This document shows, one piece after another, positions 1 through 64,000 of a stretch of DNA of 64,000 nt. Position 1 is the first letter of the stretch, and each line of letters begins with the position of its first letter. A model generated the notes under the pieces. The model was given only the letters and a program-made list of their open reading frames with translations, was not told where the DNA came from and searched no databases. This DNA is from an uncultured Candidatus Saccharibacteria bacterium (GTDB lineage: Bacteria > Patescibacteriota > Minisyncoccia > Phycocordibacterales > UBA2100). The DNA is taken from NCBI GenBank assembly GCA_964594735.1, contig CAZQMS010000003.1:30043-94042 (forward strand), read 5' to 3'. Position numbers and translations under genes: made by a program.

Positions 1-112
1 CATCGCACAGGCACCGGCGCAGATAGATCCAGATCAGGGTGTTACTCGCGGCATCACTTTCCAATCACTTGCACACGGCACAAGTCAGGGACGGGAAACC
101 ATAGACGACTAT

Positions 113-2323
113 ATGGGGAGACTTGAAAATGAGATAAGGGGAATTGGCCGTTGGAGTCCAGATCCGGTCACTGTATCCGACCCGCGCGAATTCGCTGCAC
201 TGCCGCTCGATGGCGAGCAGCCCTCTTCTGTTGTGGGCGGTACGCAATCTGCGCCTGGAGACACGATTGTGATAGCGCCTGGAGCGGAGCGAGATCCGCT
301 GTTGGGAACGATAGTTCCTGGGACAGAAGCTGGTCGTTTGGGCGGGAACGCCGGAGCACCTACAGGGCAGCCTTTCGATACGGGAGCTGAAGTCCTCTTG
401 CCTGAAGTCGTCGCCACAGCAGACGTGCCGCTTCCAGTACCTCGCCAGGATTCGCTCGGTAACTACATTACAGAGGCAGCGGTGTCGCAATCATCGGACT
501 TGTCAGGCAGCCGCACTGGAATCGCTCTCCCTCGCGACAACATTGTCGACACCTGGAACACGGGCGGAACCGCTTTGCCGAGAGACAACGTGGTCGACAC
601 TTGGAATACGCGCGGTTGGGCGTTGTCGGGTAGCACGATTGTTGACGGATGGAACACTAGTGGAGTACCGCTGGCGCGTGACAATACCGTCGACACGTGG
701 AGCACGAATGGATCGGCTCTTGCGCGCGATAATATCGTCGATAACTGGACCACAGGTGGGGCATCACTACCTAATGCAACGGTTGTGGATACTTGGAATA
801 CAGGCGGCACGTCGCTTGCGCGCGACAACATTGTCGACACCTGGGGCACGGGCGGAACTGCTCTCCCGCGGGACAACATGGTTGACTTGCCAATCTCGCA
901 GACCCTGCCGGGCGAATTCGGAGCATTGCCGCTCGACGGTGAATCGCCTGCGAAGGTATCGTTTTATGACGCCTTTGGGAATCCATACTCGACGCAGGAG
1001 GCTGCACGGAGCGCAGACACATGGTCCCAAGCACAAATCATCGCAGGCGACTACCGCGGCTCTGAGTGGGACCTTGGCTCGGAGGGTGTCCGCGCCGTCG
1101 CCGAATATCGACTCTTTGGGAATGACGATGCGAGTGAGTGGATGAGGATTGCGGCGTATGATCGACTCTCCGGTCAGTACGGTGCGACATCAGAAGAGTG
1201 GTCTGGTGTCGATGTTGACGCATCGCGACCTTTGGTGTTCTACGACGCGTTTGGTGGGGCGCATGGAGCGTCGGTGGATGCGCAAAACGTTGATTCCATC
1301 GACCCTATTGCGGCGATAGCCAACCAGCCGCCGGGTGCGGATGCGTTTGGGGTAGACCCAATTCCAGCGACGTCAGAGCTGTCGCGCGTCCCGCTCGGGC
1401 AGGGTGGTATTGGCTCCGATTCGGCTCGCACACCGCAGCTCGCCTCACTGTATGAAGGTCGGGCGTTTTGTTCCGGTGGTGGCGCATGTGGCGACGGAAA
1501 CAGGCTCGAGGGTCGGGCTACGGCGTTTGCGTCAAACCCAAATGTGCCGGAAGAGGCGCGTAGGTTTAGCTCAGAGGTTCGCACATTCGCCGCGCCGGCC
1601 AGCATGGGACTCGTACCCGGGCAGGAATATACAATCACGAATGCGCTCACAGGTGAGTCGACTACCGCTATATACAACGACAGGGCTGGTGGGGTCGTTC
1701 TCTCGAAAGCTGCGATTGAGGCCATCGGCGCGAGTGGTAGTGCCGAGATTCGCGTGTCTCCCGTTCTGGCAGCGGCAGATGTGGACGGAGGTACCGCATC
1801 AATCGCATCGCCGTCTGCGCAGCAGCCATCTGAGGCAGCGAGCAGTTTCGATGAAGCTGGTTTTGTGTCAGCTGTGCAGTATGCGTACGTGTGGGAACCT
1901 CAGTATGGAACATACGACGACTACGAAGATGCGGCAGGGACAGCACAGGTGACATCGCCTGCACCTGGTGAGGCGGGAGCCTCTCAGCAAACAGCAGAGA
2001 ATGTACCGTTACCACAGGCGAGGCCGGCAGGGCTTGACGAAGAGATAGCTGCGAGCGTGGTTGCGCAACGTGCGGCTGAGGCGCGACAACAGGCTTCGAG
2101 ACAGTCGGCTGGCACACAAATTAACCCAAATGCGCCTGTGACGGCAGCACAAGTAAGCCGGTACTATGCTTCGCTGCAGCGGAATCCCAACATGATGCCA
2201 CCGGCGGATGCTGCACAATTCAGGATGGGGATGTCATTGCTTGGTCCACAAGGAATAGCTCATTACATCAACAGTAATCCCGCGTTGAAAGCGAAAATCA
2301 TGAGGGCGATTGGTGGGAGATAA
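113..2323 (+). CDS. Hypothetical protein with about nine tandem 16-aa repeats (consensus LPRDNIVDTWNTGGTA); the reading frame is open upstream to the left window edge, so the gene may be 5'-partial
   Basis: 736-aa ORF. Residues ~137-262 are near-identical 16-aa units (48-nt periodicity in DNA, ~521-899). A second duplicated motif (REFAALPLDGEQPS / GEFGALPLDGESPA) flanks the repeat block. No stop codon in this frame between position 2 and 113. Confidence 0.55.
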   Translation: MGRLENEIRGIGRWSPDPVTVSDPREFAALPLDGEQPSSVVGGTQSAPGDTIVIAPGAERDPLLGTIVPGTEAGRLGGNAGAPTGQPFDTGAEVLLPEVVATADVPLPVPRQDSLGNYITEAAVSQSSDLSGSRTGIALPRDNIVDTWNTGGTALPRDNVVDTWNTRGWALSGSTIVDGWNTSGVPLARDNTVDTWSTNGSALARDNIVDNWTTGGASLPNATVVDTWNTGGTSLARDNIVDTWGTGGTALPRDNMVDLPISQTLPGEFGALPLDGESPAKVSFYDAFGNPYSTQEAARSADTWSQAQIIAGDYRGSEWDLGSEGVRAVAEYRLFGNDDASEWMRIAAYDRLSGQYGATSEEWSGVDVDASRPLVFYDAFGGAHGASVDAQNVDSIDPIAAIANQPPGADAFGVDPIPATSELSRVPLGQGGIGSDSARTPQLASLYEGRAFCSGGGACGDGNRLEGRATAFASNPNVPEEARRFSSEVRTFAAPASMGLVPGQEYTITNALTGESTTAIYNDRAGGVVLSKAAIEAIGASGSAEIRVSPVLAAADVDGGTASIASPSAQQPSEAASSFDEAGFVSAVQYAYVWEPQYGTYDDYEDAAGTAQVTSPAPGEAGASQQTAENVPLPQARPAGLDEEIAASVVAQRAAEARQQASRQSAGTQINPNAPVTAAQVSRYYASLQRNPNMMPPADAAQFRMGMSLLGPQGIAHYINSNPALKAKIMRAIGGR

Positions 2324-2429
2324 AAGCAAAAAATGGGTTTGTGATGTGTCTGGGTTGTCTGCACCCATGTGGAGTATCGTTCCTGCTGTCGGTAGTTTCG
2401 CTCCTGCTCGTGTCTGGTATACTTGTCTC

Positions 2430-2990
2430 ATGAACCTGACCTACATCCTTATCGGCATTGTTGCGATTATTGGCCTGTTTCTCATTTGGGCGTACAACCG
2501 CTTTGTTCTCCTTACCAACCGTACGGAAGAAGCCTGGAGTGATATCGATGTACAACTCAAGCGCAGGTATGACCTCATCCCAAATCTCGTCGAGACGGTG
2601 AAGGGCTACGCCGCACACGAAGCAGGGACGCTCCAGAAGGTCACCGAGGCGCGCACGAAGGCGATGGGCGCGCAGACAGTGGCTGAGCATGCCGCGGCGG
2701 AAAATATGCTCACTGATGCGCTCAAGTCGCTCTTTGCGGTATCGGAAGCGTATCCCGACCTCAAGGCCAACAGCAATTTCGTCGAGCTTCAGAGGGAACT
2801 CTCTGATACAGAGAATAAAATCCAGGCTGCTCGCCGCTTCTACAACAGCGTTGTCATCGAGCTGCAGAACGCGCTCGAAAGTTTCCCTACAAATATCATC
2901 GGCAACATGTTTGGCTTCAAGACCCGCGAGTTCTTTGAACTTGGCACGGACGAGCAAGCTGCCCGCAATCCGGTAAAAGTGAGTTTCTAG
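2430..2990 (+). CDS. lemA: LemA family membrane protein
   Basis: N-terminal TM helix (LTYILIGIVAIIGLFLIWAY), then a conserved LemA-like region (NRFV...AWSDIDVQLKRRYDLIPNLVETVKGYA...). The start was moved to the internal ATG at 2430, which sits just after a TATACT -10-like box. Confidence 0.8.
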   Translation: MNLTYILIGIVAIIGLFLIWAYNRFVLLTNRTEEAWSDIDVQLKRRYDLIPNLVETVKGYAAHEAGTLQKVTEARTKAMGAQTVAEHAAAENMLTDALKSLFAVSEAYPDLKANSNFVELQRELSDTENKIQAARRFYNSVVIELQNALESFPTNIIGNMFGFKTREFFELGTDEQAARNPVKVSF

Positions 2991-3068
2991 GTTCAAGCTT
3001 GTAACTTAGAGCAGCGCCACGCGGTGTTCATCTTTGAGCTATAAGCTAACAACTATAAGCTTATTCCT

Positions 3069-3962
3069 ATGGCTAGTCTCTACACGCATCAAAGTCAGAA
3101 TGTCATGAAGACGTGGGCGCTCATGGCCGGCTTCTTTCTGCTTGTCATGGCAGTGGGGTGGTTTGTCTCGTACTACTTCGGCCAGCCACTCTACCTCTAC
3201 GTCGCAATCGCGTTTGCGCTCGTGATGAACGTCACCGCATACTGGTTTTCCGACAGGATTGCGCTCCGCTCTGCACATGCCAAAGAAGCAGACCCACGGC
3301 AGTACCTTGAACTTCACCGCATTGTTGAAAATCTTGCCATCACCGCGGGGTTGCCGAAACCGCGCGTGTACATCATAGAGGACGCCGCGCCCAATGCGTT
3401 TGCCGCAGGCCGCGACCCCAAACACTCGGTCGTAGCTGTGACGACGGGGCTCCTCGCTGCGCTCGATAGGAGCGAGCTTGAGGGGGTGATTGCTCATGAG
3501 CTCGCCCATATCGGCAACCGCGACATTCTCGTCATGACTGTGGCCGTAGTGCTCGCCGGATTCCTCACGATGCTCGCCGACATCTTTCTACGCGTGAGCT
3601 TCTTTGGCGGCGGAGACAGGGACCGCAACGCGCATCCCGCACTCATCATCGTCGGCGTGATAGGACTTATCCTCGCGCCTTTTGCTGCCCAGCTTATCCA
3701 GCTCGCGATTTCTCGGCGCCGCGAATTCCTCGCTGATGCAAGCGGCGCGCTCCTGACCCGCTACCCCGACGGTCTCGCAAATGCACTCAGAAAAATCTCT
3801 GCCTACCGCGCACCTGTGGCGCACGCGACGCATGCAACGGCGCACCTCTATATATCGAATCCATTCGGCGCCAAGGAAGTCGGCACATTTGTGGGGAAGC
3901 TTTTCTCTACACACCCTCCAGTAGAGCAGCGCATAGAGGCGCTTACGGGGATGCGAATCTAG
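3069..3962 (+). CDS. htpX: Zinc metalloprotease HtpX (M48 family)
   Basis: HEXXH motif in HELAHIGNRD, N-terminal TM helices, and an M48/HtpX-like layout (AAPNAFAAGRDPKHSVVAVTTGLL). Confidence 0.85.
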   Translation: MASLYTHQSQNVMKTWALMAGFFLLVMAVGWFVSYYFGQPLYLYVAIAFALVMNVTAYWFSDRIALRSAHAKEADPRQYLELHRIVENLAITAGLPKPRVYIIEDAAPNAFAAGRDPKHSVVAVTTGLLAALDRSELEGVIAHELAHIGNRDILVMTVAVVLAGFLTMLADIFLRVSFFGGGDRDRNAHPALIIVGVIGLILAPFAAQLIQLAISRRREFLADASGALLTRYPDGLANALRKISAYRAPVAHATHATAHLYISNPFGAKEVGTFVGKLFSTHPPVEQRIEALTGMRI

Positions 3963-4010
3963 GTGTAGGCTTATTGCCAGGCAATACTTCGCAAAACGTG
4001 GAGGCCGACA

Positions 4011-4649
4011 ATGGCTGACGTCACACGGTTTGAGGAAAGAAGGGCACAAGCACTTAAGGATCCAAGTCCAGAACTCAAGGTCTGGGCAAAAAAGGCCGGC
4101 GGTCAGGTGGACCACGTCGCCACGAGTGGCGATGTTGTCGATTACGGTCTGTGGCCAGAGAAACCAAAACCACCAGAGCCAATCAAGCCTGCGTACGACG
4201 TGCATATTAAAGGTGGTGCGATGCTTGATCATCGCAACCCGGGCATCGAAGAGGGGGTGACTAGGGAGGTGAAGCCAGAGAAATGTCCGCCGGGTATCAG
4301 GCCGATTCGACGTGCCGTCGCTGCGAGCGTGTTGATGCCGTACCTCGATGCGTTCATCGTCGAGCTTGACTCACTTGCTCACCGCATCGCGGAACGTTCG
4401 GACAACAAATGGAATGTAATCCTGAAGTTGTACGAAATCATCGAGCTCTCGCGACAATGGCGCGAGGAGATCCGAAAGGGTCAGGGGAAGATGTTTGTGT
4501 CACACGCGATGCTACTTCAGAATATTCTGAATGAAGTTGAAGCTGGTTGCAGCGTGAGATGGAGTGGGTTCTCTCCGGAGGCGCAAGCCGCCCATAAGCT
4601 CGCGCACGAGGCGGGCAAGTGGGTGGATGGGCTCAGACTAGCAAAGTGA
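4011..4649 (+). CDS. Hypothetical protein
   Basis: 212-aa ORF with a GGAGG Shine-Dalgarno 7 nt upstream, followed by a strong rho-independent terminator. No recognisable domain. Confidence 0.6.
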   Translation: MADVTRFEERRAQALKDPSPELKVWAKKAGGQVDHVATSGDVVDYGLWPEKPKPPEPIKPAYDVHIKGGAMLDHRNPGIEEGVTREVKPEKCPPGIRPIRRAVAASVLMPYLDAFIVELDSLAHRIAERSDNKWNVILKLYEIIELSRQWREEIRKGQGKMFVSHAMLLQNILNEVEAGCSVRWSGFSPEAQAAHKLAHEAGKWVDGLRLAK

Positions 4650-4654
4650 GATAC

Positions 4655-4686
4655 GCGGTCGCCGCAAGGCGACCGCAACTTTTTAG
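4655..4686 (+). terminator. Rho-independent terminator (GCGGTCGCC-GCAA-GGCGACCGC + TTTTT)
   Basis: Perfect 9-bp GC-rich stem with a 4-nt loop, followed by AACTTTTTAGG, directly after the stop at 4649. Confidence 0.65.
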
Positions 4687-4728
4687 GTCCAGACTATATT
4701 TCAGTCGACTGATACATGGCGGATACGT

Positions 4729-4757
4729 TTGTACACACGATGGGGATGGAATATAAT
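4729..4757 (+). promoter_or_regulatory. Sigma70-like promoter of tRNA-Ser (-35 TTGTAC, 17-bp spacer, -10 TATAAT)
   Basis: TTGTAC at 4729-4734 and TATAAT at 4752-4757. The tRNA starts 10 nt downstream. Confidence 0.5.
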
Positions 4758-4767
4758 CCTTTTTCAC

Positions 4768-4852
4768 GGAGGCGTCGCATAGTGGTCTAGTGCACCGCCT
4801 TGGAAAGGCGGCAATCCGCAAGGGTTCGAGAGTTCGAATCTCTCCGCCTCCG
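4768..4852 (+). tRNA. tRNA-Ser (anticodon GGA), class II with long variable arm
   Basis: Acceptor GGAGGCG/CGCCTCC; 3-bp D stem GCA/TGC; anticodon stem CCGCC/GGCGG with loop TTGGAAA; 16-nt variable arm; T arm GAGAG-TTCGAAT-CTCTC; discriminator G. Confidence 0.85.
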
Positions 4853-4877
4853 CCCGAAAAGCCCTCAATTTGATACA

Positions 4878-5171
4878 ATGGGGCATATGTCAAAACTTGG
4901 CCTCGCGTTCTCAGGCATCTTTATTGTCGCAGCCGTCTACCTCATCGCCACACAGGGTCTTTTTGGCGAGAGCTTCATCGCGCTCATCTTGGGGCTGCCA
5001 TGGGTGCTTGTCTTCGCCTTTTTCGAATTTGGCGGCGCTGCAGGGTGGCTTACCTACATTTTTGTTCTCGCTCCCATCGCACTCAACGCGGCGGTGCTCT
5101 ACTTTATCGGTGCGCTACTCGAACGCGTGTTCACGCGAATGAAAAAGCAAGGGGATTCTTCCGTGTCATAA
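4878..5171 (+). CDS. Small hydrophobic membrane protein (97 aa)
   Basis: Internal ATG of the 4800 ORF, placed after the tRNA. Three predicted TM segments (LAFSGIFIVAAVYLIA; FIALILGLPWVLVFAFFEFGG; YIFVLAPIALNAAVLYFIGALL). Confidence 0.5.
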   Translation: MGHMSKLGLAFSGIFIVAAVYLIATQGLFGESFIALILGLPWVLVFAFFEFGGAAGWLTYIFVLAPIALNAAVLYFIGALLERVFTRMKKQGDSSVS

Positions 5172-5178
5172 TGCATCT

Positions 5179-5346
5179 ATGGAAAAAATCCGAATCGAAC
5201 AACACAGCTCTATCGGTCTCGCATGGATCGCCGGTTGGCTCTTTGCCATCGGCTACCTCAAGCTCGGCTTTATGCAGGGCCTCCTCGGGATATTCATTTG
5301 GCCCTATTACCTCGGTGCGCACTTTGGTCCGGTCGTAGGAATGTAG
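5179..5346 (+). CDS. Possible tiny membrane protein (55 aa, below the ORF-track threshold)
   Basis: MEKIRIEQHSSIGLAWIAGWLFAIGYLKLGFMQGLLGIFIWPYYLGAHFGPVVGM, strongly hydrophobic. A terminator hairpin lies ~100 nt downstream. Confidence 0.35.
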   Translation: MEKIRIEQHSSIGLAWIAGWLFAIGYLKLGFMQGLLGIFIWPYYLGAHFGPVVGM

Positions 5347-5444
5347 CTGTCCACTCGTGCTGCATAGGGGAGGATTTGCTGATGTACAATTACTGTACAG
5401 TTACTAGCCAACATGAACACCATGCTCGGCGGTCACTAAGAGGA

Positions 5445-5466
5445 GGTCCCCGTAAGGGGACCTTTT
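5445..5466 (+). terminator. Hairpin GGTCCCC-GTAA-GGGGACC + TTTT
   Basis: 7-bp perfect stem with a GNRA-like loop, followed by TTTT. Confidence 0.5.
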
Positions 5467-5478
5467 CGTTGGTAAGAT

Positions 5479-6747
5479 GTGCACATGGTAGAGGGCGCAG
5501 CGCACGAGTACAAGGAACGAGCGGGCACATGCGCAGATTGTGGAAATTCTCCGGTGAATCATTTCGAGCATTACGTGTCCAATACGCTCGCGGTCTGGAC
5601 TGCAGAGACGCTCTCGAAGCGGCGGGGGCTGCGGTACGCGCTCACGCGAGCCGGAGGCGCGCTTTTCGACCGCATCGAACAGGGATTTCTTGCGACTATT
5701 GCAGCAATGCCGTTTGCACACCTCTCGCGCGAGGTTGAAAAGGCAGCGACGTACCGTTCACAGGTCGTGTGGGAAGAGGCGGCGCGGCGCGGCATTGTCA
5801 TGGAACAGCTCGTGCTTTTCGGTCGTGGTACCGAAATATACCGTGCTCGCACAGGAGACGGCTGGTTCTACTTCCAAAGCTTGCCGGTCCCGCCTGAGAT
5901 GCGCGGCGAGAGCGCAGGGTGGCTCGACGATAAGCACGCGCTCAAGCGCTTTTTGGCATCCATCGGCGTGGCGACGCCAGAGAGCGCTTCGGTGGCGACG
6001 GTGCACCAGGCTCTCGATGTGTTCAGGGCGCAGAAGGGGCCCGTCGTGGTCAAGCCGCGTTCAGGCTCGCGCGGCAGACACACGACAGTGGGCGTGCGGA
6101 CAGAGGAGGATCTCGCTGCGGCGTTTACGTCGGCACAGAGGCTCTGTCGCTACGTTTCTATCGAGCGGTACCTCGAAGGCCCCGTGTGCCGAGCGACGGT
6201 CGTCAATGGTGCGCTCGCTGGATTTTTCAAAGCAGAGGCACCATCAGTCGTGGGCGATGGCGTGGCGTCTATAGGTGAACTCATTAATCGCAAAAACGCA
6301 GCAAAACCGGATAGGGTACAGGGCATCGTGCTGACCGACGAGCATCGGCAGTTCCTGCTTCGCCAGGGACTCAACGAGCAGTCGGTGCCTGCCTCGGGAG
6401 AGCGCGTGCAGCTCTCCCACCGCACGGGACGCCTTTTCGGCGGAGTGACGCGGGAGCTGCTTGGGAGTGAACATCCGCGGCTTCGCGCGCAGCTCGAACA
6501 CGCGGCACGTTCGCTTGGAATCGGTATTGTAGGATTCGACCTCATCATTCCCGATCCAGAGAGCGACCCCGATGTGCAGGTGTGGGGAATTATTGAGGCG
6601 AACACGCTGCCGTATATCGACCTGCACTATCTGGCGCTGGAGGGACGTCCATCCAATGTCGCCGCCCATCTGTGGGATATGTGGGCTTCGGCTATGCACA
6701 CAAAGGGCGTAGACGTCGCGCACGGAAGCGCTACCATGCAAGCATGA
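5479..6747 (+). CDS. ATP-grasp domain protein (cyanophycin-synthetase N-terminal-like / RimK-like ligase)
   Basis: 422 aa, with ATP-grasp-like segments (VVVKPRSGSRGRHTTVGV...; EGPVCRATVVNG; GIVGFDLIIP...EANTLP). Its stop overlaps the next gene's start (ATGA). Confidence 0.65.
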   Translation: MHMVEGAAHEYKERAGTCADCGNSPVNHFEHYVSNTLAVWTAETLSKRRGLRYALTRAGGALFDRIEQGFLATIAAMPFAHLSREVEKAATYRSQVVWEEAARRGIVMEQLVLFGRGTEIYRARTGDGWFYFQSLPVPPEMRGESAGWLDDKHALKRFLASIGVATPESASVATVHQALDVFRAQKGPVVVKPRSGSRGRHTTVGVRTEEDLAAAFTSAQRLCRYVSIERYLEGPVCRATVVNGALAGFFKAEAPSVVGDGVASIGELINRKNAAKPDRVQGIVLTDEHRQFLLRQGLNEQSVPASGERVQLSHRTGRLFGGVTRELLGSEHPRLRAQLEHAARSLGIGIVGFDLIIPDPESDPDVQVWGIIEANTLPYIDLHYLALEGRPSNVAAHLWDMWASAMHTKGVDVAHGSATMQA

Positions 6748-7145
6748 TTATTGAACTGTGGCCTGTACTTGCCGCCGGTGTCGCGAGTGTCGTACTCGGC
6801 TTTATGTGGTATCACCCGAAAGTATTCGGCAGCGCGTGGATGCGGATGACGGGCGTGTCTCCTGAGGTAGCTGAGCGCGGCAAAAAGCGGATGCCGCTCA
6901 TGGCGCTTTGCGCGGCCTTGGCCGGTATCGTGACAGCGTACGTCATGAGTTACTTTGCTTTCGCTTGGGGTGTCTACGACTGGATAGGTGCGGTGGAGCT
7001 CGGCTTCTGGTGCTGGGCAGGGTTCGTTGCGCCGACATCTCTCGGTATCGTGCTGTGGGAAGGCAAGTCTTTCAAGCTCTATCTCATCAATTCACTGTTC
7101 TGGCTCGTCACGTTTATCGTGATGGCCCTCATCCTGCTCCTGTAG
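6744..7145 (+). CDS. DUF1761-like small membrane protein
   Basis: ATGA-coupled to the upstream gene, with four TM helices. A clear paralog lies at 60076-60501 (shared motifs WY.P.FGK.WM, GLKSFK/GRSWSYW, LWNG). Confidence 0.7.
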   Translation: MIIELWPVLAAGVASVVLGFMWYHPKVFGSAWMRMTGVSPEVAERGKKRMPLMALCAALAGIVTAYVMSYFAFAWGVYDWIGAVELGFWCWAGFVAPTSLGIVLWEGKSFKLYLINSLFWLVTFIVMALILLL

Positions 7146-7170
7146 TCTTCATCGCAGCATTGTCTTTGCG

Positions 7171-7284
7171 GGTATACCCCGTGAGATAAGGCGCCGCCAT
7201 GCGGCACACCGGGGGCACGTTTTTCGCGCCATTATTGCTTTCAAATTCATACAGAATGAAATATCTCACGGGGTATACTGCGCC
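7171..7284. repeat. Inverted-arm element family 1, copy A (GGTATACCCCGTGAGATAAGG ... 69-nt spacer ... ATATCTCACGGGGTATAC)
   Basis: 17-bp perfect inverted repeat GTATACCCCGTGAGATA. The right arm ends 12 nt before the ATG at 7286. Similar arms occur at 10808-10906 and 33040-33143. Confidence 0.55.
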
Positions 7285-7285
7285 T

Positions 7286-7828
7286 ATGAGGCGCGTTCTT
7301 GCCGTATACATCGTGCTCGGGCTCGTAGGTGTGGGCGCTGCCGCGTACGCATACATGCAAGAGGGTGGCTTTGACGCTCGCGACGGAGGTGGCGCGAGCG
7401 TGGACACCGGCATACAAGCGACCTCGACTGGGCAAAGCCTCGCGTCTCACGATGGCGAGCCCCGGGATGCAGAGCCGAGCGTTGTCATAGGTGGTGTACG
7501 TGTGCGCGTCGATATTGCGGATACGCCAGAGGAGCGTGTGAATGGCTTGAGCGGACGAGAGCACCTCGCGCAAGGGGAAGGCATGCTCTTTATTTTTCCC
7601 ACAGACGACCACCACGGCATCTGGATGAAGGACATGAACTTTTCGATAGACATTATCTGGCTCTCGGCAGAGGGGCGAGTCGTCGATATCGCGCCACATG
7701 TGTCTCCGGAGACGTATCCAGCCTCATTTTCGCCGCGAGATGTAGCCCGAAACGTTCTTGAAGTCCCAGCAGGCTTCGCAAAATCGCATGGTATAGCGGT
7801 GGGAGCCGAGGCCACGATTTTGAGGTGA
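7286..7828 (+). CDS. DUF192-like secreted/membrane-anchored protein
   Basis: Signal-anchor MRRVLAVYIVLGLVGVGAAAYA, then a DUF192-like core (EGMLFIFP...HGIWMKDMNFSIDIIWL). The start was moved from 7199 to the ATG directly before the TM helix. Confidence 0.6.
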   Translation: MRRVLAVYIVLGLVGVGAAAYAYMQEGGFDARDGGGASVDTGIQATSTGQSLASHDGEPRDAEPSVVIGGVRVRVDIADTPEERVNGLSGREHLAQGEGMLFIFPTDDHHGIWMKDMNFSIDIIWLSAEGRVVDIAPHVSPETYPASFSPRDVARNVLEVPAGFAKSHGIAVGAEATILR

Positions 7829-7902
7829 GTTATCCACCGCGGATAAGCGTTTTGGACAGATGAAAAGGCGTACAATAAACATCCCAATTAGTAGGTAGGG
7901 CA

Positions 7903-10272
7903 ATGCGCATGGCAAATAACACAACGGCTCGCAAGGGAACGGCGAGCGAGGTAAAGGTTCCCGCATCAGATAGCGCTGCACAGCGTGTGTACAAGAAGTA
8001 TCTCCCCAATATTCAAAAAAGAGACGGCCGCATCGTGCCGTTTGAGTTCGACAAGGTCGTCTCTGCTATCAGGAAGGCGATGATAGCGTCCAACGAGGGC
8101 TCCGAAGACGAAGCGGTTGTCGTCGCACACAAAGTCGCGGGAGAAATGATGCGCATTGCCAAGACCTACAAGAATTTCCTCCCCACCGTCGAGGGGTGCC
8201 AAGACGAAGTCGAGCGACAGCTCATGCTCTCGGACTACGTGACAACTTCTAAGAACTACATTCTCTACCGCGCGAAGCGTGCCGAAGACCGCAGAGAGCA
8301 GGGTTCTGTGCCGGAACACGTCAAAAAGCTCGCCGAAGAGTCGAAAAAGTACTTCAAGAGCAACCCCCTCGGTGAATTCGTCTACCTCCGCACGTACGCG
8401 CGCTGGATAGAGACCGAGCAGCGCCGCGAGACATGGATTGAGACCGTGGACCGGTACATCGGCTTTATGAAAGAAAACCTCGGCAAGAAGCTTACCGAGA
8501 AAGAGTACGCAGAAGTCCGCGAGGCGGTGCTCAAGCAGGAAATCATGCCATCGATGCGCGCGATGCAGTTTGCGGGCGAGCCGGCGCGCAAGTGCAACAC
8601 CTGCTTCTACAACTGCTCCTTCACCGCACCGGTGAAGCTCGAGGACTTTGCCGAGATTATGTACCTCTCGATGCAGGGGACGGGTGTGGGCTACTCAGTA
8701 GAGAGTCAGAACATCGAGCAGCTTCCGCAGATTCAGAAGCAGACTGGCGTGAAGCTCCCGAAGCACGTCATCGCCGACTCCAAAGAGGGTTGGTGCGAGG
8801 CGCTCACACTCGGGCTCAAGACGTGGTATTCCGGCAAGGACATCGAGTTTGACTACTCGATGATTCGACCGGCCGGTTCGCGCCTCAAAACCATGGGCGG
8901 CAAAGCATCGGGTCCTGAGCCCCTCCGCAATCTCCTCGATTTCTCGCGCGAGCGCATCTTGCGCCGTCAGGGACGTCGGCTCCGCACCATCGATGCGCAC
9001 GACATCATCTGCAAAATAGGTGAGTGTGTCGTCGCGGGTGGCGTGCGTCGCTCGGCGATGATAAGCCTCTCCGACCTCGACGACGTAGAGCTCCGCGATG
9101 CCAAGAAGGGGCAGTTCTACCTCACCGACGGTCACCGCGCGATGGCCAACAACTCTGCCGTATACGAGAGCAAGCCGACCAACGCGGAACTCATGGATGA
9201 ATGGGTGGCGCTCATGAAATCGGGCTCGGGCGAGCGCGGAATCTTCAACCGCGGCTCACTCGAGAAGACGATGCCCGTGCGCCGCTTCAAGTACCTCGAG
9301 AAAAAGCACGCGAAAAGCGGCATGAAGGGCTACATCGGGCAGGTGGGTACCAACCCGTGCGGCGAGATCATCCTGCAGTCGAAGCAGTTCTGCAACCTCT
9401 CTGAAGTCATCGCGCGTGCGGGCGATACGGAGAAGACGCTTCTGCGCAAAGCGAAGCTCGCGACGCTCCTCGGCACCTACCAGTCGACGCTCACCAAGTT
9501 CAACTACATCTCAAAGGATTGGCAGGAGAACTGCGAAGCGGAGCGCCTCCTCGGCGTGTCCATCACGGGTCAGTGGGACTGCGAGACAGTGCGCAATCCC
9601 AAGGTGATGCGCAAAATGCGCGACCTCGCGATTAAGACCAATGCAGAGTACGCGAAGCGATTCGGCGTCAATGCCTCGACCTCGATTACGTGCGTGAAGC
9701 CATCGGGTACGGTGTCGCAGACATTTGATTGCTCTTCGGGCATCCACCCGCGTCACTCGCAGTACTACATCCGCCGCGTCCGCATCTCGGCGACCGACTC
9801 GCTCTTCAAGATGGTGCGCGACCAGGGAATCCCGCACTACCCGGAAGTCGGGCAGACGATGGGCGAGGCCAACACCTACGTGCTCGAATTCCCCGTGAAA
9901 GCACCAGAGGGCTCGGTCTACAAGAACGACCTCACCGCGCTCGAGCAGCTTGAGTACTGGAAGTCGGTCAAGCTCAACTTCACCGAACACAATCCGTCTG
10001 CGACTATTTCGGTCGGCGAAGAAGAGTGGGTCGCCGTCGTCTCGTGGCTGCATGAAAACTGGGACATCATCGGCGGTCTCTCATTCCTTCCGCGCGAGAA
10101 TCATGTGTACCGACTCGCTCCCTACGAGACCATCGACAAGAAGCGCTACGAAGAGCTCGCAAAAGCATTCCCGAAAATCGACTACTCAAAGCTCGTCATC
10201 TACGAGAGGACCGACGAGACTGAGCAGAAGAAGGAGCTCGCCTGCGCCGGCGGCACGTGCGAAATAGTCTAA
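7903..10272 (+). CDS. nrdJ: Adenosylcobalamin-dependent (class II) ribonucleotide reductase
   Basis: 789 aa: N-terminal ATP-cone-like segment, large RNR catalytic barrel motifs (GTNPCGEI; NLSEV; VKPSGT), and a C-terminal CAGGTCE redox tail. Confidence 0.9.
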   Translation: MRMANNTTARKGTASEVKVPASDSAAQRVYKKYLPNIQKRDGRIVPFEFDKVVSAIRKAMIASNEGSEDEAVVVAHKVAGEMMRIAKTYKNFLPTVEGCQDEVERQLMLSDYVTTSKNYILYRAKRAEDRREQGSVPEHVKKLAEESKKYFKSNPLGEFVYLRTYARWIETEQRRETWIETVDRYIGFMKENLGKKLTEKEYAEVREAVLKQEIMPSMRAMQFAGEPARKCNTCFYNCSFTAPVKLEDFAEIMYLSMQGTGVGYSVESQNIEQLPQIQKQTGVKLPKHVIADSKEGWCEALTLGLKTWYSGKDIEFDYSMIRPAGSRLKTMGGKASGPEPLRNLLDFSRERILRRQGRRLRTIDAHDIICKIGECVVAGGVRRSAMISLSDLDDVELRDAKKGQFYLTDGHRAMANNSAVYESKPTNAELMDEWVALMKSGSGERGIFNRGSLEKTMPVRRFKYLEKKHAKSGMKGYIGQVGTNPCGEIILQSKQFCNLSEVIARAGDTEKTLLRKAKLATLLGTYQSTLTKFNYISKDWQENCEAERLLGVSITGQWDCETVRNPKVMRKMRDLAIKTNAEYAKRFGVNASTSITCVKPSGTVSQTFDCSSGIHPRHSQYYIRRVRISATDSLFKMVRDQGIPHYPEVGQTMGEANTYVLEFPVKAPEGSVYKNDLTALEQLEYWKSVKLNFTEHNPSATISVGEEEWVAVVSWLHENWDIIGGLSFLPRENHVYRLAPYETIDKKRYEELAKAFPKIDYSKLVIYERTDETEQKKELACAGGTCEIV

Positions 10273-10276
10273 AGAT

Positions 10277-10376
10277 CGTACCCGTGCATATTTTGGAGTA
10301 CTAAATTTTCCTGCTGGGAAATTTCTCGGCTCTCGCGCCGTCGCGCTCGAGAGCCTCCAAAATATGCGCGGGTACG
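10277..10376 (+). repeat. Nested-palindrome element family 2, copy 1 (starts 5 nt after the nrdJ stop)
   Basis: 22-bp outer inverted repeat CGTACCCGTGCATATTTTGGAG / CTCCAAAATATGCGCGGGTACG (1 mismatch) encloses an inner hairpin AAATTTTCC-TGC-TGGGAAATTT and the core CGCGCCGTCGCGCTC, which is shared with the copy at 15538. Confidence 0.55.
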
Positions 10377-10414
10377 TGCCGCCAGCGCAGGCGGAAGAGG
10401 GAAATGGAAAAGGA

Positions 10415-10443
10415 AAAGCCCCAGCCGATTTGGCCGGGGCTTT
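10415..10443 (-). terminator. Rho-independent terminator of the minus-strand small gene
   Basis: On the minus strand: AAAGCCCCGGCC-AAATC-GGCTGGGGCTTT followed by TTCCTTTTCC. Confidence 0.6.
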
Positions 10444-10461
10444 GCTTCAGATAGTGCTCCG

Positions 10462-10716
10462 CTAAATCGTTTCGAGGTCGACGATGTCGTCGGGGCGCTG
10501 CAGTTGGACAAAGGTTACGATTGCCGCCTCTCCGACAGTCTCGTTAAGGTTCTCGAGTTTCTGAACGACGCCGTTTACTCGGAGAACCCCGTAGGAAAAC
10601 TCCTGGCCCTGGAGGCGTGCCTCAAGGAGAATGCGCCGCAGAGTCATTCCTCCATACCCGACTTGTGTGATTTTTTTTGTGGTGCCGTCGAGATAGCTGC
10701 ATTTTACGGTGGGCAT
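10462..10716 (-). CDS. Small beta-grasp-like protein (84 aa; TGS/ThiS-like fold suspected)
   Basis: Strong SD (CAGGAGAAAAGCA-ATG) for the start at 10716, with a terminator downstream. The overlapping antisense plus ORF 10504-10824 is rejected. Confidence 0.55.
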   Translation of the reverse strand: MPTVKCSYLDGTTKKITQVGYGGMTLRRILLEARLQGQEFSYGVLRVNGVVQKLENLNETVGEAAIVTFVQLQRPDDIVDLETI

Positions 10717-10727
10717 TGCTTTTCTCC

Positions 10728-10748
10728 TGTGCAAGTCAGACTTGCACA
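10728..10748. promoter_or_regulatory. Perfect palindrome TGTGCAAGTC-A-GACTTGCACA between the promoter and SD of the 10462-10716 gene (candidate operator)
   Basis: 10+1+10 perfect inverted repeat. A second palindrome TTGACGC-TGG-GCGTCAA lies at 10760-10776 and includes a TTGACG -35-like hexamer. Confidence 0.4.
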
Positions 10749-10807
10749 AGAATGCAACGGTTTGACGCTGGCGTCAAATTTGGTAAAATGTGCCTCTGCA
10801 CTAGGCA

Positions 10808-10906
10808 GTCGCCCCGTGAGATAAGGGCTTCGGAGTTGGCTATTGTTCGGCTTGATAAAGGAATCCGAATACCGGCACCGATTCAGAATCTGTTATCTCA
10901 TGGGGA
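10808..10906. repeat. Inverted-arm element family 1, copy B (GTCGCCCCGTGAGATAAGGG ... 65 nt ... TTATCTCATGGGG); its right arm lies inside the rnpB 5' region
   Basis: Arms match copies A and C. The spacer contains the rnpB P1 5' strand. Confidence 0.5.
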
Positions 10907-11372
10907 GGAAAGTCCGGACACAGGCTTCGCAAGAAGCAGAAAGGTAGCGGGTAACGCCCATCCGCCGCGAGGCGAGAGATGCGAGCAGTGACGCCAACTC
11001 CGAAAGGGGAAGGGTTCCTTCGGGAACAATCATGTCGTAAGGCATGGGTGAAACGGCAAAATTCTTACCCCTGTGCAAGACCGTGACCCATGGGATAATG
11101 CGCTCCGAGTATCTTCGGGTAGCTGCTTCGAGAATGCAGTTCGGAGATGTATAGGTAACCGGAATGCGTTATCCCACGGGTAGAGTCGCTTGAGGTGTGT
11201 GGCAACACACATCCCAGATACATGACGGCCACCGGTTTTGTCTGCCGCAGGCATTTGCAAGGTCGAGAATCTCGAATGAGGTGGGGGACAATCCTTCGCT
11301 CTCGCTCAGGGTCCTCGATTTTGTAGCCACCTGCGGTGGACACAATCGGGACAGAATCCGGCTTATCGGTGC
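10875..11372 (+). ncRNA. rnpB: RNase P RNA (bacterial type A)
   Basis: Conserved blocks GGAGGAAAGTCCGGAC (P4 5' strand), GGTAACGCC, GTAAGG..GGGTGAAACGG and GACAGAATCCGGCTTATCGG (P4 3' strand / 3' end). P1 is GCACCGAT (10875-10882) with ATCGGTGC (11365-11372). A terminator-like hairpin follows at 11380-11413. The 5' boundary is uncertain, and P3 appears very short. Confidence 0.85.
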
Positions 11373-11551
11373 AGAGCAGAGAGCGAAGCAGAGATGCTTC
11401 GCTCTTTCGCTTCCGAATGAGCAAGTCGACTCTGGCACAGCCAAAGAGGGTGCAGAAAACAGACCCCGCGGGGGGTCCGTTTTCATATATGTACTCCACA
11501 GTGCAAACGCGGGGTGGTCGCCTGTTATCGCGTGCTACCATAAATGGCACT

Positions 11552-13825
11552 ATGAATATCCGCCACTATTTGGTGCCAGATGCGATTATTCGCGTATGCA
11601 TGCTCGCGCTCGCCGCGCTCATCCCAATCTTTTTTGTACCCTTCGCATGGGCGACAGCTGTCCAATCCAAACTTCTTCTCGTCGCACTTGTGGTACTCGC
11701 GGCTACGGGCGCGTACGCCTATGCACGCTACCTCGATGGCTCGCTGCGATTTCCTAAAAGCATTCTGGCACTCACGGCGCTCGCGCTCCCCATCATCTAC
11801 GCCGCATCGGCGCTTCTCGCAGGTGCGCCGCCCACATCGTACGTAAGTGGGACGGGCGAACAGGACACTGTCGCGGGAATGGTGCTTCTGTACGCCGTGT
11901 TACTTCTCGGCGCGCTCGCTTTCCAGAATGTGCGCGACTCACTCGTCGCATTTTTCCGCGCGCTCATTGCGGGTTCGCTCGTCCTCATGCTCATCCAGAC
12001 ACTGCACGTCATCTTTCCCGGCTTTACGCTCGGTGTACTCGGTATTCCGACGGCCAATGTGTTCGGTTCGTGGCACGAGGTGGGTATCATGGCAGGCCTC
12101 GGGCTTTTCCTTGCCATTGCACTTGCCAAGACTCATATCGCGGAAGGCGTCTGGAGGTGGGTACTCATTGCTCTCGGAGTTCTCAGCGCGTTCATGCTTG
12201 TGGTCGTGAACATGGTAGATGTGTGGTTCGTCTTTGGCGGACTCCTGATTGCGTACGCTGCGTACAACAAATTTGTTGCGCATCCGAGCGGTGCGCTTAC
12301 GTCCCTGGTTATTCCGGGCGTTCTCGGTATCCTCGCGCTCGGTGCTGGTTTCGCGGCTTCTCAGATATATGAAATCCTCCCTGCGCGCATGCAGGTCCTG
12401 CAGGTGGAAGTGCGGCCTTCATGGCAGGGGACGTTTGCCATCGGTATGGAATCGATACAGGGCACGCGCACCGCACTCCTCGGGAGTGGTCCGAACACGT
12501 TTACGAAACAGTGGAGTCTCTACAAGCCGCTCGGCGTCAACCAGACAGAGTACTGGAATCTCGATTTTTCGAGTGGCATCGGCTCTATCCCCACGACATT
12601 TGTGACCGTGGGAGTGCTCGGCCTACTCGCGTGGGCGGCACTGCTGCTCGCGCTCGTATGGACACTGTGGAGAGCGCTCGTGAGGCGCGCAGAGCGCACG
12701 CCCGTCTTTGAAACGGCACTTCTCGGAGCGACGTATCTCATTGCCTTCCACATTCTGTATGTGCCGACCTTTTCACTCTCTGTACTCACGTTCCTCATGC
12801 TTGGCGTCGTGGCGGCAGCGCGCGGTTCATACGTCTGGCCTGTAAGTTTGACCTATGACACGTGGCGCGTCGCGGTGAGGACTTTCGCGTTCGCGCTCGC
12901 CATACTCCTGTTTGTACTTGGAGCGCTCGCGACAGTGCGTGCAGTCGTTTCAGACTTGCTTGTAAACAGGAGTGCCTACATCTACAACACCGACGCAAAC
13001 GCTGTACGGGCACTATCGCTCGTCCAGTCCGCGTTGGTCATCTACTCCAACAACGATCGCGCGCATCGTGCGGCGGTCGAACTCGGTCTCATCCGACTCG
13101 GAGAATTGGTCGCCTCGGGTGCAACAGATGCGGAGACGACCGCAGCCCTCCAAGCATCGCTCGAGACGACAATCCAGCACGGTCTCACGGCCGTTTCGAT
13201 AAACAACGGCGCGTATCAGAATTGGCTCGCGCTCGCAGGTCTCTACCGCAGCCTCGCGGGTGCGGGTGTCGAGGGGGCCTATGAGAATGCGCGCGATGCG
13301 TACACAAAGGTCTACGAGGGCAATCCCAGCAATCCTATTCCTCTCGTTCAGATGGCGCAGCTCGAATTCGCGCTCGGCAATGAAGAGGCGGCACTCGTGC
13401 TTCTCGGCCAAGCGCTTGAACTCAAAGCTGACCTCGCTGCTGCGTACCTGCTTCGTTCGCAGGTCTATGCCTCGCAGGATAAGAGTGATGATGCGATACG
13501 CGACGCTGCGGCGGTGGTGCAGATTGCGCAGCAAGACGCGCTTGGCTGGTTCAATCTGGGCGCAATTCTCTACGATGCCGAAATCTACACTGACGCGGTA
13601 CCGGCTCTCGAAAATGCTGTTGCACTGCAAAACGATTACGCAAACGCCCTTTTCCTACTCGGGCAATCCTACAGAGAGCTCGGCAGGAATCAGGATGCGC
13701 TCGTAGTGCTTGAGCGAGTCTCCCAGCTCAATCCTTCGGATGCGTCGCTTGAAGGCATTATTGAAGCGGTACGGGCCAGTCTTGCAGCCGAAGATGAACA
13801 AGTAGACGAAGAGACTGCTGAGTAG
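11552..13825 (+). CDS. O-antigen ligase (Wzy_C)-like polytopic membrane protein with C-terminal TPR repeats
   Basis: About 12 TM helices in the N-terminal 450 aa, then Ala/Leu-rich TPR-like repeats. The start was moved to ATG 11552 so it no longer overlaps rnpB. Confidence 0.65.
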   Translation: MNIRHYLVPDAIIRVCMLALAALIPIFFVPFAWATAVQSKLLLVALVVLAATGAYAYARYLDGSLRFPKSILALTALALPIIYAASALLAGAPPTSYVSGTGEQDTVAGMVLLYAVLLLGALAFQNVRDSLVAFFRALIAGSLVLMLIQTLHVIFPGFTLGVLGIPTANVFGSWHEVGIMAGLGLFLAIALAKTHIAEGVWRWVLIALGVLSAFMLVVVNMVDVWFVFGGLLIAYAAYNKFVAHPSGALTSLVIPGVLGILALGAGFAASQIYEILPARMQVLQVEVRPSWQGTFAIGMESIQGTRTALLGSGPNTFTKQWSLYKPLGVNQTEYWNLDFSSGIGSIPTTFVTVGVLGLLAWAALLLALVWTLWRALVRRAERTPVFETALLGATYLIAFHILYVPTFSLSVLTFLMLGVVAAARGSYVWPVSLTYDTWRVAVRTFAFALAILLFVLGALATVRAVVSDLLVNRSAYIYNTDANAVRALSLVQSALVIYSNNDRAHRAAVELGLIRLGELVASGATDAETTAALQASLETTIQHGLTAVSINNGAYQNWLALAGLYRSLAGAGVEGAYENARDAYTKVYEGNPSNPIPLVQMAQLEFALGNEEAALVLLGQALELKADLAAAYLLRSQVYASQDKSDDAIRDAAAVVQIAQQDALGWFNLGAILYDAEIYTDAVPALENAVALQNDYANALFLLGQSYRELGRNQDALVVLERVSQLNPSDASLEGIIEAVRASLAAEDEQVDEETAE

Positions 13826-13839
13826 CGCGCCTGCGCCGT

Positions 13840-15525
13840 ATGATAGCGCTGACGGAACGCGCATTTAAATTTCTCTCGAGTGAGGTGCGGGGTCTACATG
13901 CCGCAGCGTACGTCCTGGCGTCGGCAGCGCTCCTCTCGTCGCTCCTCGCGCTCGTGCGCGACAGGCTCCTTGCCAATGAGTTTGGCGCATCCGCGTTGCT
14001 CGACATCTACTACGCGGCGTTTCGTATCCCGGATCTCCTCTTTGTGGCGACCGGGGCGCTCGTGTCCGTGTACATACTCATTCCCGAACTCGTGAGGCGC
14101 AGCGATAGGGAGCAGCGTGACTATATAGATACGGTCGTGCTCGGGTTTTCTGCGCTTGCGGTGGTGCTCTCTGCGGCGCTAGCTTTTTTCGCACCCGAGA
14201 TCCTTGGCAAATTTTTCCCAGCGTACATAGGGGGTGAGGCGAGTCTCCTTGTCGACATCACACGCATACTGCTCATCCAGCCGATATTGCTGGGCCTTTC
14301 AAACATATTGGCTGGTATCACGCAGGTGAAGCACCGATATGCTATCTATGCGCTTTCGCCGCTTCTCTACAACATCGGCATCATCCTCGGTATCGTGTTC
14401 TTCTACCCAGCATGGGGACTTCACGGGCTCGCCTTTGGTGTGGTACTAGGCGCGCTGCTGCACATGCTCATACAGGTCCCGTCTGCTCTCTCGGACGGCT
14501 TCTTTTTGCGCTGGCCTCGCTTTGTGGAGCCGCGGGCGCTCCTACACACGGCACGAGTCTCAGTGCCGCGTGCGCTCGCGCTCTCGATGAATCAACTTGC
14601 ATTTCTGGGCCTTGTCGCACTGGGCTCCACGCTTACGGTGGGATCGGTCGCGGTGTTTATGTTTGCCTTCAATCTGCATGCGGTGCCACTCGCAATTATT
14701 GGCGCATCATACTCGGTGGCGGCGTTCCCGACACTCGCGCTCGCGCTCTCGCGCGGCGAGAGAAGCGAATTCATCCGACACGTTGCCACCGCTGCGCGAT
14801 ACGTCCTTTTCTGGTCTGTCCCGGCGAGCGCACTCATCTTGGTACTTCGCGCGTACATCGTCCGCGTAATACTCGGCACGGGCGCATTCGACTGGACCGA
14901 TACGCGCCTCACTGCTGCTGTCTTTGCGCTCCTTTCATTTTCGCTCGTGAGCCAGGGAATTATGCTACTTTTGGTGCGCGGATATTACGCTGCGGGTCGC
15001 ACCTTTGTGCCGCTCATCGTGTCGGCGGGCATGGCGCTTCTTACACTCATACTTGCAGTCGTATTCCTGGGTGCATTTGCAGACCCTGGATTTAGAGAGG
15101 GTGTAGAGCAGTTCCTCAGAATAGCGGAGCTTCCCGGGACCAATGTCCTTGCGCTCGCTTTTGCGTTTACGCTCTCGAGCCTTGTTGGTACAGCATTTCT
15201 CGCGTTTCTCTTTGAGAGGAACTTCAAAGGCTTTGCTGCTCTCGTAAGCCCGGCAGTCTATCAGAGTATCGCAGCAGCGGTGTGCGCGGCGGTGGCGGCC
15301 TACGTCACGCTCACTGTCATCGGGATTTTCGCCGATACATCATCGACGCTCTCGGTCTTTCTTACGGGTCTCGGCGGCGGCATCGTCGGTATCTGCGCTG
15401 CGGGGCTTACGTATTATGGCTTTGGAAGCCGCGAATATGCGGAGACGTTTGCCTCGGTGCGCGCCCGGCTCTGGCGTACGCAGCCGAAGGAGGAGGTTAC
15501 GCTTGTCTCCTCGGCGGAAGAGTAA
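13840..15525 (+). CDS. murJ: Lipid II flippase MurJ/MviN
   Basis: 561 aa, 14-TM MOP-superfamily architecture with conserved MurJ N-terminal motifs (NEFG.SALLDIYYAAFRIPDLLF). Confidence 0.85.
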   Translation: MIALTERAFKFLSSEVRGLHAAAYVLASAALLSSLLALVRDRLLANEFGASALLDIYYAAFRIPDLLFVATGALVSVYILIPELVRRSDREQRDYIDTVVLGFSALAVVLSAALAFFAPEILGKFFPAYIGGEASLLVDITRILLIQPILLGLSNILAGITQVKHRYAIYALSPLLYNIGIILGIVFFYPAWGLHGLAFGVVLGALLHMLIQVPSALSDGFFLRWPRFVEPRALLHTARVSVPRALALSMNQLAFLGLVALGSTLTVGSVAVFMFAFNLHAVPLAIIGASYSVAAFPTLALALSRGERSEFIRHVATAARYVLFWSVPASALILVLRAYIVRVILGTGAFDWTDTRLTAAVFALLSFSLVSQGIMLLLVRGYYAAGRTFVPLIVSAGMALLTLILAVVFLGAFADPGFREGVEQFLRIAELPGTNVLALAFAFTLSSLVGTAFLAFLFERNFKGFAALVSPAVYQSIAAAVCAAVAAYVTLTVIGIFADTSSTLSVFLTGLGGGIVGICAAGLTYYGFGSREYAETFASVRARLWRTQPKEEVTLVSSAEE

Positions 15526-15537
15526 AGAGGAGCTCGC

Positions 15538-15629
15538 GGTGGCCGCGGTGGACAGCACGAGATTTTTCTACTGAAAAATCTCTTCACGTTCGCGCCGTCG
15601 CGCTCACGAATCTGTCCACCGCGGCCACC
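15538..15629 (+). repeat. Nested-palindrome element family 2, copy 2 (starts 13 nt after the murJ stop)
   Basis: 18-bp perfect outer inverted repeat GGTGGCCGCGGTGGACAG / CTGTCCACCGCGGCCACC; inner hairpin GAGATTTTTC-TAC-TGAAAAATCTC; core CGCGCCGTCGCGCTC identical to copy 1. Confidence 0.55.
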
Positions 15630-15678
15630 GACTCGCTGGGAGTGTGAAGAGGAAACTTATCTGTTAGGATGACGTGCC

Positions 15679-17469
15679 ATGGCCTCCCACATACGGAATT
15701 TCAGCATTATCGCGCATATCGACCACGGCAAGTCCACGCTGGCTGACCGCATGCTTGAGGTGACGCAAACAATTGAGCCGAGGCGCATGCAAGAGCAGGT
15801 GTTAGACAGAATGGACCTCGAGCGCGAGCGCGGCATCACCATCAAAATGCAGCCGGTGCGTATGACTTGGAAGAAAGGCGGGGAGGAGTACGTCATCAAT
15901 CTCATTGACACGCCCGGTCACGTGGATTTTTCATACGAAGTGTCCCGCGCGCTTACGGCGGTCGAGGGTGTCGTGTTGCTCGTTGATTCTACGCAAGGGA
16001 TCGAAGCTCAGACACTCTCAGTCCTCTCTGTCGCGCGCGAGCTCGGGCTCGTTGTCGTGCCCGTCGTGTCAAAAATAGACGCGCCAGCCGCCCGTGTCGC
16101 CGAGATTACGAATGAACTCGCGATGCTGCTTGGCTGCGAGGAGGAAGACGTATTACCAGCTTCGGGAAAGACGGGGCAGGGCGTGACCGCGATACTCGAT
16201 GCAATTGTAGAGCGTGTCCCGCCGCCGCGCGGCAGCGGCGCGGCGCAGGCACTGGTCTTCGACTTCGGGTACTCCGACCATCGGGGCGTCATCATCTATT
16301 GCCGCATCTTCGGCGGGGAGATTGCGCGTGGCGATGCGCTCAAACTTGTCGCAGCAAATGCGCCGTTTAACGCACTTGAGGTGGGTGTCCTCACGCCAGA
16401 GGAGTCTCCACGTGAGAAACTCCTCGAAGGAGAGATTGGGTACATCGTGACAGGCATCAAGAAGCCGGGCATTGCTTCGGTCGGCGACACAGTGACCTCG
16501 GCACGAAAGCCCGCGCCGGCGCTCCATGGGTATCAGACGCCGACGCCGGTCATATGGGCATCTGTGTATCCGGAGAGCCAGGATGATCTTGCGCTTTTGC
16601 GGCAGTCGCTTGAAAGACTTCGCTTGTCGGATTCCTCGCTCTCTTACGAAGAGGAGTCTTCCGGCATCATGGGTAAGGGGTTTCGCTGTGGTTTCTTGGG
16701 AATGCTGCACCTGGAGATTGTTATTGAGCGCCTACGGCGTGAGTTTACACTTGAGCTGGTGGTCACGATGCCCACGACTGTGTACGAGGTGACGCACCTA
16801 AATGGCACCGTGGAAGAAGTGTACTCACCCGCGCGCTTTCCAGACGAAGGAATGGCGAAACGCGTGCGTGAGCTGTGGGCCGATATCACCATCATGGCAC
16901 CTCCCGAGAGCCTGGGCGGTATTTCTCAGCTCCTTTACGAACACGAGGGTGAGGTGGGGGACACAGAGACGCTCGCCGATGGCAAAGCTGCGGTACATGC
17001 AAAGATGCCGCTTCGCGAGCTGATGCGTCAATTTTTCGACAAGCTCAAGAGCGTATCGAGTGGGTACGCATCACTATCGTACGAACTAATCGGGCTCCGC
17101 GATGCAGATGTGATGCGGCTCGATGTACTCGTGGCAGAAGAGCCCGTGCCGGCATTCGCGCGCATCGTATCGAAGCGTCGGGTACAGCAGGAGGCCGAAG
17201 CGATGGTAGAGAAGCTCGAGAAGCTCCTACCGCGGCAGATGTTTGAGCTCAAGATTCAGGCGAAAGCCAACGGACGGATTATCGCGTCGCGGCGCCTCTC
17301 GGCGATGAAAAAAGACGTCACGCAGCACATGTATGGTGGCGACATCACGCGCAAGATGAAACTGCGCGAAAAGCAGAAGAAGGGCAAGAAGAAGATGCTC
17401 GCGCGCGGTAGCGTAGAAATACCACCAGATATTTTCCTGAAAGTGGTGCGCGACGGTGGAAGCGACTAA
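15679..17469 (+). CDS. lepA: Translation elongation factor 4
   Basis: NFSIIAHIDHGKSTLADR G1 motif, DTPGHVDF, and a LepA-specific C-terminal domain. Confidence 0.95.
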   Translation: MASHIRNFSIIAHIDHGKSTLADRMLEVTQTIEPRRMQEQVLDRMDLERERGITIKMQPVRMTWKKGGEEYVINLIDTPGHVDFSYEVSRALTAVEGVVLLVDSTQGIEAQTLSVLSVARELGLVVVPVVSKIDAPAARVAEITNELAMLLGCEEEDVLPASGKTGQGVTAILDAIVERVPPPRGSGAAQALVFDFGYSDHRGVIIYCRIFGGEIARGDALKLVAANAPFNALEVGVLTPEESPREKLLEGEIGYIVTGIKKPGIASVGDTVTSARKPAPALHGYQTPTPVIWASVYPESQDDLALLRQSLERLRLSDSSLSYEEESSGIMGKGFRCGFLGMLHLEIVIERLRREFTLELVVTMPTTVYEVTHLNGTVEEVYSPARFPDEGMAKRVRELWADITIMAPPESLGGISQLLYEHEGEVGDTETLADGKAAVHAKMPLRELMRQFFDKLKSVSSGYASLSYELIGLRDADVMRLDVLVAEEPVPAFARIVSKRRVQQEAEAMVEKLEKLLPRQMFELKIQAKANGRIIASRRLSAMKKDVTQHMYGGDITRKMKLREKQKKGKKKMLARGSVEIPPDIFLKVVRDGGSD

Positions 17470-17475
17470 CGAGCT

Positions 17476-17577
17476 TTAGGAAAGAAGGCCAAAGAGGAAC
17501 TCCGGCAGGCCCGGCGCAAAAAAGAGCACCATGGCGACTATGATGAGGACGGCAATGAAGCCCCACGCGACCTTCAT
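17476..17577 (-). CDS. Possible tiny hydrophobic peptide (33 aa; alternative 45-aa form starting at 17613)
   Basis: MKVAWGFIAVLIIVAMVLFFAPGLPEFLFGLLS: a single TM helix, no clear SD. Below the ORF-track threshold, so speculative. Confidence 0.2.
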   Translation of the reverse strand: MKVAWGFIAVLIIVAMVLFFAPGLPEFLFGLLS

Positions 17578-17650
17578 AAACTTGCGTGTACGGTGATGGA
17601 AAAGGAAGCTCATAGGATGTGTCCCATCAATATAATGCTAGGATACGAAA

Positions 17651-18025
17651 ATGGCAATCCGAGAGCGGCATGCCGTCCTGGCAAGACTCTTCTGGCGACG
17701 GTTTGGGATACTTGTACTGCTTGTTCTGATACTTGTTGCGACGCTCGCGGTACTCAGCGTGTACCGCAAGGAGTACGATTCGAGAGTACTGCGCGAGCAA
17801 GCGGAAATGCGGCTCGCGGATTTGCAGAAGCAAGAAAAGAGTCTCTCCGAGCACATCAATGGCCTGCGCACCGACCGAGGCAAGGAAGAGGTGTTGCGGG
17901 AGCAGTACGGTGTCGGCTGGGAGGGTGAAGAACTCATCGTGCTCGTTGAGCCCTCACAGGCCGCGCCTATCCCCGAGCCCACCGGCATGCGGGAATGGAT
18001 GAAGAAATTTCTGCCGTTTTGGTGA
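17651..18025 (+). CDS. Septum-formation-initiator-like (FtsB/DivIC family) small membrane coiled-coil protein
   Basis: N-terminal TM helix (ILVLLVLILVATLAVLSVY), then a coiled-coil (LREQAEMRLADLQKQEKSLSEHINGLR). Confidence 0.5.
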   Translation: MAIRERHAVLARLFWRRFGILVLLVLILVATLAVLSVYRKEYDSRVLREQAEMRLADLQKQEKSLSEHINGLRTDRGKEEVLREQYGVGWEGEELIVLVEPSQAAPIPEPTGMREWMKKFLPFW

Positions 18026-18036
18026 GGAGGGCGCTC

Positions 18037-18134
18037 TGTCCCGGTGCTCTTTTCAGGTACGAAATCTTTCTGCTGAAAGATTTCTCCGCGCTCGCTCCGC
18101 CGAGCTCGCGAGCTCTGAAAACTGCACCGGGACA
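18037..18134 (+). repeat. Nested-palindrome element family 2, copy 3 (starts 12 nt after the preceding stop)
   Basis: Outer inverted repeat TGTCCCGGTGC / GCACCGGGACA; inner hairpin GAAATCTTTC-TGC-TGAAAGATTTC (perfect 10 bp). The right flank ACTCGCTGGAGGTGGGGAAAT resembles the right flank of copy 2. Confidence 0.55.
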
Positions 18135-18173
18135 CTCGCTGGAGGTGGGGAAATGCGATACATTACAGACGTT

Positions 18174-18244
18174 GCGGGATTAGTTTAGTGGTAGAACGAC
18201 TGCTTCCCAAGCAGTAAATACGGGTTCGATTCCCGTATCCCGCA
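18174..18244 (+). tRNA. tRNA-Gly (anticodon CCC)
   Basis: Acceptor GCGGGAT/ATCCCGC; D arm GTTT..GAAC; anticodon stem ACTGC/GCAGT with loop TTCCCAA; T arm ACGGG-TTCGATT-CCCGT; discriminator A. Confidence 0.85.
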
Positions 18245-18290
18245 CAGCCAGACACGAGTTGTAGAATCGTGCTCGGGACAACCGTGCTAG

Positions 18291-18644
18291 TTAGAGGTAT
18301 TTCTTGCCGTATGCGCGCACGGCGGCCAAGACGTCTTCAAGGGCTTTGCCCCTTGGTGTGAGACGATACTCGACGCGCGGCGGGAGGCGCTTGGATGCCT
18401 TGCGGGCGATTATCCCCGCCTTGGTGAGTCGCCGGAGCGTCTTGGTGAGCGTCCGAGTGCTCATACCGAGACTCTCGTCGAGTTGTCCAAAGCGCATCGA
18501 TCCGCTCTGGAGGTCTCGCAGAACGAGAAGAGAACAGGGGTCTCCGATAAGGTCGGCCATTTTGGCGATAGGGCACGAGCGACAGAGCTCGTTGCGTTGC
18601 TTTTGTGTGCGCAGCATGGATACTGAGCACGGTATCATGGTCAT
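18291..18644 (-). CDS. HxlR-family winged-helix transcriptional regulator
   Basis: CPIAKMADLIGDPCSLLVLRDL...MRFGQL...TLTKTLRRLTKAGIIARK...RVEYRLTPRG is a typical HxlR/DUF24 HTH. The true start may be the internal ATG at 18617. Confidence 0.8.
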   Translation of the reverse strand: MTMIPCSVSMLRTQKQRNELCRSCPIAKMADLIGDPCSLLVLRDLQSGSMRFGQLDESLGMSTRTLTKTLRRLTKAGIIARKASKRLPPRVEYRLTPRGKALEDVLAAVRAYGKKYL

Positions 18645-18669
18645 TGCACTTTACAAAGTAAAGTGCAAT
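18643..18669. promoter_or_regulatory. Perfect 12-3-12 palindrome ATTGCACTTTAC-AAA-GTAAAGTGCAAT in the divergent hxlR-like/glutaredoxin promoter region (candidate HxlR operator)
   Basis: Perfect inverted repeat at the 5' end of the regulator gene. TATACT and TATATA -10-like boxes follow towards the glutaredoxin gene. Confidence 0.5.
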
Positions 18670-18768
18670 GCATATACTGAGGTGGGTATATATGCGCGCG
18701 GTCTTCGCTCTGTTGGCCTGAGCTGCGTGATATACTTTTTATACATATTTATTCAAGAAACATACGAT

Positions 18769-19014
18769 ATGACCGCTAAGAAAGTAGATGTTACGATTTA
18801 TTCAACCCCGACGTGCCACTTCTGCCACGCCGCGAAAGACTTTTTTACACAAAACGGCGTCGCCTATACCGAGCACAACGTCGCATCAGACCTCGACAAG
18901 CGCAAGGAAATGATTGAGAAAAGCGGCCAGATGGGCGTTCCGGTCATCAATGTGGGTGGTACCTACGTCGTCGGCTTCGATGAGGGCAGGCTGCGCGAGC
19001 TCCTCGCGGTTTAA
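18769..19014 (+). CDS. Glutaredoxin-like protein (CxxC = CHFC)
   Basis: 81 aa with a typical glutaredoxin/NrdH fold signature (VTIYSTPTCHFCHAAKDFF...GVPVINVGGTYVVGFD). Confidence 0.8.
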   Translation: MTAKKVDVTIYSTPTCHFCHAAKDFFTQNGVAYTEHNVASDLDKRKEMIEKSGQMGVPVINVGGTYVVGFDEGRLRELLAV

Positions 19015-19048
19015 GCAGACCTCGGGTGCGTGGTAAGCTGCCACGCAC

Positions 19049-19120
19049 GCCCCCGTAGCTCAATGGATAGAGCAATCCCGTCCTAAGGGAGAGATGTGGG
19101 TTCGATTCCTGCCAGGGGCA
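19049..19120 (+). tRNA. tRNA-Arg (anticodon CCT)
   Basis: D arm GCTC-AATGGATA-GAGC; anticodon loop GTCCTAA; T arm GTGGG-TTCGATT-CCTGC; acceptor GCCCCCG/CAGGGGC with one C-A mismatch. A GTGCGTGG-TAAGCTG-CCACGCAC terminator hairpin abuts its 5' end. Confidence 0.7.
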
Positions 19121-19121
19121 C

Positions 19122-19379
19122 ATGCAGTGGCAAGATATTGTCATCGCGATATGCAGTTGGGCGGCTACCGCTGCGCTCCTGCCGTCAATATTTGGAGAGG
19201 ATAAACCAGCCCTCTCCTCGTCCTTATTTACGGCCACCATAGTAACGACGTTCGGTATTTGCTATATCACGCTCGGGCTCGTAAGCGCCGCAGTATCAGC
19301 GTGGGTACTGGCTGCGGCGTGGCTCGTACTCGCGTACCAACAGTGGTACAGACGTGGTACGAGAAGTGATAGGATGTAG
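19122..19379 (+). CDS. Small membrane protein (85 aa)
   Basis: Starts 2 nt after the tRNA-Arg. Three hydrophobic segments. Confidence 0.45.
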   Translation: MQWQDIVIAICSWAATAALLPSIFGEDKPALSSSLFTATIVTTFGICYITLGLVSAAVSAWVLAAAWLVLAYQQWYRRGTRSDRM

Positions 19380-19381
19380 AC

Positions 19382-19675
19382 ATGGAACACGAAGAGATGC
19401 TCAAAGAGACGTACCGTCTCACGCAGGACAACAATCGCATGCTCCGCTCCATGCGCCGTCACGCCTTTTGGGGCGGGATAGTCCGCATGGTCATCTACGC
19501 GGCGCTCCTCCTTATCCCCGTGTGGTTCTACTTTACGTACATGGCGCCAATCGTCGAACAGATGATGGCGACTGTGCAGCAGATACAAGGCACGGGAGCG
19601 CAGGCTCAGGCGCAGTTCTCAAGTTTCCAGGAATTGCTCAATAAGGCGCAGAGCATGTTCGGCGGGGCGGAGTAA
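19382..19675 (+). CDS. Small membrane protein (97 aa)
   Basis: ATG 3 nt after the preceding stop; one TM helix (IVRMVIYAALLLIPVWFYFTY); Q/A-rich tail. Confidence 0.45.
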   Translation: MEHEEMLKETYRLTQDNNRMLRSMRRHAFWGGIVRMVIYAALLLIPVWFYFTYMAPIVEQMMATVQQIQGTGAQAQAQFSSFQELLNKAQSMFGGAE

Positions 19676-19680
19676 GACGT

Positions 19681-19709
19681 TTGAGAATTGCGCCTAAGCC
19701 AGGTATATT
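19681..19709 (+). promoter_or_regulatory. Sigma70-like promoter of tRNA-Phe (-35 TTGAGA, 17-bp spacer, -10 TATATT)
   Basis: Hexamers at 19681-19686 and 19704-19709. The tRNA starts 10 nt downstream. Confidence 0.5.
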
Positions 19710-19719
19710 GGTGCGCGTA

Positions 19720-19792
19720 GCCGAGGTAGCTCAGTTGGTAGAGCATTCGCCTGAAGAGCGAAGGGTCACCAGTTCGATCCTGGTCCTCGGCA
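19720..19792 (+). tRNA. tRNA-Phe (anticodon GAA)
   Basis: Acceptor GCCGAGG/CCTCGGC; D arm GCTC-AGTTGGTA-GAGC; anticodon loop CTGAAGA; T arm ACCAG-TTCGATC-CTGGT; discriminator A. Confidence 0.9.
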
Positions 19793-19972
19793 CAAAATAC
19801 ACGAAGTGATTTTGGGTCGGGGAGCAGGATTGGGAAGGGGTCGGGAAACGGGAGCGACCAATGTTTCTTAACGGTAATCCGTTCTAGAAACATGAAGTAC
19901 CCTCGTGGCATTTCCCGTGGAGGAAGGCAGCCGCGAAGCGGCGTTGGAAAACCGTGGGTTTCCAAGCCCCTA

Positions 19973-19986
19973 GGTCCTCGGCACAA
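19973..19986 (+). repeat. 14-nt direct repeat of the tRNA-Phe 3' end (GGTCCTCGGCACAA), 177 bp downstream of the tRNA (att-like scar)
   Basis: Exact match to 19782-19795. The intervening 177 bp is G-tract rich (GGG/GGGG runs). Confidence 0.4.
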
Positions 19987-19987
19987 T

Positions 19988-20563
19988 TTAGAGTCCTAGC
20001 GTGAACGTCATCGCGCTGCCTGCCGTCTGCAGCCACTTCGAGGTGTCGAGTTTAATCTCATGCGTCTTGCCAAGCTCGCGATACTTCAGCGAACTCTTTT
20101 CCAGCGCGTAGTCAAAGAGTCGCTTCGTGAGCTCTACGTCTTTGAGGCAATACTGACGTACCTTGTCGACTTCGCCTGCCTTCCACCACTGCACCGATTG
20201 AGAGCCGTGACCGCTTTTCTTCGCGCCGAGCGTCCCCTCGGCGATAGCATCGAGCCGGAGGCGGCGACCAAATGTCTTGTGGACCTCGGCCATGATGTCG
20301 AGGCTCTGTACTTTTGTCAGGTCGCCTGGATAGTACTTGTTGAGAAGCGGAATATCGAAATGGTCAGAATTGTATCCGACAAGGATGTCGGTGCGCTCCA
20401 GAATGGGCCACAGCTGGGGCAATTCAGACTCGAGGTAGCTTGAATAGCTGTTGGTCTCCGAATCGTGAATACATACGATGGCGATGGAGAGGTCGGCGGG
20501 GTTCGACGAGCCAGTATCGGTAATCCAATTTGCCGTTTCGATGTCAAACGTTACAACGCGCAT
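19988..20563 (-). CDS. DEDDh 3'-5' exonuclease (RNase T / DnaQ-like) family protein
   Basis: Exo motifs VTFDIETAN..., GYNSDHFDIPLL, and a YxxxD region near the C-terminus. Confidence 0.65.
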   Translation of the reverse strand: MRVVTFDIETANWITDTGSSNPADLSIAIVCIHDSETNSYSSYLESELPQLWPILERTDILVGYNSDHFDIPLLNKYYPGDLTKVQSLDIMAEVHKTFGRRLRLDAIAEGTLGAKKSGHGSQSVQWWKAGEVDKVRQYCLKDVELTKRLFDYALEKSSLKYRELGKTHEIKLDTSKWLQTAGSAMTFTLGL

Positions 20564-20587
20564 CGGGGGATTATACCAAAGGAGATT

Positions 20588-21850
20588 TCAGCCCAGCGAG
20601 GAAAACAGGTGTTCAGCGATGCGGTCTGCCGGAAGCGTTATCTCGACGCCGGTCGAGAGGTTCTTTATCGTGTAGCGGCCCTCGAGGCGTTCTTTCGAGC
20701 CGACCGCAATGATGAAAGGAATGCGCATTTTGTCTGCATGACGTATCTGGTCGCCGATGCGCCTCCCAGAGAAATTGACCGCGACGGTGATGTCTTCTCG
20801 CCGCAGATCCTGCGCAAGACGAATCGCGTGACCTCGAGACTCTTCCTCGACCACACAGAGCATGAGCTCGGTCGCCGGTGCGTACTCAGGCATCAGGTTG
20901 TGTGCTTCGAGGAAGTCGCGCGCGGTCACGTCGCCCATCGCAAAACCGACCGCAGGGACAGGCTCACCGCCGAAGAGCGTGAGGAGGTTGTCGTAGCGCC
21001 CACCTCCGGCGAGGGCGCGCTTGTTGTCTGCGTGCGTATCGAAAACTTCGAACACCATGCCCGTGTAGTAGTCGAAGCCGCGCGTAATCGTCGTGTCGAC
21101 GATGAGGTTGCCGACACCCATGTGTTCGAGAGTGACGCGAAGTTCCTCGAGGTACGCGGTCGAGGTCGTGCGCTCAAGTTCGGCTATAAGCTCGACTGCC
21201 TTCTCTTCGTGCTTGATGAGCTCGGTGAGCTGCTTCTCGAAGTTCTCGATCTTGGCGCGTCGGTCGAGGAGGCGTGTGACGGAGGCCGCGTAGTCCTCGG
21301 CGATGCCGACTGACTGGTACACGGCATCGAGGACGCGCCTGTCGGACACACGTATTTCAAAATCGCGTTCCTCGGCGCCCATGGAGCGGAGGATCGCGTG
21401 TGACATCGCGATGATCTCGGCATCGGCCGCAACGCCCTCCGCGCCGACGATGTCCGCATTGAGCTGCCAGAATTCGCGCAGGCGCCCCTTTTGCGTGCCC
21501 TCATAGCGGAAGCAATTGGCAATCGAGTACCAGCGTGCGGGCTGCGGTATTTCGCGTTGTTTTGCCGCGAACATGCGCGCGAGCGTCGGCGTGAGTTCCG
21601 GGCGGAGCGTCACTTCACGGTCGCCGCGGTCGTGAAAAGTGTACGTCTGCTGGTTGACTATCTCCTCGCTCGTTTTTGCTCGGTAGAGTTCGGCGGGCTC
21701 GAGTACAGACGCGTTGTACTCTTCGTATCCGTAGAGTTCGCAAACGCGTTCCATGTGCTCAAACATGTACCGCTGCACGAATTGGTCTTCGGGGTAGAAG
21801 TCGCGCACGCCCTTGTAGGGCTCGGTCGAGAGTTTGTCGCGCTTGGCCAT
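20588..21850 (-). CDS. hisS: Histidyl-tRNA synthetase
   Basis: Class II aaRS motifs (RYEGTQKGRLREFWQ; GGGRYD) and a HisRS anticodon-binding C-terminus. Confidence 0.95.
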   Translation of the reverse strand: MAKRDKLSTEPYKGVRDFYPEDQFVQRYMFEHMERVCELYGYEEYNASVLEPAELYRAKTSEEIVNQQTYTFHDRGDREVTLRPELTPTLARMFAAKQREIPQPARWYSIANCFRYEGTQKGRLREFWQLNADIVGAEGVAADAEIIAMSHAILRSMGAEERDFEIRVSDRRVLDAVYQSVGIAEDYAASVTRLLDRRAKIENFEKQLTELIKHEEKAVELIAELERTTSTAYLEELRVTLEHMGVGNLIVDTTITRGFDYYTGMVFEVFDTHADNKRALAGGGRYDNLLTLFGGEPVPAVGFAMGDVTARDFLEAHNLMPEYAPATELMLCVVEEESRGHAIRLAQDLRREDITVAVNFSGRRIGDQIRHADKMRIPFIIAVGSKERLEGRYTIKNLSTGVEITLPADRIAEHLFSSLG

Positions 21851-21888
21851 GGCGACATTATGCCTCTTGGCCGGATTTCGGCAACGAG

Positions 21889-22314
21889 ATGATATACTCG
21901 CCGACTATGAGCAAGGTGGTGAACGACGAAAGATACGAGATTCGCGCAGCTGCCGAAGGGGTGGGAAAGGGTCTCTTTGCGCGCATGCCTATCGCGAAGG
22001 GCGACTTTATCGTGGAGTACACGGGCAAGAAGATTCCGACAAAAGTCGCAGACGAGATGGACGAGGCGCGCTACCTTTTTGAGGTAGATAAAAAGTGGAC
22101 GATAGACGGCGAGGACGAATCCAACATTGCGCGATACATCAACCATTCCTGCGACCCAAACGCGGAATCAGAAATCCACGACCAGCACATCCTCATTTCC
22201 GCCGTCCGCGACATTGCGCCCGGCGAGGAGATAACGATGGACTACGGCGAAGAGTATTACGACGAGTTCATACGTCCCATCGGCTGCAAATGCAGCGCCC
22301 CAAAGCATCATTGA
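21889..22314 (+). CDS. SET-domain protein (putative protein lysine methyltransferase)
   Basis: Hallmark SET motifs NHSCDPN and GEEITMDYG, plus a C-terminal Cys cluster (CKCSAPKHH = post-SET-like). The start was moved to the ATG at 21889. Confidence 0.7.
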   Translation: MIYSPTMSKVVNDERYEIRAAAEGVGKGLFARMPIAKGDFIVEYTGKKIPTKVADEMDEARYLFEVDKKWTIDGEDESNIARYINHSCDPNAESEIHDQHILISAVRDIAPGEEITMDYGEEYYDEFIRPIGCKCSAPKHH

Positions 22315-22345
22315 ATTTGTCGGGCGACTTGGGTATCATGCACAT

Positions 22346-22720
22346 ATGAAAGGCGTCTACATCTTTTGGGGGATTATCATTCTCGTGGTGGTCGTGGTTC
22401 TCGGGGGCAGCTTCTTCCTCTCCGCACAGCCGGGGCGACTCGACAGCTTCGCGCAGTGCCTCGAAGATAAGGGCGCTGTATTTTATGGTGCATTTTGGTG
22501 TCCCCACTGCCAGGCGCAAAAGGCCATGTTTGGTCGCTCGGCATCACTTGTACCGTACGTAGAGTGCTCAACTCCCGACGGCCAAGGCCAGCTCCAAGTG
22601 TGTATCGACAAGGAAATAACGAACTACCCGACCTGGATTTTCGCAGATGGGGAACGCCTCACGGGCGAAGTCCCACTCCAGCAGCTCGCCGAAAAGACGC
22701 AGTGCGAATTGCCTGCGTAA
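22346..22720 (+). CDS. Membrane-anchored thioredoxin-like oxidoreductase (WCPHC; DsbA/BdbD-like partner of DsbB)
   Basis: N-terminal TM helix and a CPHC active site. 3 nt upstream of the dsbB-like gene. Confidence 0.7.
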   Translation: MKGVYIFWGIIILVVVVVLGGSFFLSAQPGRLDSFAQCLEDKGAVFYGAFWCPHCQAQKAMFGRSASLVPYVECSTPDGQGQLQVCIDKEITNYPTWIFADGERLTGEVPLQQLAEKTQCELPA

Positions 22721-22723
22721 ACC

Positions 22724-23254
22724 ATGTCACTCGACACACTCAATCTGTTTCTAGGCATGTCCGTCCTCGCGATGCAGGTCGCTGCGGTGGTCTTGCTCGC
22801 CGTGTACGTCTTCGAGCGCCGCATGCCAGAGCTGAGTGGTGTGAGCTCGTTCATTGCGCGGCGAGGGCTCTGGATAGGACTTCTCGTCACGGCGGGCGCC
22901 GCGATTTTCTCGCTCGTGCACTCGCACTACTTTGGGTTGCCGCCCTGTGACCTCTGCTGGTGGCAGCGCATTTTCATCTATCCACAAGTCGTACTCTTCG
23001 CACTCGCTGCTTGGCGTCGCGATACGTCTGTCGCACTGTATTCGATAGCGCTCTCTCTTATCGGCGCGGGCTTTGCCGCGTACCATCACATGCTCCAGAT
23101 GCTCCCGGCAGGCACGATACCGTGCCCCGCAACAGGCCCGAGCTGCTCGCAGATACTATTCCTCGAATTCGGCTATATCACGTACCCGATGATGGCACTC
23201 TCGCTCTTCGCACTCCTTATCATTGTCATGCTCTTCGTGCTCCGCAGGCGCTAG
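22724..23254 (+). CDS. dsbB: Disulfide bond formation protein B (DsbB/BdbC family)
   Basis: 4 TM helices, a PCDLCWWQR first-loop motif and a second Cys pair (CPATGPSC). Confidence 0.75.
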   Translation: MSLDTLNLFLGMSVLAMQVAAVVLLAVYVFERRMPELSGVSSFIARRGLWIGLLVTAGAAIFSLVHSHYFGLPPCDLCWWQRIFIYPQVVLFALAAWRRDTSVALYSIALSLIGAGFAAYHHMLQMLPAGTIPCPATGPSCSQILFLEFGYITYPMMALSLFALLIIVMLFVLRRR

Positions 23255-23355
23255 AAACCGATATATCGCTCATATCGACGGCCGTCGATTACAGTGCTAT
23301 ACACTTTCCGCCCAGAAGCGTACTTGGGCGCAGAATCTGTGTCCGCGCCTGAACA

Positions 23356-23898
23356 TCATTTCTCGAATGTTTTCACGTGCCTTTTAAATGCGGCGAGGTA
23401 CTTTAGTAAATACTCGCGGGTCTTTTCGTCGCGTACTTCGCCGCCGTCGATTTTGTTGTCGCTGTTGTCTACGTAGAATTCTGGCTGGCCGAGTACGTGC
23501 GCGCCGAAGTAATTCATAATGCGTTTGAGGTCGTATTGCGCGACTATCGTGCCACGCGGTCCCGATGACGCGCCCAAGACGCCGACTGGTTTCCCCGAGA
23601 AAGGATGTGTACCCGACGGCCTCGATACCCAGTCAATGGCATTTTTCAAGACGCCGGGCAAGCCGCGGTTGTACTCGGGAGTGAAAAAAAGAATGCCATC
23701 CGCCTTGGCCAGCGTTTCCTTGAGAGCGGTGGCCTCTATCGGATAGGAGGAGGTCTCAAGGTCTTGGTTATAGAGCGGCAGGTTGTCGATGCGCGCTATG
23801 TCGATAGTACATCCCTCGGCCATTTTCTGTGCCTCGAGTGCGAGAGTCTTATTGATAGAGCCGGAGCGGAGTGAGCCGCAGAGTGCTGTGATGTTCAT
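23356..23898 (-). CDS. NADPH-dependent FMN reductase (flavodoxin-like fold)
   Basis: MNITALCGSLRSGSINKTLA... and NAIDW..P...GKPVGVLGASSG, typical of the SsuE/ArsH/YieF family. Confidence 0.8.
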   Translation of the reverse strand: MNITALCGSLRSGSINKTLALEAQKMAEGCTIDIARIDNLPLYNQDLETSSYPIEATALKETLAKADGILFFTPEYNRGLPGVLKNAIDWVSRPSGTHPFSGKPVGVLGASSGPRGTIVAQYDLKRIMNYFGAHVLGQPEFYVDNSDNKIDGGEVRDEKTREYLLKYLAAFKRHVKTFEK

Positions 23899-23940
23899 GT
23901 GTGCAGCCTACCTGCTCTTAGATGAGAGACAAGTGTACAG

Positions 23941-24963
23941 CTAGAGCACGGGCTCAGAGCCGCGCTTTTTGAGCAACCTGCCTTCGAGGGTGAACCTATC
24001 GTAGCCATGCATAAAGAGCGAGATGGCGAGACCGAAAAGTATGATGTGCGGCCAAATCATCTCCTGGAAATAGAGGAGCGAGAGCGTGAGCCAGAACGCG
24101 AGGAACACGAGTGTCCACCGTATCGCTACGCCGAAGAATAGGAGGAGCCCAATAAGGAACTCGATGATAAGCGCACCGAGCACGACGAAGAGCGGGTCGA
24201 AGGGGAAGTATTTCGTGAGGTCGTACAAGACGACTACGTTCAGCGCAAGAGAGCTGTACAAATATTTTGCATAGACTGACGCGAAGAGCACGCCAAAGCC
24301 AAGGCATGCGCGCATGATGGGGAATGCGAGCGGGCGCAGGCGCTCGATAAAGGCGGGTGCATTGACTTCATTGATGTGGAGGCGGCGTGAGAGCGACAAA
24401 CCGCCCCCGCCGAGAAGGATGAGCAATATGTACAGGCCGATATGGTCGGTATAGGTGAGCACGTACCAGCCGTATATCCATGCCGAGTAGAGATAGATAA
24501 GCGCGAGAAGGAGCGCAAAAGGTCGCGTGAAGATGCCGAGCGTAATCGAAAGGCCGGCAAGAAGGAAGAATATCTGCATGAGTGGCGCTGCGCCTCCGAA
24601 AAGCGTATCAAACGGCATCTCGGTGCCATACAGCGCCGAAGCAAATCCGAAAGACATCGTCGAGATGCCGGCGGTAAGCCTCGCCACCGGAAGTGCGTAG
24701 CGTTTGAGGCGTAGGAGGTGTGGTGTCAACTGGCGTTCGAAGAGGCGGAAGAATGTCGCCGCCGCGACGGTGGATACGACCACAAATGACACAAATGCCC
24801 AAAAGAAGAACGTAAGCTCATTGCCGATGTACGCGGAGAAGGGGTCGGGTGATGGGTTTCCCATCGCATTCTGTATCACATCGAGCGGAAGTACGTAGAC
24901 TTCATGCGCTGACGCAGCGAAGGGGATGAGGAAGGTGGCGAGTATAAGTACGAGTCTATACAT
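23941..24963 (-). CDS. Polytopic membrane protein (secreted N-terminal domain + ~8 TM; possibly DoxX-like)
   Basis: Signal peptide then hydrophobic helices throughout. No confident family. Confidence 0.55.
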   Translation of the reverse strand: MYRLVLILATFLIPFAASAHEVYVLPLDVIQNAMGNPSPDPFSAYIGNELTFFFWAFVSFVVVSTVAAATFFRLFERQLTPHLLRLKRYALPVARLTAGISTMSFGFASALYGTEMPFDTLFGGAAPLMQIFFLLAGLSITLGIFTRPFALLLALIYLYSAWIYGWYVLTYTDHIGLYILLILLGGGGLSLSRRLHINEVNAPAFIERLRPLAFPIMRACLGFGVLFASVYAKYLYSSLALNVVVLYDLTKYFPFDPLFVVLGALIIEFLIGLLLFFGVAIRWTLVFLAFWLTLSLLYFQEMIWPHIILFGLAISLFMHGYDRFTLEGRLLKKRGSEPVL

Positions 24964-26608
24964 GGTGAATCATTGAGCGTTCAATGTCTTCTATTGTACC
25001 GCCAACTTTCTTGCCTGGATTGAGGATATTGAGAGGGTCGAATATCTTCTTGGTCTCCTCAAAGAGGCGAATCATTTTCTCGCCGTACATGATGGGCAAA
25101 TACGGGGTGCGGATGATGCCATCGTTGTGCTCGCCGGTAATCGAGCCGCGGTACTTCGCCACTATCTCGTACACTTTTGGCTGGAGGTCGATTATCTCGC
25201 GCCGCTGGTCAGGCTTCGACATATCCATAAGCGGGATGATGTGAAAGTTGGCATCGCCGATGTGTCCCGCGATGGTATAGAGGAGGTGGTGCTGCCGCAA
25301 TAGTGCGTTGAGCTCTGGAATGAACTGCGGATAGTTGTCGGGGTGTACGACCACATCGTCTATAAAAGGTGCTGCATAGAGACCTTTGAGGTTCTTGCGC
25401 AGAAGTGCGAAGCTTTCTCGGCGAATAGTCCAGTATTTCGCGGCCTGCGTTTCGGACTTGGCGAGTTTGGTGCGGACGGGGAGGCCTCGGAGCGCGTGAC
25501 GCGCTTGGCGAGCCTTGTCCACCGCTTCATCGGCAGTCGCTTCGCCGAATTCCGCCATCAGGACGAGTTTCGGTACGCCGCCGGTAAGTACGAGGTAGAG
25601 CTCGGGCATGAATGCAAAGGCGAGCCTCAACATTTGCATGAACCCAAAGTGTCGCAATATCTGCGGGATAAATCGCACGGCGAGTTTGAATGTCTGGTCG
25701 TCGTAACTCTCGAAAGACTCAGGCCCCACCGCGAGGACGCGACGTACGATCTTGGGAAGTATGTCGATATCGGAGAGGAATATCACGAGCATCGCGCGGT
25801 GCTCTTTCATCTTGACGATTTTCAGCTTCGCCCTGGTGACAATGCCGAGCGTACCTTGCGAGCCCGCGATGAGCTGTGTGAGGTCGAAGGTGCCTTTCTC
25901 TTTGTCCATCACGTTCCACAGGGCATAGCCGGCAGAATTCTTGGTCACGCTTGGACGCGCGAGTTCAATCTCGTGCGCGTGCGTCGTGAGAAGCTCGTGC
26001 GTCTTGCGGTAGATTTCTCCTTCGAAATTTTGCAGCGTCATCTTTTCGGAGAGCTCCGCGCCGGTGAGTGGTTTCATCGTGGTGCGGCTGCCATCGGAGA
26101 GCACGACGTCGAGTTCGCGGATGTACGTATTGGTCTTGCCATAGGCAAGTGTGAGCTCGCCGCCCGAATTGTTGGCGACAATGCCGCCGATGGCGCAGAG
26201 CTCGCGCGATGCGGGGTAGGAGGGGAGGAGTTTGCCGGTCTTGCGGAGCGTCTCTTTCTCGAAGTCGCGGTAGTAAAGGCCTGGCTCTGCGACAGCGTAG
26301 TCGCTGCTCACCTCGAGCATCCTATTGATGTACTTGGTGAATACGAGCGATACGGAGTCGGTGAGCGGGCCGCCCGTCATGTCGGTACCGGCGGAGCGGG
26401 GAGCGATGGAGACTTTCTCGCCGGATTGCGCCGCGCCCTGCACCGCACGCACCACCGCGGCTACATCTTCGGCATCTTTGGGGAATACCACGACCTGAGG
26501 AGTGCGCTCAAAGACGCTCGTGTCTCGGCTGTACTTCTTGCGCGAATCGGCGTCGTCGACGACATCGCCTTTAACAACGCGCGCCAAACGCTCTTTGAGA
26601 GAACTCAT
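24956..26608 (-). CDS. FAD-linked oxidase (FAD-binding PCMH-type; GlcD/D-lactate dehydrogenase family)
   Basis: 550 aa with an FAD_binding_4-like N-terminus (PRSAGTDMTGGPL...) and an FAD-oxidase C-terminal domain. Confidence 0.85.
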   Translation of the reverse strand: MSSLKERLARVVKGDVVDDADSRKKYSRDTSVFERTPQVVVFPKDAEDVAAVVRAVQGAAQSGEKVSIAPRSAGTDMTGGPLTDSVSLVFTKYINRMLEVSSDYAVAEPGLYYRDFEKETLRKTGKLLPSYPASRELCAIGGIVANNSGGELTLAYGKTNTYIRELDVVLSDGSRTTMKPLTGAELSEKMTLQNFEGEIYRKTHELLTTHAHEIELARPSVTKNSAGYALWNVMDKEKGTFDLTQLIAGSQGTLGIVTRAKLKIVKMKEHRAMLVIFLSDIDILPKIVRRVLAVGPESFESYDDQTFKLAVRFIPQILRHFGFMQMLRLAFAFMPELYLVLTGGVPKLVLMAEFGEATADEAVDKARQARHALRGLPVRTKLAKSETQAAKYWTIRRESFALLRKNLKGLYAAPFIDDVVVHPDNYPQFIPELNALLRQHHLLYTIAGHIGDANFHIIPLMDMSKPDQRREIIDLQPKVYEIVAKYRGSITGEHNDGIIRTPYLPIMYGEKMIRLFEETKKIFDPLNILNPGKKVGGTIEDIERSMIHHV

Positions 26609-26640
26609 TGAGTTTCATTATATAACGTCAAATAGAAAGA

Positions 26641-26664
26641 GGCCGCGCTTTCGCGCGGCCTCAC
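26641..26664 (-). terminator. Perfect hairpin GAGGCCGCGC-TTTC-GCGCGGCCTC
   Basis: 10-bp GC stem just downstream of the minus-strand ORF ending at 26680. Confidence 0.45.
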
Positions 26665-26679
26665 GTCGTTACCGACTGG

Positions 26680-26892
26680 TTACCAGCCGAAATATCGCCG
26701 GTGTCCCTCGAGAGCTTTGTCGAGTCCTTCATCGCTCAACGGAGTTGACGGACAACGGGGCGCAGGCTCGCGACCTTCGATGCTGCGCACCAACGCGTCG
26801 CCAGTGCGAGAGGTCGGAGGGACAACTGAGCTGGTGCGCTGCGACGAGCGCTTGCGCTCGGGTGCCGGGATTGCGTCACGGAATATTTGCAT
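26680..26892 (-). CDS. Hypothetical Pro/Ser/Arg-rich small ORF, in frame with the upstream ORF across one TGA
   Basis: 70-aa ORF. Together with 26896-27135 it reads continuously if the TGA is read through. Low-complexity composition. Confidence 0.25.
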   Translation of the reverse strand: MQIFRDAIPAPERKRSSQRTSSVVPPTSRTGDALVRSIEGREPAPRCPSTPLSDEGLDKALEGHRRYFGW

Positions 26893-26895
26893 GGT

Positions 26896-27135
26896 TCATT
26901 GCTCCCCTGCGGGCATACGATACCCGCGCTCGTCGAGCTTTTCCCAGCGAAGCCGGATGGCTTCGAGGTACTTCTCTGGCGACTCATAGTCGCCGAGAGT
27001 TTTGTTGAACTCCGGCGGTACGCACACAAGGTGCGCGCCCTGCCCGGTATTTGTCGGCAGAGAAACCCACTCGGGCATTTCAACCCCCTGGTGCTGCTTT
27101 TCCGACCGCCGAACTTGACGGACTACGATAATCAT
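26896..27135 (-). CDS. Hypothetical small protein (likely start at the internal Met, MPEWVSLPTNTGQGAHLV...)
   Basis: 79-aa ORF. The stop TGA is followed 3 nt later by an in-frame ATG. Confidence 0.35.
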   Translation of the reverse strand: MIIVVRQVRRSEKQHQGVEMPEWVSLPTNTGQGAHLVCVPPEFNKTLGDYESPEKYLEAIRLRWEKLDERGYRMPAGEQ

Positions 27136-27227
27136 TGCATGAGGCTAAAGAATAGTCAATGCAGAACTTCACATATGTAAAGTACGCTTCACATAGCGTG
27201 TACTGGCATGTAGAATTCGCTTGCTGC

Positions 27228-27428
27228 ATGAAAGACCACGTTGAAAACCGCGTCCATGATTTCCGCACTCGCGCGGGTATCACTCAGGAAGAGCTCGCCG
27301 AATGCGTCGGCGTCAGTCGCCAGACCATCATCGCCATCGAAAAGGGGAATTACACTCCTTCAGTCCTTCTCGCACTCAAAATAGCGCGCCACTTTAGAGC
27401 GCGGGTAGATGATATTTTTACGCTATGA
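27228..27428 (+). CDS. XRE-family (Cro/C1-type HTH) transcriptional regulator
   Basis: 66 aa; FRTRAGITQEELAECVGVSRQTIIAIEKG is a canonical HTH_XRE. ATGA overlap with the downstream membrane protein. Confidence 0.75.
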   Translation: MKDHVENRVHDFRTRAGITQEELAECVGVSRQTIIAIEKGNYTPSVLLALKIARHFRARVDDIFTL

Positions 27429-27790
27429 GCATGTACCGCGTCGCCGAATTTTTCGTGGCTCTCGTCTTGGTGGGAGCGGCGTTCCTTCTGTTGAACCCAC
27501 TCGATGTGTGGATGCCAAGTATGTTTGAGATGAGCGCGCTCGCAGTCCTCGTCGCGGCCGTCGGCGCTTTTGCCGCATTTATGCTCCGCGAGAAGCCTGT
27601 CGACGAACGCGATGCATCGCATCGCGCATCTGCCGGTCGTGTCGCATTCTTGGTCGGGAGCGGCGTGCTCCTCGTCGGCATTGTCATGCAATCACTCAAA
27701 CATGCGTTGGATTCCTGGCTTGTCGCCGCGCTCGTCGGTATGGTAGTGGCCAAAGTCGCCTGGCGCTGGTGGTCTGAACACAACGGATGA
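27425..27790 (+). CDS. Membrane protein co-transcribed with the XRE regulator
   Basis: Four hydrophobic helices; the gene pair architecture is common for XRE regulators. Confidence 0.55.
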   Translation: MSMYRVAEFFVALVLVGAAFLLLNPLDVWMPSMFEMSALAVLVAAVGAFAAFMLREKPVDERDASHRASAGRVAFLVGSGVLLVGIVMQSLKHALDSWLVAALVGMVVAKVAWRWWSEHNG

Positions 27791-27906
27791 ACATACCAAT
27801 ATACTCAAGTATGTGCGGGTGTCGGTATCCACAGGGCGTGTAAAGGCGGCTTGACATTGCTGCGTGAGCGCCGATACTTGGTGCATACACGCGTAAGAAT
27901 ATTTCT

Positions 27907-28452
27907 ATGCAAAAGGCACTTATCACAGTCGGTATCGGAGCGCTTATTCTCATCGGTGGTTGGTATTTCCTCGCGCAGCAAGACGACGCTGCGATGATGC
28001 AGGAAGAAGACGGTGCCATGATGGATGGTGCGAATTCGCCAACCGGCGGAGGAGGTGACACGATGAAGAAAGATGACTCCGCGATGATGGGAGACGATGC
28101 GATGAATGATGAGCGATCAATGCAGGGCGACAGCATGATGCAGAAAGGCTCCTACGAGACGTACGCAGAGAGCAAGCTCGCGATGGCAGACCATGGCGAC
28201 GTCGTACTCTTTTTCCGCGCATCGTGGTGCCCTACGTGCAAGGCGCTCGATAGCAGCATCAAGAGCAGTATCTCGGCGATTCCTTCCGGGCTCACGATTC
28301 TCGATGTCGACTACGACAATTCACAAGCGCTCAAGCAGAAATATGGCGTGACGTACCAGCACACACTCGTGCAGGTAGATAGCAAGGGAAATCTCATCAA
28401 GAAGTGGAGCGGCTCGCCGACGCTCACCGCGCTCATCGCGGAGGTACAATAG
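27907..28452 (+). CDS. Membrane-anchored thioredoxin-family protein with a Met-rich linker (WCPTC)
   Basis: TM helix, then a Met/Asp-rich low-complexity stretch (13 Met in ~60 aa), then a thioredoxin fold (SWCPTCKALD). Confidence 0.75.
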   Translation: MQKALITVGIGALILIGGWYFLAQQDDAAMMQEEDGAMMDGANSPTGGGGDTMKKDDSAMMGDDAMNDERSMQGDSMMQKGSYETYAESKLAMADHGDVVLFFRASWCPTCKALDSSIKSSISAIPSGLTILDVDYDNSQALKQKYGVTYQHTLVQVDSKGNLIKKWSGSPTLTALIAEVQ

Positions 28453-28456
28453 CACT

Positions 28457-30184
28457 ATGCTGTTCCTCGCCCTCTCGTTCCTCGCGGGCGTGCTCTCGGT
28501 CTTCGCCGCGTGCGTCCTACCGCTTCTCCCGGTCATCGTCGGCGGCTCGCTCGCGGCAGGGGGTCAGAGGCGGCGCATGTACGTCATCGTGGGCTCGCTC
28601 GCGCTCTCGGTCGTAGCTTTCACACTGCTTCTCAAAGCCTCGACCGTGCTTATCGGAGTGCCAGAAGAATTCTGGCGCTACATCTCGGGCGGTATTCTCG
28701 TCGCACTCGGCGTGCTCATGGTGTTCCCTGCGCTCTGGGCGAAAATCCCCGGGGTAAATGCGCTGAACATGGAGTCCAACAAACTCCTCACGAGTGGGTA
28801 TCAGCGCGGGGGATTCTGGGGCGACGCAATCATGGGTGCCGCGCTCGGACCCGTCTTTGCAAGCTGCAGCCCGACGTATTTCATTATCCTCGCTACGGTG
28901 CTTCCTGCGACGCCCGTACTCGGCACGGTGTACCTCGTAGCGTACGCGCTCGGCCTCGCTGGTGCGCTCCTTGCGGTCGCGATTCTCGGTGAGAAGCTCG
29001 TCGGCTGGCTCGGCATTACGCTCGACCCGAGCGGGAAGTTCTTCAAAGGCATAGGTATCGTGCTTGTCGTTGTCGGCCTCCTCGTGTTTACGGGCTACAT
29101 GAAAAAGATTGAGACCTACCTTGTGGAGCGCGGATTCGACGCTACTTTCCTCGAACTCAAGCTCCTCGGGGGCGACGAGATGAGCGTGCAGACAGACCCG
29201 GAGGCAGGCTTTATCCCTCCGGAGGCGAAGAGCGCGATGTACAAGCGCGCTATCGAACTCGTCGCCCCCGATGGCTACATCAACACCTCTGGCGAGAAGA
29301 TAACGCTCGGCGAACTCATCGGAGAGAAAATAGTGCTCCTCGATATCTGGACGTACAGCTGCATCAACTGCATCCGCACGATTCCGTACCTGCGCGATTG
29401 GTACGAAAAGTATTCAGACAGCGGGTTCGAGATAATCGGCATCCATACGCCAGAATTCGCGTTTGAAAAAGTGCAGGCCAATGTGGAGAAAGCCGTGCGC
29501 GAGTACCAGATACGCTGGCCGGTGATTCTCGACAACAATTATCAGACCTGGACTGCCTACGGCAACAATTACTGGCCGCGCAAGTACCTCGTCGACATCG
29601 ACGGCTACATCATCTACGACCACATTGGCGAGGGCGCGTATGCAGAGACGGAGGCGCAGATTCAGCGCGCGCTCCACGAGCGCGCCATACGGCTCGGAAT
29701 GGCTTTTGAAGAAATGAAAGAGCCCGAAGTGAGTGAGACACAGCGTACAGTGCGCAGTCCGGAAGTTTATTTCGGTGCCTGGCGCAACGACCTTTTGGGC
29801 AACGGAGACCCGCGTGTGCGAGGCGAGCGCGCCTTTGCACTCCCATCGCGATTTGCTGCCAACACGCTCTACTTTGGTGGAAAGTGGAACATCGAACAGG
29901 AGTATGCGGTGAACACCGGTGCGCCTGCACAGATTCGTTTCCTCTACGGCTCGAAAGACGTCTTCATGGTCGCGAGCGCCGACTCACCGGTGCGCCTGCG
30001 CATTACGCGAGACGGGCAGCCCCTCGGCGCTGCTGCAGGGAGTGATGTATCGGATAGTGGCATTGTGACGGTGCAAGAAGATAGGCTCTACCGACTGGTG
30101 GAGGATAGCGGCTACGGAGAACACACCCTCGAAATCGAAGTCCTCGACCCCGGCCTCAAAGCCTACACCTTCACCTTCGGCTAG
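28457..30184 (+). CDS. Cytochrome c biogenesis CcdA/DsbD-like transmembrane domain fused to a thioredoxin-like redoxin domain
   Basis: N-terminal 6-TM CcdA-like segment (C..LPLLPVIV; second Cys in CSPTYF), then a TlpA/redoxin-like domain (DIWTYSCINCIRTIPYL...GIHTPEFAFEK). Confidence 0.75.
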   Translation: MLFLALSFLAGVLSVFAACVLPLLPVIVGGSLAAGGQRRRMYVIVGSLALSVVAFTLLLKASTVLIGVPEEFWRYISGGILVALGVLMVFPALWAKIPGVNALNMESNKLLTSGYQRGGFWGDAIMGAALGPVFASCSPTYFIILATVLPATPVLGTVYLVAYALGLAGALLAVAILGEKLVGWLGITLDPSGKFFKGIGIVLVVVGLLVFTGYMKKIETYLVERGFDATFLELKLLGGDEMSVQTDPEAGFIPPEAKSAMYKRAIELVAPDGYINTSGEKITLGELIGEKIVLLDIWTYSCINCIRTIPYLRDWYEKYSDSGFEIIGIHTPEFAFEKVQANVEKAVREYQIRWPVILDNNYQTWTAYGNNYWPRKYLVDIDGYIIYDHIGEGAYAETEAQIQRALHERAIRLGMAFEEMKEPEVSETQRTVRSPEVYFGAWRNDLLGNGDPRVRGERAFALPSRFAANTLYFGGKWNIEQEYAVNTGAPAQIRFLYGSKDVFMVASADSPVRLRITRDGQPLGAAAGSDVSDSGIVTVQEDRLYRLVEDSGYGEHTLEIEVLDPGLKAYTFTFG

Positions 30185-30222
30185 TATTCTCACAATCAGT
30201 AGACGCGTGGGAAAAAATATGT

Positions 30223-30975
30223 ATGCTGGCAAATATGAATAAAGTCGTATTTTGGGCGATAATTCTTATCATAATTCTTATTGGCGGTTGGTACTGGTAC
30301 AACTCGGGCAGGCTCGATTCTGCCATGATGGCGAGCTCGATGGGCTCGTACGAGTACATGTGCGACAACGGTTCGCGCTTCACCATGACTCCGTCGGACG
30401 ACGTGAGCGAGGTTCAGCTCGTGGCCGGCGCGCAGGGCATGTTTACCGGGAGTGTAAGGCTCGCAAAGATGGGCGATGGCAATCACTTCGAGACCACTTC
30501 GGGAGACCTCATCGTCTTTTCCGGTGCGGGCGAGGAAGTGCAGCTCACGGTCGGTAGCGAGTCGACGGTCTGCAATCCTGTTACCAGCGCTGAGATGGCA
30601 CCGTGGAACTGGGGCGATGCGGGCGAGGGCGGTGGCATGCAGTCGGATGTCGCACTTGTTGTCACGGAGAGCATCCAGGGGAAGTGGGAAAGTCTCGATG
30701 ATGCGAAATTTACCCGCGAATTCCGCTCCGACTTCACCGTCGTCGATGCGTATGATGGCAAGGCAAATCTCGACGGGCTCTGGGTCGTCTTCACCAAGAT
30801 GAATGCGCCGGAGATTTCTTTCCCGCTCGAGGACAGTGCGGTGTACCTGCAGATTACGGAAAAGGGCACCCCGCAGGACACGCTTACGTTTAAGGTTACG
30901 AAAGTCACACCGGATGAGCTCGAGCTCATCTACATGGACCGCGGCGGAGTGCTTCGCTTCAAGAGTGTGCAATAG
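30223..30975 (+). CDS. Hypothetical membrane-anchored protein (two tandem beta-rich lipocalin/MliC-like halves suspected)
   Basis: Signal-anchor VVFWAIILIIILIGGWYWY. No confident domain. Confidence 0.5.
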   Translation: MLANMNKVVFWAIILIIILIGGWYWYNSGRLDSAMMASSMGSYEYMCDNGSRFTMTPSDDVSEVQLVAGAQGMFTGSVRLAKMGDGNHFETTSGDLIVFSGAGEEVQLTVGSESTVCNPVTSAEMAPWNWGDAGEGGGMQSDVALVVTESIQGKWESLDDAKFTREFRSDFTVVDAYDGKANLDGLWVVFTKMNAPEISFPLEDSAVYLQITEKGTPQDTLTFKVTKVTPDELELIYMDRGGVLRFKSVQ

Positions 30976-31023
30976 TTGAGTCGTTTTTTAGCGAAACAGC
31001 CCGCGGGAAACCGCGGGCTGTTT

Positions 31024-31767
31024 TTACATCGCGAGGAGTTCTTGAATCACGCGCTCGGTCTCGGCGGGGCCGGAGACGGAGCGGGTATGGATGCCAGTGG
31101 GGATGACGACGGCGTCGTTGCCGCCCTCGTAGAGTGCGTCGCCCACGTAGAGCATGTCGGTGGGTTGCAATTTCGTGCGTTCGCAGAGCCAGCGGACGCC
31201 GTAGGCCTTGTCGATGCCCTTTTTCGTGATGTCTATCGTGGAGGCGCCACCGGAGCGGATTTCGTACTCAGCGAGTTGGGGGCGCAGGTATGCCATGATT
31301 TCTCGGCGTTTCTTTACATCAGGGTCCCACTGCATTTTTATCTCCTGCGGCGCGTCGAGACCGACGACGGTGTACGCGATTTGCACCTCGCGGTCTGATA
31401 TGCGCTTGCCATAAGCCTCCGTATCGCGAATCACTGGCAGTAGCGTCTCCGCCTCCGCGATGATGCTCTTGATGCGCTCGCGCTCTGCGGGGCTCATCGC
31501 ATGGTTGTACTCTTCGTTCCAGCCATCCTGCCACGTGTAGGCCTGCGCGGCGCTGTTGGTGAGAAGTGTCAGGTGGGAAATGTGCGGCGCACCATCGAGC
31601 TGCGAGAGCACGTGATTGGCGACGCGCTGAAATCCCGCGCCGGTCATTATCGCCACCGGCACCTTCTCGAGGAGCTTGCGCAGGAGCGCCATCATCTCGG
31701 GCTTGGGCGGCTGGAAACTCTCGGTGAGCGTCTCATCCAAATCAAAGATGACGTGCTTGTACGGCAT
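31024..31767 (-). CDS. HAD-superfamily hydrolase, subfamily IIB (Cof-like sugar phosphatase)
   Basis: Motif I VIFDLDETLT and motif IV YVGDALYEGGND. The track ORF's N-terminal half (31768-32403) is antisense to the GH1 gene and was removed. Paralog at 55590-56306. Confidence 0.7.
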   Translation of the reverse strand: MPYKHVIFDLDETLTESFQPPKPEMMALLRKLLEKVPVAIMTGAGFQRVANHVLSQLDGAPHISHLTLLTNSAAQAYTWQDGWNEEYNHAMSPAERERIKSIIAEAETLLPVIRDTEAYGKRISDREVQIAYTVVGLDAPQEIKMQWDPDVKKRREIMAYLRPQLAEYEIRSGGASTIDITKKGIDKAYGVRWLCERTKLQPTDMLYVGDALYEGGNDAVVIPTGIHTRSVSGPAETERVIQELLAM

Positions 31768-31818
31768 GGGGACAAGGGTACCACGAAGCGCGCCAAGCGG
31801 TCTGGTACTATTCGCCGC

Positions 31819-33054
31819 ATGCATGAGAAGACCTTCCCCGATGGATTTTTGTGGGGAGCCGCTACCGCCGCATACCAAGTAGAAGGGGGGATAGAGAATT
31901 GCGACTGGGCCAAGGCGGCGCGCGAGGGTAAAGTGCCGGCGTGCGGGATGGCCTGCGACCACTACAATCGCTACGAAGCCGATTTTGATATTGCAAAAGA
32001 GCTCGGGCACACCTGCCACCGCCTTTCTATAGAATGGGCGCGCATCGAGCCGGAAGAGGGGAAGTGGGACGAGAAGGAGGTCGAGCACTATAGGAAAGTG
32101 ATTGAAGCGCTGCGCGCGCGGCACCTCAAGCCGTTCATTACACTCTGGCACTTTACATTGCCACAATGGTTTGCAGACAAGGGCGGATTCGAGCACCCGG
32201 ACGCGCCGAAGATTTTTGCGCGCTACTGTGCTTTTATTGCGGAGAAATTTGGCAACGACTGCCGCCACTTCGCGACGATGAATGAGCCGGGCGTCTACGT
32301 ATCCAATGGGTGGAGGCGGGGGAGCTGGCCGCCGTTTCGTGCGTGGCCGGGCATCGGCGCGATCAGAGCAGTTCCCGGCCATCGCGAGTTTAGCGCTCAG
32401 CACATCTCGTGGCGCAACATCCCGGCATATTTCCGTATGATGCGGCGCTTAGCTGAGGCGCACAACGTTGCGTACGATGCGATGAAGGCCGCGGGCTTCG
32501 GCGTGGAAGTGGGGCTCGTGCACCAAGTAATCCTTTTCCACGCGAATGCTAATCCACTCAATAAGCTGCTCGCAGCGGTGATGAACTGGCACTGGACGCA
32601 CTCATTCATTCGTCGCGTGCACCACAAATGCGATTCTATCGGGGTCAATTACTACCTGCACAAAAAGTTTGGTGACACGCGTGTGTACGACAAAACAGAT
32701 ATGGGCTGGGATGTGTACCCCGAAGGCCTCTGCGACGCGCTTCTTATGCTGAAGCGCTACGGGAAGCCACTGTGGGTGAGCGAGGCAGGCGTGGCAGATG
32801 CCGGAGACCGCATCCGCGCCGACTACATAGAGCGACTCATCCGCTGCATGCACACGGCTATCGAGAAAGGTGCCGACGTGCGCGGCTACATGTACTGGTC
32901 GCTCCTCGACAACTACGAATGGGCGCACGGCTTTGAGAAGCGATTTGGGCTCGTGGCGGTTGACTACGCGACGCAAGAGAGAAAGGTGCGTCCGTCGGCG
33001 TACGTATACAAAGCAATAATCGAGCGCAATGGCTTAGTAGACCCCGTGAGATAA
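31819..33054 (+). CDS. Glycoside hydrolase family 1 beta-glucosidase
   Basis: N-terminal FPDGFLWGAATAAYQVEGG; catalytic-acid region ...TMNEPGVYV...; nucleophile region YITENG-like VSEAGVAD; C-terminal motif WSLLDNYEWAHGF. Confidence 0.85.
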   Translation: MHEKTFPDGFLWGAATAAYQVEGGIENCDWAKAAREGKVPACGMACDHYNRYEADFDIAKELGHTCHRLSIEWARIEPEEGKWDEKEVEHYRKVIEALRARHLKPFITLWHFTLPQWFADKGGFEHPDAPKIFARYCAFIAEKFGNDCRHFATMNEPGVYVSNGWRRGSWPPFRAWPGIGAIRAVPGHREFSAQHISWRNIPAYFRMMRRLAEAHNVAYDAMKAAGFGVEVGLVHQVILFHANANPLNKLLAAVMNWHWTHSFIRRVHHKCDSIGVNYYLHKKFGDTRVYDKTDMGWDVYPEGLCDALLMLKRYGKPLWVSEAGVADAGDRIRADYIERLIRCMHTAIEKGADVRGYMYWSLLDNYEWAHGFEKRFGLVAVDYATQERKVRPSAYVYKAIIERNGLVDPVR

Positions 33055-33143
33055 GCCAATTCGATGACTCACACGATCGTCGCGGCCGGCGGGTTTGTTC
33101 GCAGCAAATAGTCGGAGGGAGTATCTCATGGGGTAGAATAAGG
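33040..33143. repeat. Inverted-arm element family 1, copy C (GACCCCGTGAGATAAGCC ... 63 nt ... GTATCTCATGGGGTAGAATAAGG)
   Basis: The left arm contains the GH1 stop codon. The right arm ends 12 nt before the ATG at 33146, the same spacing as copy A. Confidence 0.55.
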
Positions 33144-33145
33144 CG

Positions 33146-34036
33146 ATGTCGTGGCTCTGGATAGCGATTGCCGCACAGTTTCTCCTCGCGATTTCAGTCG
33201 TTATCGACAGGCATATTGTCGTGAGGGCGGCGCACATCGGCCGACCCATCGTCTATACATTTTATACGTGTGTCCTCTCCGGCTTTGTCGTGGTCATCGC
33301 GCCGTTCGGGCTCGTCTCGATGCCATCGAGCGAGGTATTCTTGCTTTCGCTCCTGAGCGCCGCGACTTTTGTCGCAGCGCTCTACTACCTCTACAGCGCG
33401 CTGCGTGTTGCACGTGCATCCGACGCTGCACCCGTCATCGGGGCGATTTCTGCACTCACATCACTGGCTCTCGCGTGGGTATTCGTGGTGGGCGACATCA
33501 GTGCGCACGCGGTGCCTGCGGTGCTGCTCCTGGTCTCTGGTACTGCGCTCATCTCGCACTTTCACTTCAGGAAGCACGCTCTTGTGTATGCACTCACCGC
33601 AGGAGGGCTCTTCGGTGCAGCAATTTTCCTGACCAAACTCGTGTACAACGCGACAGGCTTCCTCGACGGATTCTTCTGGACGCGCGTACTCGCGCTCGTA
33701 GTCGCACTCTCTTTCCTCGCGGTTCCCTCGCTGCGGCGGGCAATTTTCCACGGTGGTAAACACTCGAGTCGCGGTGCCAGATCGCTCGTGCTCGCCAACA
33801 AAGTAATCGCGAGTAGTGCAAGCGTGCTCACGGCGTATGCGGTATCTCTCGGGAGCGTCGCGGTCGTCAATTCGCTTGCGGGTCTGCAGTTCGCATTTCT
33901 CTTCATCTTCTCGCTCCTCTTTGCCAACTTCATGCCGCGGGGCGATGACCCGATGACGCACGGTCACGGCGGGTGGCAGACCGGAGTGGGTGTGGTACTC
34001 ATCGCGCTCGGGCTCGGCACGCTCTTCCTCACATGA
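33146..34036 (+). CDS. DMT-superfamily (EamA-like) 10-TM membrane transporter
   Basis: Two repeated 5-TM halves, typical of EamA. Confidence 0.55.
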   Translation: MSWLWIAIAAQFLLAISVVIDRHIVVRAAHIGRPIVYTFYTCVLSGFVVVIAPFGLVSMPSSEVFLLSLLSAATFVAALYYLYSALRVARASDAAPVIGAISALTSLALAWVFVVGDISAHAVPAVLLLVSGTALISHFHFRKHALVYALTAGGLFGAAIFLTKLVYNATGFLDGFFWTRVLALVVALSFLAVPSLRRAIFHGGKHSSRGARSLVLANKVIASSASVLTAYAVSLGSVAVVNSLAGLQFAFLFIFSLLFANFMPRGDDPMTHGHGGWQTGVGVVLIALGLGTLFLT

Positions 34037-35022
34037 GAACGCTCTTTAAAATACTGCTCGCTCTCTGCGCAGTCGTCGCGCTCGCGCTTATCTACCTGCT
34101 CGCGACGCTCGACAAAGTGCCTGCGCGCGTGAGCTACGGAGCGACCTTCAGCACGCTCTACGCAGAAGAGCTTGGTCTCGACTGGCGCGCTGTCTACCGC
34201 GCCACGCTCGATGACCTCGGTGTGCGAAAACTTCGTATCCCTGCGTACTGGCCACGTATAGAGACGTCGCGCGATTCATATGACTGGAGTGAGCTCGACT
34301 TCATGGTGCGGCTCGCGGCGGAGCGGGATGCGAAAGTCATCCTCGCGATAGGTCGCCGCGTGCCGCGCTGGCCCGAGTGTCACATTCCTCACTGGACGGA
34401 ACAGCTCTCAGAGGACGAGCGCAAGGACGAGCTTCTCGAACTCCTCGAGGCGCTTGTGACGAGGTATCGCGGCAGTCCTGCAGTGGAGTACTGGCAGGTC
34501 GAGAACGAGGCGTACTTGAGTCTTTTTGCATTCGAGCACTGTGGCGAGCTGGACGAAGAGCTTCTCGATGAGGAAATTCGCCTCGTGCGTTCGCTCGACG
34601 ATAGACCCATCCTTTTGACCGACAGTGGCAACCTCGGACTCTGGCTCTCTCCGTATAAGCGGGGCGACTCGTTTGGCACGAGTCTCTACATGTACTTCTG
34701 GAACCCCGAGGTCGGGCAATTCAAGACAAAGGTGCCGCCGATTTTTTACCGAGCAAAGGACCGCATAGCGGAGCTCGTCCACGGCGAGAAGCCCGTGTAT
34801 CTCATCGAGCTCTCGCTTGAGCCGTGGCTCACGCAGGCTATCGTAGAGACGCCGCGGGAGACGCAGCTCTCACGCATGGACATGGAGAAATTCAACGAAA
34901 TCCTCGCGTACGCACGCCGCACGAGCTTTGAGCGGCAATACCTCTGGGGCGTCGAGTGGTGGTACTACATGCGGGAGCGAAACCACCCCGAATTCTGGGA
35001 CGCTGCGAGAGATCTGTTCTAG
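34033..35022 (+). CDS. Secreted/anchored glycoside hydrolase (clan GH-A TIM-barrel, GH5/GH113-like)
   Basis: Signal-anchor; catalytic NE motif in WQVENEAY; a second acidic region in LIELSLEPW. ATGA overlap with the upstream gene. Confidence 0.55.
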   Translation: MRTLFKILLALCAVVALALIYLLATLDKVPARVSYGATFSTLYAEELGLDWRAVYRATLDDLGVRKLRIPAYWPRIETSRDSYDWSELDFMVRLAAERDAKVILAIGRRVPRWPECHIPHWTEQLSEDERKDELLELLEALVTRYRGSPAVEYWQVENEAYLSLFAFEHCGELDEELLDEEIRLVRSLDDRPILLTDSGNLGLWLSPYKRGDSFGTSLYMYFWNPEVGQFKTKVPPIFYRAKDRIAELVHGEKPVYLIELSLEPWLTQAIVETPRETQLSRMDMEKFNEILAYARRTSFERQYLWGVEWWYYMRERNHPEFWDAARDLF

Positions 35023-35027
35023 TGAGC

Positions 35028-35627
35028 ATGGCAAAGTGGTACAATCGCCCTATGGCTTTTGAAGCGTACGCAGCGAGGACACACGACAAAATGCGCGAGG
35101 TGCTCATGGACCAAGCGGCGCATGGACCGGATATCCACTACTACATGGTTCGTGGTGGGAAAAACAAGCGCAATGTGACGATTCTCGAGAGCGGCACCGT
35201 GGGGGGCGAGTACATCAAGACATATGGGCACTACCACGTAGGCAACCTCGACGAGACGTACTGGTTCAAAGAGGGCGAGGGAGTGGCGCTCCTGCAGAAA
35301 CTCGCCGACCCGACCAATCCATCGGTCGTCGCGGAATTCAAGGCGGTGCAGGTCAAAGCGGGAAGCGAGGTATACATGCCGCCGGGCTACGGACATCTCA
35401 TGGCCAATGTGGGGAAAGAGTGGCTCGTGATGGTGGATGATTCTCCCGTCGAGGGTCCGGATGACAGCGCTTCGATGCCGGGACACGCCGACTACGAGCC
35501 GGTAAAAAAAATGCAGGGGTTTGCATATTACGTCGTCGAGCGCGACGGAAAGCCCGTGCTTAAGAAGAATCCGAAGTACGCGGACGTGCGCGCAACCGAT
35601 TTCGGCGGGCTTCCCGTCGTCGAATAG
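35028..35627 (+). CDS. pgiA: Cupin-type glucose-6-phosphate isomerase (archaeal-type cPGI)
   Basis: Cupin metal-binding motif TYGHYH...E and a second His motif GYGH, matching the Pyrococcus/Thermococcus cPGI family. Confidence 0.65.
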   Translation: MAKWYNRPMAFEAYAARTHDKMREVLMDQAAHGPDIHYYMVRGGKNKRNVTILESGTVGGEYIKTYGHYHVGNLDETYWFKEGEGVALLQKLADPTNPSVVAEFKAVQVKAGSEVYMPPGYGHLMANVGKEWLVMVDDSPVEGPDDSASMPGHADYEPVKKMQGFAYYVVERDGKPVLKKNPKYADVRATDFGGLPVVE

Positions 35628-35630
35628 CTG

Positions 35631-36434
35631 ATGCACATCATTGCGGACATAGGTGGTACGAAGATGCGTCTCGCGCGCACCGATGACATGCAGAGATTCT
35701 CGGAGCCTCTGATCCTTGATACCCCGCAGGACGACGATGCGTTTCTTGGAGTTTTCGAGCACGCGGTCGAAAAACTCGCGGCTTCGGATAAAGTGGAGGC
35801 AATCGTTGCGGGAAAGCCTCTGTGGAAGCGCCGGGACGGGCTTGAAGAGGAGCTCAGGAAACGCCTGCCTGCGCCAGTTTCTTTCGAGAACGATACGGCG
35901 CTCGTGGGGCTCGGCGAGGCACACTATGGTGCCGGACAGGGCTCACAGATTTTCGTATACATTACAGTTTCAACCGGGGTCAATGGCATCCGCATCGTTG
36001 ATGGGCGGGTAGACACATCGACACAGGGGTTCGAGATCGGTGGGCAATACCTCAACCTCGGGAGCACAGTTTCATGGGAAGAAATGATTTCGGGCACGGC
36101 GATATCAAAGCGATTTGGCTCCCACCCCAAAGACCTCGGGAAAGGCAACGCGGTGTGGGAAGAACTCGCCGAGACGCTCGCGTACGGTCTTCACAACTCC
36201 ATTTTGCACTGGTCACCGGACAGGGTCGCGATAGGCGGCTCGATGCTCAACGAAGTGGGCATTTCTGTCGAACGCACAGCGCTGCACCTAAAGAAGATCA
36301 TGCGCAAATTCCCGCGGGTGCCAGACATTGTGCACTCAAAGCTCGGCGATGTGGGAGGGCTCTACGGCGGACTCGCCCTGCTACGCCAAAAGGCTGCTGG
36401 CGAGTCAGCTCCGCTCAAACGCCTCCACTCCTAA
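35631..36434 (+). CDS. ROK-family sugar kinase (glucokinase-like)
   Basis: N-terminal DIGGTKMR ATP-binding loop, ENDTALVGLGE, and a GTGVGGG-like region (YITVSTGVNGIRIV). Confidence 0.7.
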   Translation: MHIIADIGGTKMRLARTDDMQRFSEPLILDTPQDDDAFLGVFEHAVEKLAASDKVEAIVAGKPLWKRRDGLEEELRKRLPAPVSFENDTALVGLGEAHYGAGQGSQIFVYITVSTGVNGIRIVDGRVDTSTQGFEIGGQYLNLGSTVSWEEMISGTAISKRFGSHPKDLGKGNAVWEELAETLAYGLHNSILHWSPDRVAIGGSMLNEVGISVERTALHLKKIMRKFPRVPDIVHSKLGDVGGLYGGLALLRQKAAGESAPLKRLHS

Positions 36435-36527
36435 CTCAACTCTTGACGCGTAGTTCAAGGTTGACATTCTCTCCCGTCAGTCCATATCCCCAAATCATGG
36501 CCGGCCGGATGCAATTGAGGGATATGG

Positions 36528-37157
36528 TTAAGGAGTTTGGTCGCGGTCGCGGTAGTGCTTGTACATCTCGACGAGTAGCGGTATCAGTGTTACGAAAATG
36601 ATACTGAGGATGACTAGCTCAAGATATTCGCCGATGAGTGGGAACTGGCTGCCGAGCACGTAGCCGAGTGTAGTGATACCCGTGCCCCACGCGAGCGCAC
36701 CAAGAATATTGAAGATGAGAAACGTGCGGTAGTTCATGCTCGCGATACCCGCCACAATCGGCGCAAATGTGCGGATGATGGGAATAAAGCGCGCAAGGAA
36801 GATGGCTTTCGCGCCATGCTTTTCGTAGAAGTGCTGCGTCCGGCGTAGGTGTGACTGGTGGAAGAAGCGCGAGTCCGGCTTTGTGAAGAGCTTGATGCCG
36901 ACTTTGTTGCCGAACCAGTAACCCACATTGTCGCCGAGTATTGCTGCGATAGTGACAAGCGGGATGAGAATCCAGGGATTGAAGATGCCGGTCGATGCGA
37001 GGAGCCCAGCGGTGAAAAGCAGCGAGCCGCCTGGCAAGAAGAAGCCGATGATGAGGCCGGACTCTGCGAAGATAATTGCAAAGACGCCGGGGTAGCCGAC
37101 GAATTGCAATAGTAGTGACAAATCGATGCCGAAAAACATGTGACGGTCATTATACAT
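36528..37157 (-). CDS. dedA: DedA/SNARE-associated family membrane protein
   Basis: DedA signature (...FLPGGSLLFTAGLLA..., GYWFGNKVG, ...FIARFIP.IRTF.P..AG...M.Y..F...N..GA..W). Confidence 0.8.
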   Translation of the reverse strand: MYNDRHMFFGIDLSLLLQFVGYPGVFAIIFAESGLIIGFFLPGGSLLFTAGLLASTGIFNPWILIPLVTIAAILGDNVGYWFGNKVGIKLFTKPDSRFFHQSHLRRTQHFYEKHGAKAIFLARFIPIIRTFAPIVAGIASMNYRTFLIFNILGALAWGTGITTLGYVLGSQFPLIGEYLELVILSIIFVTLIPLLVEMYKHYRDRDQTP

Positions 37158-37162
37158 AAAGA

Positions 37163-37188
37163 CCGGGCGGTGGCCCGCCCGGTCTAAT
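37163..37188 (-). terminator. Hairpin GACCGGGCGG-TGGC-CCGCCCGGTC downstream of the 37192-37539 ORF
   Basis: 10-bp perfect GC stem. Confidence 0.4.
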
Positions 37189-37191
37189 CGT

Positions 37192-37539
37192 TCAATCCAG
37201 CGAAAGCGTTTTTGTGTGACCTTCAGCTGCCAGTCTTAGGACATTGAGAACGACGAGGAGTCGTCTTGCGTCCCAGGTTGACCACGGCTGTTGACGCACC
37301 GATGGGAACTTGGCGTCAGGGTCACGCTGCTTCATCAGAAACCATGCTTCCAAAAGCAGTGGCTCACGTGAGCTCAGCATCTCAGCTTTCGCTTCCTGGT
37401 ATCGTCGCTCCGCCTCTACGGCGGCCTGACGATGTCCATTGCCTTCATCTTGACCTCCAAAACTGGCCGATGATTCATGCCTGCAAATGGCCAGGATTTG
37501 CAGGTGGTAGTAGTCTATCGCGCTGCGCTGGACGTACAA
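37192..37539 (-). CDS. Hypothetical protein (115 aa) filling the gap between glyA and dedA on the same strand
   Basis: The ORF fits the intergenic gap exactly and is followed by a hairpin. No domain recognised. Confidence 0.35.
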   Translation of the reverse strand: MYVQRSAIDYYHLQILAICRHESSASFGGQDEGNGHRQAAVEAERRYQEAKAEMLSSREPLLLEAWFLMKQRDPDAKFPSVRQQPWSTWDARRLLVVLNVLRLAAEGHTKTLSLD

Positions 37540-37542
37540 GCC

Positions 37543-38850
37543 CTAGACAAACTTTTCCGGAATCGGAAACTTCTTGCAGAGCTTGCGGATGTCTTCACGG
37601 ACACGCTTGTGCACCTTCTTGTCGCTCTTGTTCTTGAGTGTCTCTATCATGAGCTCCGCGACTTTTGCACACTCTTTCTCTTTGAAGCCGCGGGTGGTGA
37701 TGGCGGGCGTGCCAAAGCGGATGCCCGACGGATCGAACGGCTTTCGAGTATCATCTGCAATGGCATTTTTGTTGAGCGTGATGCCTACAGCGTCGAGTGC
37801 CTCTTCAGCGTCCTTGCCACCGATGTTCATCGAACTCCATACGTCGGCGAGCAGAAGGTGATTGTCCGTCCCGCCTGCAATGAGTCGGACCCCGGCATCT
37901 TTGAACACCTTCTCCATAGCTTTCGCGTTCTTCACGACCTGGCGAGCGTACTTCTTAAACGAAGGTTTTAGTGCCTCGCCAAAGCAGACCGCTTTCGCCG
38001 CTATTTGGTGCATGTGCGGCCCGCCCTGGAAACCAGGGAACACACTGCGGTCGATGAGTGTCGGTAGATTCTCTATCGTTTTTTCAGGTGCCTTAAGTGG
38101 ATTCGATACGATGCCTTTAGAGAGAATCATTCCTCCGCGCGGGCCGCGGAGCGTCTTGTGTGTCGTCGTTGTCATGACGTGGAATCCGTAATCGAACGGA
38201 TTTTTGAGGACTCCGCCGGCAATGAGTCCAGCAATATGTGCCACATCTGCGAGGGCAACAGCGTTTACTTCTCTGGCGATGTCGGCGATGGTCTTCCAGT
38301 CCAGTTCGCGGGGGTATGCTGAAAAGCCTGCAAGTATCATTTTTGGCTTCTCCCTCTTAGCCGTGGCGCGCATTTCATCATAGTCAATCTCGCCTGTCTC
38401 GATGTTTTTCATCTTGTAGCGAATAAAGCGAAACAGCTTCGCCATGTGAGTCACCGGGTGTCCGTGTGTAAGGTGGCCGCCATGGGATAAATCCATACCC
38501 ATGATGGTCTCGCCTGGCTCAAGCCATGCGAGATACGCAGCTTCGTTGGCGGAAGCTCCTCCGAGCGGCTGGACGTTGGCGTGGTCGCAGCGGAAGATTT
38601 TCTTTGCGCGCTCGATAGCGATTGTCTCCATCGGGTCAGTAAAATCCTGCCCGCCGTAGTAGCGCTTATATGGATAGCCCTCGGAGTATTTATTGGTAAA
38701 TACCGAGCCGCTCGCTTCTCGGACGGCCATAGAGACGTAATTCTCTGACGGGATGAGTTCGAGACTCTCCGCTTCCCGATGCTCCTCACCGATAAGTGTT
38801 TGGTAAATCTTTGGGTCTTGTTTTTTGACGTGAGAGTATGCAGTTTTCAT
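37543..38850 (-). CDS. glyA: Serine hydroxymethyltransferase
   Basis: SHMT motifs (LIPSENY; GGHLTHGHP; PLP-Lys region TTTHKTLRGPRGG). Confidence 0.95.
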   Translation of the reverse strand: MKTAYSHVKKQDPKIYQTLIGEEHREAESLELIPSENYVSMAVREASGSVFTNKYSEGYPYKRYYGGQDFTDPMETIAIERAKKIFRCDHANVQPLGGASANEAAYLAWLEPGETIMGMDLSHGGHLTHGHPVTHMAKLFRFIRYKMKNIETGEIDYDEMRATAKREKPKMILAGFSAYPRELDWKTIADIAREVNAVALADVAHIAGLIAGGVLKNPFDYGFHVMTTTTHKTLRGPRGGMILSKGIVSNPLKAPEKTIENLPTLIDRSVFPGFQGGPHMHQIAAKAVCFGEALKPSFKKYARQVVKNAKAMEKVFKDAGVRLIAGGTDNHLLLADVWSSMNIGGKDAEEALDAVGITLNKNAIADDTRKPFDPSGIRFGTPAITTRGFKEKECAKVAELMIETLKNKSDKKVHKRVREDIRKLCKKFPIPEKFV

Positions 38851-38892
38851 AAGGGTTCGTGATGGATAAAAAATGTCCGCGCCTACACCATA

Positions 38893-39861
38893 CTATTGTC
38901 CTGCACCGTGTAGGTCTTTGTTGTAGCCACCCGCAACCGTGAGTTCTGCCTTGATGCCCGCGTGTGGCTCGTAGCCGACGAGTTCCACATGCTCCGGTCG
39001 GAATTCGTCGATGCTCTTGAAATCGTGCGTGAATCTTATGGTGGGGAAATTCTTAGGCTCGCGCGCGAGCTGTTCTTCGACCTGCGCGCGGTGATTCTCG
39101 TACATGTGGTAGTCGCCAAAGGTGTGGACGAATTCGCCCGGCTCTCGACCAAGCACTTTGGCAATGATTGCGGTAAGAAGTGCGTAGGACGCGATGTTGA
39201 ACGGCACGCCCAGGAACATGTCGGCGCTGCGCTGGTAGAGCTGGAGGCACACGCGGCCGTGCTTGATGTTGACCTGGTACATGTTGTGGCAGATGGGGAA
39301 GCGTGCACCCTCGCCTGGCCTCGCCATCGAGTACATGTATTCAGGATTCCATGAGGTGACGAGCGTGTTGTGTGCATCGGGGTCTTTGCGGAGCTCGTCT
39401 ACGACCCATCCGAGCTGGTCCACGCGCCTGCCGTCTCGCGCAATCCAGCCGCGCCAATGTTCGCCGTAAATGTGGGGAAGCTCGCCGTGCTCTCTGGCAA
39501 ACGCGGCGTCGTCTTTTATTTTGCCGATGAAGTCGTCTTTCGACATCTCTGGAGCGGCGCCATTTGCCACTTTCTCAACGTAGAGCTTGTACGGGTAGTC
39601 ATCCCAAATGTGGACGTTGTTATCGACGAGGTACTTGATGTTGGTCTGTCCCGACATGAACCAGAAGAGCTCGTGGAGGACTCCGTTCCAGTACACTTTT
39701 TTTGTTGTGAGAAGCGGGAATCCTTCTGAAAGGTCGAAGCGTATCTGACCTCCGAAACGGCTGTATGTCTTCACCCCCGTACCTTTATCCACCTGCTCCT
39801 CGCCCTTTTCGAGTGTCTCCCGCAGGAGGTCGAGGTACTGGTACTCGGGGTGCTTTGCCAT
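38893..39861 (-). CDS. thyA: Thymidylate synthase (ThyA type)
   Basis: PCH catalytic Cys context (ICHNMYQVNIKHGRVCLQLYQRSADMFLGVPFNIASYALL). Confidence 0.95.
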   Translation of the reverse strand: MAKHPEYQYLDLLRETLEKGEEQVDKGTGVKTYSRFGGQIRFDLSEGFPLLTTKKVYWNGVLHELFWFMSGQTNIKYLVDNNVHIWDDYPYKLYVEKVANGAAPEMSKDDFIGKIKDDAAFAREHGELPHIYGEHWRGWIARDGRRVDQLGWVVDELRKDPDAHNTLVTSWNPEYMYSMARPGEGARFPICHNMYQVNIKHGRVCLQLYQRSADMFLGVPFNIASYALLTAIIAKVLGREPGEFVHTFGDYHMYENHRAQVEEQLAREPKNFPTIRFTHDFKSIDEFRPEHVELVGYEPHAGIKAELTVAGGYNKDLHGAGQ

Positions 39862-39863
39862 AC

Positions 39864-40424
39864 CTACTTCGTTGCGGTTTTTTTCTTTTTCGCGGGGACA
39901 AAGTGTTTCCAGTTGTCTTTTGCGAAGCGGCCGACTTTCTTGTAGTTCTGAGATGGTGGAGAAGAGAGCTTGGAGAAAGTGAGCTGCGCGATTTCCATGC
40001 CGGGGCGGAGAATTATCGGAATGTTGCTCTGGTTGGTGATCTCGAACGTAATGTGGAGGAAGTGGCCGGGATTGATGATACCCGCGGTGTTGTGAATCAT
40101 GAGACCGACGCGAGCAAGCGAAGACTTGCCGCCGACTTGAATGAGGTAGTGGTCTGAGCCGAAGAATTCTTTTGAGAGTCCGAGCACGGATACACCGGGG
40201 TGAAGCACGAATTCGTCGCCGTCCTTTACGATTCTTTCAGTGGTCTTTGCAAAAATCTTGCGCGCAGGGTCCACGAAGTGGGTGCTGCTCGCATCGTTCT
40301 CGATAAATTTGTTGCCGAGGAGGATGTCGTACGATGCCGGCTGCAGGCGAGCCGGGTCGAATGGCTCGAGGGTGATTTCCCCGCTGCGAATTGCTACCTT
40401 GATGTCGACGTCGGAGAGGAACAT
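39864..40424 (-). CDS. dcd: dCTP deaminase
   Basis: dUTPase-like fold with Dcd motifs (LQPASYDILLG; GLMIHNTAGIINPG). Confidence 0.85.
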   Translation of the reverse strand: MFLSDVDIKVAIRSGEITLEPFDPARLQPASYDILLGNKFIENDASSTHFVDPARKIFAKTTERIVKDGDEFVLHPGVSVLGLSKEFFGSDHYLIQVGGKSSLARVGLMIHNTAGIINPGHFLHITFEITNQSNIPIILRPGMEIAQLTFSKLSSPPSQNYKKVGRFAKDNWKHFVPAKKKKTATK

Positions 40425-40429
40425 AGAGA

Positions 40430-41104
40430 TTAGTCTACATTAAAAATCTTGTCCGTCCCGTAGTACTCGGGCCAGTGAGCGTTGTAAAAGGCGAACATGC
40501 GCTCAAGCCTGTCTTGGGGAAGCTCTACTACGCCTACCAGGCGCATGAACTCGTCGATTTCCTTGCGCGCCGCATCCACCTTTTCCGAATCATCGACAAT
40601 TCGCTCAAATTCTGCCAAGTAGCCGTATCCCGCGTTCTTGTCGATGCAGATGTTGATGTTGCCGACTTTGTATTCCTCTCGTTCGCGCGACCATTTCGCC
40701 TGATATGTGAACCCAGCCGAGAGGACGAGGTTGTCGAGCTCGACGATGCCGAGCGGAACCTGCTCTTCAAACTCCATACGACTTACACCATTCTCGCTCG
40801 TGTCGTCGCCTACGGACGCTTTGACGACGAGGATGACAATATTGTCTTTGTCGCGGGTACGGACGGAAAAGCTTTTTGCTCGTCCCGCAAGATCTTCGAG
40901 CTTCGCTTTCGCGGTGTCGCTCACGTGAGGCGTCATAACCTCTGTAAGCTGCTGCAAAGTGCCTCCTTCGAAGTAGTGATTGAGCTGGCGATTGCGTTCG
41001 AGGATTTCGCAGTCGGAATCGATTCTCTTCAGTGCGTCGCGCACTTCCTGCGCCTTTTGCGCGTTGCCTAAGAGTGCCTTGACCTCGACCTCGTAAGAAT
41101 GCAT
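40430..41104 (-). CDS. CYTH-domain (triphosphate tunnel metalloenzyme / CyaB-like) protein
   Basis: N-terminal EVEVKA motif (ExExK) and an alternating charged beta-strand pattern. Confidence 0.55.
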   Translation of the reverse strand: MHSYEVEVKALLGNAQKAQEVRDALKRIDSDCEILERNRQLNHYFEGGTLQQLTEVMTPHVSDTAKAKLEDLAGRAKSFSVRTRDKDNIVILVVKASVGDDTSENGVSRMEFEEQVPLGIVELDNLVLSAGFTYQAKWSREREEYKVGNINICIDKNAGYGYLAEFERIVDDSEKVDAARKEIDEFMRLVGVVELPQDRLERMFAFYNAHWPEYYGTDKIFNVD

Positions 41105-41197
41105 GGACGGTCATTATAGCGCCTGCTTGTATGCAACAGCCTTGCCGCAAGCTGGGATATGTGGCACGGTGCAAGGAGTCAATAGGGAGTCAAGCCG

Positions 41198-42712
41198 ATG
41201 GAGCAGAAGCTCACCCACAACGAAACCCTGGTTCTCCAGGAAGTCGTGAAAATCGACGGTGATCTGCTCCTTCTGCCGGAGCAGGCACCGCTTCCTACGG
41301 AGGAGGCTCGCGCGCTCATGACCGCAGGTATCATCGACCCGAAGGAATCGACGATATACAAGGGTGTGATTGACGTGTGCCAGCTGACGGAGCGGTACAA
41401 TCAGGCACGTTACCGGGCGAACGTAGAGCCCGAATGGCTGCATGAGATGCCAATGTCAGTGCGTACCTGGATGCGTGTGCAGTACGCGCTCACTCAGGAA
41501 GACACCTTCGCGAATGTACCGGGGTTTCCGTATACAGGTTTGTCATACGCGGTCGTGTGCGGCGGCCTCACAGAGGAGGTGTACCACGCGTTCAATCTCA
41601 ATAGGCTTGAACGTATCAAGCAGCTCGGTTTCCTGAACCAGCCGGGTTACAACAAGCACCTAAGCGTGCGGCAGTCGCTCTCGGACGGTACGCGCTTTCT
41701 GCACTCGCTCGATGCGATGGCTATTGGTTCTGTCATCGGTCACAATCTCGGCCTCTCGGCGCCGCGCATGCACAGCTTGCGAACGCTCTTGCTTTCGCAC
41801 GATGCGGCAATGCCTGCCGGGGGCGATTCCGTGAAATTGGTCGACCCAGCTGCGTTGGATGAGGACGCAAACTACAAGAAGTTCGTAGAGCGTGCTCCAT
41901 TCGACCGACTCAGAAATGAGTTCGGTGTGACTAAGGAAAGTCTGCTCGAGGGCATCCACAACCGAGGCCTTCTTGGGGAAGTGCTCGACATTGCTGATAA
42001 GCTCGCGTACATCGCGCGCGACATCCATAAGTGTCTGCATCATCTGGAGGCAGGGTACGACAGAGACCAGCTCGGCGTGAGGACGCTTCTGCTCTTGCTC
42101 AAAAGATTCCCATACGTCTGCGGCGTCTGGGACTGTGTTGAGGAGCAGGACGGGCACGCCGTTTTCACGAGCATCCCTCGACTTGCAGCGTTTCTCAAGG
42201 TGCGGGTGCTTATGTTCAGAGAACTCTACTATCATCCAGAGGCGCGGTTCGGAGAGTATCTGATGTCGCGCCTGTTCGTGAAAGACCTGTTCCAGCGCGG
42301 CGTTCTATCGTCCGATCGGCTGCTCGAGATGGACGACAACGAGCTCATTAGCCTTCTCGACAATCGGTACGGCTCGGGAGCAATCCTGGACACGTGCTCG
42401 TCGGACAAATCTCGGTGCAACGCGTTCAAATCACCAGAAGAAGCGCGTGAATTCGTCGATTCGCTCAAGAGAGACGATCACGCCTTTTGGCTCGTCGACG
42501 ACAATCGACTTGCCATCAAGACGGGGACGAATCTTTTGGTGAAAGGACCAAACGGTCCCGCACCTTTGCGCGAGGCGGACAGGGGCGTGACGAGGGAGAT
42601 TGAAGAGATGGCGACGATGTACCCTCTCGTTCATGTGTACTGGCTCGACGGGGACCCGGCGCTTTCACGCAAGGTGCTCGCAGACCTGAAAGAATCGCTT
42701 CATGCGATCTGA
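41198..42712 (+). CDS. HD-domain phosphohydrolase (dNTP triphosphohydrolase/dGTPase-like)
   Basis: HD motif LSHD plus a dGTPase-like DKLAYIARD. Confidence 0.6.
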   Translation: MEQKLTHNETLVLQEVVKIDGDLLLLPEQAPLPTEEARALMTAGIIDPKESTIYKGVIDVCQLTERYNQARYRANVEPEWLHEMPMSVRTWMRVQYALTQEDTFANVPGFPYTGLSYAVVCGGLTEEVYHAFNLNRLERIKQLGFLNQPGYNKHLSVRQSLSDGTRFLHSLDAMAIGSVIGHNLGLSAPRMHSLRTLLLSHDAAMPAGGDSVKLVDPAALDEDANYKKFVERAPFDRLRNEFGVTKESLLEGIHNRGLLGEVLDIADKLAYIARDIHKCLHHLEAGYDRDQLGVRTLLLLLKRFPYVCGVWDCVEEQDGHAVFTSIPRLAAFLKVRVLMFRELYYHPEARFGEYLMSRLFVKDLFQRGVLSSDRLLEMDDNELISLLDNRYGSGAILDTCSSDKSRCNAFKSPEEAREFVDSLKRDDHAFWLVDDNRLAIKTGTNLLVKGPNGPAPLREADRGVTREIEEMATMYPLVHVYWLDGDPALSRKVLADLKESLHAI

Positions 42713-42773
42713 ATCTTGCGGCGGCCCATCAATGGGCCGCCGCTCTCTTTTGCATGTTGTATGATTCGCCTGT

Positions 42774-43328
42774 ATGGGTATTCACGAGATGTACGAAGGA
42801 CCCGCTACACAGATGGTCGGTGCAGTGGAAAAGCCGCCCATCGTCATCGTCGCTGCGATGGGGAAGAATCGCGCCCTCGGCAAAGACGACAAGCTCCTAT
42901 GGCACATTCCCGACGACCTGAAACGTTTCCGTGCCCTGACAAAAGGTCATCCCATCATCATGGGGCGGAAAACCTTTGAGTCGATACTTGGCTACATTGG
43001 GAAGCCTCTGCCGGAGCGGGAGAACATTGTGCTCACCCGCGACGCATCGTGGTCGTATCCGGGCGTAACCGTCGCCCACTCGCTCGAAGACGCGCTCGAG
43101 AAGGCTCGCGCGCATAACCCTACGGAAATTCACATCGGTGGCGGTGCGGCCCTCTACGAGCAGGTGTTGCCGCAGGTAGACAGATTGCACCTCACGCTTA
43201 TCTACGATGAAAAGGAGGCGGACTCCTTTTTCCCGCCGTATGAGCAAGAGTTCACGAAAGTGCTCAGCTCGGAGGAAAGAGAGTATGAGGGGCTCAAGTA
43301 CCGCTGGGTCGATTTGGCGCGGGAGTAA
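42774..43328 (+). CDS. folA: Dihydrofolate reductase
   Basis: IVIVAAMGKNRALGKDDKLLWHIPDDLKRFRALTKGHPIIMGRKTFESI matches the DHFR core. The true start may be ATG 42813. Confidence 0.85.
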   Translation: MGIHEMYEGPATQMVGAVEKPPIVIVAAMGKNRALGKDDKLLWHIPDDLKRFRALTKGHPIIMGRKTFESILGYIGKPLPERENIVLTRDASWSYPGVTVAHSLEDALEKARAHNPTEIHIGGGAALYEQVLPQVDRLHLTLIYDEKEADSFFPPYEQEFTKVLSSEEREYEGLKYRWVDLARE

Positions 43329-43340
43329 GAGCCATATATC

Positions 43341-46283
43341 ATGGCGCACATGGCGAAGCGGATTACGGTAGCGGCGAAGGTGGATGATGCGCGCGCCAGC
43401 AGCTACCTCAAAACGCTTCGAGCCCTTTTCCCTAAAACCAAGCTCCGCTCTGTGGCGGTCGCCCAGGCGTACACTGTCGACGCAAAGATTTCCTCGTCCG
43501 AACTAAAGCGATTTGGCGAGCGACTTGCCAATCCGCTTACCGAAACATATTCAGTATCGAGCGTCCTTGCGCCAAAGACGTACACATCGGTCATCGAGAT
43601 CGGGTACCTTCCGGGCGTCACCGACAATGTCGCGAAGACTGCTCGACAAATGCTCGAGGACATGCGCGGAAAAAAGCTTACGCAAAAAGAGGACGTGTAT
43701 ACGTCGGTTTTTATTTTTCTCGACGGGCCGGGTGTCGTCGAGGCGGAGAAGATGGCCAAGGAGTTGCACAACTCACTCATCGAACGAGCGAGTGTTTTCG
43801 GACAGCGGCCGCAGTTCTCCATCATCGTGCCGCAGGTCAAACTTCACGAGCGCGTCTCTGTCGACATCGTAGACCTCGACGTCTCAGACGAAGAGCTTAC
43901 GCGCATCGGCAAGGAGGGAATCGCGAATCCCGATGGAACGCGCAGAGGCCCGCTGGCGCTCTCGCTCCACGCCATGAAGACAATCCAGGCCCACTACAAA
44001 AAGCTGCGACGAAAGCCGACCGATATCGAGCTCGAGTCGCTCGCGCAGACGTGGTCGGAGCACTGCAAACACTCGATTTTTGCCGACCCTATCGACGACG
44101 TGAAAGAGGGGATATACAAGCGCTACATCAAAGGCGCAACGCAGGACATTCGTAAGGCGAAAGGAAAGAAAGACTTCTGTGTGTCGGTCTTCACCGACAA
44201 CGCCGGCGGTATCGTCTTCGACGACGAGTACATCATCACGCACAAAGTGGAGACGCACAATTCGCCCTCGGCGCTCGACCCTTTCGGTGGGGCAATCACA
44301 GGCATTTGCGGAGTGAATCGCGATGCGCTCGGCTTTGGCATGGGCGCCAAGCCTATTGCCAACGTGTATGGCTTCTGCGTCGCGGATCCTCGCGACAAGA
44401 CTGCTCTCTATCGCGACGCCGCGAAGCAGCAGCCGCTTCTGCCAGCACGCCGCATACTAGAGGGTGTCGTAAAGGGCGTGAACCACGGCGGCAACCAGAG
44501 CGGAATTCCCACGCCGCTCGGCTTCGTGGCGACCGACGAGCGCTACCGAGGCAAGCCACTCGTCTTCGCGGGCACGGTCGGCCTCATACCTCGCAAACGA
44601 AACGGGCGTGACCTCGCAAAGAAAATGGCCAAAGCGGGTGACTACATCGTCGTCGCGGGCGGCCGTGTGGGGCTCGACGGCATTCATGGGGCCACATTTT
44701 CTTCGGAAGCGCTCGCGAGTGGCTCTCCTGCTACTGCAGTCCAGATAGGCGACCCCATCACACAGAAGAAACTTTCCGATGCGATTGTCCGCGAAGCGCG
44801 CGATAGGAATCTCTACAGCAGTGTCACCGACAATGGTGCGGGTGGGATTTCATGCTCTGTAGCCGAGATGGCAAAAGAATGCGGCGGAGCGAAGGTGACG
44901 CTCGAGAAAGTACCGCTCAAATACCCCGGGCTCGCTCCGTGGCAAATATGGATTTCTGAATCGCAGGAGCGCATGACCTTCTCCGTGCCGAAAGCAAAGT
45001 GGAAAGAGCTCAAGAGAATTTTCGACAGACACGATGTAGAGGCGTCTATAATCGGCCAATTCACCGCGACGAAGAAGTGTGTCGTGACGTACCGCGGCAA
45101 AACAATCATGGACATGCAGATGTCGTTCCTCCATGACGGTCGGCCTGTGGAGGAGCAGAAAACGCGCAAGCCCAGGTATGCGAATGCGGAACCCACCAAG
45201 ACGGCGAGGAGCGCACCGCTTTCAAAGTCGCTGCTCGCGCTTCTCCAGCGGCCAAATATCGGAAGCATCTCTTTTATCTCCCGGCAGTACGACCACGAGG
45301 TGCAGGGCACTTCTGTCACTAAGCCACTGCAGGGGAGAGGTGGTGTCAACGCGGATGCCGCGGTCTTGCAGCCACTACCGCATTCTACGAAGGGCGCGGT
45401 ACTCTCCCACGGGTATCTGCCCTGGTACTCCGACATCGACACCTACGCGATGGCTGCGGCCTCGATCGATTCGGCGGTAAGAAATGCGGTGTGCGCCGGC
45501 GCATCGCTCGAGCACCTCGCAATACTCGACAATTTCTGCTGGTCGTCCTCCAACACTCCGGAGCGCTTGTACGAGCTAAAAAAATCTGCGGAGGCGATTT
45601 ACGATGTCGCGGTGGCGTATGGCACGCCGTATATCTCAGGCAAAGACAGCATGTTCAACGACTTCCGCGGATACACCGCAAAAGGCGAGAAGGTGCACAT
45701 CGCCGCGCCGCCGACGCTGCTCATTTCTGCGCTCGGAGTCATTGATGATGTGGTACATGCTACGACGCTCGACTTCAAGGCTGAAGGAGACCGCGTCTAT
45801 CTGATAGGCGAGACGCACGACGAACTCGGCGGCTCGGAATATTTCGCGATGCTCGGGGAGGTCGGCACCCACGTACCGAAGACGGACACAAAGCGCAATC
45901 GTATGACATACCGCGCACTCGAAAATGCGATGCGGCAAGGTCTCGTCGCGTCGACGACATCTGTCGGTCGCGGCGGACTCGCTGCAGCGCTTGCGAAGGC
46001 GTGCGTCGCGGGACAGCTCGGTGCAATGGTCGATCTCACAAAGCTTCCGGGTAATGCAAAGCACGATGACTCGATACTTTTTTCTGAAAGCCAAGGTCGG
46101 GTGCTCGTAAGCGTACGGGGTGGTGAAGAAGCCGTATTTGAGAAAGTCATAAATGGCACGGTGTTCTCCAAAATCGGCACCGTACGAGGTACGGAACTTT
46201 CCGTCGTACTTCCGAAGAATACGGTGAAGCTTCCGGTCTCAAAGCTTACCGACGCGTATCGGAAGACATTCAAAGATTGGTAA
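43341..46283 (+). CDS. purL: Phosphoribosylformylglycinamidine synthase PurL with an N-terminal PurS-like extension
   Basis: 980 aa: ~200-aa PurS-like N-terminus, then FGAM synthase II / AIR-synthase-related domains (HNSPSALDPFGGA; GGNQSGIP; YISGKDSM). Confidence 0.9.
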   Translation: MAHMAKRITVAAKVDDARASSYLKTLRALFPKTKLRSVAVAQAYTVDAKISSSELKRFGERLANPLTETYSVSSVLAPKTYTSVIEIGYLPGVTDNVAKTARQMLEDMRGKKLTQKEDVYTSVFIFLDGPGVVEAEKMAKELHNSLIERASVFGQRPQFSIIVPQVKLHERVSVDIVDLDVSDEELTRIGKEGIANPDGTRRGPLALSLHAMKTIQAHYKKLRRKPTDIELESLAQTWSEHCKHSIFADPIDDVKEGIYKRYIKGATQDIRKAKGKKDFCVSVFTDNAGGIVFDDEYIITHKVETHNSPSALDPFGGAITGICGVNRDALGFGMGAKPIANVYGFCVADPRDKTALYRDAAKQQPLLPARRILEGVVKGVNHGGNQSGIPTPLGFVATDERYRGKPLVFAGTVGLIPRKRNGRDLAKKMAKAGDYIVVAGGRVGLDGIHGATFSSEALASGSPATAVQIGDPITQKKLSDAIVREARDRNLYSSVTDNGAGGISCSVAEMAKECGGAKVTLEKVPLKYPGLAPWQIWISESQERMTFSVPKAKWKELKRIFDRHDVEASIIGQFTATKKCVVTYRGKTIMDMQMSFLHDGRPVEEQKTRKPRYANAEPTKTARSAPLSKSLLALLQRPNIGSISFISRQYDHEVQGTSVTKPLQGRGGVNADAAVLQPLPHSTKGAVLSHGYLPWYSDIDTYAMAAASIDSAVRNAVCAGASLEHLAILDNFCWSSSNTPERLYELKKSAEAIYDVAVAYGTPYISGKDSMFNDFRGYTAKGEKVHIAAPPTLLISALGVIDDVVHATTLDFKAEGDRVYLIGETHDELGGSEYFAMLGEVGTHVPKTDTKRNRMTYRALENAMRQGLVASTTSVGRGGLAAALAKACVAGQLGAMVDLTKLPGNAKHDDSILFSESQGRVLVSVRGGEEAVFEKVINGTVFSKIGTVRGTELSVVLPKNTVKLPVSKLTDAYRKTFKDW

Positions 46284-46288
46284 CAGTT

Positions 46289-46846
46289 ATGAAGGAGCAC
46301 ATTCGATTTGAACGGGAAGCACGGATTGAGAGGATAACGGACCCGGAGCGTGCACTTAAAGCATTCCTCGATTTCCTGGAGCGTATGAAAGCTGCATATC
46401 CGAACAAGGCATACCCGAATCCACGCACGAATGAATATACGTACAGAAAAAAGGGCTCCGCACGCCCGGGATTTCGCACATACGTAGCATATTCTGGTGC
46501 AGATGAGGCGGGCGTATTAGCTGGTGAAGAAAATGAGAACGGATTGTTTATGGGTAAACAGATCATCATCGATCCAAAGACGGCAACGCGAAGCACGATG
46601 AAAAGCTTACTTGATGCCCTCAAGAGAGATTTCTCGGAAATACGATTGCGCGCCATTGCTTCAGGGGAGAGCATTGATGCATCGGAGGAAAAGATGATAG
46701 GAAGACAGGGTGCGCTGTTGCGAACGTACGAGCGGCTCGGATTCTTGCCAGTCTCGTATGAGCAGTACCAGGAAGCGCAACAGACGGGTGCCGAAGTCGA
46801 CATGTATTGGAAGAAGGATGACATGGAACGAACGAATGGTATATGA
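46289..46846 (+). CDS. Hypothetical protein inserted between purL and purQ
   Basis: 185 aa, no recognised domain. The start was set to the ATG after the purL stop. Confidence 0.45.
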   Translation: MKEHIRFEREARIERITDPERALKAFLDFLERMKAAYPNKAYPNPRTNEYTYRKKGSARPGFRTYVAYSGADEAGVLAGEENENGLFMGKQIIIDPKTATRSTMKSLLDALKRDFSEIRLRAIASGESIDASEEKMIGRQGALLRTYERLGFLPVSYEQYQEAQQTGAEVDMYWKKDDMERTNGI

Positions 46847-47613
46847 CGAAACCCAAGGTCATCATTTTTTCCGGGTACGGACTCAATTGCGAAGAGGAGA
46901 CGCGGGCGGCATTTGAGATAGCGGGCGCGGAGGCGCACATCATCCATATCAACGACCTTATTGCGCGGCCGGCGGTGCTGAAGTCTGCGCAGATACTCGC
47001 GGTGCCGGGCGGCTTTTCATACGGTGACGACACGGGCTCCGGCAAGGCATACGCGAGCCGCATGCGCGAGCACCTCGATTCGCATATCAGGAGTTTTCTC
47101 GAGCGCGACACGCTGGGGATTGGTATTTGCAATGGTTTTCAGGTGCTGACGAGTGCGGGACTTTTGCCTGGCGCACTCATCGCCAATGATTCAGGTAGGT
47201 TCCTCTGCCGCTGGGTCGACCTCACTGTCACGGGTCACAGTCCATGGCTGAGCGGTATCGAATCCCTCGCGCTTCCCGTGGCACACGGAGAGGGCAAGTA
47301 CTACGCCGACACACGCACGCTGGCGACTCTGAATGCTGAGGGTAGCGTGGCACTGCGATATGAAAAGGGAAATATGTGTGAGCATTTCGACCTCCCGGCA
47401 AATCCAAATGGCGCGCTCGAAGATATTGCAGGCGTGACGGCATACGGTGGCCGCGTGCTCGGCATGATGCCGCACCCGGAGCGTGCGATACGATTTACAC
47501 ATTTGCCACATTGGACCTTTGAGCGGGAAAAGTATGTACGCAGCGGTACCCCTGTCCCGGAGGAAGGCCCTGGCATCGCACTCTTTAAAAATGCGGTACG
47601 ATACTTCGCATGA
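46843..47613 (+). CDS. purQ: Phosphoribosylformylglycinamidine synthase glutamine amidotransferase subunit
   Basis: Class I GATase triad context (GICNGFQVL; HGEG; HPER). Confidence 0.9.
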   Translation: MTKPKVIIFSGYGLNCEEETRAAFEIAGAEAHIIHINDLIARPAVLKSAQILAVPGGFSYGDDTGSGKAYASRMREHLDSHIRSFLERDTLGIGICNGFQVLTSAGLLPGALIANDSGRFLCRWVDLTVTGHSPWLSGIESLALPVAHGEGKYYADTRTLATLNAEGSVALRYEKGNMCEHFDLPANPNGALEDIAGVTAYGGRVLGMMPHPERAIRFTHLPHWTFEREKYVRSGTPVPEEGPGIALFKNAVRYFA

Positions 47614-48137
47614 TAGCGACACCTCCTTGGTACGTGCTCACGGGAGGTCCGTGTGCGGGGAAAACGACGACGATAGACGAGCTCGCACGGCGCGGGCATC
47701 CTGTCCTCGCAGAGCCGGCGCGCCTCATCATCGAGGAGCAACTCGCTGAGGGTAAAGCGATTCAAGACATCGTCGGCGACTCGGACTGGCTGCCCTCCGT
47801 CGTGCGGCGTGCGTATTCGCAGGAGCGCACCGTGCCGCGCGACAGACTCCATTTCTTTGATAGGGCACTCCCAGATTCACTCGCGTATTACAGATTGGCG
47901 AACCGTGAAGTCGACGATTTTTTTCGCACGTGCATGGCCGAAATTCGGTACAGAAAAATCTTCCTTCTCGACCTCGTGGAATACGAGATTGACCATGCGC
48001 GCTCCGAGACGCCGGAGCAGGCGATGATGATACACGGCCAAATCCGCGAGGCGTACACGGACCAGGGTTATGAAATAGTCGAAGTCCCCGTGATGCCGGT
48101 CACCGAGAGGGCAGACTTCATACTTGCTCGGTTGTAG
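47610..48137 (+). CDS. P-loop NTPase (COG3911-like AAA_28 predicted ATPase/kinase)
   Basis: Walker A VLTGGPCAGKTT. ATGA-coupled to purQ. Confidence 0.55.
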   Translation: MIATPPWYVLTGGPCAGKTTTIDELARRGHPVLAEPARLIIEEQLAEGKAIQDIVGDSDWLPSVVRRAYSQERTVPRDRLHFFDRALPDSLAYYRLANREVDDFFRTCMAEIRYRKIFLLDLVEYEIDHARSETPEQAMMIHGQIREAYTDQGYEIVEVPVMPVTERADFILARL

Positions 48138-48192
48138 TAGACAGGATGTTGAGATAATGTCATAAATCTTTCAGAACCTGGAGGGCTTAGCC

Positions 48193-48786
48193 ATGATGCG
48201 GGAAACGAGACGATTCGTAATCGTCTGCGGCCCGCGCGGAGCGGGCAAAGATACACTTCAGAATGCGATGCATGTCGCGTATCCACACGCACAGCCGCTC
48301 ATTACATGCACGACGAGGCCGCCGCGCAGCGGTGAGAAAAACGGCGTCGATTACTACTTCCTCACAAGGGAGGCGTACGGCTCTCAGAATGCGTGCGGCT
48401 ACTTTTATTGGGACCGCGGCGTGGGAGCCAATCGTTATTCTCTCGCAAAGCGCGAATTGCGACGCGTGCACGGGCTCATCATCACAGATGTTGCTCGTGA
48501 AGGTGCAGTCTGGCTTCGGGAGAAACTCACAAGGGAGGGCGACAAGGTACTCCTCATCGGGGTGTTCGCGCCCAGAGACACTCGTTTTGCGCGCATAAAG
48601 GAGCGTGAGCCGCACTTGAGTGAAGCAGATGTCGCTCGAAAGCTGACAGAGGAGCCATCTCCCGAGGACCTTTCTCTGTATGGCGACTTCGACCTCCTGC
48701 TGCACAACACATCATCGACACCGGAGCCGATGATACGAGAGGCGCTCGTTGCGGTGGAGAAGTTCTTGAAAGGGGACGGAACGTAA
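48193..48786 (+). CDS. gmk: Guanylate kinase family protein
   Basis: P-loop CGPRGAGKDT, TTRPPRSGEKNGVDYYF, and a good SD (GGAGGG). Confidence 0.7.
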   Translation: MMRETRRFVIVCGPRGAGKDTLQNAMHVAYPHAQPLITCTTRPPRSGEKNGVDYYFLTREAYGSQNACGYFYWDRGVGANRYSLAKRELRRVHGLIITDVAREGAVWLREKLTREGDKVLLIGVFAPRDTRFARIKEREPHLSEADVARKLTEEPSPEDLSLYGDFDLLLHNTSSTPEPMIREALVAVEKFLKGDGT

Positions 48787-48809
48787 GATTCCGCCCCTTT
48801 TGCTTTGGT

Positions 48810-49940
48810 ATGATTCGCGGGATGAAAACTATCGGGATTGCAGGTGGGGGACAGCTTGGGCGGATGCTCGCGGACGCTGCGCATGGACTCGGGTTTCGCG
48901 TCATTACGCTTGATGCGACCGCGGGCGGCCCGGCGGGGCAAGTCGCCGACGAGGAAATTGTCGGCGACTACAAAGACCGCGATATGATGCAGCGACTCGC
49001 CGATACGTCGGACATCGTGACTTTCGAGGTGGAGTCCGTAAACGCGGATGCGCTTATGGACATCGAGAAATCGGGTAAGCCGGTGCACCCCACACCGCGC
49101 ACGCTCGCTACGATAAAAGATAAGCTCGCGCAGAAGTATTACCTGCGAGATTTCGGGATACCTGTCGCCCCGTTCGGGGAGTTCGAAATATCAAACTATT
49201 CACAGTTGGTACGCGAGCTCGGGTATCCCTTTGTACTCAAGGCCCGCTCGGGTGGCTTCGATGGCAGAGGCAACGCGCTTATCGAGAAAGAGTCCGACAT
49301 CGCAGCGGCGTTGGAAAAATTGAAGAACGCACCCACGTACGCCGAAGGTTTCGTGCGTTTCGAAAAAGAGCTCGCCATCGTGGCGGCGCGCACGGAGGAC
49401 GGAGACATCAAAGTCTTTCCACTGGTGGAAACGGTGCACAGGAATCACATCTGCCACCTCGTACTCTGTCCGGCCCCTGTCTCGGAGGCAATAGCTAAAA
49501 AAGCGCACGACCTCGCTTTTGAGACACTGAAGTCATTTAGCGGAGCTGGTGTGTTTGCGATAGAGATGTTCCTCGCGGGTGGAGAAGTGCTGGTCAACGA
49601 GGTCGCGCCGCGTGTGCACAACAGCGGGCACCTTACAATAGAGGCGTGCGAGACGTCGCAGTTTGAGCAGCACATACGCGCAATTTCAGGTATGCCGCTC
49701 GGCTCAACCAAGATGAAAGTCCCAGCGGCGTGCATGGTCAATATTCTCGGCGAGCGTGACGGCGCTGCGGAGCCGCGCGGTGTCGAAGAGGCCGAGAAAA
49801 TCCCGGGTGTGAAAGTTCATATCTACGGTAAGATGGAGACTCGCCGTCAGCGGAAGATGGGGCACATCACTGCGGTGGGCGAATCGCTCGAAGAAGCTAA
49901 AGATAATGCGGAAAAGGCGCGAGCGTTGATTTCGATATAA
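48810..49940 (+). CDS. purK: N5-carboxyaminoimidazole ribonucleotide synthase
   Basis: ATP-grasp with a PurK N-terminus (KTIGIAGGGQLGRML). The start may be ATG 48822. Confidence 0.9.
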   Translation: MIRGMKTIGIAGGGQLGRMLADAAHGLGFRVITLDATAGGPAGQVADEEIVGDYKDRDMMQRLADTSDIVTFEVESVNADALMDIEKSGKPVHPTPRTLATIKDKLAQKYYLRDFGIPVAPFGEFEISNYSQLVRELGYPFVLKARSGGFDGRGNALIEKESDIAAALEKLKNAPTYAEGFVRFEKELAIVAARTEDGDIKVFPLVETVHRNHICHLVLCPAPVSEAIAKKAHDLAFETLKSFSGAGVFAIEMFLAGGEVLVNEVAPRVHNSGHLTIEACETSQFEQHIRAISGMPLGSTKMKVPAACMVNILGERDGAAEPRGVEEAEKIPGVKVHIYGKMETRRQRKMGHITAVGESLEEAKDNAEKARALISI

Positions 49941-49977
49941 GTGCTGGTAATATCGCTGAAGTTTGGAGGAACACATC

Positions 49978-50508
49978 ATGAGTACACAACCTCTCGTAGG
50001 TATCATTATGGGCTCGGATTCGGACTTGCCGACAATGCGGCAAGCCGCCGAAGTTCTGGATGAGCTCGGCGTATCGAATGAAGTGCAGATAGTCTCGGCG
50101 CACCGCACTCCCGACTGGATGGCAGAGTACGCCAAGACTGCACAGCGGCGCGGCATCAAGGTAATCATTGCCGGCGCGGGTGGCGCTGCGCATTTGCCAG
50201 GTATGACAGAAGCATTCGGCGCTATTCCTGTCATCGGTGTACCGATAAAAACGTCGGCTCTTGCGGGCGTCGATTCACTTTTTTCAATCGTCCAGATGCC
50301 GCCTGGCCGCCCTGTGGGTACCATGGCAATAGGTGGTGCGAAGAACGCCGGCATCTACGCGGCACAGATGTTGGCGATGAGCGATGCCGCTCTTTGCGAG
50401 CGCGTCGAAGCCTACAAGAAGAACATGGAGATGGATGTCGCAGCCAAGAACGAGAAACTTCAAGCGAGCGGTTTCAAAAAGTACCTCGAGGACGCAGGGC
50501 TTGTATGA
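49978..50508 (+). CDS. purE: N5-carboxyaminoimidazole ribonucleotide mutase
   Basis: [14 protein letters not shown]...SAHRTPD...[13 protein letters not shown] is canonical PurE. SD GGAGGA. Confidence 0.9.
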
Positions 50509-51620
50509 CGAATGCATACGCTCAGGCTGGCGTGGACTATTCGAAGCTCGAGCCTTTCAAGCACGCGATGATAGCGGTCGGAAAAAAGACGCTCGCGTTT
50601 CCGAATAAGAGAGATGTGTACATCAACGCCGACGTGCTGCACTCGCACGGCGGCGTTTTTGAATACCGGGGGACAGAGAAGCACATGTGGTGCAATACGC
50701 AGGAAGGTCTCGGCAACAAGAATTGGATAGCGGAGTGGATGTACCAGAACGACGGCACGGGACGCACGCACTACGACAAAATCGCCATTGATTCGGCGCT
50801 CATGGCGGTCAACGACGTCATCGCGCAGGGTGCAATGCCGGTCGTCTATACCGACGAAGTGGCAGCAGGCGACTCCGAATGGTTCGCCGACGAGAAGCGC
50901 GCACGCGACCTCGCGGCAGGATTTCTCAAAGTGTGCGAAGAGGCGGGTATGGCACTTCCGGCCGGCGAATCACCCGCATTGAAGTATTTGATACGGGCTG
51001 AGCCGCCGGTTAAAAGTGCGCCATCGCTCTCTGGGTGTGTCACTGCCATTATCGCGCCCGCATCACGCCTGATAACTGGAACGAAACTGCAGCCTGGCGA
51101 CAGTATCGTCGGCGTCGCCTCGAGTGGCATCCATGCCAACGGCATTTCACTCGTCATAAAGAAGGCGCTTGAACAAAAGGACCAGTTTCTCACGAGGCTC
51201 GAGAACGGAAACACGCTCGGCGAAGAAACGCTTATTCCGACGCGCTCGTATGTCGCGCTCGTGGAAACATTGCTGGAGAGCTCTGTCGATATTCACGCAC
51301 TCCTTCCGGGAACCGGCAGTGGTGTTGCGAAGATAGCGTTCGATTCGCGGCCGGCGACCTATCGCATCCACTCGTGGGGTGCTGTGCCGCCTCTCATGGA
51401 GTACATGCGCTCTATAGGAATATCGCTTGAGGATTGTCTTAGGACGTTCAACTGGGGCATGGGATACTACGTGTTCGTTCCGCCGTCGGAGGTCGAGCAG
51501 ACGCTAACGCTTGGAAAGGCTGCCGGATATGAGCTGATGGAAGTGGGACGCGTCGAGGAGGGAGAGCGGAAAGTCATTTTTGAGCCAGAAAGTATCACGC
51601 TCGCGCCGCCAGGCGAATAG
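50505..51620 (+). CDS. purM: Phosphoribosylformylglycinamidine cyclo-ligase (AIR synthase)
   Basis: ATGA overlap with purE; YAQAGVDY... AIR synthase N- and C-terminal domains. Confidence 0.9.
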
Positions 51621-51688
51621 AACTATTCTAGTGTTTTGCCCTCCTTCGCATAAAGCTACGGACGGGCAGGCAAACGACTGATATAGAT

Positions 51689-52642
51689 ATGACAGAAGTA
51701 CTCAAAGGAACGGATTTTGATTTTCTTGGTGCCAAGTACACGGGCAAGGTGCGTGACGTGTACGACCTGCCAGCGCAGGCAGGCATGGGGGACAGGCTCG
51801 CGCTCGTGACGACAGACCGACACTCATCTTTCGACCGCATCATCGCGCATGTCCCGCACAAGGGGCAGGTGCTGAATCAACTGAGCGCGTGGTGGTGTGA
51901 AAAGACGAAGGATATCGTACCGAACCACATCATCTCGGTGCCCGACCCCTCTGTCACGATAGGCAAGAAATGTAAGACGGTGCCCGTCGAGGCTGTGGTC
52001 CGCGGGTACATGACGGGCGTCACTGATACGTCGCTCTGGACCCACTACGAGAAGGGAAAAAGAGACTTCGGGAATTTCCAGCTGCCGGATGGCATGAAAA
52101 AGAATCAGCGGCTCTTGCGCCCCGTCTTCACTCCGTCGACAAAGCAGGACACGCACGACAGGACGCTTTCGCCGCAGGAGCTCATCAACGAAGGTGTCAT
52201 CTCGAGATCGATGATAGATACGGTTGAGAAGGTCGCGATAGCGCTCTACTCACGCGGCGCGGAGATAGCAGCCTCGCGCGGACTTATCCTCGTGGACACG
52301 AAGTATGAATTCGGTCTCGATGATCGCGGCACTCTTACGCTGATCGACGAGATACACACTCCCGATTCGTCGCGTTATTGGCAGAGCGCTTCATACCAGG
52401 GGCGTATTGATGCGGGAGAAGAGCCGGAGTATTTTGACAAGGAATTCTTGCGCCTGTGGTTCAAAGAACACTGCGATCCCTACAAAGACGCGACGCTCCC
52501 CGAGGCTCCGCCCGAGCTTGTAGAGGAGCTAAGCGCCAGGTATATTCGCATGTATGAGCAAATTACGGGGGAAAAATTCAAGCCGGGCAAAGAGCCCATC
52601 CTCCCGCGCATCGAAAAGAATCTCCGAGCTATTGTCGCTTAA
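51689..52642 (+). CDS. purC: Phosphoribosylaminoimidazole-succinocarboxamide synthase
   Basis: YTGKVRDVY and LILVDTKYEFG motifs. Confidence 0.9.
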   Translation: MTEVLKGTDFDFLGAKYTGKVRDVYDLPAQAGMGDRLALVTTDRHSSFDRIIAHVPHKGQVLNQLSAWWCEKTKDIVPNHIISVPDPSVTIGKKCKTVPVEAVVRGYMTGVTDTSLWTHYEKGKRDFGNFQLPDGMKKNQRLLRPVFTPSTKQDTHDRTLSPQELINEGVISRSMIDTVEKVAIALYSRGAEIAASRGLILVDTKYEFGLDDRGTLTLIDEIHTPDSSRYWQSASYQGRIDAGEEPEYFDKEFLRLWFKEHCDPYKDATLPEAPPELVEELSARYIRMYEQITGEKFKPGKEPILPRIEKNLRAIVA

Positions 52643-54038
52643 CGAACTCACCGCAGTCTCGAGTGTTGATGGTCGATACCGCAGGCAATCTGCGGCCTTT
52701 GCGCTCTATTTCAGTGAGTATGCCCTCATGCAGAAGCGTCTTGTCGTCGAATGCGAGTACCTCATCGCGCTCTCCAAGACTCCGCATACGGGCGTACGCA
52801 GATTCTCGCCTCGCGAAATCCTCTTGCTTCGGTCAATCCCCAAAATCTCCCTTGAGGATGCTGGCGTAATCAAATCAATTGAGCGTGACGGGTATGGCGA
52901 CATACCCGCGACGAATCACGATGTGAAGGCGGTAGAGTATTTCATAAAGCTGCGGCTTTCGAAGACGTCGCTGAGAGACGTATCGGAGTGGGTGCATTTC
53001 GCGCTCACATCGGAAGATGTGAACAGTGTCGCGCACGGTTTTGCGCTCCGCAGTGCAGTTGAATCGACCGTTCTCCCGACACTACAAGACATCGACCGCG
53101 AACTTGAGAAGCTTGCACGTGCTCACAAACGCACACCGATGCTCGCCCGCACGCATGGCCAGGCAGCTTCTCCGACGACATTCGGCAAAGAGATGCAGGT
53201 CTTTCTTTCGCGCGTGCGCCGACAGGTTGATGAGCTAAAAGCACGTCCCGTGCTCGTAAAATGGGGAGGCGCGACGGGGAATTACAACGCGCACAGCGTA
53301 GCCCTGCCCGAAATAGACTGGCCACGCCTGGCGAAGAAATTTGTGGAAGGACTGAATACTGAAGCCGACGGCAAGAAGCACTCCGTGCGACTCGAGCTCA
53401 ACGAGTTCACGACACAGATAGAACCTCACGATACCTACGCTGAGATGTTTGATTCGATGCGCCGTATCAATACGATTCTTATCGACTTGTCACAAGACAT
53501 GTGGCGCTACATTTCCGACGCGTGGCTTACTCAAAAGCCGAAGGCGGGGGAGGTGGGGTCTTCGGCAATGCCGCATAAGGTAAACCCAATCGACTTCGAG
53601 AATGCGGAAGGGAACCTGGGTGTGGCGAATGCGCTCTTCGAGCACTTCTCGCGGAAGCTTCCCATATCACGCCTCCAGCGCGATCTCTCCGACTCCACGG
53701 TCGAGCGTGTATTCGGGACGGCATTTGCCCACTCATGCATTGGCTACCTGTCATTGCTGCGCGGTTTCAGTAAATTGGAAGTGAACAAAGCGGGCATGCT
53801 CTTGGCGCTTCGTGAACATCCCGAGGTGCTCGCCGAAGCCATACAGACGGTGTTGAGAACAAAGGGTGTACCCGTGCCGTACGAGAGACTGCGCGACCTC
53901 ACACGGGGGCGGAAAGTGTCCGTCGCTGATTTTGCGAAATTTATCGACTCTCTAAGCCTGGACTCGCGTGTGAAAAAGCAACTGAAGAAGCTCCGCCCGG
54001 AAACATATACCGGTATTGCAGATAAGCTCGTGGACTAG
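52632..54038 (+). CDS. purB: Adenylosuccinate lyase
   Basis: Lyase_1 signature GSSAMPHKVNP. The N-terminus aligns from LSLNELTAVSSVDGRY, so the start is probably the TTG at 52632; the upstream ATG at 52554 would overlap purC by 89 nt. Confidence 0.8.
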   Translation: MSLNELTAVSSVDGRYRRQSAAFALYFSEYALMQKRLVVECEYLIALSKTPHTGVRRFSPREILLLRSIPKISLEDAGVIKSIERDGYGDIPATNHDVKAVEYFIKLRLSKTSLRDVSEWVHFALTSEDVNSVAHGFALRSAVESTVLPTLQDIDRELEKLARAHKRTPMLARTHGQAASPTTFGKEMQVFLSRVRRQVDELKARPVLVKWGGATGNYNAHSVALPEIDWPRLAKKFVEGLNTEADGKKHSVRLELNEFTTQIEPHDTYAEMFDSMRRINTILIDLSQDMWRYISDAWLTQKPKAGEVGSSAMPHKVNPIDFENAEGNLGVANALFEHFSRKLPISRLQRDLSDSTVERVFGTAFAHSCIGYLSLLRGFSKLEVNKAGMLLALREHPEVLAEAIQTVLRTKGVPVPYERLRDLTRGRKVSVADFAKFIDSLSLDSRVKKQLKKLRPETYTGIADKLVD

Positions 54039-54040
54039 CC

Positions 54041-54823
54041 TTACTGCTTGAGCCCGAGACCTGTGCGAATGAGGTAGAGGTTGATAGCGATGAGTCCGCA
54101 TATCATCACTGCAAGAACGGATATTGATACCCACATCGAGATGTCCGCGATGCCGAGGAAGCCATAGCGGAATCCGTTGATGAGGTAAAAGAGCGGGTTG
54201 GCATACGTGAGTGCCTGCCACCACCCTGGCAGCGCATGCACGGAGTAAAAGATGCCGCCGAGGTACACGAGCGGCGTGAGGACGAAAGTGGGCACGAGGT
54301 TGATGCCATCGATAGTCTTTGCGTACACACCGTTGACGAGACCCGCGAGCGCAAAGACGAGTGCGGTCAGCACGGCAAAGAGGAGGATGATAAGAGCGCT
54401 GTGGACCGAAACGCTGAGACCTGTGAAGAATAGAGAAACTATCATAACAAGCGCTCCGACGAGCACGCCGCGCAATATGCCGCCTGCGACGAAGCCGGCG
54501 ATTATGAGCCAGGGTGGCATGGGAGAGACGAGCATTTCATCTATGGAGCGCATAAAGAATTTCGACTGGAAAAAGGTGAACGACGAATTCGCATACGCAG
54601 AGGTGACGATGGCAAGCATGACGAGGCCAGGCACCACAAACAGCATGTAGTCCACACCCTGCATTTCACCGATGCGGTCGCCGAGAATTGTGCCGAATAC
54701 AGCAAAATACAGCACCGATGTCACGACGCTTGGCAAAAAGGTCTGCACCCAGATACGGAAAATGCGCATGACATCCTTGCGGAGCATGGTGTAGAAGGCA
54801 ATCCATTTTCGGTAGGTATCCAT
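54041..54823 (-). CDS. ABC-2 type transporter permease
   Basis: 6 TM helices, ABC-2 family pattern. Confidence 0.8.
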   Translation of the reverse strand: MDTYRKWIAFYTMLRKDVMRIFRIWVQTFLPSVVTSVLYFAVFGTILGDRIGEMQGVDYMLFVVPGLVMLAIVTSAYANSSFTFFQSKFFMRSIDEMLVSPMPPWLIIAGFVAGGILRGVLVGALVMIVSLFFTGLSVSVHSALIILLFAVLTALVFALAGLVNGVYAKTIDGINLVPTFVLTPLVYLGGIFYSVHALPGWWQALTYANPLFYLINGFRYGFLGIADISMWVSISVLAVMICGLIAINLYLIRTGLGLKQ

Positions 54824-54824
54824 A

Positions 54825-55583
54825 CTATGAATCTTTAGTCAGCTTCAGGAATACTTCTTCGAGTCGGCCGCCGCGATATCCCTCCGCCACACCGCCTTTC
54901 TCCTCATGCATCGCGAGAAGCTCGTCCATCGTACCTTTGGCGACAATCTGGCCCTTGTTGATGATGGCTACGTGCTTCGCGAGTTGCTCTGCTTCTTCAA
55001 GGTAGTGCGTCGTGAGAAGAATCGTGAGGCCCTCTGAGGTGAGCTTGCGGAGGTAGTCCCACATGCCGCGACGCAGCTCTACGTCGACTCCAGCGGTGGG
55101 CTCGTCGAGAATCAAAAACTTCGGCTTGTGCACGAGTGCTCGCGCAATCATGAGGCGTCGCTTCATGCCGCCCGAGAGCTGCATGCCGGTGCCGTACATT
55201 TTGTCGCCGAGACCGAGGTCTTCCAGAAGTTGCTTCGCCCTCGGCAGTGCCTCGATGCGTGGAATGCCGTAGTAGCCCGCCTGATTGACCACGATGTCTA
55301 TCGGTTTCTCAAACGGGTTGAAATTGATTTCCTGCCCTACGAGCCCGATGAACGTCTTGGCAACTTCTGGTTCTTTATCGATATCGTGCCCGAAGACCTC
55401 TATGGAACCACTCGTTTTATTCACAAGTCCCGTGGTGATGCCGATGACGGTCGTCTTGCCGGCGCCATTGGGACCGAGGAGCGCAAAGAAATCGCCCTCA
55501 GGTATCTCGAGCGATACACCCCTCAGCGCCTGGGTGCCGTTGCCGTATGTCTTTACGAGATTCTCAATCCTGAGTGCATTCAT
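54825..55583 (-). CDS. ABC transporter ATP-binding protein
   Basis: Walker A GPNGAGKTT, signature LSGGMKRR, Walker B ILDEPT. Confidence 0.9.
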   Translation of the reverse strand: MNALRIENLVKTYGNGTQALRGVSLEIPEGDFFALLGPNGAGKTTVIGITTGLVNKTSGSIEVFGHDIDKEPEVAKTFIGLVGQEINFNPFEKPIDIVVNQAGYYGIPRIEALPRAKQLLEDLGLGDKMYGTGMQLSGGMKRRLMIARALVHKPKFLILDEPTAGVDVELRRGMWDYLRKLTSEGLTILLTTHYLEEAEQLAKHVAIINKGQIVAKGTMDELLAMHEEKGGVAEGYRGGRLEEVFLKLTKDS

Positions 55584-55589
55584 TGGGCG

Positions 55590-56306
55590 CTAGTGTATCA
55601 CTTCCTTGATGAAGGAAAAAGTATCATCCGGACCGGAGACTTCCTTTGTGGGAATAACACCGATGACGCTCTCATCATTGCGGCCAGGCTGTAGCGCATC
55701 GCCGACGTAGATGGAGTCGTCTTTTGTCCAATGTTGAGACTCGATGAGCCTGGGGACGTGATATCCCTTGTTCTTGCCCGCAAGGTAGATATCGAGACAG
55801 GTTGTCCCGCCAATAGTGACTTCGACACCAGCATCAAGTAGTCGAGTGCGCGCTGCAGAGTGCTGCTCAAGAATCGCGCGGCGCTTTGAACCGTCTGGAT
55901 CGAATGTTTTCTTTGTCATAAGCTGCTCGTTGTGGCCGATGAGGCTATAACTAATTTGCGAACCTCGATCTTCGACGAGGTCATTTTCATCACGGACAGA
56001 AAGTTGAATATCGTCATGTATTTCGCGAATGAACTCCACCACAACCCCCCGTTGCTCTTGAGTGAACGCTTCGCTCCAAAGGATTGTTCCGTCAGTAGAT
56101 ATGGCATGGTTGCCATTTTGTGTGAGCATAAAGCACCGCGCCCCGCTCGGTAGCTGTGCACGCATCTGGCTCTCCTGGGCCCCCGATACAACAATGACGT
56201 CCCTCTGCGCGCAGAGCTCAATAAAAAGCGGGATATGCTCCTCTCGCATTGGAGAGCGGCTCGGGGTGAGCGTATCGTCTAAGTCGAAGAATAGGTGTTT
56301 GAGCAT
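55590..56306 (-). CDS. HAD-superfamily hydrolase, subfamily IIB (paralog of 31024-31767)
   Basis: Motif I LFFDLDDTLT and motif IV YVGDALQPGRND. The start was moved to ATG 56306. Confidence 0.7.
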   Translation of the reverse strand: MLKHLFFDLDDTLTPSRSPMREEHIPLFIELCAQRDVIVVSGAQESQMRAQLPSGARCFMLTQNGNHAISTDGTILWSEAFTQEQRGVVVEFIREIHDDIQLSVRDENDLVEDRGSQISYSLIGHNEQLMTKKTFDPDGSKRRAILEQHSAARTRLLDAGVEVTIGGTTCLDIYLAGKNKGYHVPRLIESQHWTKDDSIYVGDALQPGRNDESVIGVIPTKEVSGPDDTFSFIKEVIH

Positions 56307-56313
56307 GCAGTAG

Positions 56314-56886
56314 TTACATCTTGCTTTCCCAGTACGACGCAGAGGCGGCGACGTAATTGGCAACGCGGCGCTCGGCGGCAGCGGCGAGTTTGGTGACCAG
56401 TTTTTCGCGCTCACTCTCCGGCGAGCCGCTGCGTATCCACTCAGATACGAGGTCTATGTGCGAAGGGTCAGAGAGCGTGAGTCGGCGACCTTTTGCGGCG
56501 GCGCGCAAAAGTGTCGGGCCGCCGATATCAGTCGTCTCGATGACTTCTTCTGGTGAGCCGCCGTCCGCAATAGTCTTCTCGAGCGGGTAGAGTGTCACGT
56601 ACACAAGTCCGATGAAGGGCACGCTGAGACGGTCGAGCTCGTTCATGTCCTCTTTTGTTGACGCAAGCAGCCCTGCATAGACCTTGCGCGCGAGCGTGAC
56701 GACGCGGTGTCCGAGTATCGGCGGGCCAACGAGTTTCCCAATATCCTCGCACGCGATGCCGATGCTAGAGAGGTATTTTGCGGTGCCGGCGGAGCCTAAG
56801 AGGCGCCAGCCATTGTCCTGCAGGAGACGCGCAAGTTTATCGACGTGAGCGTCCTTTTCAAACGAGCTTAAGAGCGCAGTTTTCAT
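56314..56886 (-). CDS. Stand-alone IMP cyclohydrolase domain protein (PurH N-terminal MGS-like domain only)
   Basis: ALLSSFEKD...LLGSAGTAKYL...GHRVVTLARKVYAGLLA...VYVTLYPL...DIGGPTLLRAAAKG match the PurH IMPCH domain. No AICAR transformylase domain is attached or present in the window. Confidence 0.65.
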   Translation of the reverse strand: MKTALLSSFEKDAHVDKLARLLQDNGWRLLGSAGTAKYLSSIGIACEDIGKLVGPPILGHRVVTLARKVYAGLLASTKEDMNELDRLSVPFIGLVYVTLYPLEKTIADGGSPEEVIETTDIGGPTLLRAAAKGRRLTLSDPSHIDLVSEWIRSGSPESEREKLVTKLAAAAERRVANYVAASASYWESKM

Positions 56887-56902
56887 CGTCGCATCGTATC
56901 AT

Positions 56903-58075
56903 TTAAGTCTGTTTTTTCGAAAAATCCACGGCAATCTCATTGAGCCCTTCGCGCAGGTCAGTTTCGTTGCCGACCGATCTGCGTCCGCGGACTCCCGGAA
57001 ACATCACCGACACAGTAGTCCCACGACCGACAGCGCTCCTGATGGTGATTTTTCCCTGGTGCATTTTGATGAGTTCCGAGACGATAGCGAGGCCGAGTCC
57101 CGTGCCGCCCTGGCCCTTTGTCCGCGATGGGTCGGCTCTATAGAACGGCTCGAATATGCGGAAAAGATCTTTGCGCGCGATTCCGATACCTGAATCTTGT
57201 ACAATGAGCTCGACATGATTGCCGGGAGCCGGCTCGACGGTGACGCGTATGTGGCCGCCTCTCGGTGTGTAGCTAATTGCATTTTTGATAAGGTTGCCGA
57301 CGATTTGCTGAAGCGCAGTCGCGTTTCCCCACACTTGCGCATCCGGGCTTTTCCTCAGCGTTACCTGGTGTTCGCCGCGCTTCGCCAGCAGTGAGAATTT
57401 CTGCACGACATCAGTCGTGACCGCTGAAAGATCGACCGCAGAGAATTCCATGCGCTCAGGCTTCACGAGCGCGGAGAGCGAGAGAAGATTGTTGATTATC
57501 TCTGAAATGCGGTCGAGTTCCTCCACATTGGAAAGCAGTGTCTCTTTCATGTCCGGCTTCACATTGTCGTCAAGGAGCGCCACCTCTGTGTTGGTCTTGA
57601 TGACAGAGAGGGGTGTGCGTAGCTCGTGCGCAATATTCCCGATAAATTGCTTCTGCGATTCAAGCGCGTTGCGCGTCGGGGCGAGCGTGATGCGTGCGAT
57701 GATGTAACCAAATAGAACTGTCGTGAGAATGATGACAGCAATGATGGTGACGAGGTTTTGTCTGCGGATTTCGCTGAGCTGGTCGACGAGCACGGCCCCC
57801 AGAGCTTCCGGCGGTGTGCCCGCCCGCGCGCTTTGCAATCCATGGAGGACGGCGTTGGAGATGTCGTGGTAGAGCAAGCTAAACGATGCTCCGACGAGTC
57901 CCAGCACGACCACGGCGAATGCGGCGTGCAGGAGCACGACATGCACCTCTGTCCGGTAAAAGGGATCGAAGCGGTACCTATTCAGTGAGGCGGTAGCCAA
58001 TTCCGCGGACTGTTTCAAGTACGCCCCGACCGTTTCCCTCACCAAGTTTGCGTCGAAGATTCTTGACATGCACAT
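56903..58075 (-). CDS. Sensor histidine kinase
   Basis: TM sensor region, HisKA (HELRTPLSVI), HATPase_c (GGTGLGLAIV). The N-terminus overlaps the upstream response regulator by 98 nt, so the true start is probably downstream. Confidence 0.85.
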   Translation of the reverse strand: MCMSRIFDANLVRETVGAYLKQSAELATASLNRYRFDPFYRTEVHVVLLHAAFAVVVLGLVGASFSLLYHDISNAVLHGLQSARAGTPPEALGAVLVDQLSEIRRQNLVTIIAVIILTTVLFGYIIARITLAPTRNALESQKQFIGNIAHELRTPLSVIKTNTEVALLDDNVKPDMKETLLSNVEELDRISEIINNLLSLSALVKPERMEFSAVDLSAVTTDVVQKFSLLAKRGEHQVTLRKSPDAQVWGNATALQQIVGNLIKNAISYTPRGGHIRVTVEPAPGNHVELIVQDSGIGIARKDLFRIFEPFYRADPSRTKGQGGTGLGLAIVSELIKMHQGKITIRSAVGRGTTVSVMFPGVRGRRSVGNETDLREGLNEIAVDFSKKQT

Positions 58076-58652
58076 CTACTACATTGCTAAAACCCACATA
58101 GTTGAAGTCCCACAGGTGGTTTAGAAGATCTTCTCTATTCACCACCTGATTGGGGTGGCGCATAAAGTACTCGAGGAGGCCGAATTCTTTCAGCGTGAGC
58201 TGCACTTCTTTGCCGGCTATTGTCACGCGTCGTTCAGATGGGTTGAGATCGATATCGCCGAGTGTCAGATTCTCTGGAAGCGACTCGCTGGGTCGACGCA
58301 TCAGTGCGCGGATTCTCGCCGCAAGTTCGGCAAAAGAAAACGGTTTTACCAGGTAATCATCGGCTCCGGAGAGCAGGAGTTGGACCTTCGTGTCTGTCTC
58401 ATTGCGGGCGGTCAGAACAAGTATGGGTATTGTAATGTTCATCTCGCGTACCTGCTTACAAATCTCGTACCCGTCCATCGACGGGAGCATGAGATCGAGA
58501 ATTATAAGGTCATAATCCGAACGATGGAGCGAAATGCGGGTGAGGGCTTTCTTACCGTCGGGTATCGTGTCGACCGTGTACCCTTCGAGACTGAGACCCT
58601 TGCTCAAGGCCTGTGCGAGCTTTTGCTCATCCTCCACGAGTAATATTTTCAT
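57978..58652 (-). CDS. OmpR-family response regulator
   Basis: Receiver domain (LLVEDE...DLIILDLMLP) plus a winged-helix trans_reg_C (NVVDVHVKNLRRKL). Confidence 0.9.
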   Translation of the reverse strand: MKILLVEDEQKLAQALSKGLSLEGYTVDTIPDGKKALTRISLHRSDYDLIILDLMLPSMDGYEICKQVREMNITIPILVLTARNETDTKVQLLLSGADDYLVKPFSFAELAARIRALMRRPSESLPENLTLGDIDLNPSERRVTIAGKEVQLTLKEFGLLEYFMRHPNQVVNREDLLNHLWDFNYVGFSNVVDVHVKNLRRKLGEGNGRGVLETVRGIGYRLTE

Positions 58653-58826
58653 ACGTGCATACGTGTGGCTATGAATAACGCCGGGCGTGCCTGGATGAAG
58701 AGTAATATGAACATTATGAAGTTTTCATGATGCCCTCTGTAGAGACGTCTGCAAGGCGCATATATTACTGCCTGTGGTTGCGAGCGCTCGGTGGCGCACT
58801 GAGGCAATTTCCGGTATCCTCTTTGC

Positions 58827-59279
58827 ATGAAAAACGGCAAAAAAGTCGGCTTTACCGCGGGGGCATTTGATCTATGCCACGCAGGGCACATGCTCGTATT
58901 CAAAGAGGCGAAAGAGGTGTGCGGATACCTCATTGTTGCACTCCAGGAAGACCCTTCGATCACGCCAGCAGAGTACCGCGGGAAGAAGAAGAATGTTCCC
59001 ATCATGTCTCTTGAGGAGCGCCGCATTATCCTCGAAGGCATCAAATACATAGACGAAATTGTTCTCTATCGAACAGAGGAAGACCTCCACAAGCTTCTGG
59101 TTGAGCTGAGGCCGGAGGTGCGCATCATCGGAGCAGACTGGAAGGGGAGGCCTTTCACCGGGCACGAGTTGCCGATGGAGGTGTACTTCAACTCACGCGG
59201 GCATAGCTATTCGACCACCGCTTTGCGAGAACGAATATATGAAGCTGAGAAGATCAAGCGCGAAGTGACGTCGGGATAA
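58827..59279 (+). CDS. Cytidylyltransferase-like protein (HxGH nucleotidyltransferase; TagD/RfaE domain II-like)
   Basis: GFTAGAFDLCHAGHM and an ISTT-like region (HSYSTTALRERI). Confidence 0.7.
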   Translation: MKNGKKVGFTAGAFDLCHAGHMLVFKEAKEVCGYLIVALQEDPSITPAEYRGKKKNVPIMSLEERRIILEGIKYIDEIVLYRTEEDLHKLLVELRPEVRIIGADWKGRPFTGHELPMEVYFNSRGHSYSTTALRERIYEAEKIKREVTSG

Positions 59280-59676
59280 TTACCTCGACTCCAAAACTGC
59301 GTATTTCGCGTGGGCGAAGTGCTCGAAAGTGCCGGCTGTCGGTGTCTAGCAGCACCGCATCTGCGCCCGCTAGGTTCTCCTCAAGCGCATCTCGATACAT
59401 TTCAAACGAAAGCTTTTGAGGGTACACACGACGAATGCGCGCCCCATTTCTCTCCAGCGACGAGATTATGTCGCGCGCGTTTTCTTTGGCTATCGTGTCT
59501 TCGTGATCGTCGAAACCTATAAGTACGACGGTAGCACCTGCCACGTACGTACCGCGTTTTCTGAGCGCTTCCGCGAGGTGGCGGATCGTGTACGAAGGAA
59601 CCCCCATGCGTGCTCGGCGAAGCCGTCGAATATCTGGCGTACGGGGGATTTTTTTGTGTCGGGTTTCGTGTGACAT
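59254..59676 (-). CDS. Hypothetical protein (possible Rossmann-like fold)
   Basis: 140-aa ORF that overlaps the convergent upstream gene by 26 nt. The true start may be internal (MGVPSY...). Confidence 0.35.
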   Translation of the reverse strand: MSHETRHKKIPRTPDIRRLRRARMGVPSYTIRHLAEALRKRGTYVAGATVVLIGFDDHEDTIAKENARDIISSLERNGARIRRVYPQKLSFEMYRDALEENLAGADAVLLDTDSRHFRALRPREIRSFGVEVIIPTSLRA

Positions 59677-60075
59677 AGCTACAATCGCAGCTCCTTCGCA
59701 GCGATGCCCGTATGCACCGGGGAGGCTGCGTGCTCTGCACTACAGCCTCCCCGGCTTACATGATGAGTACGTCGCGTTCCGACTTGGAGCGCTCGCTGTG
59801 TGAGTGCATGAGAAGAAGAATTATGTGTCGAACGGAAGTGTCCGCCGGGTGCTAATGATTATCGCTGATAATCCGTCGGGGTCTTTCGCCCAGCCCCAGT
59901 TTTGCCTACAAGATACGTGCGAACCAAAACTGGAGCTGGGCTGCCCCGCAATGTGCTATGCGTCCAGATGCAAACTCTATCCGGACTAACGTGAATCACG
60001 GATGAAGATGTGTCGGTACCCGTGACACACGGGTATACGCAATACACAATATTGAGAGCACAATCGAATCAGGAA

Positions 60076-60501
60076 TTAGACCCAGTAGGCGAGAATCGCG
60101 CCCATGATAAGCAGTGCGACGAGATAGTAGCCAGCGCTGATACACCAATAACTCCACGAGCGGCCGTTCCAGAGCACATCGCCCACAGTGACGGGCGCGA
60201 CGAAGCCGAGCCAGTACCAGAATGACGCGGTTACGCCGCCAAGAATCCCGTATGTGTTTGTATACGCCATGCCGAAGATAATTGCGTGAGCGAGTACGTA
60301 GCTCATGAGAAGTGCCCCGAGTATCTGAATGACATAGGTCAACGCCATCCCTTTCTGCTTATCCGCTTCGAGTGATTCTGCGGTGCGACCAGAGAGCGCC
60401 ATCCATTTCTTGCCGAAGAGCGGCCCGTACCACAGAAAACCGAGCACCATGTTTGAGACCGCCGCAGCGATGACCGCGTAGTAATTGATAGGTATATCCA
60501 T
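60076..60501 (-). CDS. DUF1761-like small membrane protein (paralog of 6744-7145)
   Basis: Shares the WYGPLFGKKWM, LWNGRSWSYW and LGFxWY motifs with the first copy. Confidence 0.7.
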   Translation of the reverse strand: MDIPINYYAVIAAAVSNMVLGFLWYGPLFGKKWMALSGRTAESLEADKQKGMALTYVIQILGALLMSYVLAHAIIFGMAYTNTYGILGGVTASFWYWLGFVAPVTVGDVLWNGRSWSYWCISAGYYLVALLIMGAILAYWV

Positions 60502-60678
60502 ACAGGAATGCTTACGAGGTAATACGGCTATAGTACGCCCCGGGCGAGACGCCGCAATGGGTATTCATGAATAACTTCACGCCGCTTTAATGCACCGCGG
60601 TGTCTTATGTAGAGGCACGCGATTCGTCCGAAGGCGAAACCGCGTGGTTACCCATTCTTATTTGCTAAGTGATTCATT

Positions 60679-61785
60679 ATGAAAACTCACAAGTTGGTAA
60701 TCCCGGCAATAGCTGCCGCAATGCTCTTCATGGCTGCGGGCGTGGCGGCGCAAACGAGCGTCACCGCGACAGCGTCTCCCGGTACCGGCACTGCTCCCGC
60801 CGGCACCCAGGTCAACCTCGGAAGCATTACCCTCACAGGTTCGGCAGGAGCGACGGTGACGTCGATACCGCTCACGTTCACCTCGACAGGTGGCGCGACA
60901 CTTACCCACCTGAGCAACTGTCAGCTCTACAATGCTGGCAGTGGCACGTCGCTCACGACAGGCGGCAACGTGGTGACTGGCATAGGCAGTAGTTCGAGCA
61001 CCTTCAACCTCAATGCGCCTCTGACTCTGTCAGCTTCACCGACCTCACTCACGGTCCGATGTGACGTAGGCTCGACGATTCCCTCGACGGGCATGTTCTC
61101 GTATACCGTCGGGGCTCCGACGATAGGTACGTCTACTGGCACGACGACACAGTCGACACTTCCGGCTCTCGGGGTCAACCTGGATATCGCCCCCAGTGTG
61201 CCTCGCGGAAGCAACGACGTCGCTCTGGCGAACATCTCGCTCGGCGTCGGAACATCTTCAAGTGTTCGCATCAACTCCATTCCGCTCAGCGTAGTCGCGG
61301 GAGGCAGCGCGACCGTGACGAATCTCAGTGATTGTCGCATTCGCGATGCGTCCAACATTGGCGGCTCACTCTCGGGCAGCATGAACCTGTCGTCGAGTGG
61401 TGCAACCGTATTCGCACTCTCGAGCCCGCTCACAATTGGTGCAGGGGGTACGGACATGTTCTCGTTCACGTGCGATGTGAGTGCATCGGCACCGATTGGC
61501 GGAACATTCACGATTTCTGTTGTACCCGCCAATGTTGGAGCTACGAATCCCACAACGGGCGCAGCAGTCACAGGTGTCGCGACTACGGGGACGGGCCCCA
61601 ACGGTCTTCCGGCAGCTACCACAGGCACGGTCATTGTGACCGGGACTGTCCCTGGTGGCAACACAACAACGACTCCGGGCATCCCAAATACGGGCCTCGG
61701 TGGCGGTATGGCGATGACTCTCGGCGCGCTCTTCCTTGCGGCACTCTTTGCTCTCGGAAGTGTTGCGTACATGAGACGCGTCTAG
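60679..61785 (+). CDS. Cell-surface Thr/Gly/Ser-rich protein with a C-terminal sortase-type sorting signal (IPNTG + TM + RRV)
   Basis: Signal peptide MKTHKLVIPAIAAAMLFMAAGVAA; two internally duplicated ~170-aa halves (LTGSAGATVTSIPLTFTS... / LGVGTSSSVRINSIPLSVVA...); C-terminus IPNTG-LGGGMAMTLGALFLAALFALGSVAYM-RRV. Confidence 0.7.
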   Translation: MKTHKLVIPAIAAAMLFMAAGVAAQTSVTATASPGTGTAPAGTQVNLGSITLTGSAGATVTSIPLTFTSTGGATLTHLSNCQLYNAGSGTSLTTGGNVVTGIGSSSSTFNLNAPLTLSASPTSLTVRCDVGSTIPSTGMFSYTVGAPTIGTSTGTTTQSTLPALGVNLDIAPSVPRGSNDVALANISLGVGTSSSVRINSIPLSVVAGGSATVTNLSDCRIRDASNIGGSLSGSMNLSSSGATVFALSSPLTIGAGGTDMFSFTCDVSASAPIGGTFTISVVPANVGATNPTTGAAVTGVATTGTGPNGLPAATTGTVIVTGTVPGGNTTTTPGIPNTGLGGGMAMTLGALFLAALFALGSVAYMRRV

Positions 61786-61806
61786 CTTTCGTCGGCAGAC
61801 ACACTG

Positions 61807-61841
61807 CAAAAGAAGGACCCCGAATCGGGGTCCTTCTTTTA
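61807..61841. terminator. Bidirectional rho-independent terminator (AAAAGAAGGACCCCG-AAT-CGGGGTCCTTCTTTT)
   Basis: Perfect 11-bp stem flanked by an A-run and a T-run, between convergent genes. Confidence 0.7.
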
Positions 61842-63875
61842 TGCTAGAGCTGCGATAGCTTCGCTTAGCTCTTGAATACCTACAGGTTTAGTGAGGTGCG
61901 CGTTGAAGCCTGACTCAAGGGCACGTTTCTTGTCGTCGGCCATGCCGTACCCGGTGAGTGCAATAAGAGGCGTGCGCAGTCCGCGTTGACGGAGTGTCAC
62001 CGCGAGTTGGTATCCGTCCATGTGGGGCATTCCGACATCAAGCAGCAAGACATCGTACGGTGCCAGATCGTGGGCGAGCGTCTCGTCACCAGAATAGAGC
62101 GTATCCGCATGCGCACCGACCTTATTGAGCAGTTTCGCGAGTGAATCTGCTGCCTGAATGTTGTCGTCGACGATAAGAATGCGCTTTCCCGCAGCCGCAG
62201 CTCCGGTTCGCGCTTGGGGGCTCTGATGTGGCACGTTGTCCTCTGCGAGGGGAAGGCGTATAACGAACTCGCTGCCTTTGCCCGGCCCGTCGCTCCGCGC
62301 CTCGATGGTGCCCCTATGTAAATTGACTATGCGCTGCACAAGAAGGAGTCCGATACCGAGACCCGTCGATGCGTGGTCGCGCGTCGACGCGCCCTGGTAG
62401 TACATGTTGAATATATTGGGCAGGTCTTTCGGGTCGATGCCCGCCCCGTTATCACGTATCCGAATGCACGCAGCTTCGTCTAATCTTTCTACGTCGACCC
62501 AAATGGATCCGCCCGCGGGGGTGAACTTGATTGCATTGCTCAATAGGTTGGAAATAGCCTGTTCGATACGTGTCTCGTCTGCGTGTATGAACGTGTTGTC
62601 GCTCGGGATAGAGAAATGGAGCGTGATGTCTGCGTTGCGCAACAGCGCGTCGCTTGCCTTGAGTGCACGCTCCACGACGCGGCGCACATCCACGTTTGCG
62701 GGGGAGAGCGTAATTTTCGAGTGAGTAAAGCGTGTCACGTCGAGAAGGTCGTTGAGCAGTCGCGCCATGTGGTCGAACTGATGCTCGATAACATCCAGTT
62801 CTTCGCGGATTTCAGGGGGTGCATCTTTGACTTTTAGTATTTCCAGAGAGCTTTTGATGGGTGCCAGCGGATTGCGAAGTTCGTGCGAGAGTGAAGCGAG
62901 GAACGTGTCTTTCGCACCATCGCGCTTCTTGATGGCATCGTAGAGCCTCGCGTTGTCGATAACGACGCCCAGGTGGAGGCAGTACTCCTTGAAGAATTGC
63001 AAATCATCCTCCGAATAGACGCGACCGGATTCTGCGTATGCCAGGGTGAGCGCGCCGAGCCCCTTGCCACGCGAAATAATCGGCACAATCATGACAGACT
63101 TAAGGTTGAGCTTCTTGATGTCTGCAAGATGCTCTGGGGAAGTTGCGCTTGCCGCGATCATCTCGTCTGTGACGACGGGTATGAACTGCGGCGTGAGGTG
63201 CTTGATCACATTGTAAATGCTCCGGGGAGCGGCCGGGTCTGGTGGGTACTTTTTGTAGTACCCATTCAGAAACTCAAGCATCTCTTGCTTCTGGTGAACA
63301 ATGACCGCCCGCTCTGTGGTCTTGCCGTGGAGTAAGTCGATAGCGCACCAATCGGCAAGGAGAGGGACTGTGAGGCGAGCCTTTTCGGTAAGGCGCTTAC
63401 GAAAGTCTGCAGTAAGAGAGAGAATCTTTGCTGACTCGAGTATAAACTGAAGATGATCCTCGCGCGCCTTTCTTAAAGAAATATCAGCAATTGTCGAAAT
63501 GACGAACTGCAAATTGCCTGCCGCATCGGTTATTCGCAGGCACGAAACGGATAGCCAGACTGTTCGACCAGCAGGGGAGATGTACAAGTATGGTTCATCA
63601 TGTGTTTCTTCACCCGCAAATGCACGCTCTATGGGGAAGTCACGCGGATCGATGGGCTCACCCGTTTTCGTGCGCAGCTTGTGTCGCTGCGAAAGCTGCT
63701 CGAGCGCACCGCCAATGCTGCCGTCCTTGCCGCCCGTGACGCTCGCCATGGCTGGGTTGATGTAGAGAAGTTTACGTTCCGCGCTGAAAACCGCGACACC
63801 CTGATTGAGAGAGGAGAGTACGCCCTTCAGAATCGGCATCTTCTCAAAATCGGGCGTTGGCATGGTCATTAACAA
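61839..63875 (-). CDS. Hybrid sensor histidine kinase/response regulator with PAS and GAF domains
   Basis: PAS-like N-terminus, GAF region, HisKA (HELRNPLAPI), HATPase_c (DNGAGI...GLGIGL), and a C-terminal receiver (ILIVDDN...LLLDVGMPHMDG). Confidence 0.85.
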   Translation of the reverse strand: MLMTMPTPDFEKMPILKGVLSSLNQGVAVFSAERKLLYINPAMASVTGGKDGSIGGALEQLSQRHKLRTKTGEPIDPRDFPIERAFAGEETHDEPYLYISPAGRTVWLSVSCLRITDAAGNLQFVISTIADISLRKAREDHLQFILESAKILSLTADFRKRLTEKARLTVPLLADWCAIDLLHGKTTERAVIVHQKQEMLEFLNGYYKKYPPDPAAPRSIYNVIKHLTPQFIPVVTDEMIAASATSPEHLADIKKLNLKSVMIVPIISRGKGLGALTLAYAESGRVYSEDDLQFFKEYCLHLGVVIDNARLYDAIKKRDGAKDTFLASLSHELRNPLAPIKSSLEILKVKDAPPEIREELDVIEHQFDHMARLLNDLLDVTRFTHSKITLSPANVDVRRVVERALKASDALLRNADITLHFSIPSDNTFIHADETRIEQAISNLLSNAIKFTPAGGSIWVDVERLDEAACIRIRDNGAGIDPKDLPNIFNMYYQGASTRDHASTGLGIGLLLVQRIVNLHRGTIEARSDGPGKGSEFVIRLPLAEDNVPHQSPQARTGAAAAGKRILIVDDNIQAADSLAKLLNKVGAHADTLYSGDETLAHDLAPYDVLLLDVGMPHMDGYQLAVTLRQRGLRTPLIALTGYGMADDKKRALESGFNAHLTKPVGIQELSEAIAALA

Positions 63876-63916
63876 GAGAATATACGTCTTTGAAGATTAA
63901 CGTATCATGAAGATGC

Positions 63917-64000
63917 CGCGTCTACACTCCGTCGCCAGTCTTCATCTGACCTTTGCCCACCAGTTCGTACACTGGTGGCATGAAGAAGTTTCTCGCAAGC
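63917..64000 (+). CDS. Possible 5' end of a gene running off the right window edge
   Basis: ATG at 63917 opens a frame with no stop to position 64000 (MKMPRLHSVASLHLTFAHQF...). No other support. Confidence 0.15.

Follow-up and report, generated by a model that had tools for sequence, protein, structure and literature searches.

Bacterial MITEs such as the Correia elements of Neisseria are about 100-150 bp long, have terminal inverted repeats and show a short AT-rich target duplication; elements of this type insert beside genes, with their ends meeting promoter elements, and form a hairpin in transcripts. REP and REPIN sequences combine two conserved inverted ends with a variable spacer over about 100 nt and are intergenic and present in many copies, and the palindromic elements of Rickettsia (RPE) are mobile repeats tolerated inside protein and structural-RNA genes. 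Terminal inverted repeats together with 4-bp duplications classically mark DDE transposition, and movement of the IS200/IS605 type is not known to leave a target duplication. The closest characterised system to the element described here is that of the Ssn proteins, single-stranded DNA nucleases (GIY-YIG, cd10448) with NTS/SRM hairpin repeats (Chenal et al., Nat Commun 2025, PMC11893778). The authors of that study themselves remarked on the IS-like repeat-gene-repeat architecture (PMC11893778). As in the loci examined below, Ssn are single-domain GIY-YIG proteins of about 90 aa whose gene is bracketed by an inverted hairpin-forming repeat, and the repeat is directional and has many scattered copies, mostly intergenic.

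In the 64-kb stretch of DNA analysed here (the window), one such inverted-arm element, copy C, lies between a GH1 beta-glucosidase gene (31819..33054, forward strand, as are all features given below; likely start ATG 31819; Pfam PF00232, E = 2e-77) and a downstream membrane protein gene (33146..34036). The downstream protein has orthologs in L002, L013, L020, L095 and L120 and a weak, full-length Pfam match to EamA (E = 0.73); the label EamA-like is, from such a match, plausible and not established. Copy C consists of a left arm CCCCGTGAGATA (33042..33053), an interior of 68 nt (33054..33121) and a right arm TATCTCATGGGG (33122..33133). The arms pair across 12 bp, one G·T included, and the left 12-mer recurs in more than 118 loci. 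The interior is unique, with no conservation detected by BLAST and no excess of folding (z-score +0.55). Uniqueness of the spacer had been part of the original prediction, which put its length at 63 nt; between the arms as drawn there (33040-33055 and 33121-33133) it is 65 nt, a trivial difference. TAGA stands on both sides of the element, at 33038..33041 and at 33134..33137, the right copy being the first four bases of a host TAGAAT. That hexamer, which is -10-like, opens a host sequence, TAGAATAAGGCG (33134..33145), and is followed by 6 nt up to the ATG; the former GH1 codons GAA TAA lie within this sequence. The present GH1 gene ends, as had been read from the left arm, in GAC CCC GTG AGA TAA (D P V R stop, with the stop at 33052-33054); the arm contributes the codons for P, V and R and, with A33054, completes the TAA.

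The orthologous GH1/transporter junction in L120, a metagenome contig with the same gene order, lacks the element. This empty junction reads GGTAGAATAACCGCATG and has one TAGA only (GGTAGAATAA); TAGAATAACCGC precedes the ATG, giving GG-TAGAAT-AACCGC-ATG, with GTA GAA TAA ending a GH1 gene whose product terminates in NGLVE*. Because TAGA flanks copy C twice and is single in the empty ortholog, it is a 4-bp target-site duplication; TAGAAT, AAGG and the 12-nt spacing are therefore host sequence that predates the insertion. The original prediction had counted these as parts of the element, which the box and start context already present in L120 contradict. Its proposal that related junctions be compared for presence or absence of the element and for a target-site duplication has been borne out, in that the comparison reveals an insertion with TAGA duplicated. 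Copy C is thus an insertion and not a built-in regulatory module.

The same site is filled in the window and in L013, L002, L020 and L095, and empty in L120; the identity of the transporter to that of the window is 58% in L120 and 42% in L002, L020 and L095. Between the window and L013 the flanks are about 92% identical and the interiors at the same site are unrelated. The idea that the L013 copy is the window copy inverted was rejected, the interior similarity being unconvincing in both orientations (p = 0.04 and 0.15). L002, L020 and L095 have identical arms, with the same G·T, although their interiors have diverged nearly completely; the identical arms could reflect selection on resident copies and not recent insertion. 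Empty alleles were also found at two further sites. The close relative L121/L122 (96% identical RNR) lacks copy A of the window with all genes intact, and its TATAAT box is intact and single (GCACGTATAATGCTCCTATG); at a third site L011 and L034 are filled, whereas L112 and L063, where GTACAAT stands only once, are empty. Exact-protein look-ups returned only an identical contig, and no strain variant, for the gene beside copy A, and no match for the transporter beside copy C.

The 12-mer CCCCRTGAGATA occurs six times in the window against 0.47 expected (0 of 100 shuffles gave 6), and the six occurrences form three inverted pairs at 7177/7273, 10812/10905 and 33042/33133. Together with its recurrence in more than 118 loci, this upholds the claim that the element is real and recurrent and not a product of chance. 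Copy A (7173..7277) is composed of TATA, arms at 7177-7188 and 7262-7273, and TATA again; it sits in a TATAAT-type box 8 nt 5' of an ATG at 7286. The distance from its arm to the ATG is 12 nt as in copy C (GGGG TATACTGCGCCT ATG), the identical spacing that the original prediction had described. Copy B (10812..10905) forms the entire P3 helix of RNase P RNA, and P3 in the RNase P RNA of relatives is a short hairpin with boundaries identical to those of copy B. That copy B takes over a whole helix with no flanking duplication is an observation that runs against the explanation proposed below. A variant-arm copy of 96 nt, ACCCATGGGATAA ... TTATCCCACGGGT (11086..11181), lies at P16/17 of the same RNA; its arms are those of the L013 type except for one compensatory pair, and L121 has a different hairpin at this position. 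These copies in RNase P RNA helices, and those at the ends of coding regions, recall RPE; in contrast, RPE insert in frame and are translated, whereas the elements here end reading frames with their own stops. The interiors of copies A, B and C are unrelated to one another by alignment and BLAST. At the Rfam gathering threshold the whole window yielded only tRNAs, with RNase P below threshold, and ARAGORN found four tRNAs and nothing further; around copy C there was no Rfam match at E up to 10, and around copy B, at E up to 1, RNase P alone.

The family comprises more than 118 loci in Patescibacteria/CPR, Planctomycetota, Verrucomicrobiota, Bacteroidota and other lineages; the counts below refer to 136 copies or, for the ends, to 272 ends in 118 loci. 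The modal length is 95-96 nt, with arms of 12-13 bp and an interior of about 70 nt; short hairpin forms of 28-35 nt with 5-9-nt loops exist and are rare. Only about 12 of the 136 interiors resemble another copy in an all-versus-all BLAST, the remainder being unrelated, and their folding does not exceed that of shuffled sequences (mean z = -0.29). Exact 4-nt direct repeats, CGGG, CTGA and CGCG among them, flank 54 of the 136 copies. Where the flanks have the form TNNA, the middle two bases are direct repeats only in 18 cases, inverted only in 0, palindromic in 30 and neither in 10. The 4-bp duplications are a feature of Patescibacteria-type copies; copies of the Planctomycetota/Verrucomicrobiota type (flanks TTYA...TRAA) show none, nor any outside their 16-nt arms. 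The element ends are asymmetric (G..C 52, G..T 48, A..C 36, A..T 0). The strand of the G·T shows no bias with respect to flanking genes (24 sense, 17 antisense, 15 divergent, 5 convergent), and no clear bias was seen in which end type faces the adjacent gene. The arm pattern had no match in a viral contig collection searched for phage carriage; a literal search of the literature for the arm sequence returned unrelated primers only, and a search on MITEs and palindromic repeats in the Candidate Phyla Radiation returned nothing relevant.

It is also evident that the ends have a preferred position relative to genes. With ORFs of 100 aa or more taken into account, the distance from end to ATG was exactly 12 nt for 15 of the 272 ends, 13 nt for 9 and 14 nt for 5, against a background of about 1 per distance. 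The earlier view that the 12-nt spacing goes beyond chance thus holds (15 ends versus about 1). In these 29 cases the hexamers include TATACT, TATAGT, TATAAT, TACACT and TAGACT, and the spacing recurs because the element enters -10-like TAnnnT hexamers, located in this genome 6-8 nt before starts. Similarly, the overlap with the GH1 stop codon arises because the arm holds stops in two frames (TGA and TAA); 28 of the 272 arm ends terminate a long upstream reading frame. The overlap with two genes had been put forward as an argument for function, an argument that loses its ground once the box is seen to be host sequence and the arm to carry its own stops. Gene overlap therefore marks where insertions are tolerated or targeted and is no proof of design to regulate both genes.

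The same arms, one on each side, flank ORFs of 86-87 aa in L071, L115 and L125-L132, and these ORFs match the Pfam GIY-YIG domain (PF01541, E = 5e-17) with no further domain. Arm-nuclease units of this kind were found in KSB1, Verrucomicrobiota, Planctomycetota and other lineages. The right arm encodes the nuclease C-terminus YLTG*, and YLTG is the C-terminal end in 87 of the best 120 nuclease homologs, which argues for an old and intimate link between arm and nuclease. In L066 the nuclease gene is bordered on each side by a complete 96-nt element, and the interior of L067 is a remnant of the codons of the nuclease C-terminus. One nuclease unit itself interrupts a RayT gene, of which an uninterrupted allele exists, and shows no target duplication there. 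The best solved relatives of the nuclease are UPF0213 proteins and SLX1, and NCBIfam gave a weak, sub-threshold match to a group I intron endonuclease model. By tblastn, nuclease homologs lie near elements in nine loci, and none was found in the 64-kb window. Among the Patescibacteria loci sampled, none has a GIY-YIG gene with these exact arms; GIY-YIG genes do occur in L104 and L112, but with different arms. Clustering of the ORFs from 118 loci at about 8 kb each revealed no recurrent transposase near elements, Y1 included, leaving GIY-YIG, from the separate tblastn search, as the sole recurrent element-associated gene. Nor was a long arm-to-arm unit carrying a transposase found.

The explanation we favour, to which we assign a probability of about three in four, is that copy C belongs to the MITE-like mobile elements, is non-autonomous with a length of about 95 bp and would be moved in trans by a GIY-YIG nuclease. 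Its terminal inverted repeats, CCCCGTGAGATA / TATCTCAYGGGG, are 12-13 bp long and enclose about 70 nt of filler free of constraint. At this locus, as the empty junction shows, it entered at the tetranucleotide TAGA within a host GG-TAGAAT-AAGGCG-ATG and duplicated the TAGA; before the insertion this host sequence held both the last GH1 codons (GTA GAA TAA) and the -10-like hexamer of the next gene. The insertion switched the GH1 C-terminus from ..GLVE* to ..GLVDPVR* by means of the stop codon within the arm and widened the gap between GH1 and the transporter from 4 nt to 91 nt. The terminal GGGG and the duplicated TAGA rebuild the native GG-TAnnnT context, so that the downstream gene retains its start region. 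For the enzyme we infer, from the sequence context of the arms, a small single-domain GIY-YIG nuclease acting in trans. We know of no GIY-YIG enzyme making the staggered cuts and joins that yield a 4-bp duplication. More tentatively, the GIY-YIG units bounded by arms, together with the ~95-bp elements derived from them, might form a previously unrecognised class of transposable element with an Ssn-like, ssDNA-specific nuclease as the mobility enzyme. Such a nuclease would target the melted -10 region (GG-TAnnnT; target GGTATAAT), leaving a 4-bp duplication, and could swap entire hairpins, P3 and P16/17 of RNase P RNA included; if so, the class would be a major shaper of streamlined Patescibacteria genomes.

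A role of the arms as recognition hairpins for an Ssn-type ssDNA nuclease, comparable to the Neisseria NTS, would have them modulate DNA uptake or recombination and not serve as transposon ends. Ssn bind hairpin repeats as ssDNA only, and these repeats flank ssnA and cluster near genes (PMC11893778); here the same arms border small single-domain GIY-YIG genes, the asymmetry of the ends makes the element directional, as NTS are, and the short hairpins with 5-9-nt loops occur. However, by inspection the SRM search pattern published for Ssn, HGTCWYN(0-2)YYVSBRHN(0-5)WNVSBRGN(0-2)RNCYNB, does not match CCCCGTGAGATA/TATCTCAYGGGG, and in most copies the arms enclose a loop of about 70 nt (about 95 nt in total), against Ssn repeats that are hairpins of 20-50 nt. 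Unlike the Ssn arrangement, the nuclease gene lies here inside one arm pair, with the right arm coding its C-terminus. Moreover, the 4-bp target duplications and empty alleles mean that copies arrived by insertion, and the published NTS work comes without such a demonstration. Recognition alone thus appears doubtful as an account of the arms, and a recognition-hairpin role and a mobile-element role are not mutually exclusive.

If the elements were ordinary MITEs that an unseen transposase, DDE or other, mobilises, with GIY-YIG as a captured passenger, they would have just the footprint of 4-bp duplications and inverted ends seen here, and a window that contains no GIY-YIG gene would fit. Copy C and its relatives resemble MITEs in their terminal inverted repeats, in the target-site duplications of copies A and C and in presence/absence polymorphism, and differ from them in that so few interiors have sequence in common. 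Correia copies share their whole sequence, duplicate TA and depend on a DDE transposase, whereas the present elements share the arms alone, duplicate 4 bp and have a GIY-YIG nuclease as their candidate enzyme. The passenger interpretation is unlikely, in view of the absence of a recurrent transposase from the 118 loci (~8 kb each) in which GIY-YIG alone recurs, the lack of a long arm-to-arm transposase unit, and a right arm that doubles as coding sequence for the conserved C-terminus of a large GIY-YIG family.

The strong enrichment of ends at -10-like hexamers before start codons could also point to a domesticated regulatory hairpin that controls its neighbours, whether by insulating them, by serving as an RNase III site or by braking translational coupling. 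The plus-strand RNA folds well (-42.5 kcal/mol, z = -4.3), and the arms and G·T kept in L002, L020 and L095 despite diverged interiors would suit such a role. Against this, box and spacing exist in the host without the element, the orientation of the G·T is unbiased relative to flanking genes, and close relatives differ in carrying the element while all genes stay intact. The surroundings of copy C gave no sigma-70-type promoter, and a terminator scan gave one weak hairpin, inside the interior, versus 0.5 expected from shuffles. An intrinsic terminator was rejected on a stem followed by TAGAATAAGG with no T run, and an integron attC site on the absence of the core motif GTTRRRY. Regulation of the neighbours is, on balance, distinctly unlikely.

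That a RAYT (Y1) transposase mobilises the element as a doublet of the REP/REPIN type is very improbable. Its architecture is REPIN-like, with inverted conserved ends, a variable spacer and a total of about 100 nt. The nuclease unit within a RayT gene might suggest such a partnership, but RayT at that locus is the disrupted target and not a partner, and no Y1 transposase recurs near elements. REP/REPIN sequences are RAYT-associated and lineage-specific, whereas these arms have no RAYT link and span several phyla, and the element has a target duplication, unlike the products of IS200/IS605-type movement. A structured non-coding RNA (ribozyme, riboswitch or processing signal) co-transcribed with the flanking genes is close to refuted: the closing stem is stable, copies B and C accept a G·U on the plus strand, and one copy is an RNase P RNA helix, but there is no Rfam match at E 10, the interiors are unrelated with a mean fold z of -0.29 over 136 copies, no orientation bias exists and the insertion is polymorphic with a target duplication.

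For annotation, the identical 12-bp inverted arms that recur as an oddity in genomes of uncultivated bacteria, at gene ends, before starts or in RNase P RNA, should be read as insertions and not as regulatory design, with C-termini of the form ..PVR* and RNase P RNAs falling below Rfam thresholds as side effects. Ssn nuclease and hairpin-repeat systems are now tied to insertion footprints, a link that the Ssn authors had put forward as a suggestion (PMC11893778). If the nuclease is the mobility enzyme, this would be the first case of a GIY-YIG enzyme driving an element with transposon-like ends. The bias of insertions towards -10-like hexamers (leaderless-type genes) offers a route to promoter mapping in unculturable organisms and raises the idea that open promoter complexes may be where an ssDNA-specific enzyme locates its targets; in this genome GGTAnnnT-N6-8-ATG precedes 22 of the 62 ORFs.

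The inverted-arm element that the original prediction placed at the junction between the GH1 beta-glucosidase gene and the EamA-like transporter gene (copy C, 33042-33133) is real, and its arms, its overlap with the GH1 stop and the downstream ATG were all confirmed in the sequence. On the forward strand, the left arm CCCCGTGAGATA (33042-33053) runs into the GH1 3' end (final codons GAC CCC GTG AGA TAA, stop at 33052-33054), and the right arm TATCTCATGGGG (33122-33133) is directly followed by TAGAATAAGGCG and the ATG of the next ORF at 33146. The arms pair over 12 bp including one G·T. Pfam confirms the GH1 identity, and the downstream protein matches EamA weakly. Going by the names of its RNR homologs, the organism is a Candidatus Kaiserbacteria. 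Three inverted pairs of the arm 12-mer lie in the window (7177/7273, 10812/10905 and 33042/33133), which makes six occurrences where 0.47 are expected, and no shuffle gave six; the interiors of the three copies are unrelated to each other when aligned. The element at this junction is a mobile element and not a chance repeat.

The junction sequences show that copy C was inserted here and that 4 bp of target sequence were duplicated. TAGA is present at both flanks, and deletion in silico of copy C with one TAGA gives the predicted junction GGC TTA GTA GAA TAA GGCG ATG. A metagenome contig (L120) with the same order of GH1, transporter (58% identity) and next gene lacks the element, and its junction, GGG CTG GTA GAA TAA CCGC ATG, has exactly the structure predicted for an element-free site, the GH1 C-terminus being NGLVE*, four bases upstream of the next start. 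The comparison of orthologous junctions and target-site duplications, proposed as a check on the element, thus supports insertion. Copy A is also absent from a close relative (L121/L122, RNR 96% identical), in which the site reads GCACGTATAATGCTCCTATG vs GGGTATA, the element and TATACTGCGCCTATG in the window. In a third case, two filled loci (L011 and L034) carry GTACA on either side, and two empty ones (L112 and L063) carry a single GTACAAT with the same gene downstream. Among the TNNA flanks of Patescibacteria-type copies, the middle two bases are direct in 18, inverted-only in none and palindromic (TATA) in 30, and exact 4-nt direct repeats (e.g., CGGG, CTGA and CGCG) flank 54 of the 136 copies retrieved.

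Copies insert, duplicate 4 bp, favour GG-TAnnnT sites and close reading frames with stops of their own; between close relatives they are gained and lost. Among the 272 element ends, the start codon (ATG) of a ≥100-aa ORF is 12 nt away in 15, 13 nt in 9 and 14 nt in 5, against a background of about 1 per distance, and the arm-adjacent hexamers at such ends are TATACT, TATAGT, TATAAT, TACACT and TAGACT. GGTAnnnT also lies 5-8 nt upstream of an early ATG/GTG in 22 of the 62 long ORFs of the window (e.g., the 20588 region, 28457 and 48822, with start regions such as GGTATAATCCCCCGATG and GGTACAATAGCACTATG), a layout suggestive of very short or no leaders in many genes of this genome. The hexamers near starts, taken with those beside the arms, therefore indicate that the element inserts in the first four bases of the hexamer; its terminal GGGG and the duplicated TNNA recreate GG-TAnnnT at the gene side. 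The copy C hexamer, TAGAAT, shares bases with the former GH1 stop (GAA TAA). The -10 box, SD and spacing of the original prediction are real features of the junction, but they are assigned to the host and are not parts of the element, because the same features are found in the empty ortholog. The arm carries stop codons in two frames, and long upstream frames end within the element at 28 of the 272 ends, with ..PVR* the most frequent ending. A purpose-built bridge between two genes is not borne out, since the element is mobile and the junction features pre-exist in the empty ortholog.

The GH1/transporter site carries an element in the window and in four other loci (L013, L002, L020 and L095) and none in L120. 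Compared with the window's transporter, that of L013 is 91% identical, that of L120 58% and those of the L002/L020/L095 group 42%; the empty locus is thus closer than three of the filled ones, which requires at least two gains, or one gain and a precise loss. The flanks in the window and L013 are ~92% identical, yet the interiors are unrelated and the arms belong to different subtypes (CCCC..GGGG with G·T vs ACCC..GGGT with A/C), so the two copies are either separate arrivals or the result of replacement. In the L002/L020/L095 group, the arms are identical and the interior shares only a central TTAACA-like remnant. The pattern at this site is equally consistent with arms under constraint and with a hot spot that receives repeated insertions.

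A scan with the pattern CCCCRTGAGATA-N55-85-TATCTCAYGGGG, using one genome per species, places the family at no fewer than 118 loci, the matches listed coming from Kaiserbacteria, other Patescibacteria and bins labelled Omnitrophota, Planctomycetota, Verrucomicrobiota, Ignavibacteria/Bacteroidota, KSB1 and others; the arm pattern had no match in a viral contig collection. The 136 copies peak sharply at 95-96 nt, and their interiors are nearly all mutually different in an all-against-all BLAST and fold no better than shuffles (mean z -0.29). The two ends are non-equivalent: at arm position 5, the end combinations are G..C in 52, G..T in 48, A..C in 36 and A..T in none. Other forms include shorter loops (~5 and ~35 nt), tandem arrays with one common 4-nt linker, and nested copies. 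In the arrays (L062 2712-3285, L035 2871-3068, L044 5864-6064 and L071 1726-2295), right arm, TNNA and left arm form a perfect 28-nt palindrome, and the L071 array runs straight into a nuclease gene. On one 638-kb Paceibacterota contig (L060, L112 and L114), copies lack TNNA or TTYA flanks and their stems extend into locus-specific complementary bases (e.g., CGCG/CGCG and GAGAAC/GTTTTCTC), reminiscent of the helix-replacing copy B. Several results argue against a role at the RNA level: the element has no Rfam match, no conservation or structure was found in the interior across copies, the G·T strand has no preferred orientation with respect to flanking transcription (24 sense, 17 antisense, 15 divergent and 5 convergent), and the arms can fold in DNA form too, not in RNA alone.

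In two loci (L071 and L115), the same arms surround an 86-87-aa ORF. Pfam finds a GIY-YIG domain in its product (E 5e-17), and among solved structures UPF0213 proteins and SLX1 are the closest to it. The ATG of this ORF follows the left arm by 3-22 nt, and its C-terminal Y L T G * is supplied by the right arm, TAT CTC ACG GGG TAA. Nuclease homologs adjoin elements in nine of the at least 118 loci; an 85-nt element (L067) retains coding for the last ~24 nuclease residues, and in L066 the gene lies between two complete 96-nt elements. This protein family is large, with 1543 clusters in the scored candidate set; among its best 120, 87 end in YLTG and 4 in YLMG, the latter corresponding to the arm's T variant. 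In Patescibacteria loci, sister GIY-YIG genes (L104 and L112) are flanked by different inverted arms, as would be expected if protein and arms co-evolve. Another unit (nuclease P0141) splits a RayT transposase gene next to a CRISPR-Cas locus; this RayT also occurs uninterrupted, and excising TTACCCC..GGGGTGA in silico brings back G-Y-H within the conserved motif WQRxYHDH. This insertion has no target duplication. The arm-flanked unit in RayT (Y1 transposase), between a WYL regulator and Cas3/Cas6, is seen in L125-L132 (gene 1501-1761) and the uninterrupted allele in other samples (L133-L135); L127 and L129 carry an intact RayT paralog just 5' of the interrupted fragment.

The closest published system is the Ssn family, single-domain GIY-YIG nucleases with a repeat-gene-repeat architecture that bind and cut NTS/SRM hairpin repeats solely as single-stranded DNA (PMC11893778), although the arms do not match the published SRM pattern. 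The element resembles known MITE-like repeats and Ssn-type nuclease-repeat systems. We infer that a cognate GIY-YIG nuclease acts in trans on the arms; more speculatively, the enzyme might locate targets via the single-stranded -10 region of open promoter complexes. Several points count against a simple nuclease-driven picture: no nuclease gene was found within the 64-kb window, each copy has its own interior, duplications are missing from the TTYA/TRAA subtype and from copy B, and strand joining is not known for any GIY-YIG enzyme.

Copy B (10812-10905) lies within a class A RNase P RNA (10794-11377), between GGCAGTCG and AGGAAAGTCCGG, at the exact position of P3. In relatives an ordinary P3 hairpin fills the same interval (CTGTAGCTTCGGCTATAG for L123, CAGGTGTCGCAAGATTACCTG for L124), so copy B replaces the entire helix; neither a duplication nor a remnant of the old P3 stem was found there, and P3 in L121 is an element identical to copy B. 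At P16/17, the window has a 96-nt variant hairpin (11086-11181) with arms of the L013 type except for one compensatory pair, and L121 has a hairpin of another family. The two copies and a further insertion explain the low score of this RNA (62.9 bits vs the Rfam threshold of 100). The further insertion (~115 nt, 11230-11345), 5' of the P4 3' strand, is present in L121 and not in L124. From an upstream small ORF through P3 to GGACAC, the window (10680-10918) and L121 (3980-4215) are 100% identical, and the helices right after GGACAC are completely different, a mosaic that suggests recombination. A second hairpin-repeat family, with arms CCCAGCNNCAGTTTT ... AAAACTGNNGCTGGG, has one copy in the window (59889-59940) and two within the L121 RNase P RNA (4205-4265 and 4418-4465).
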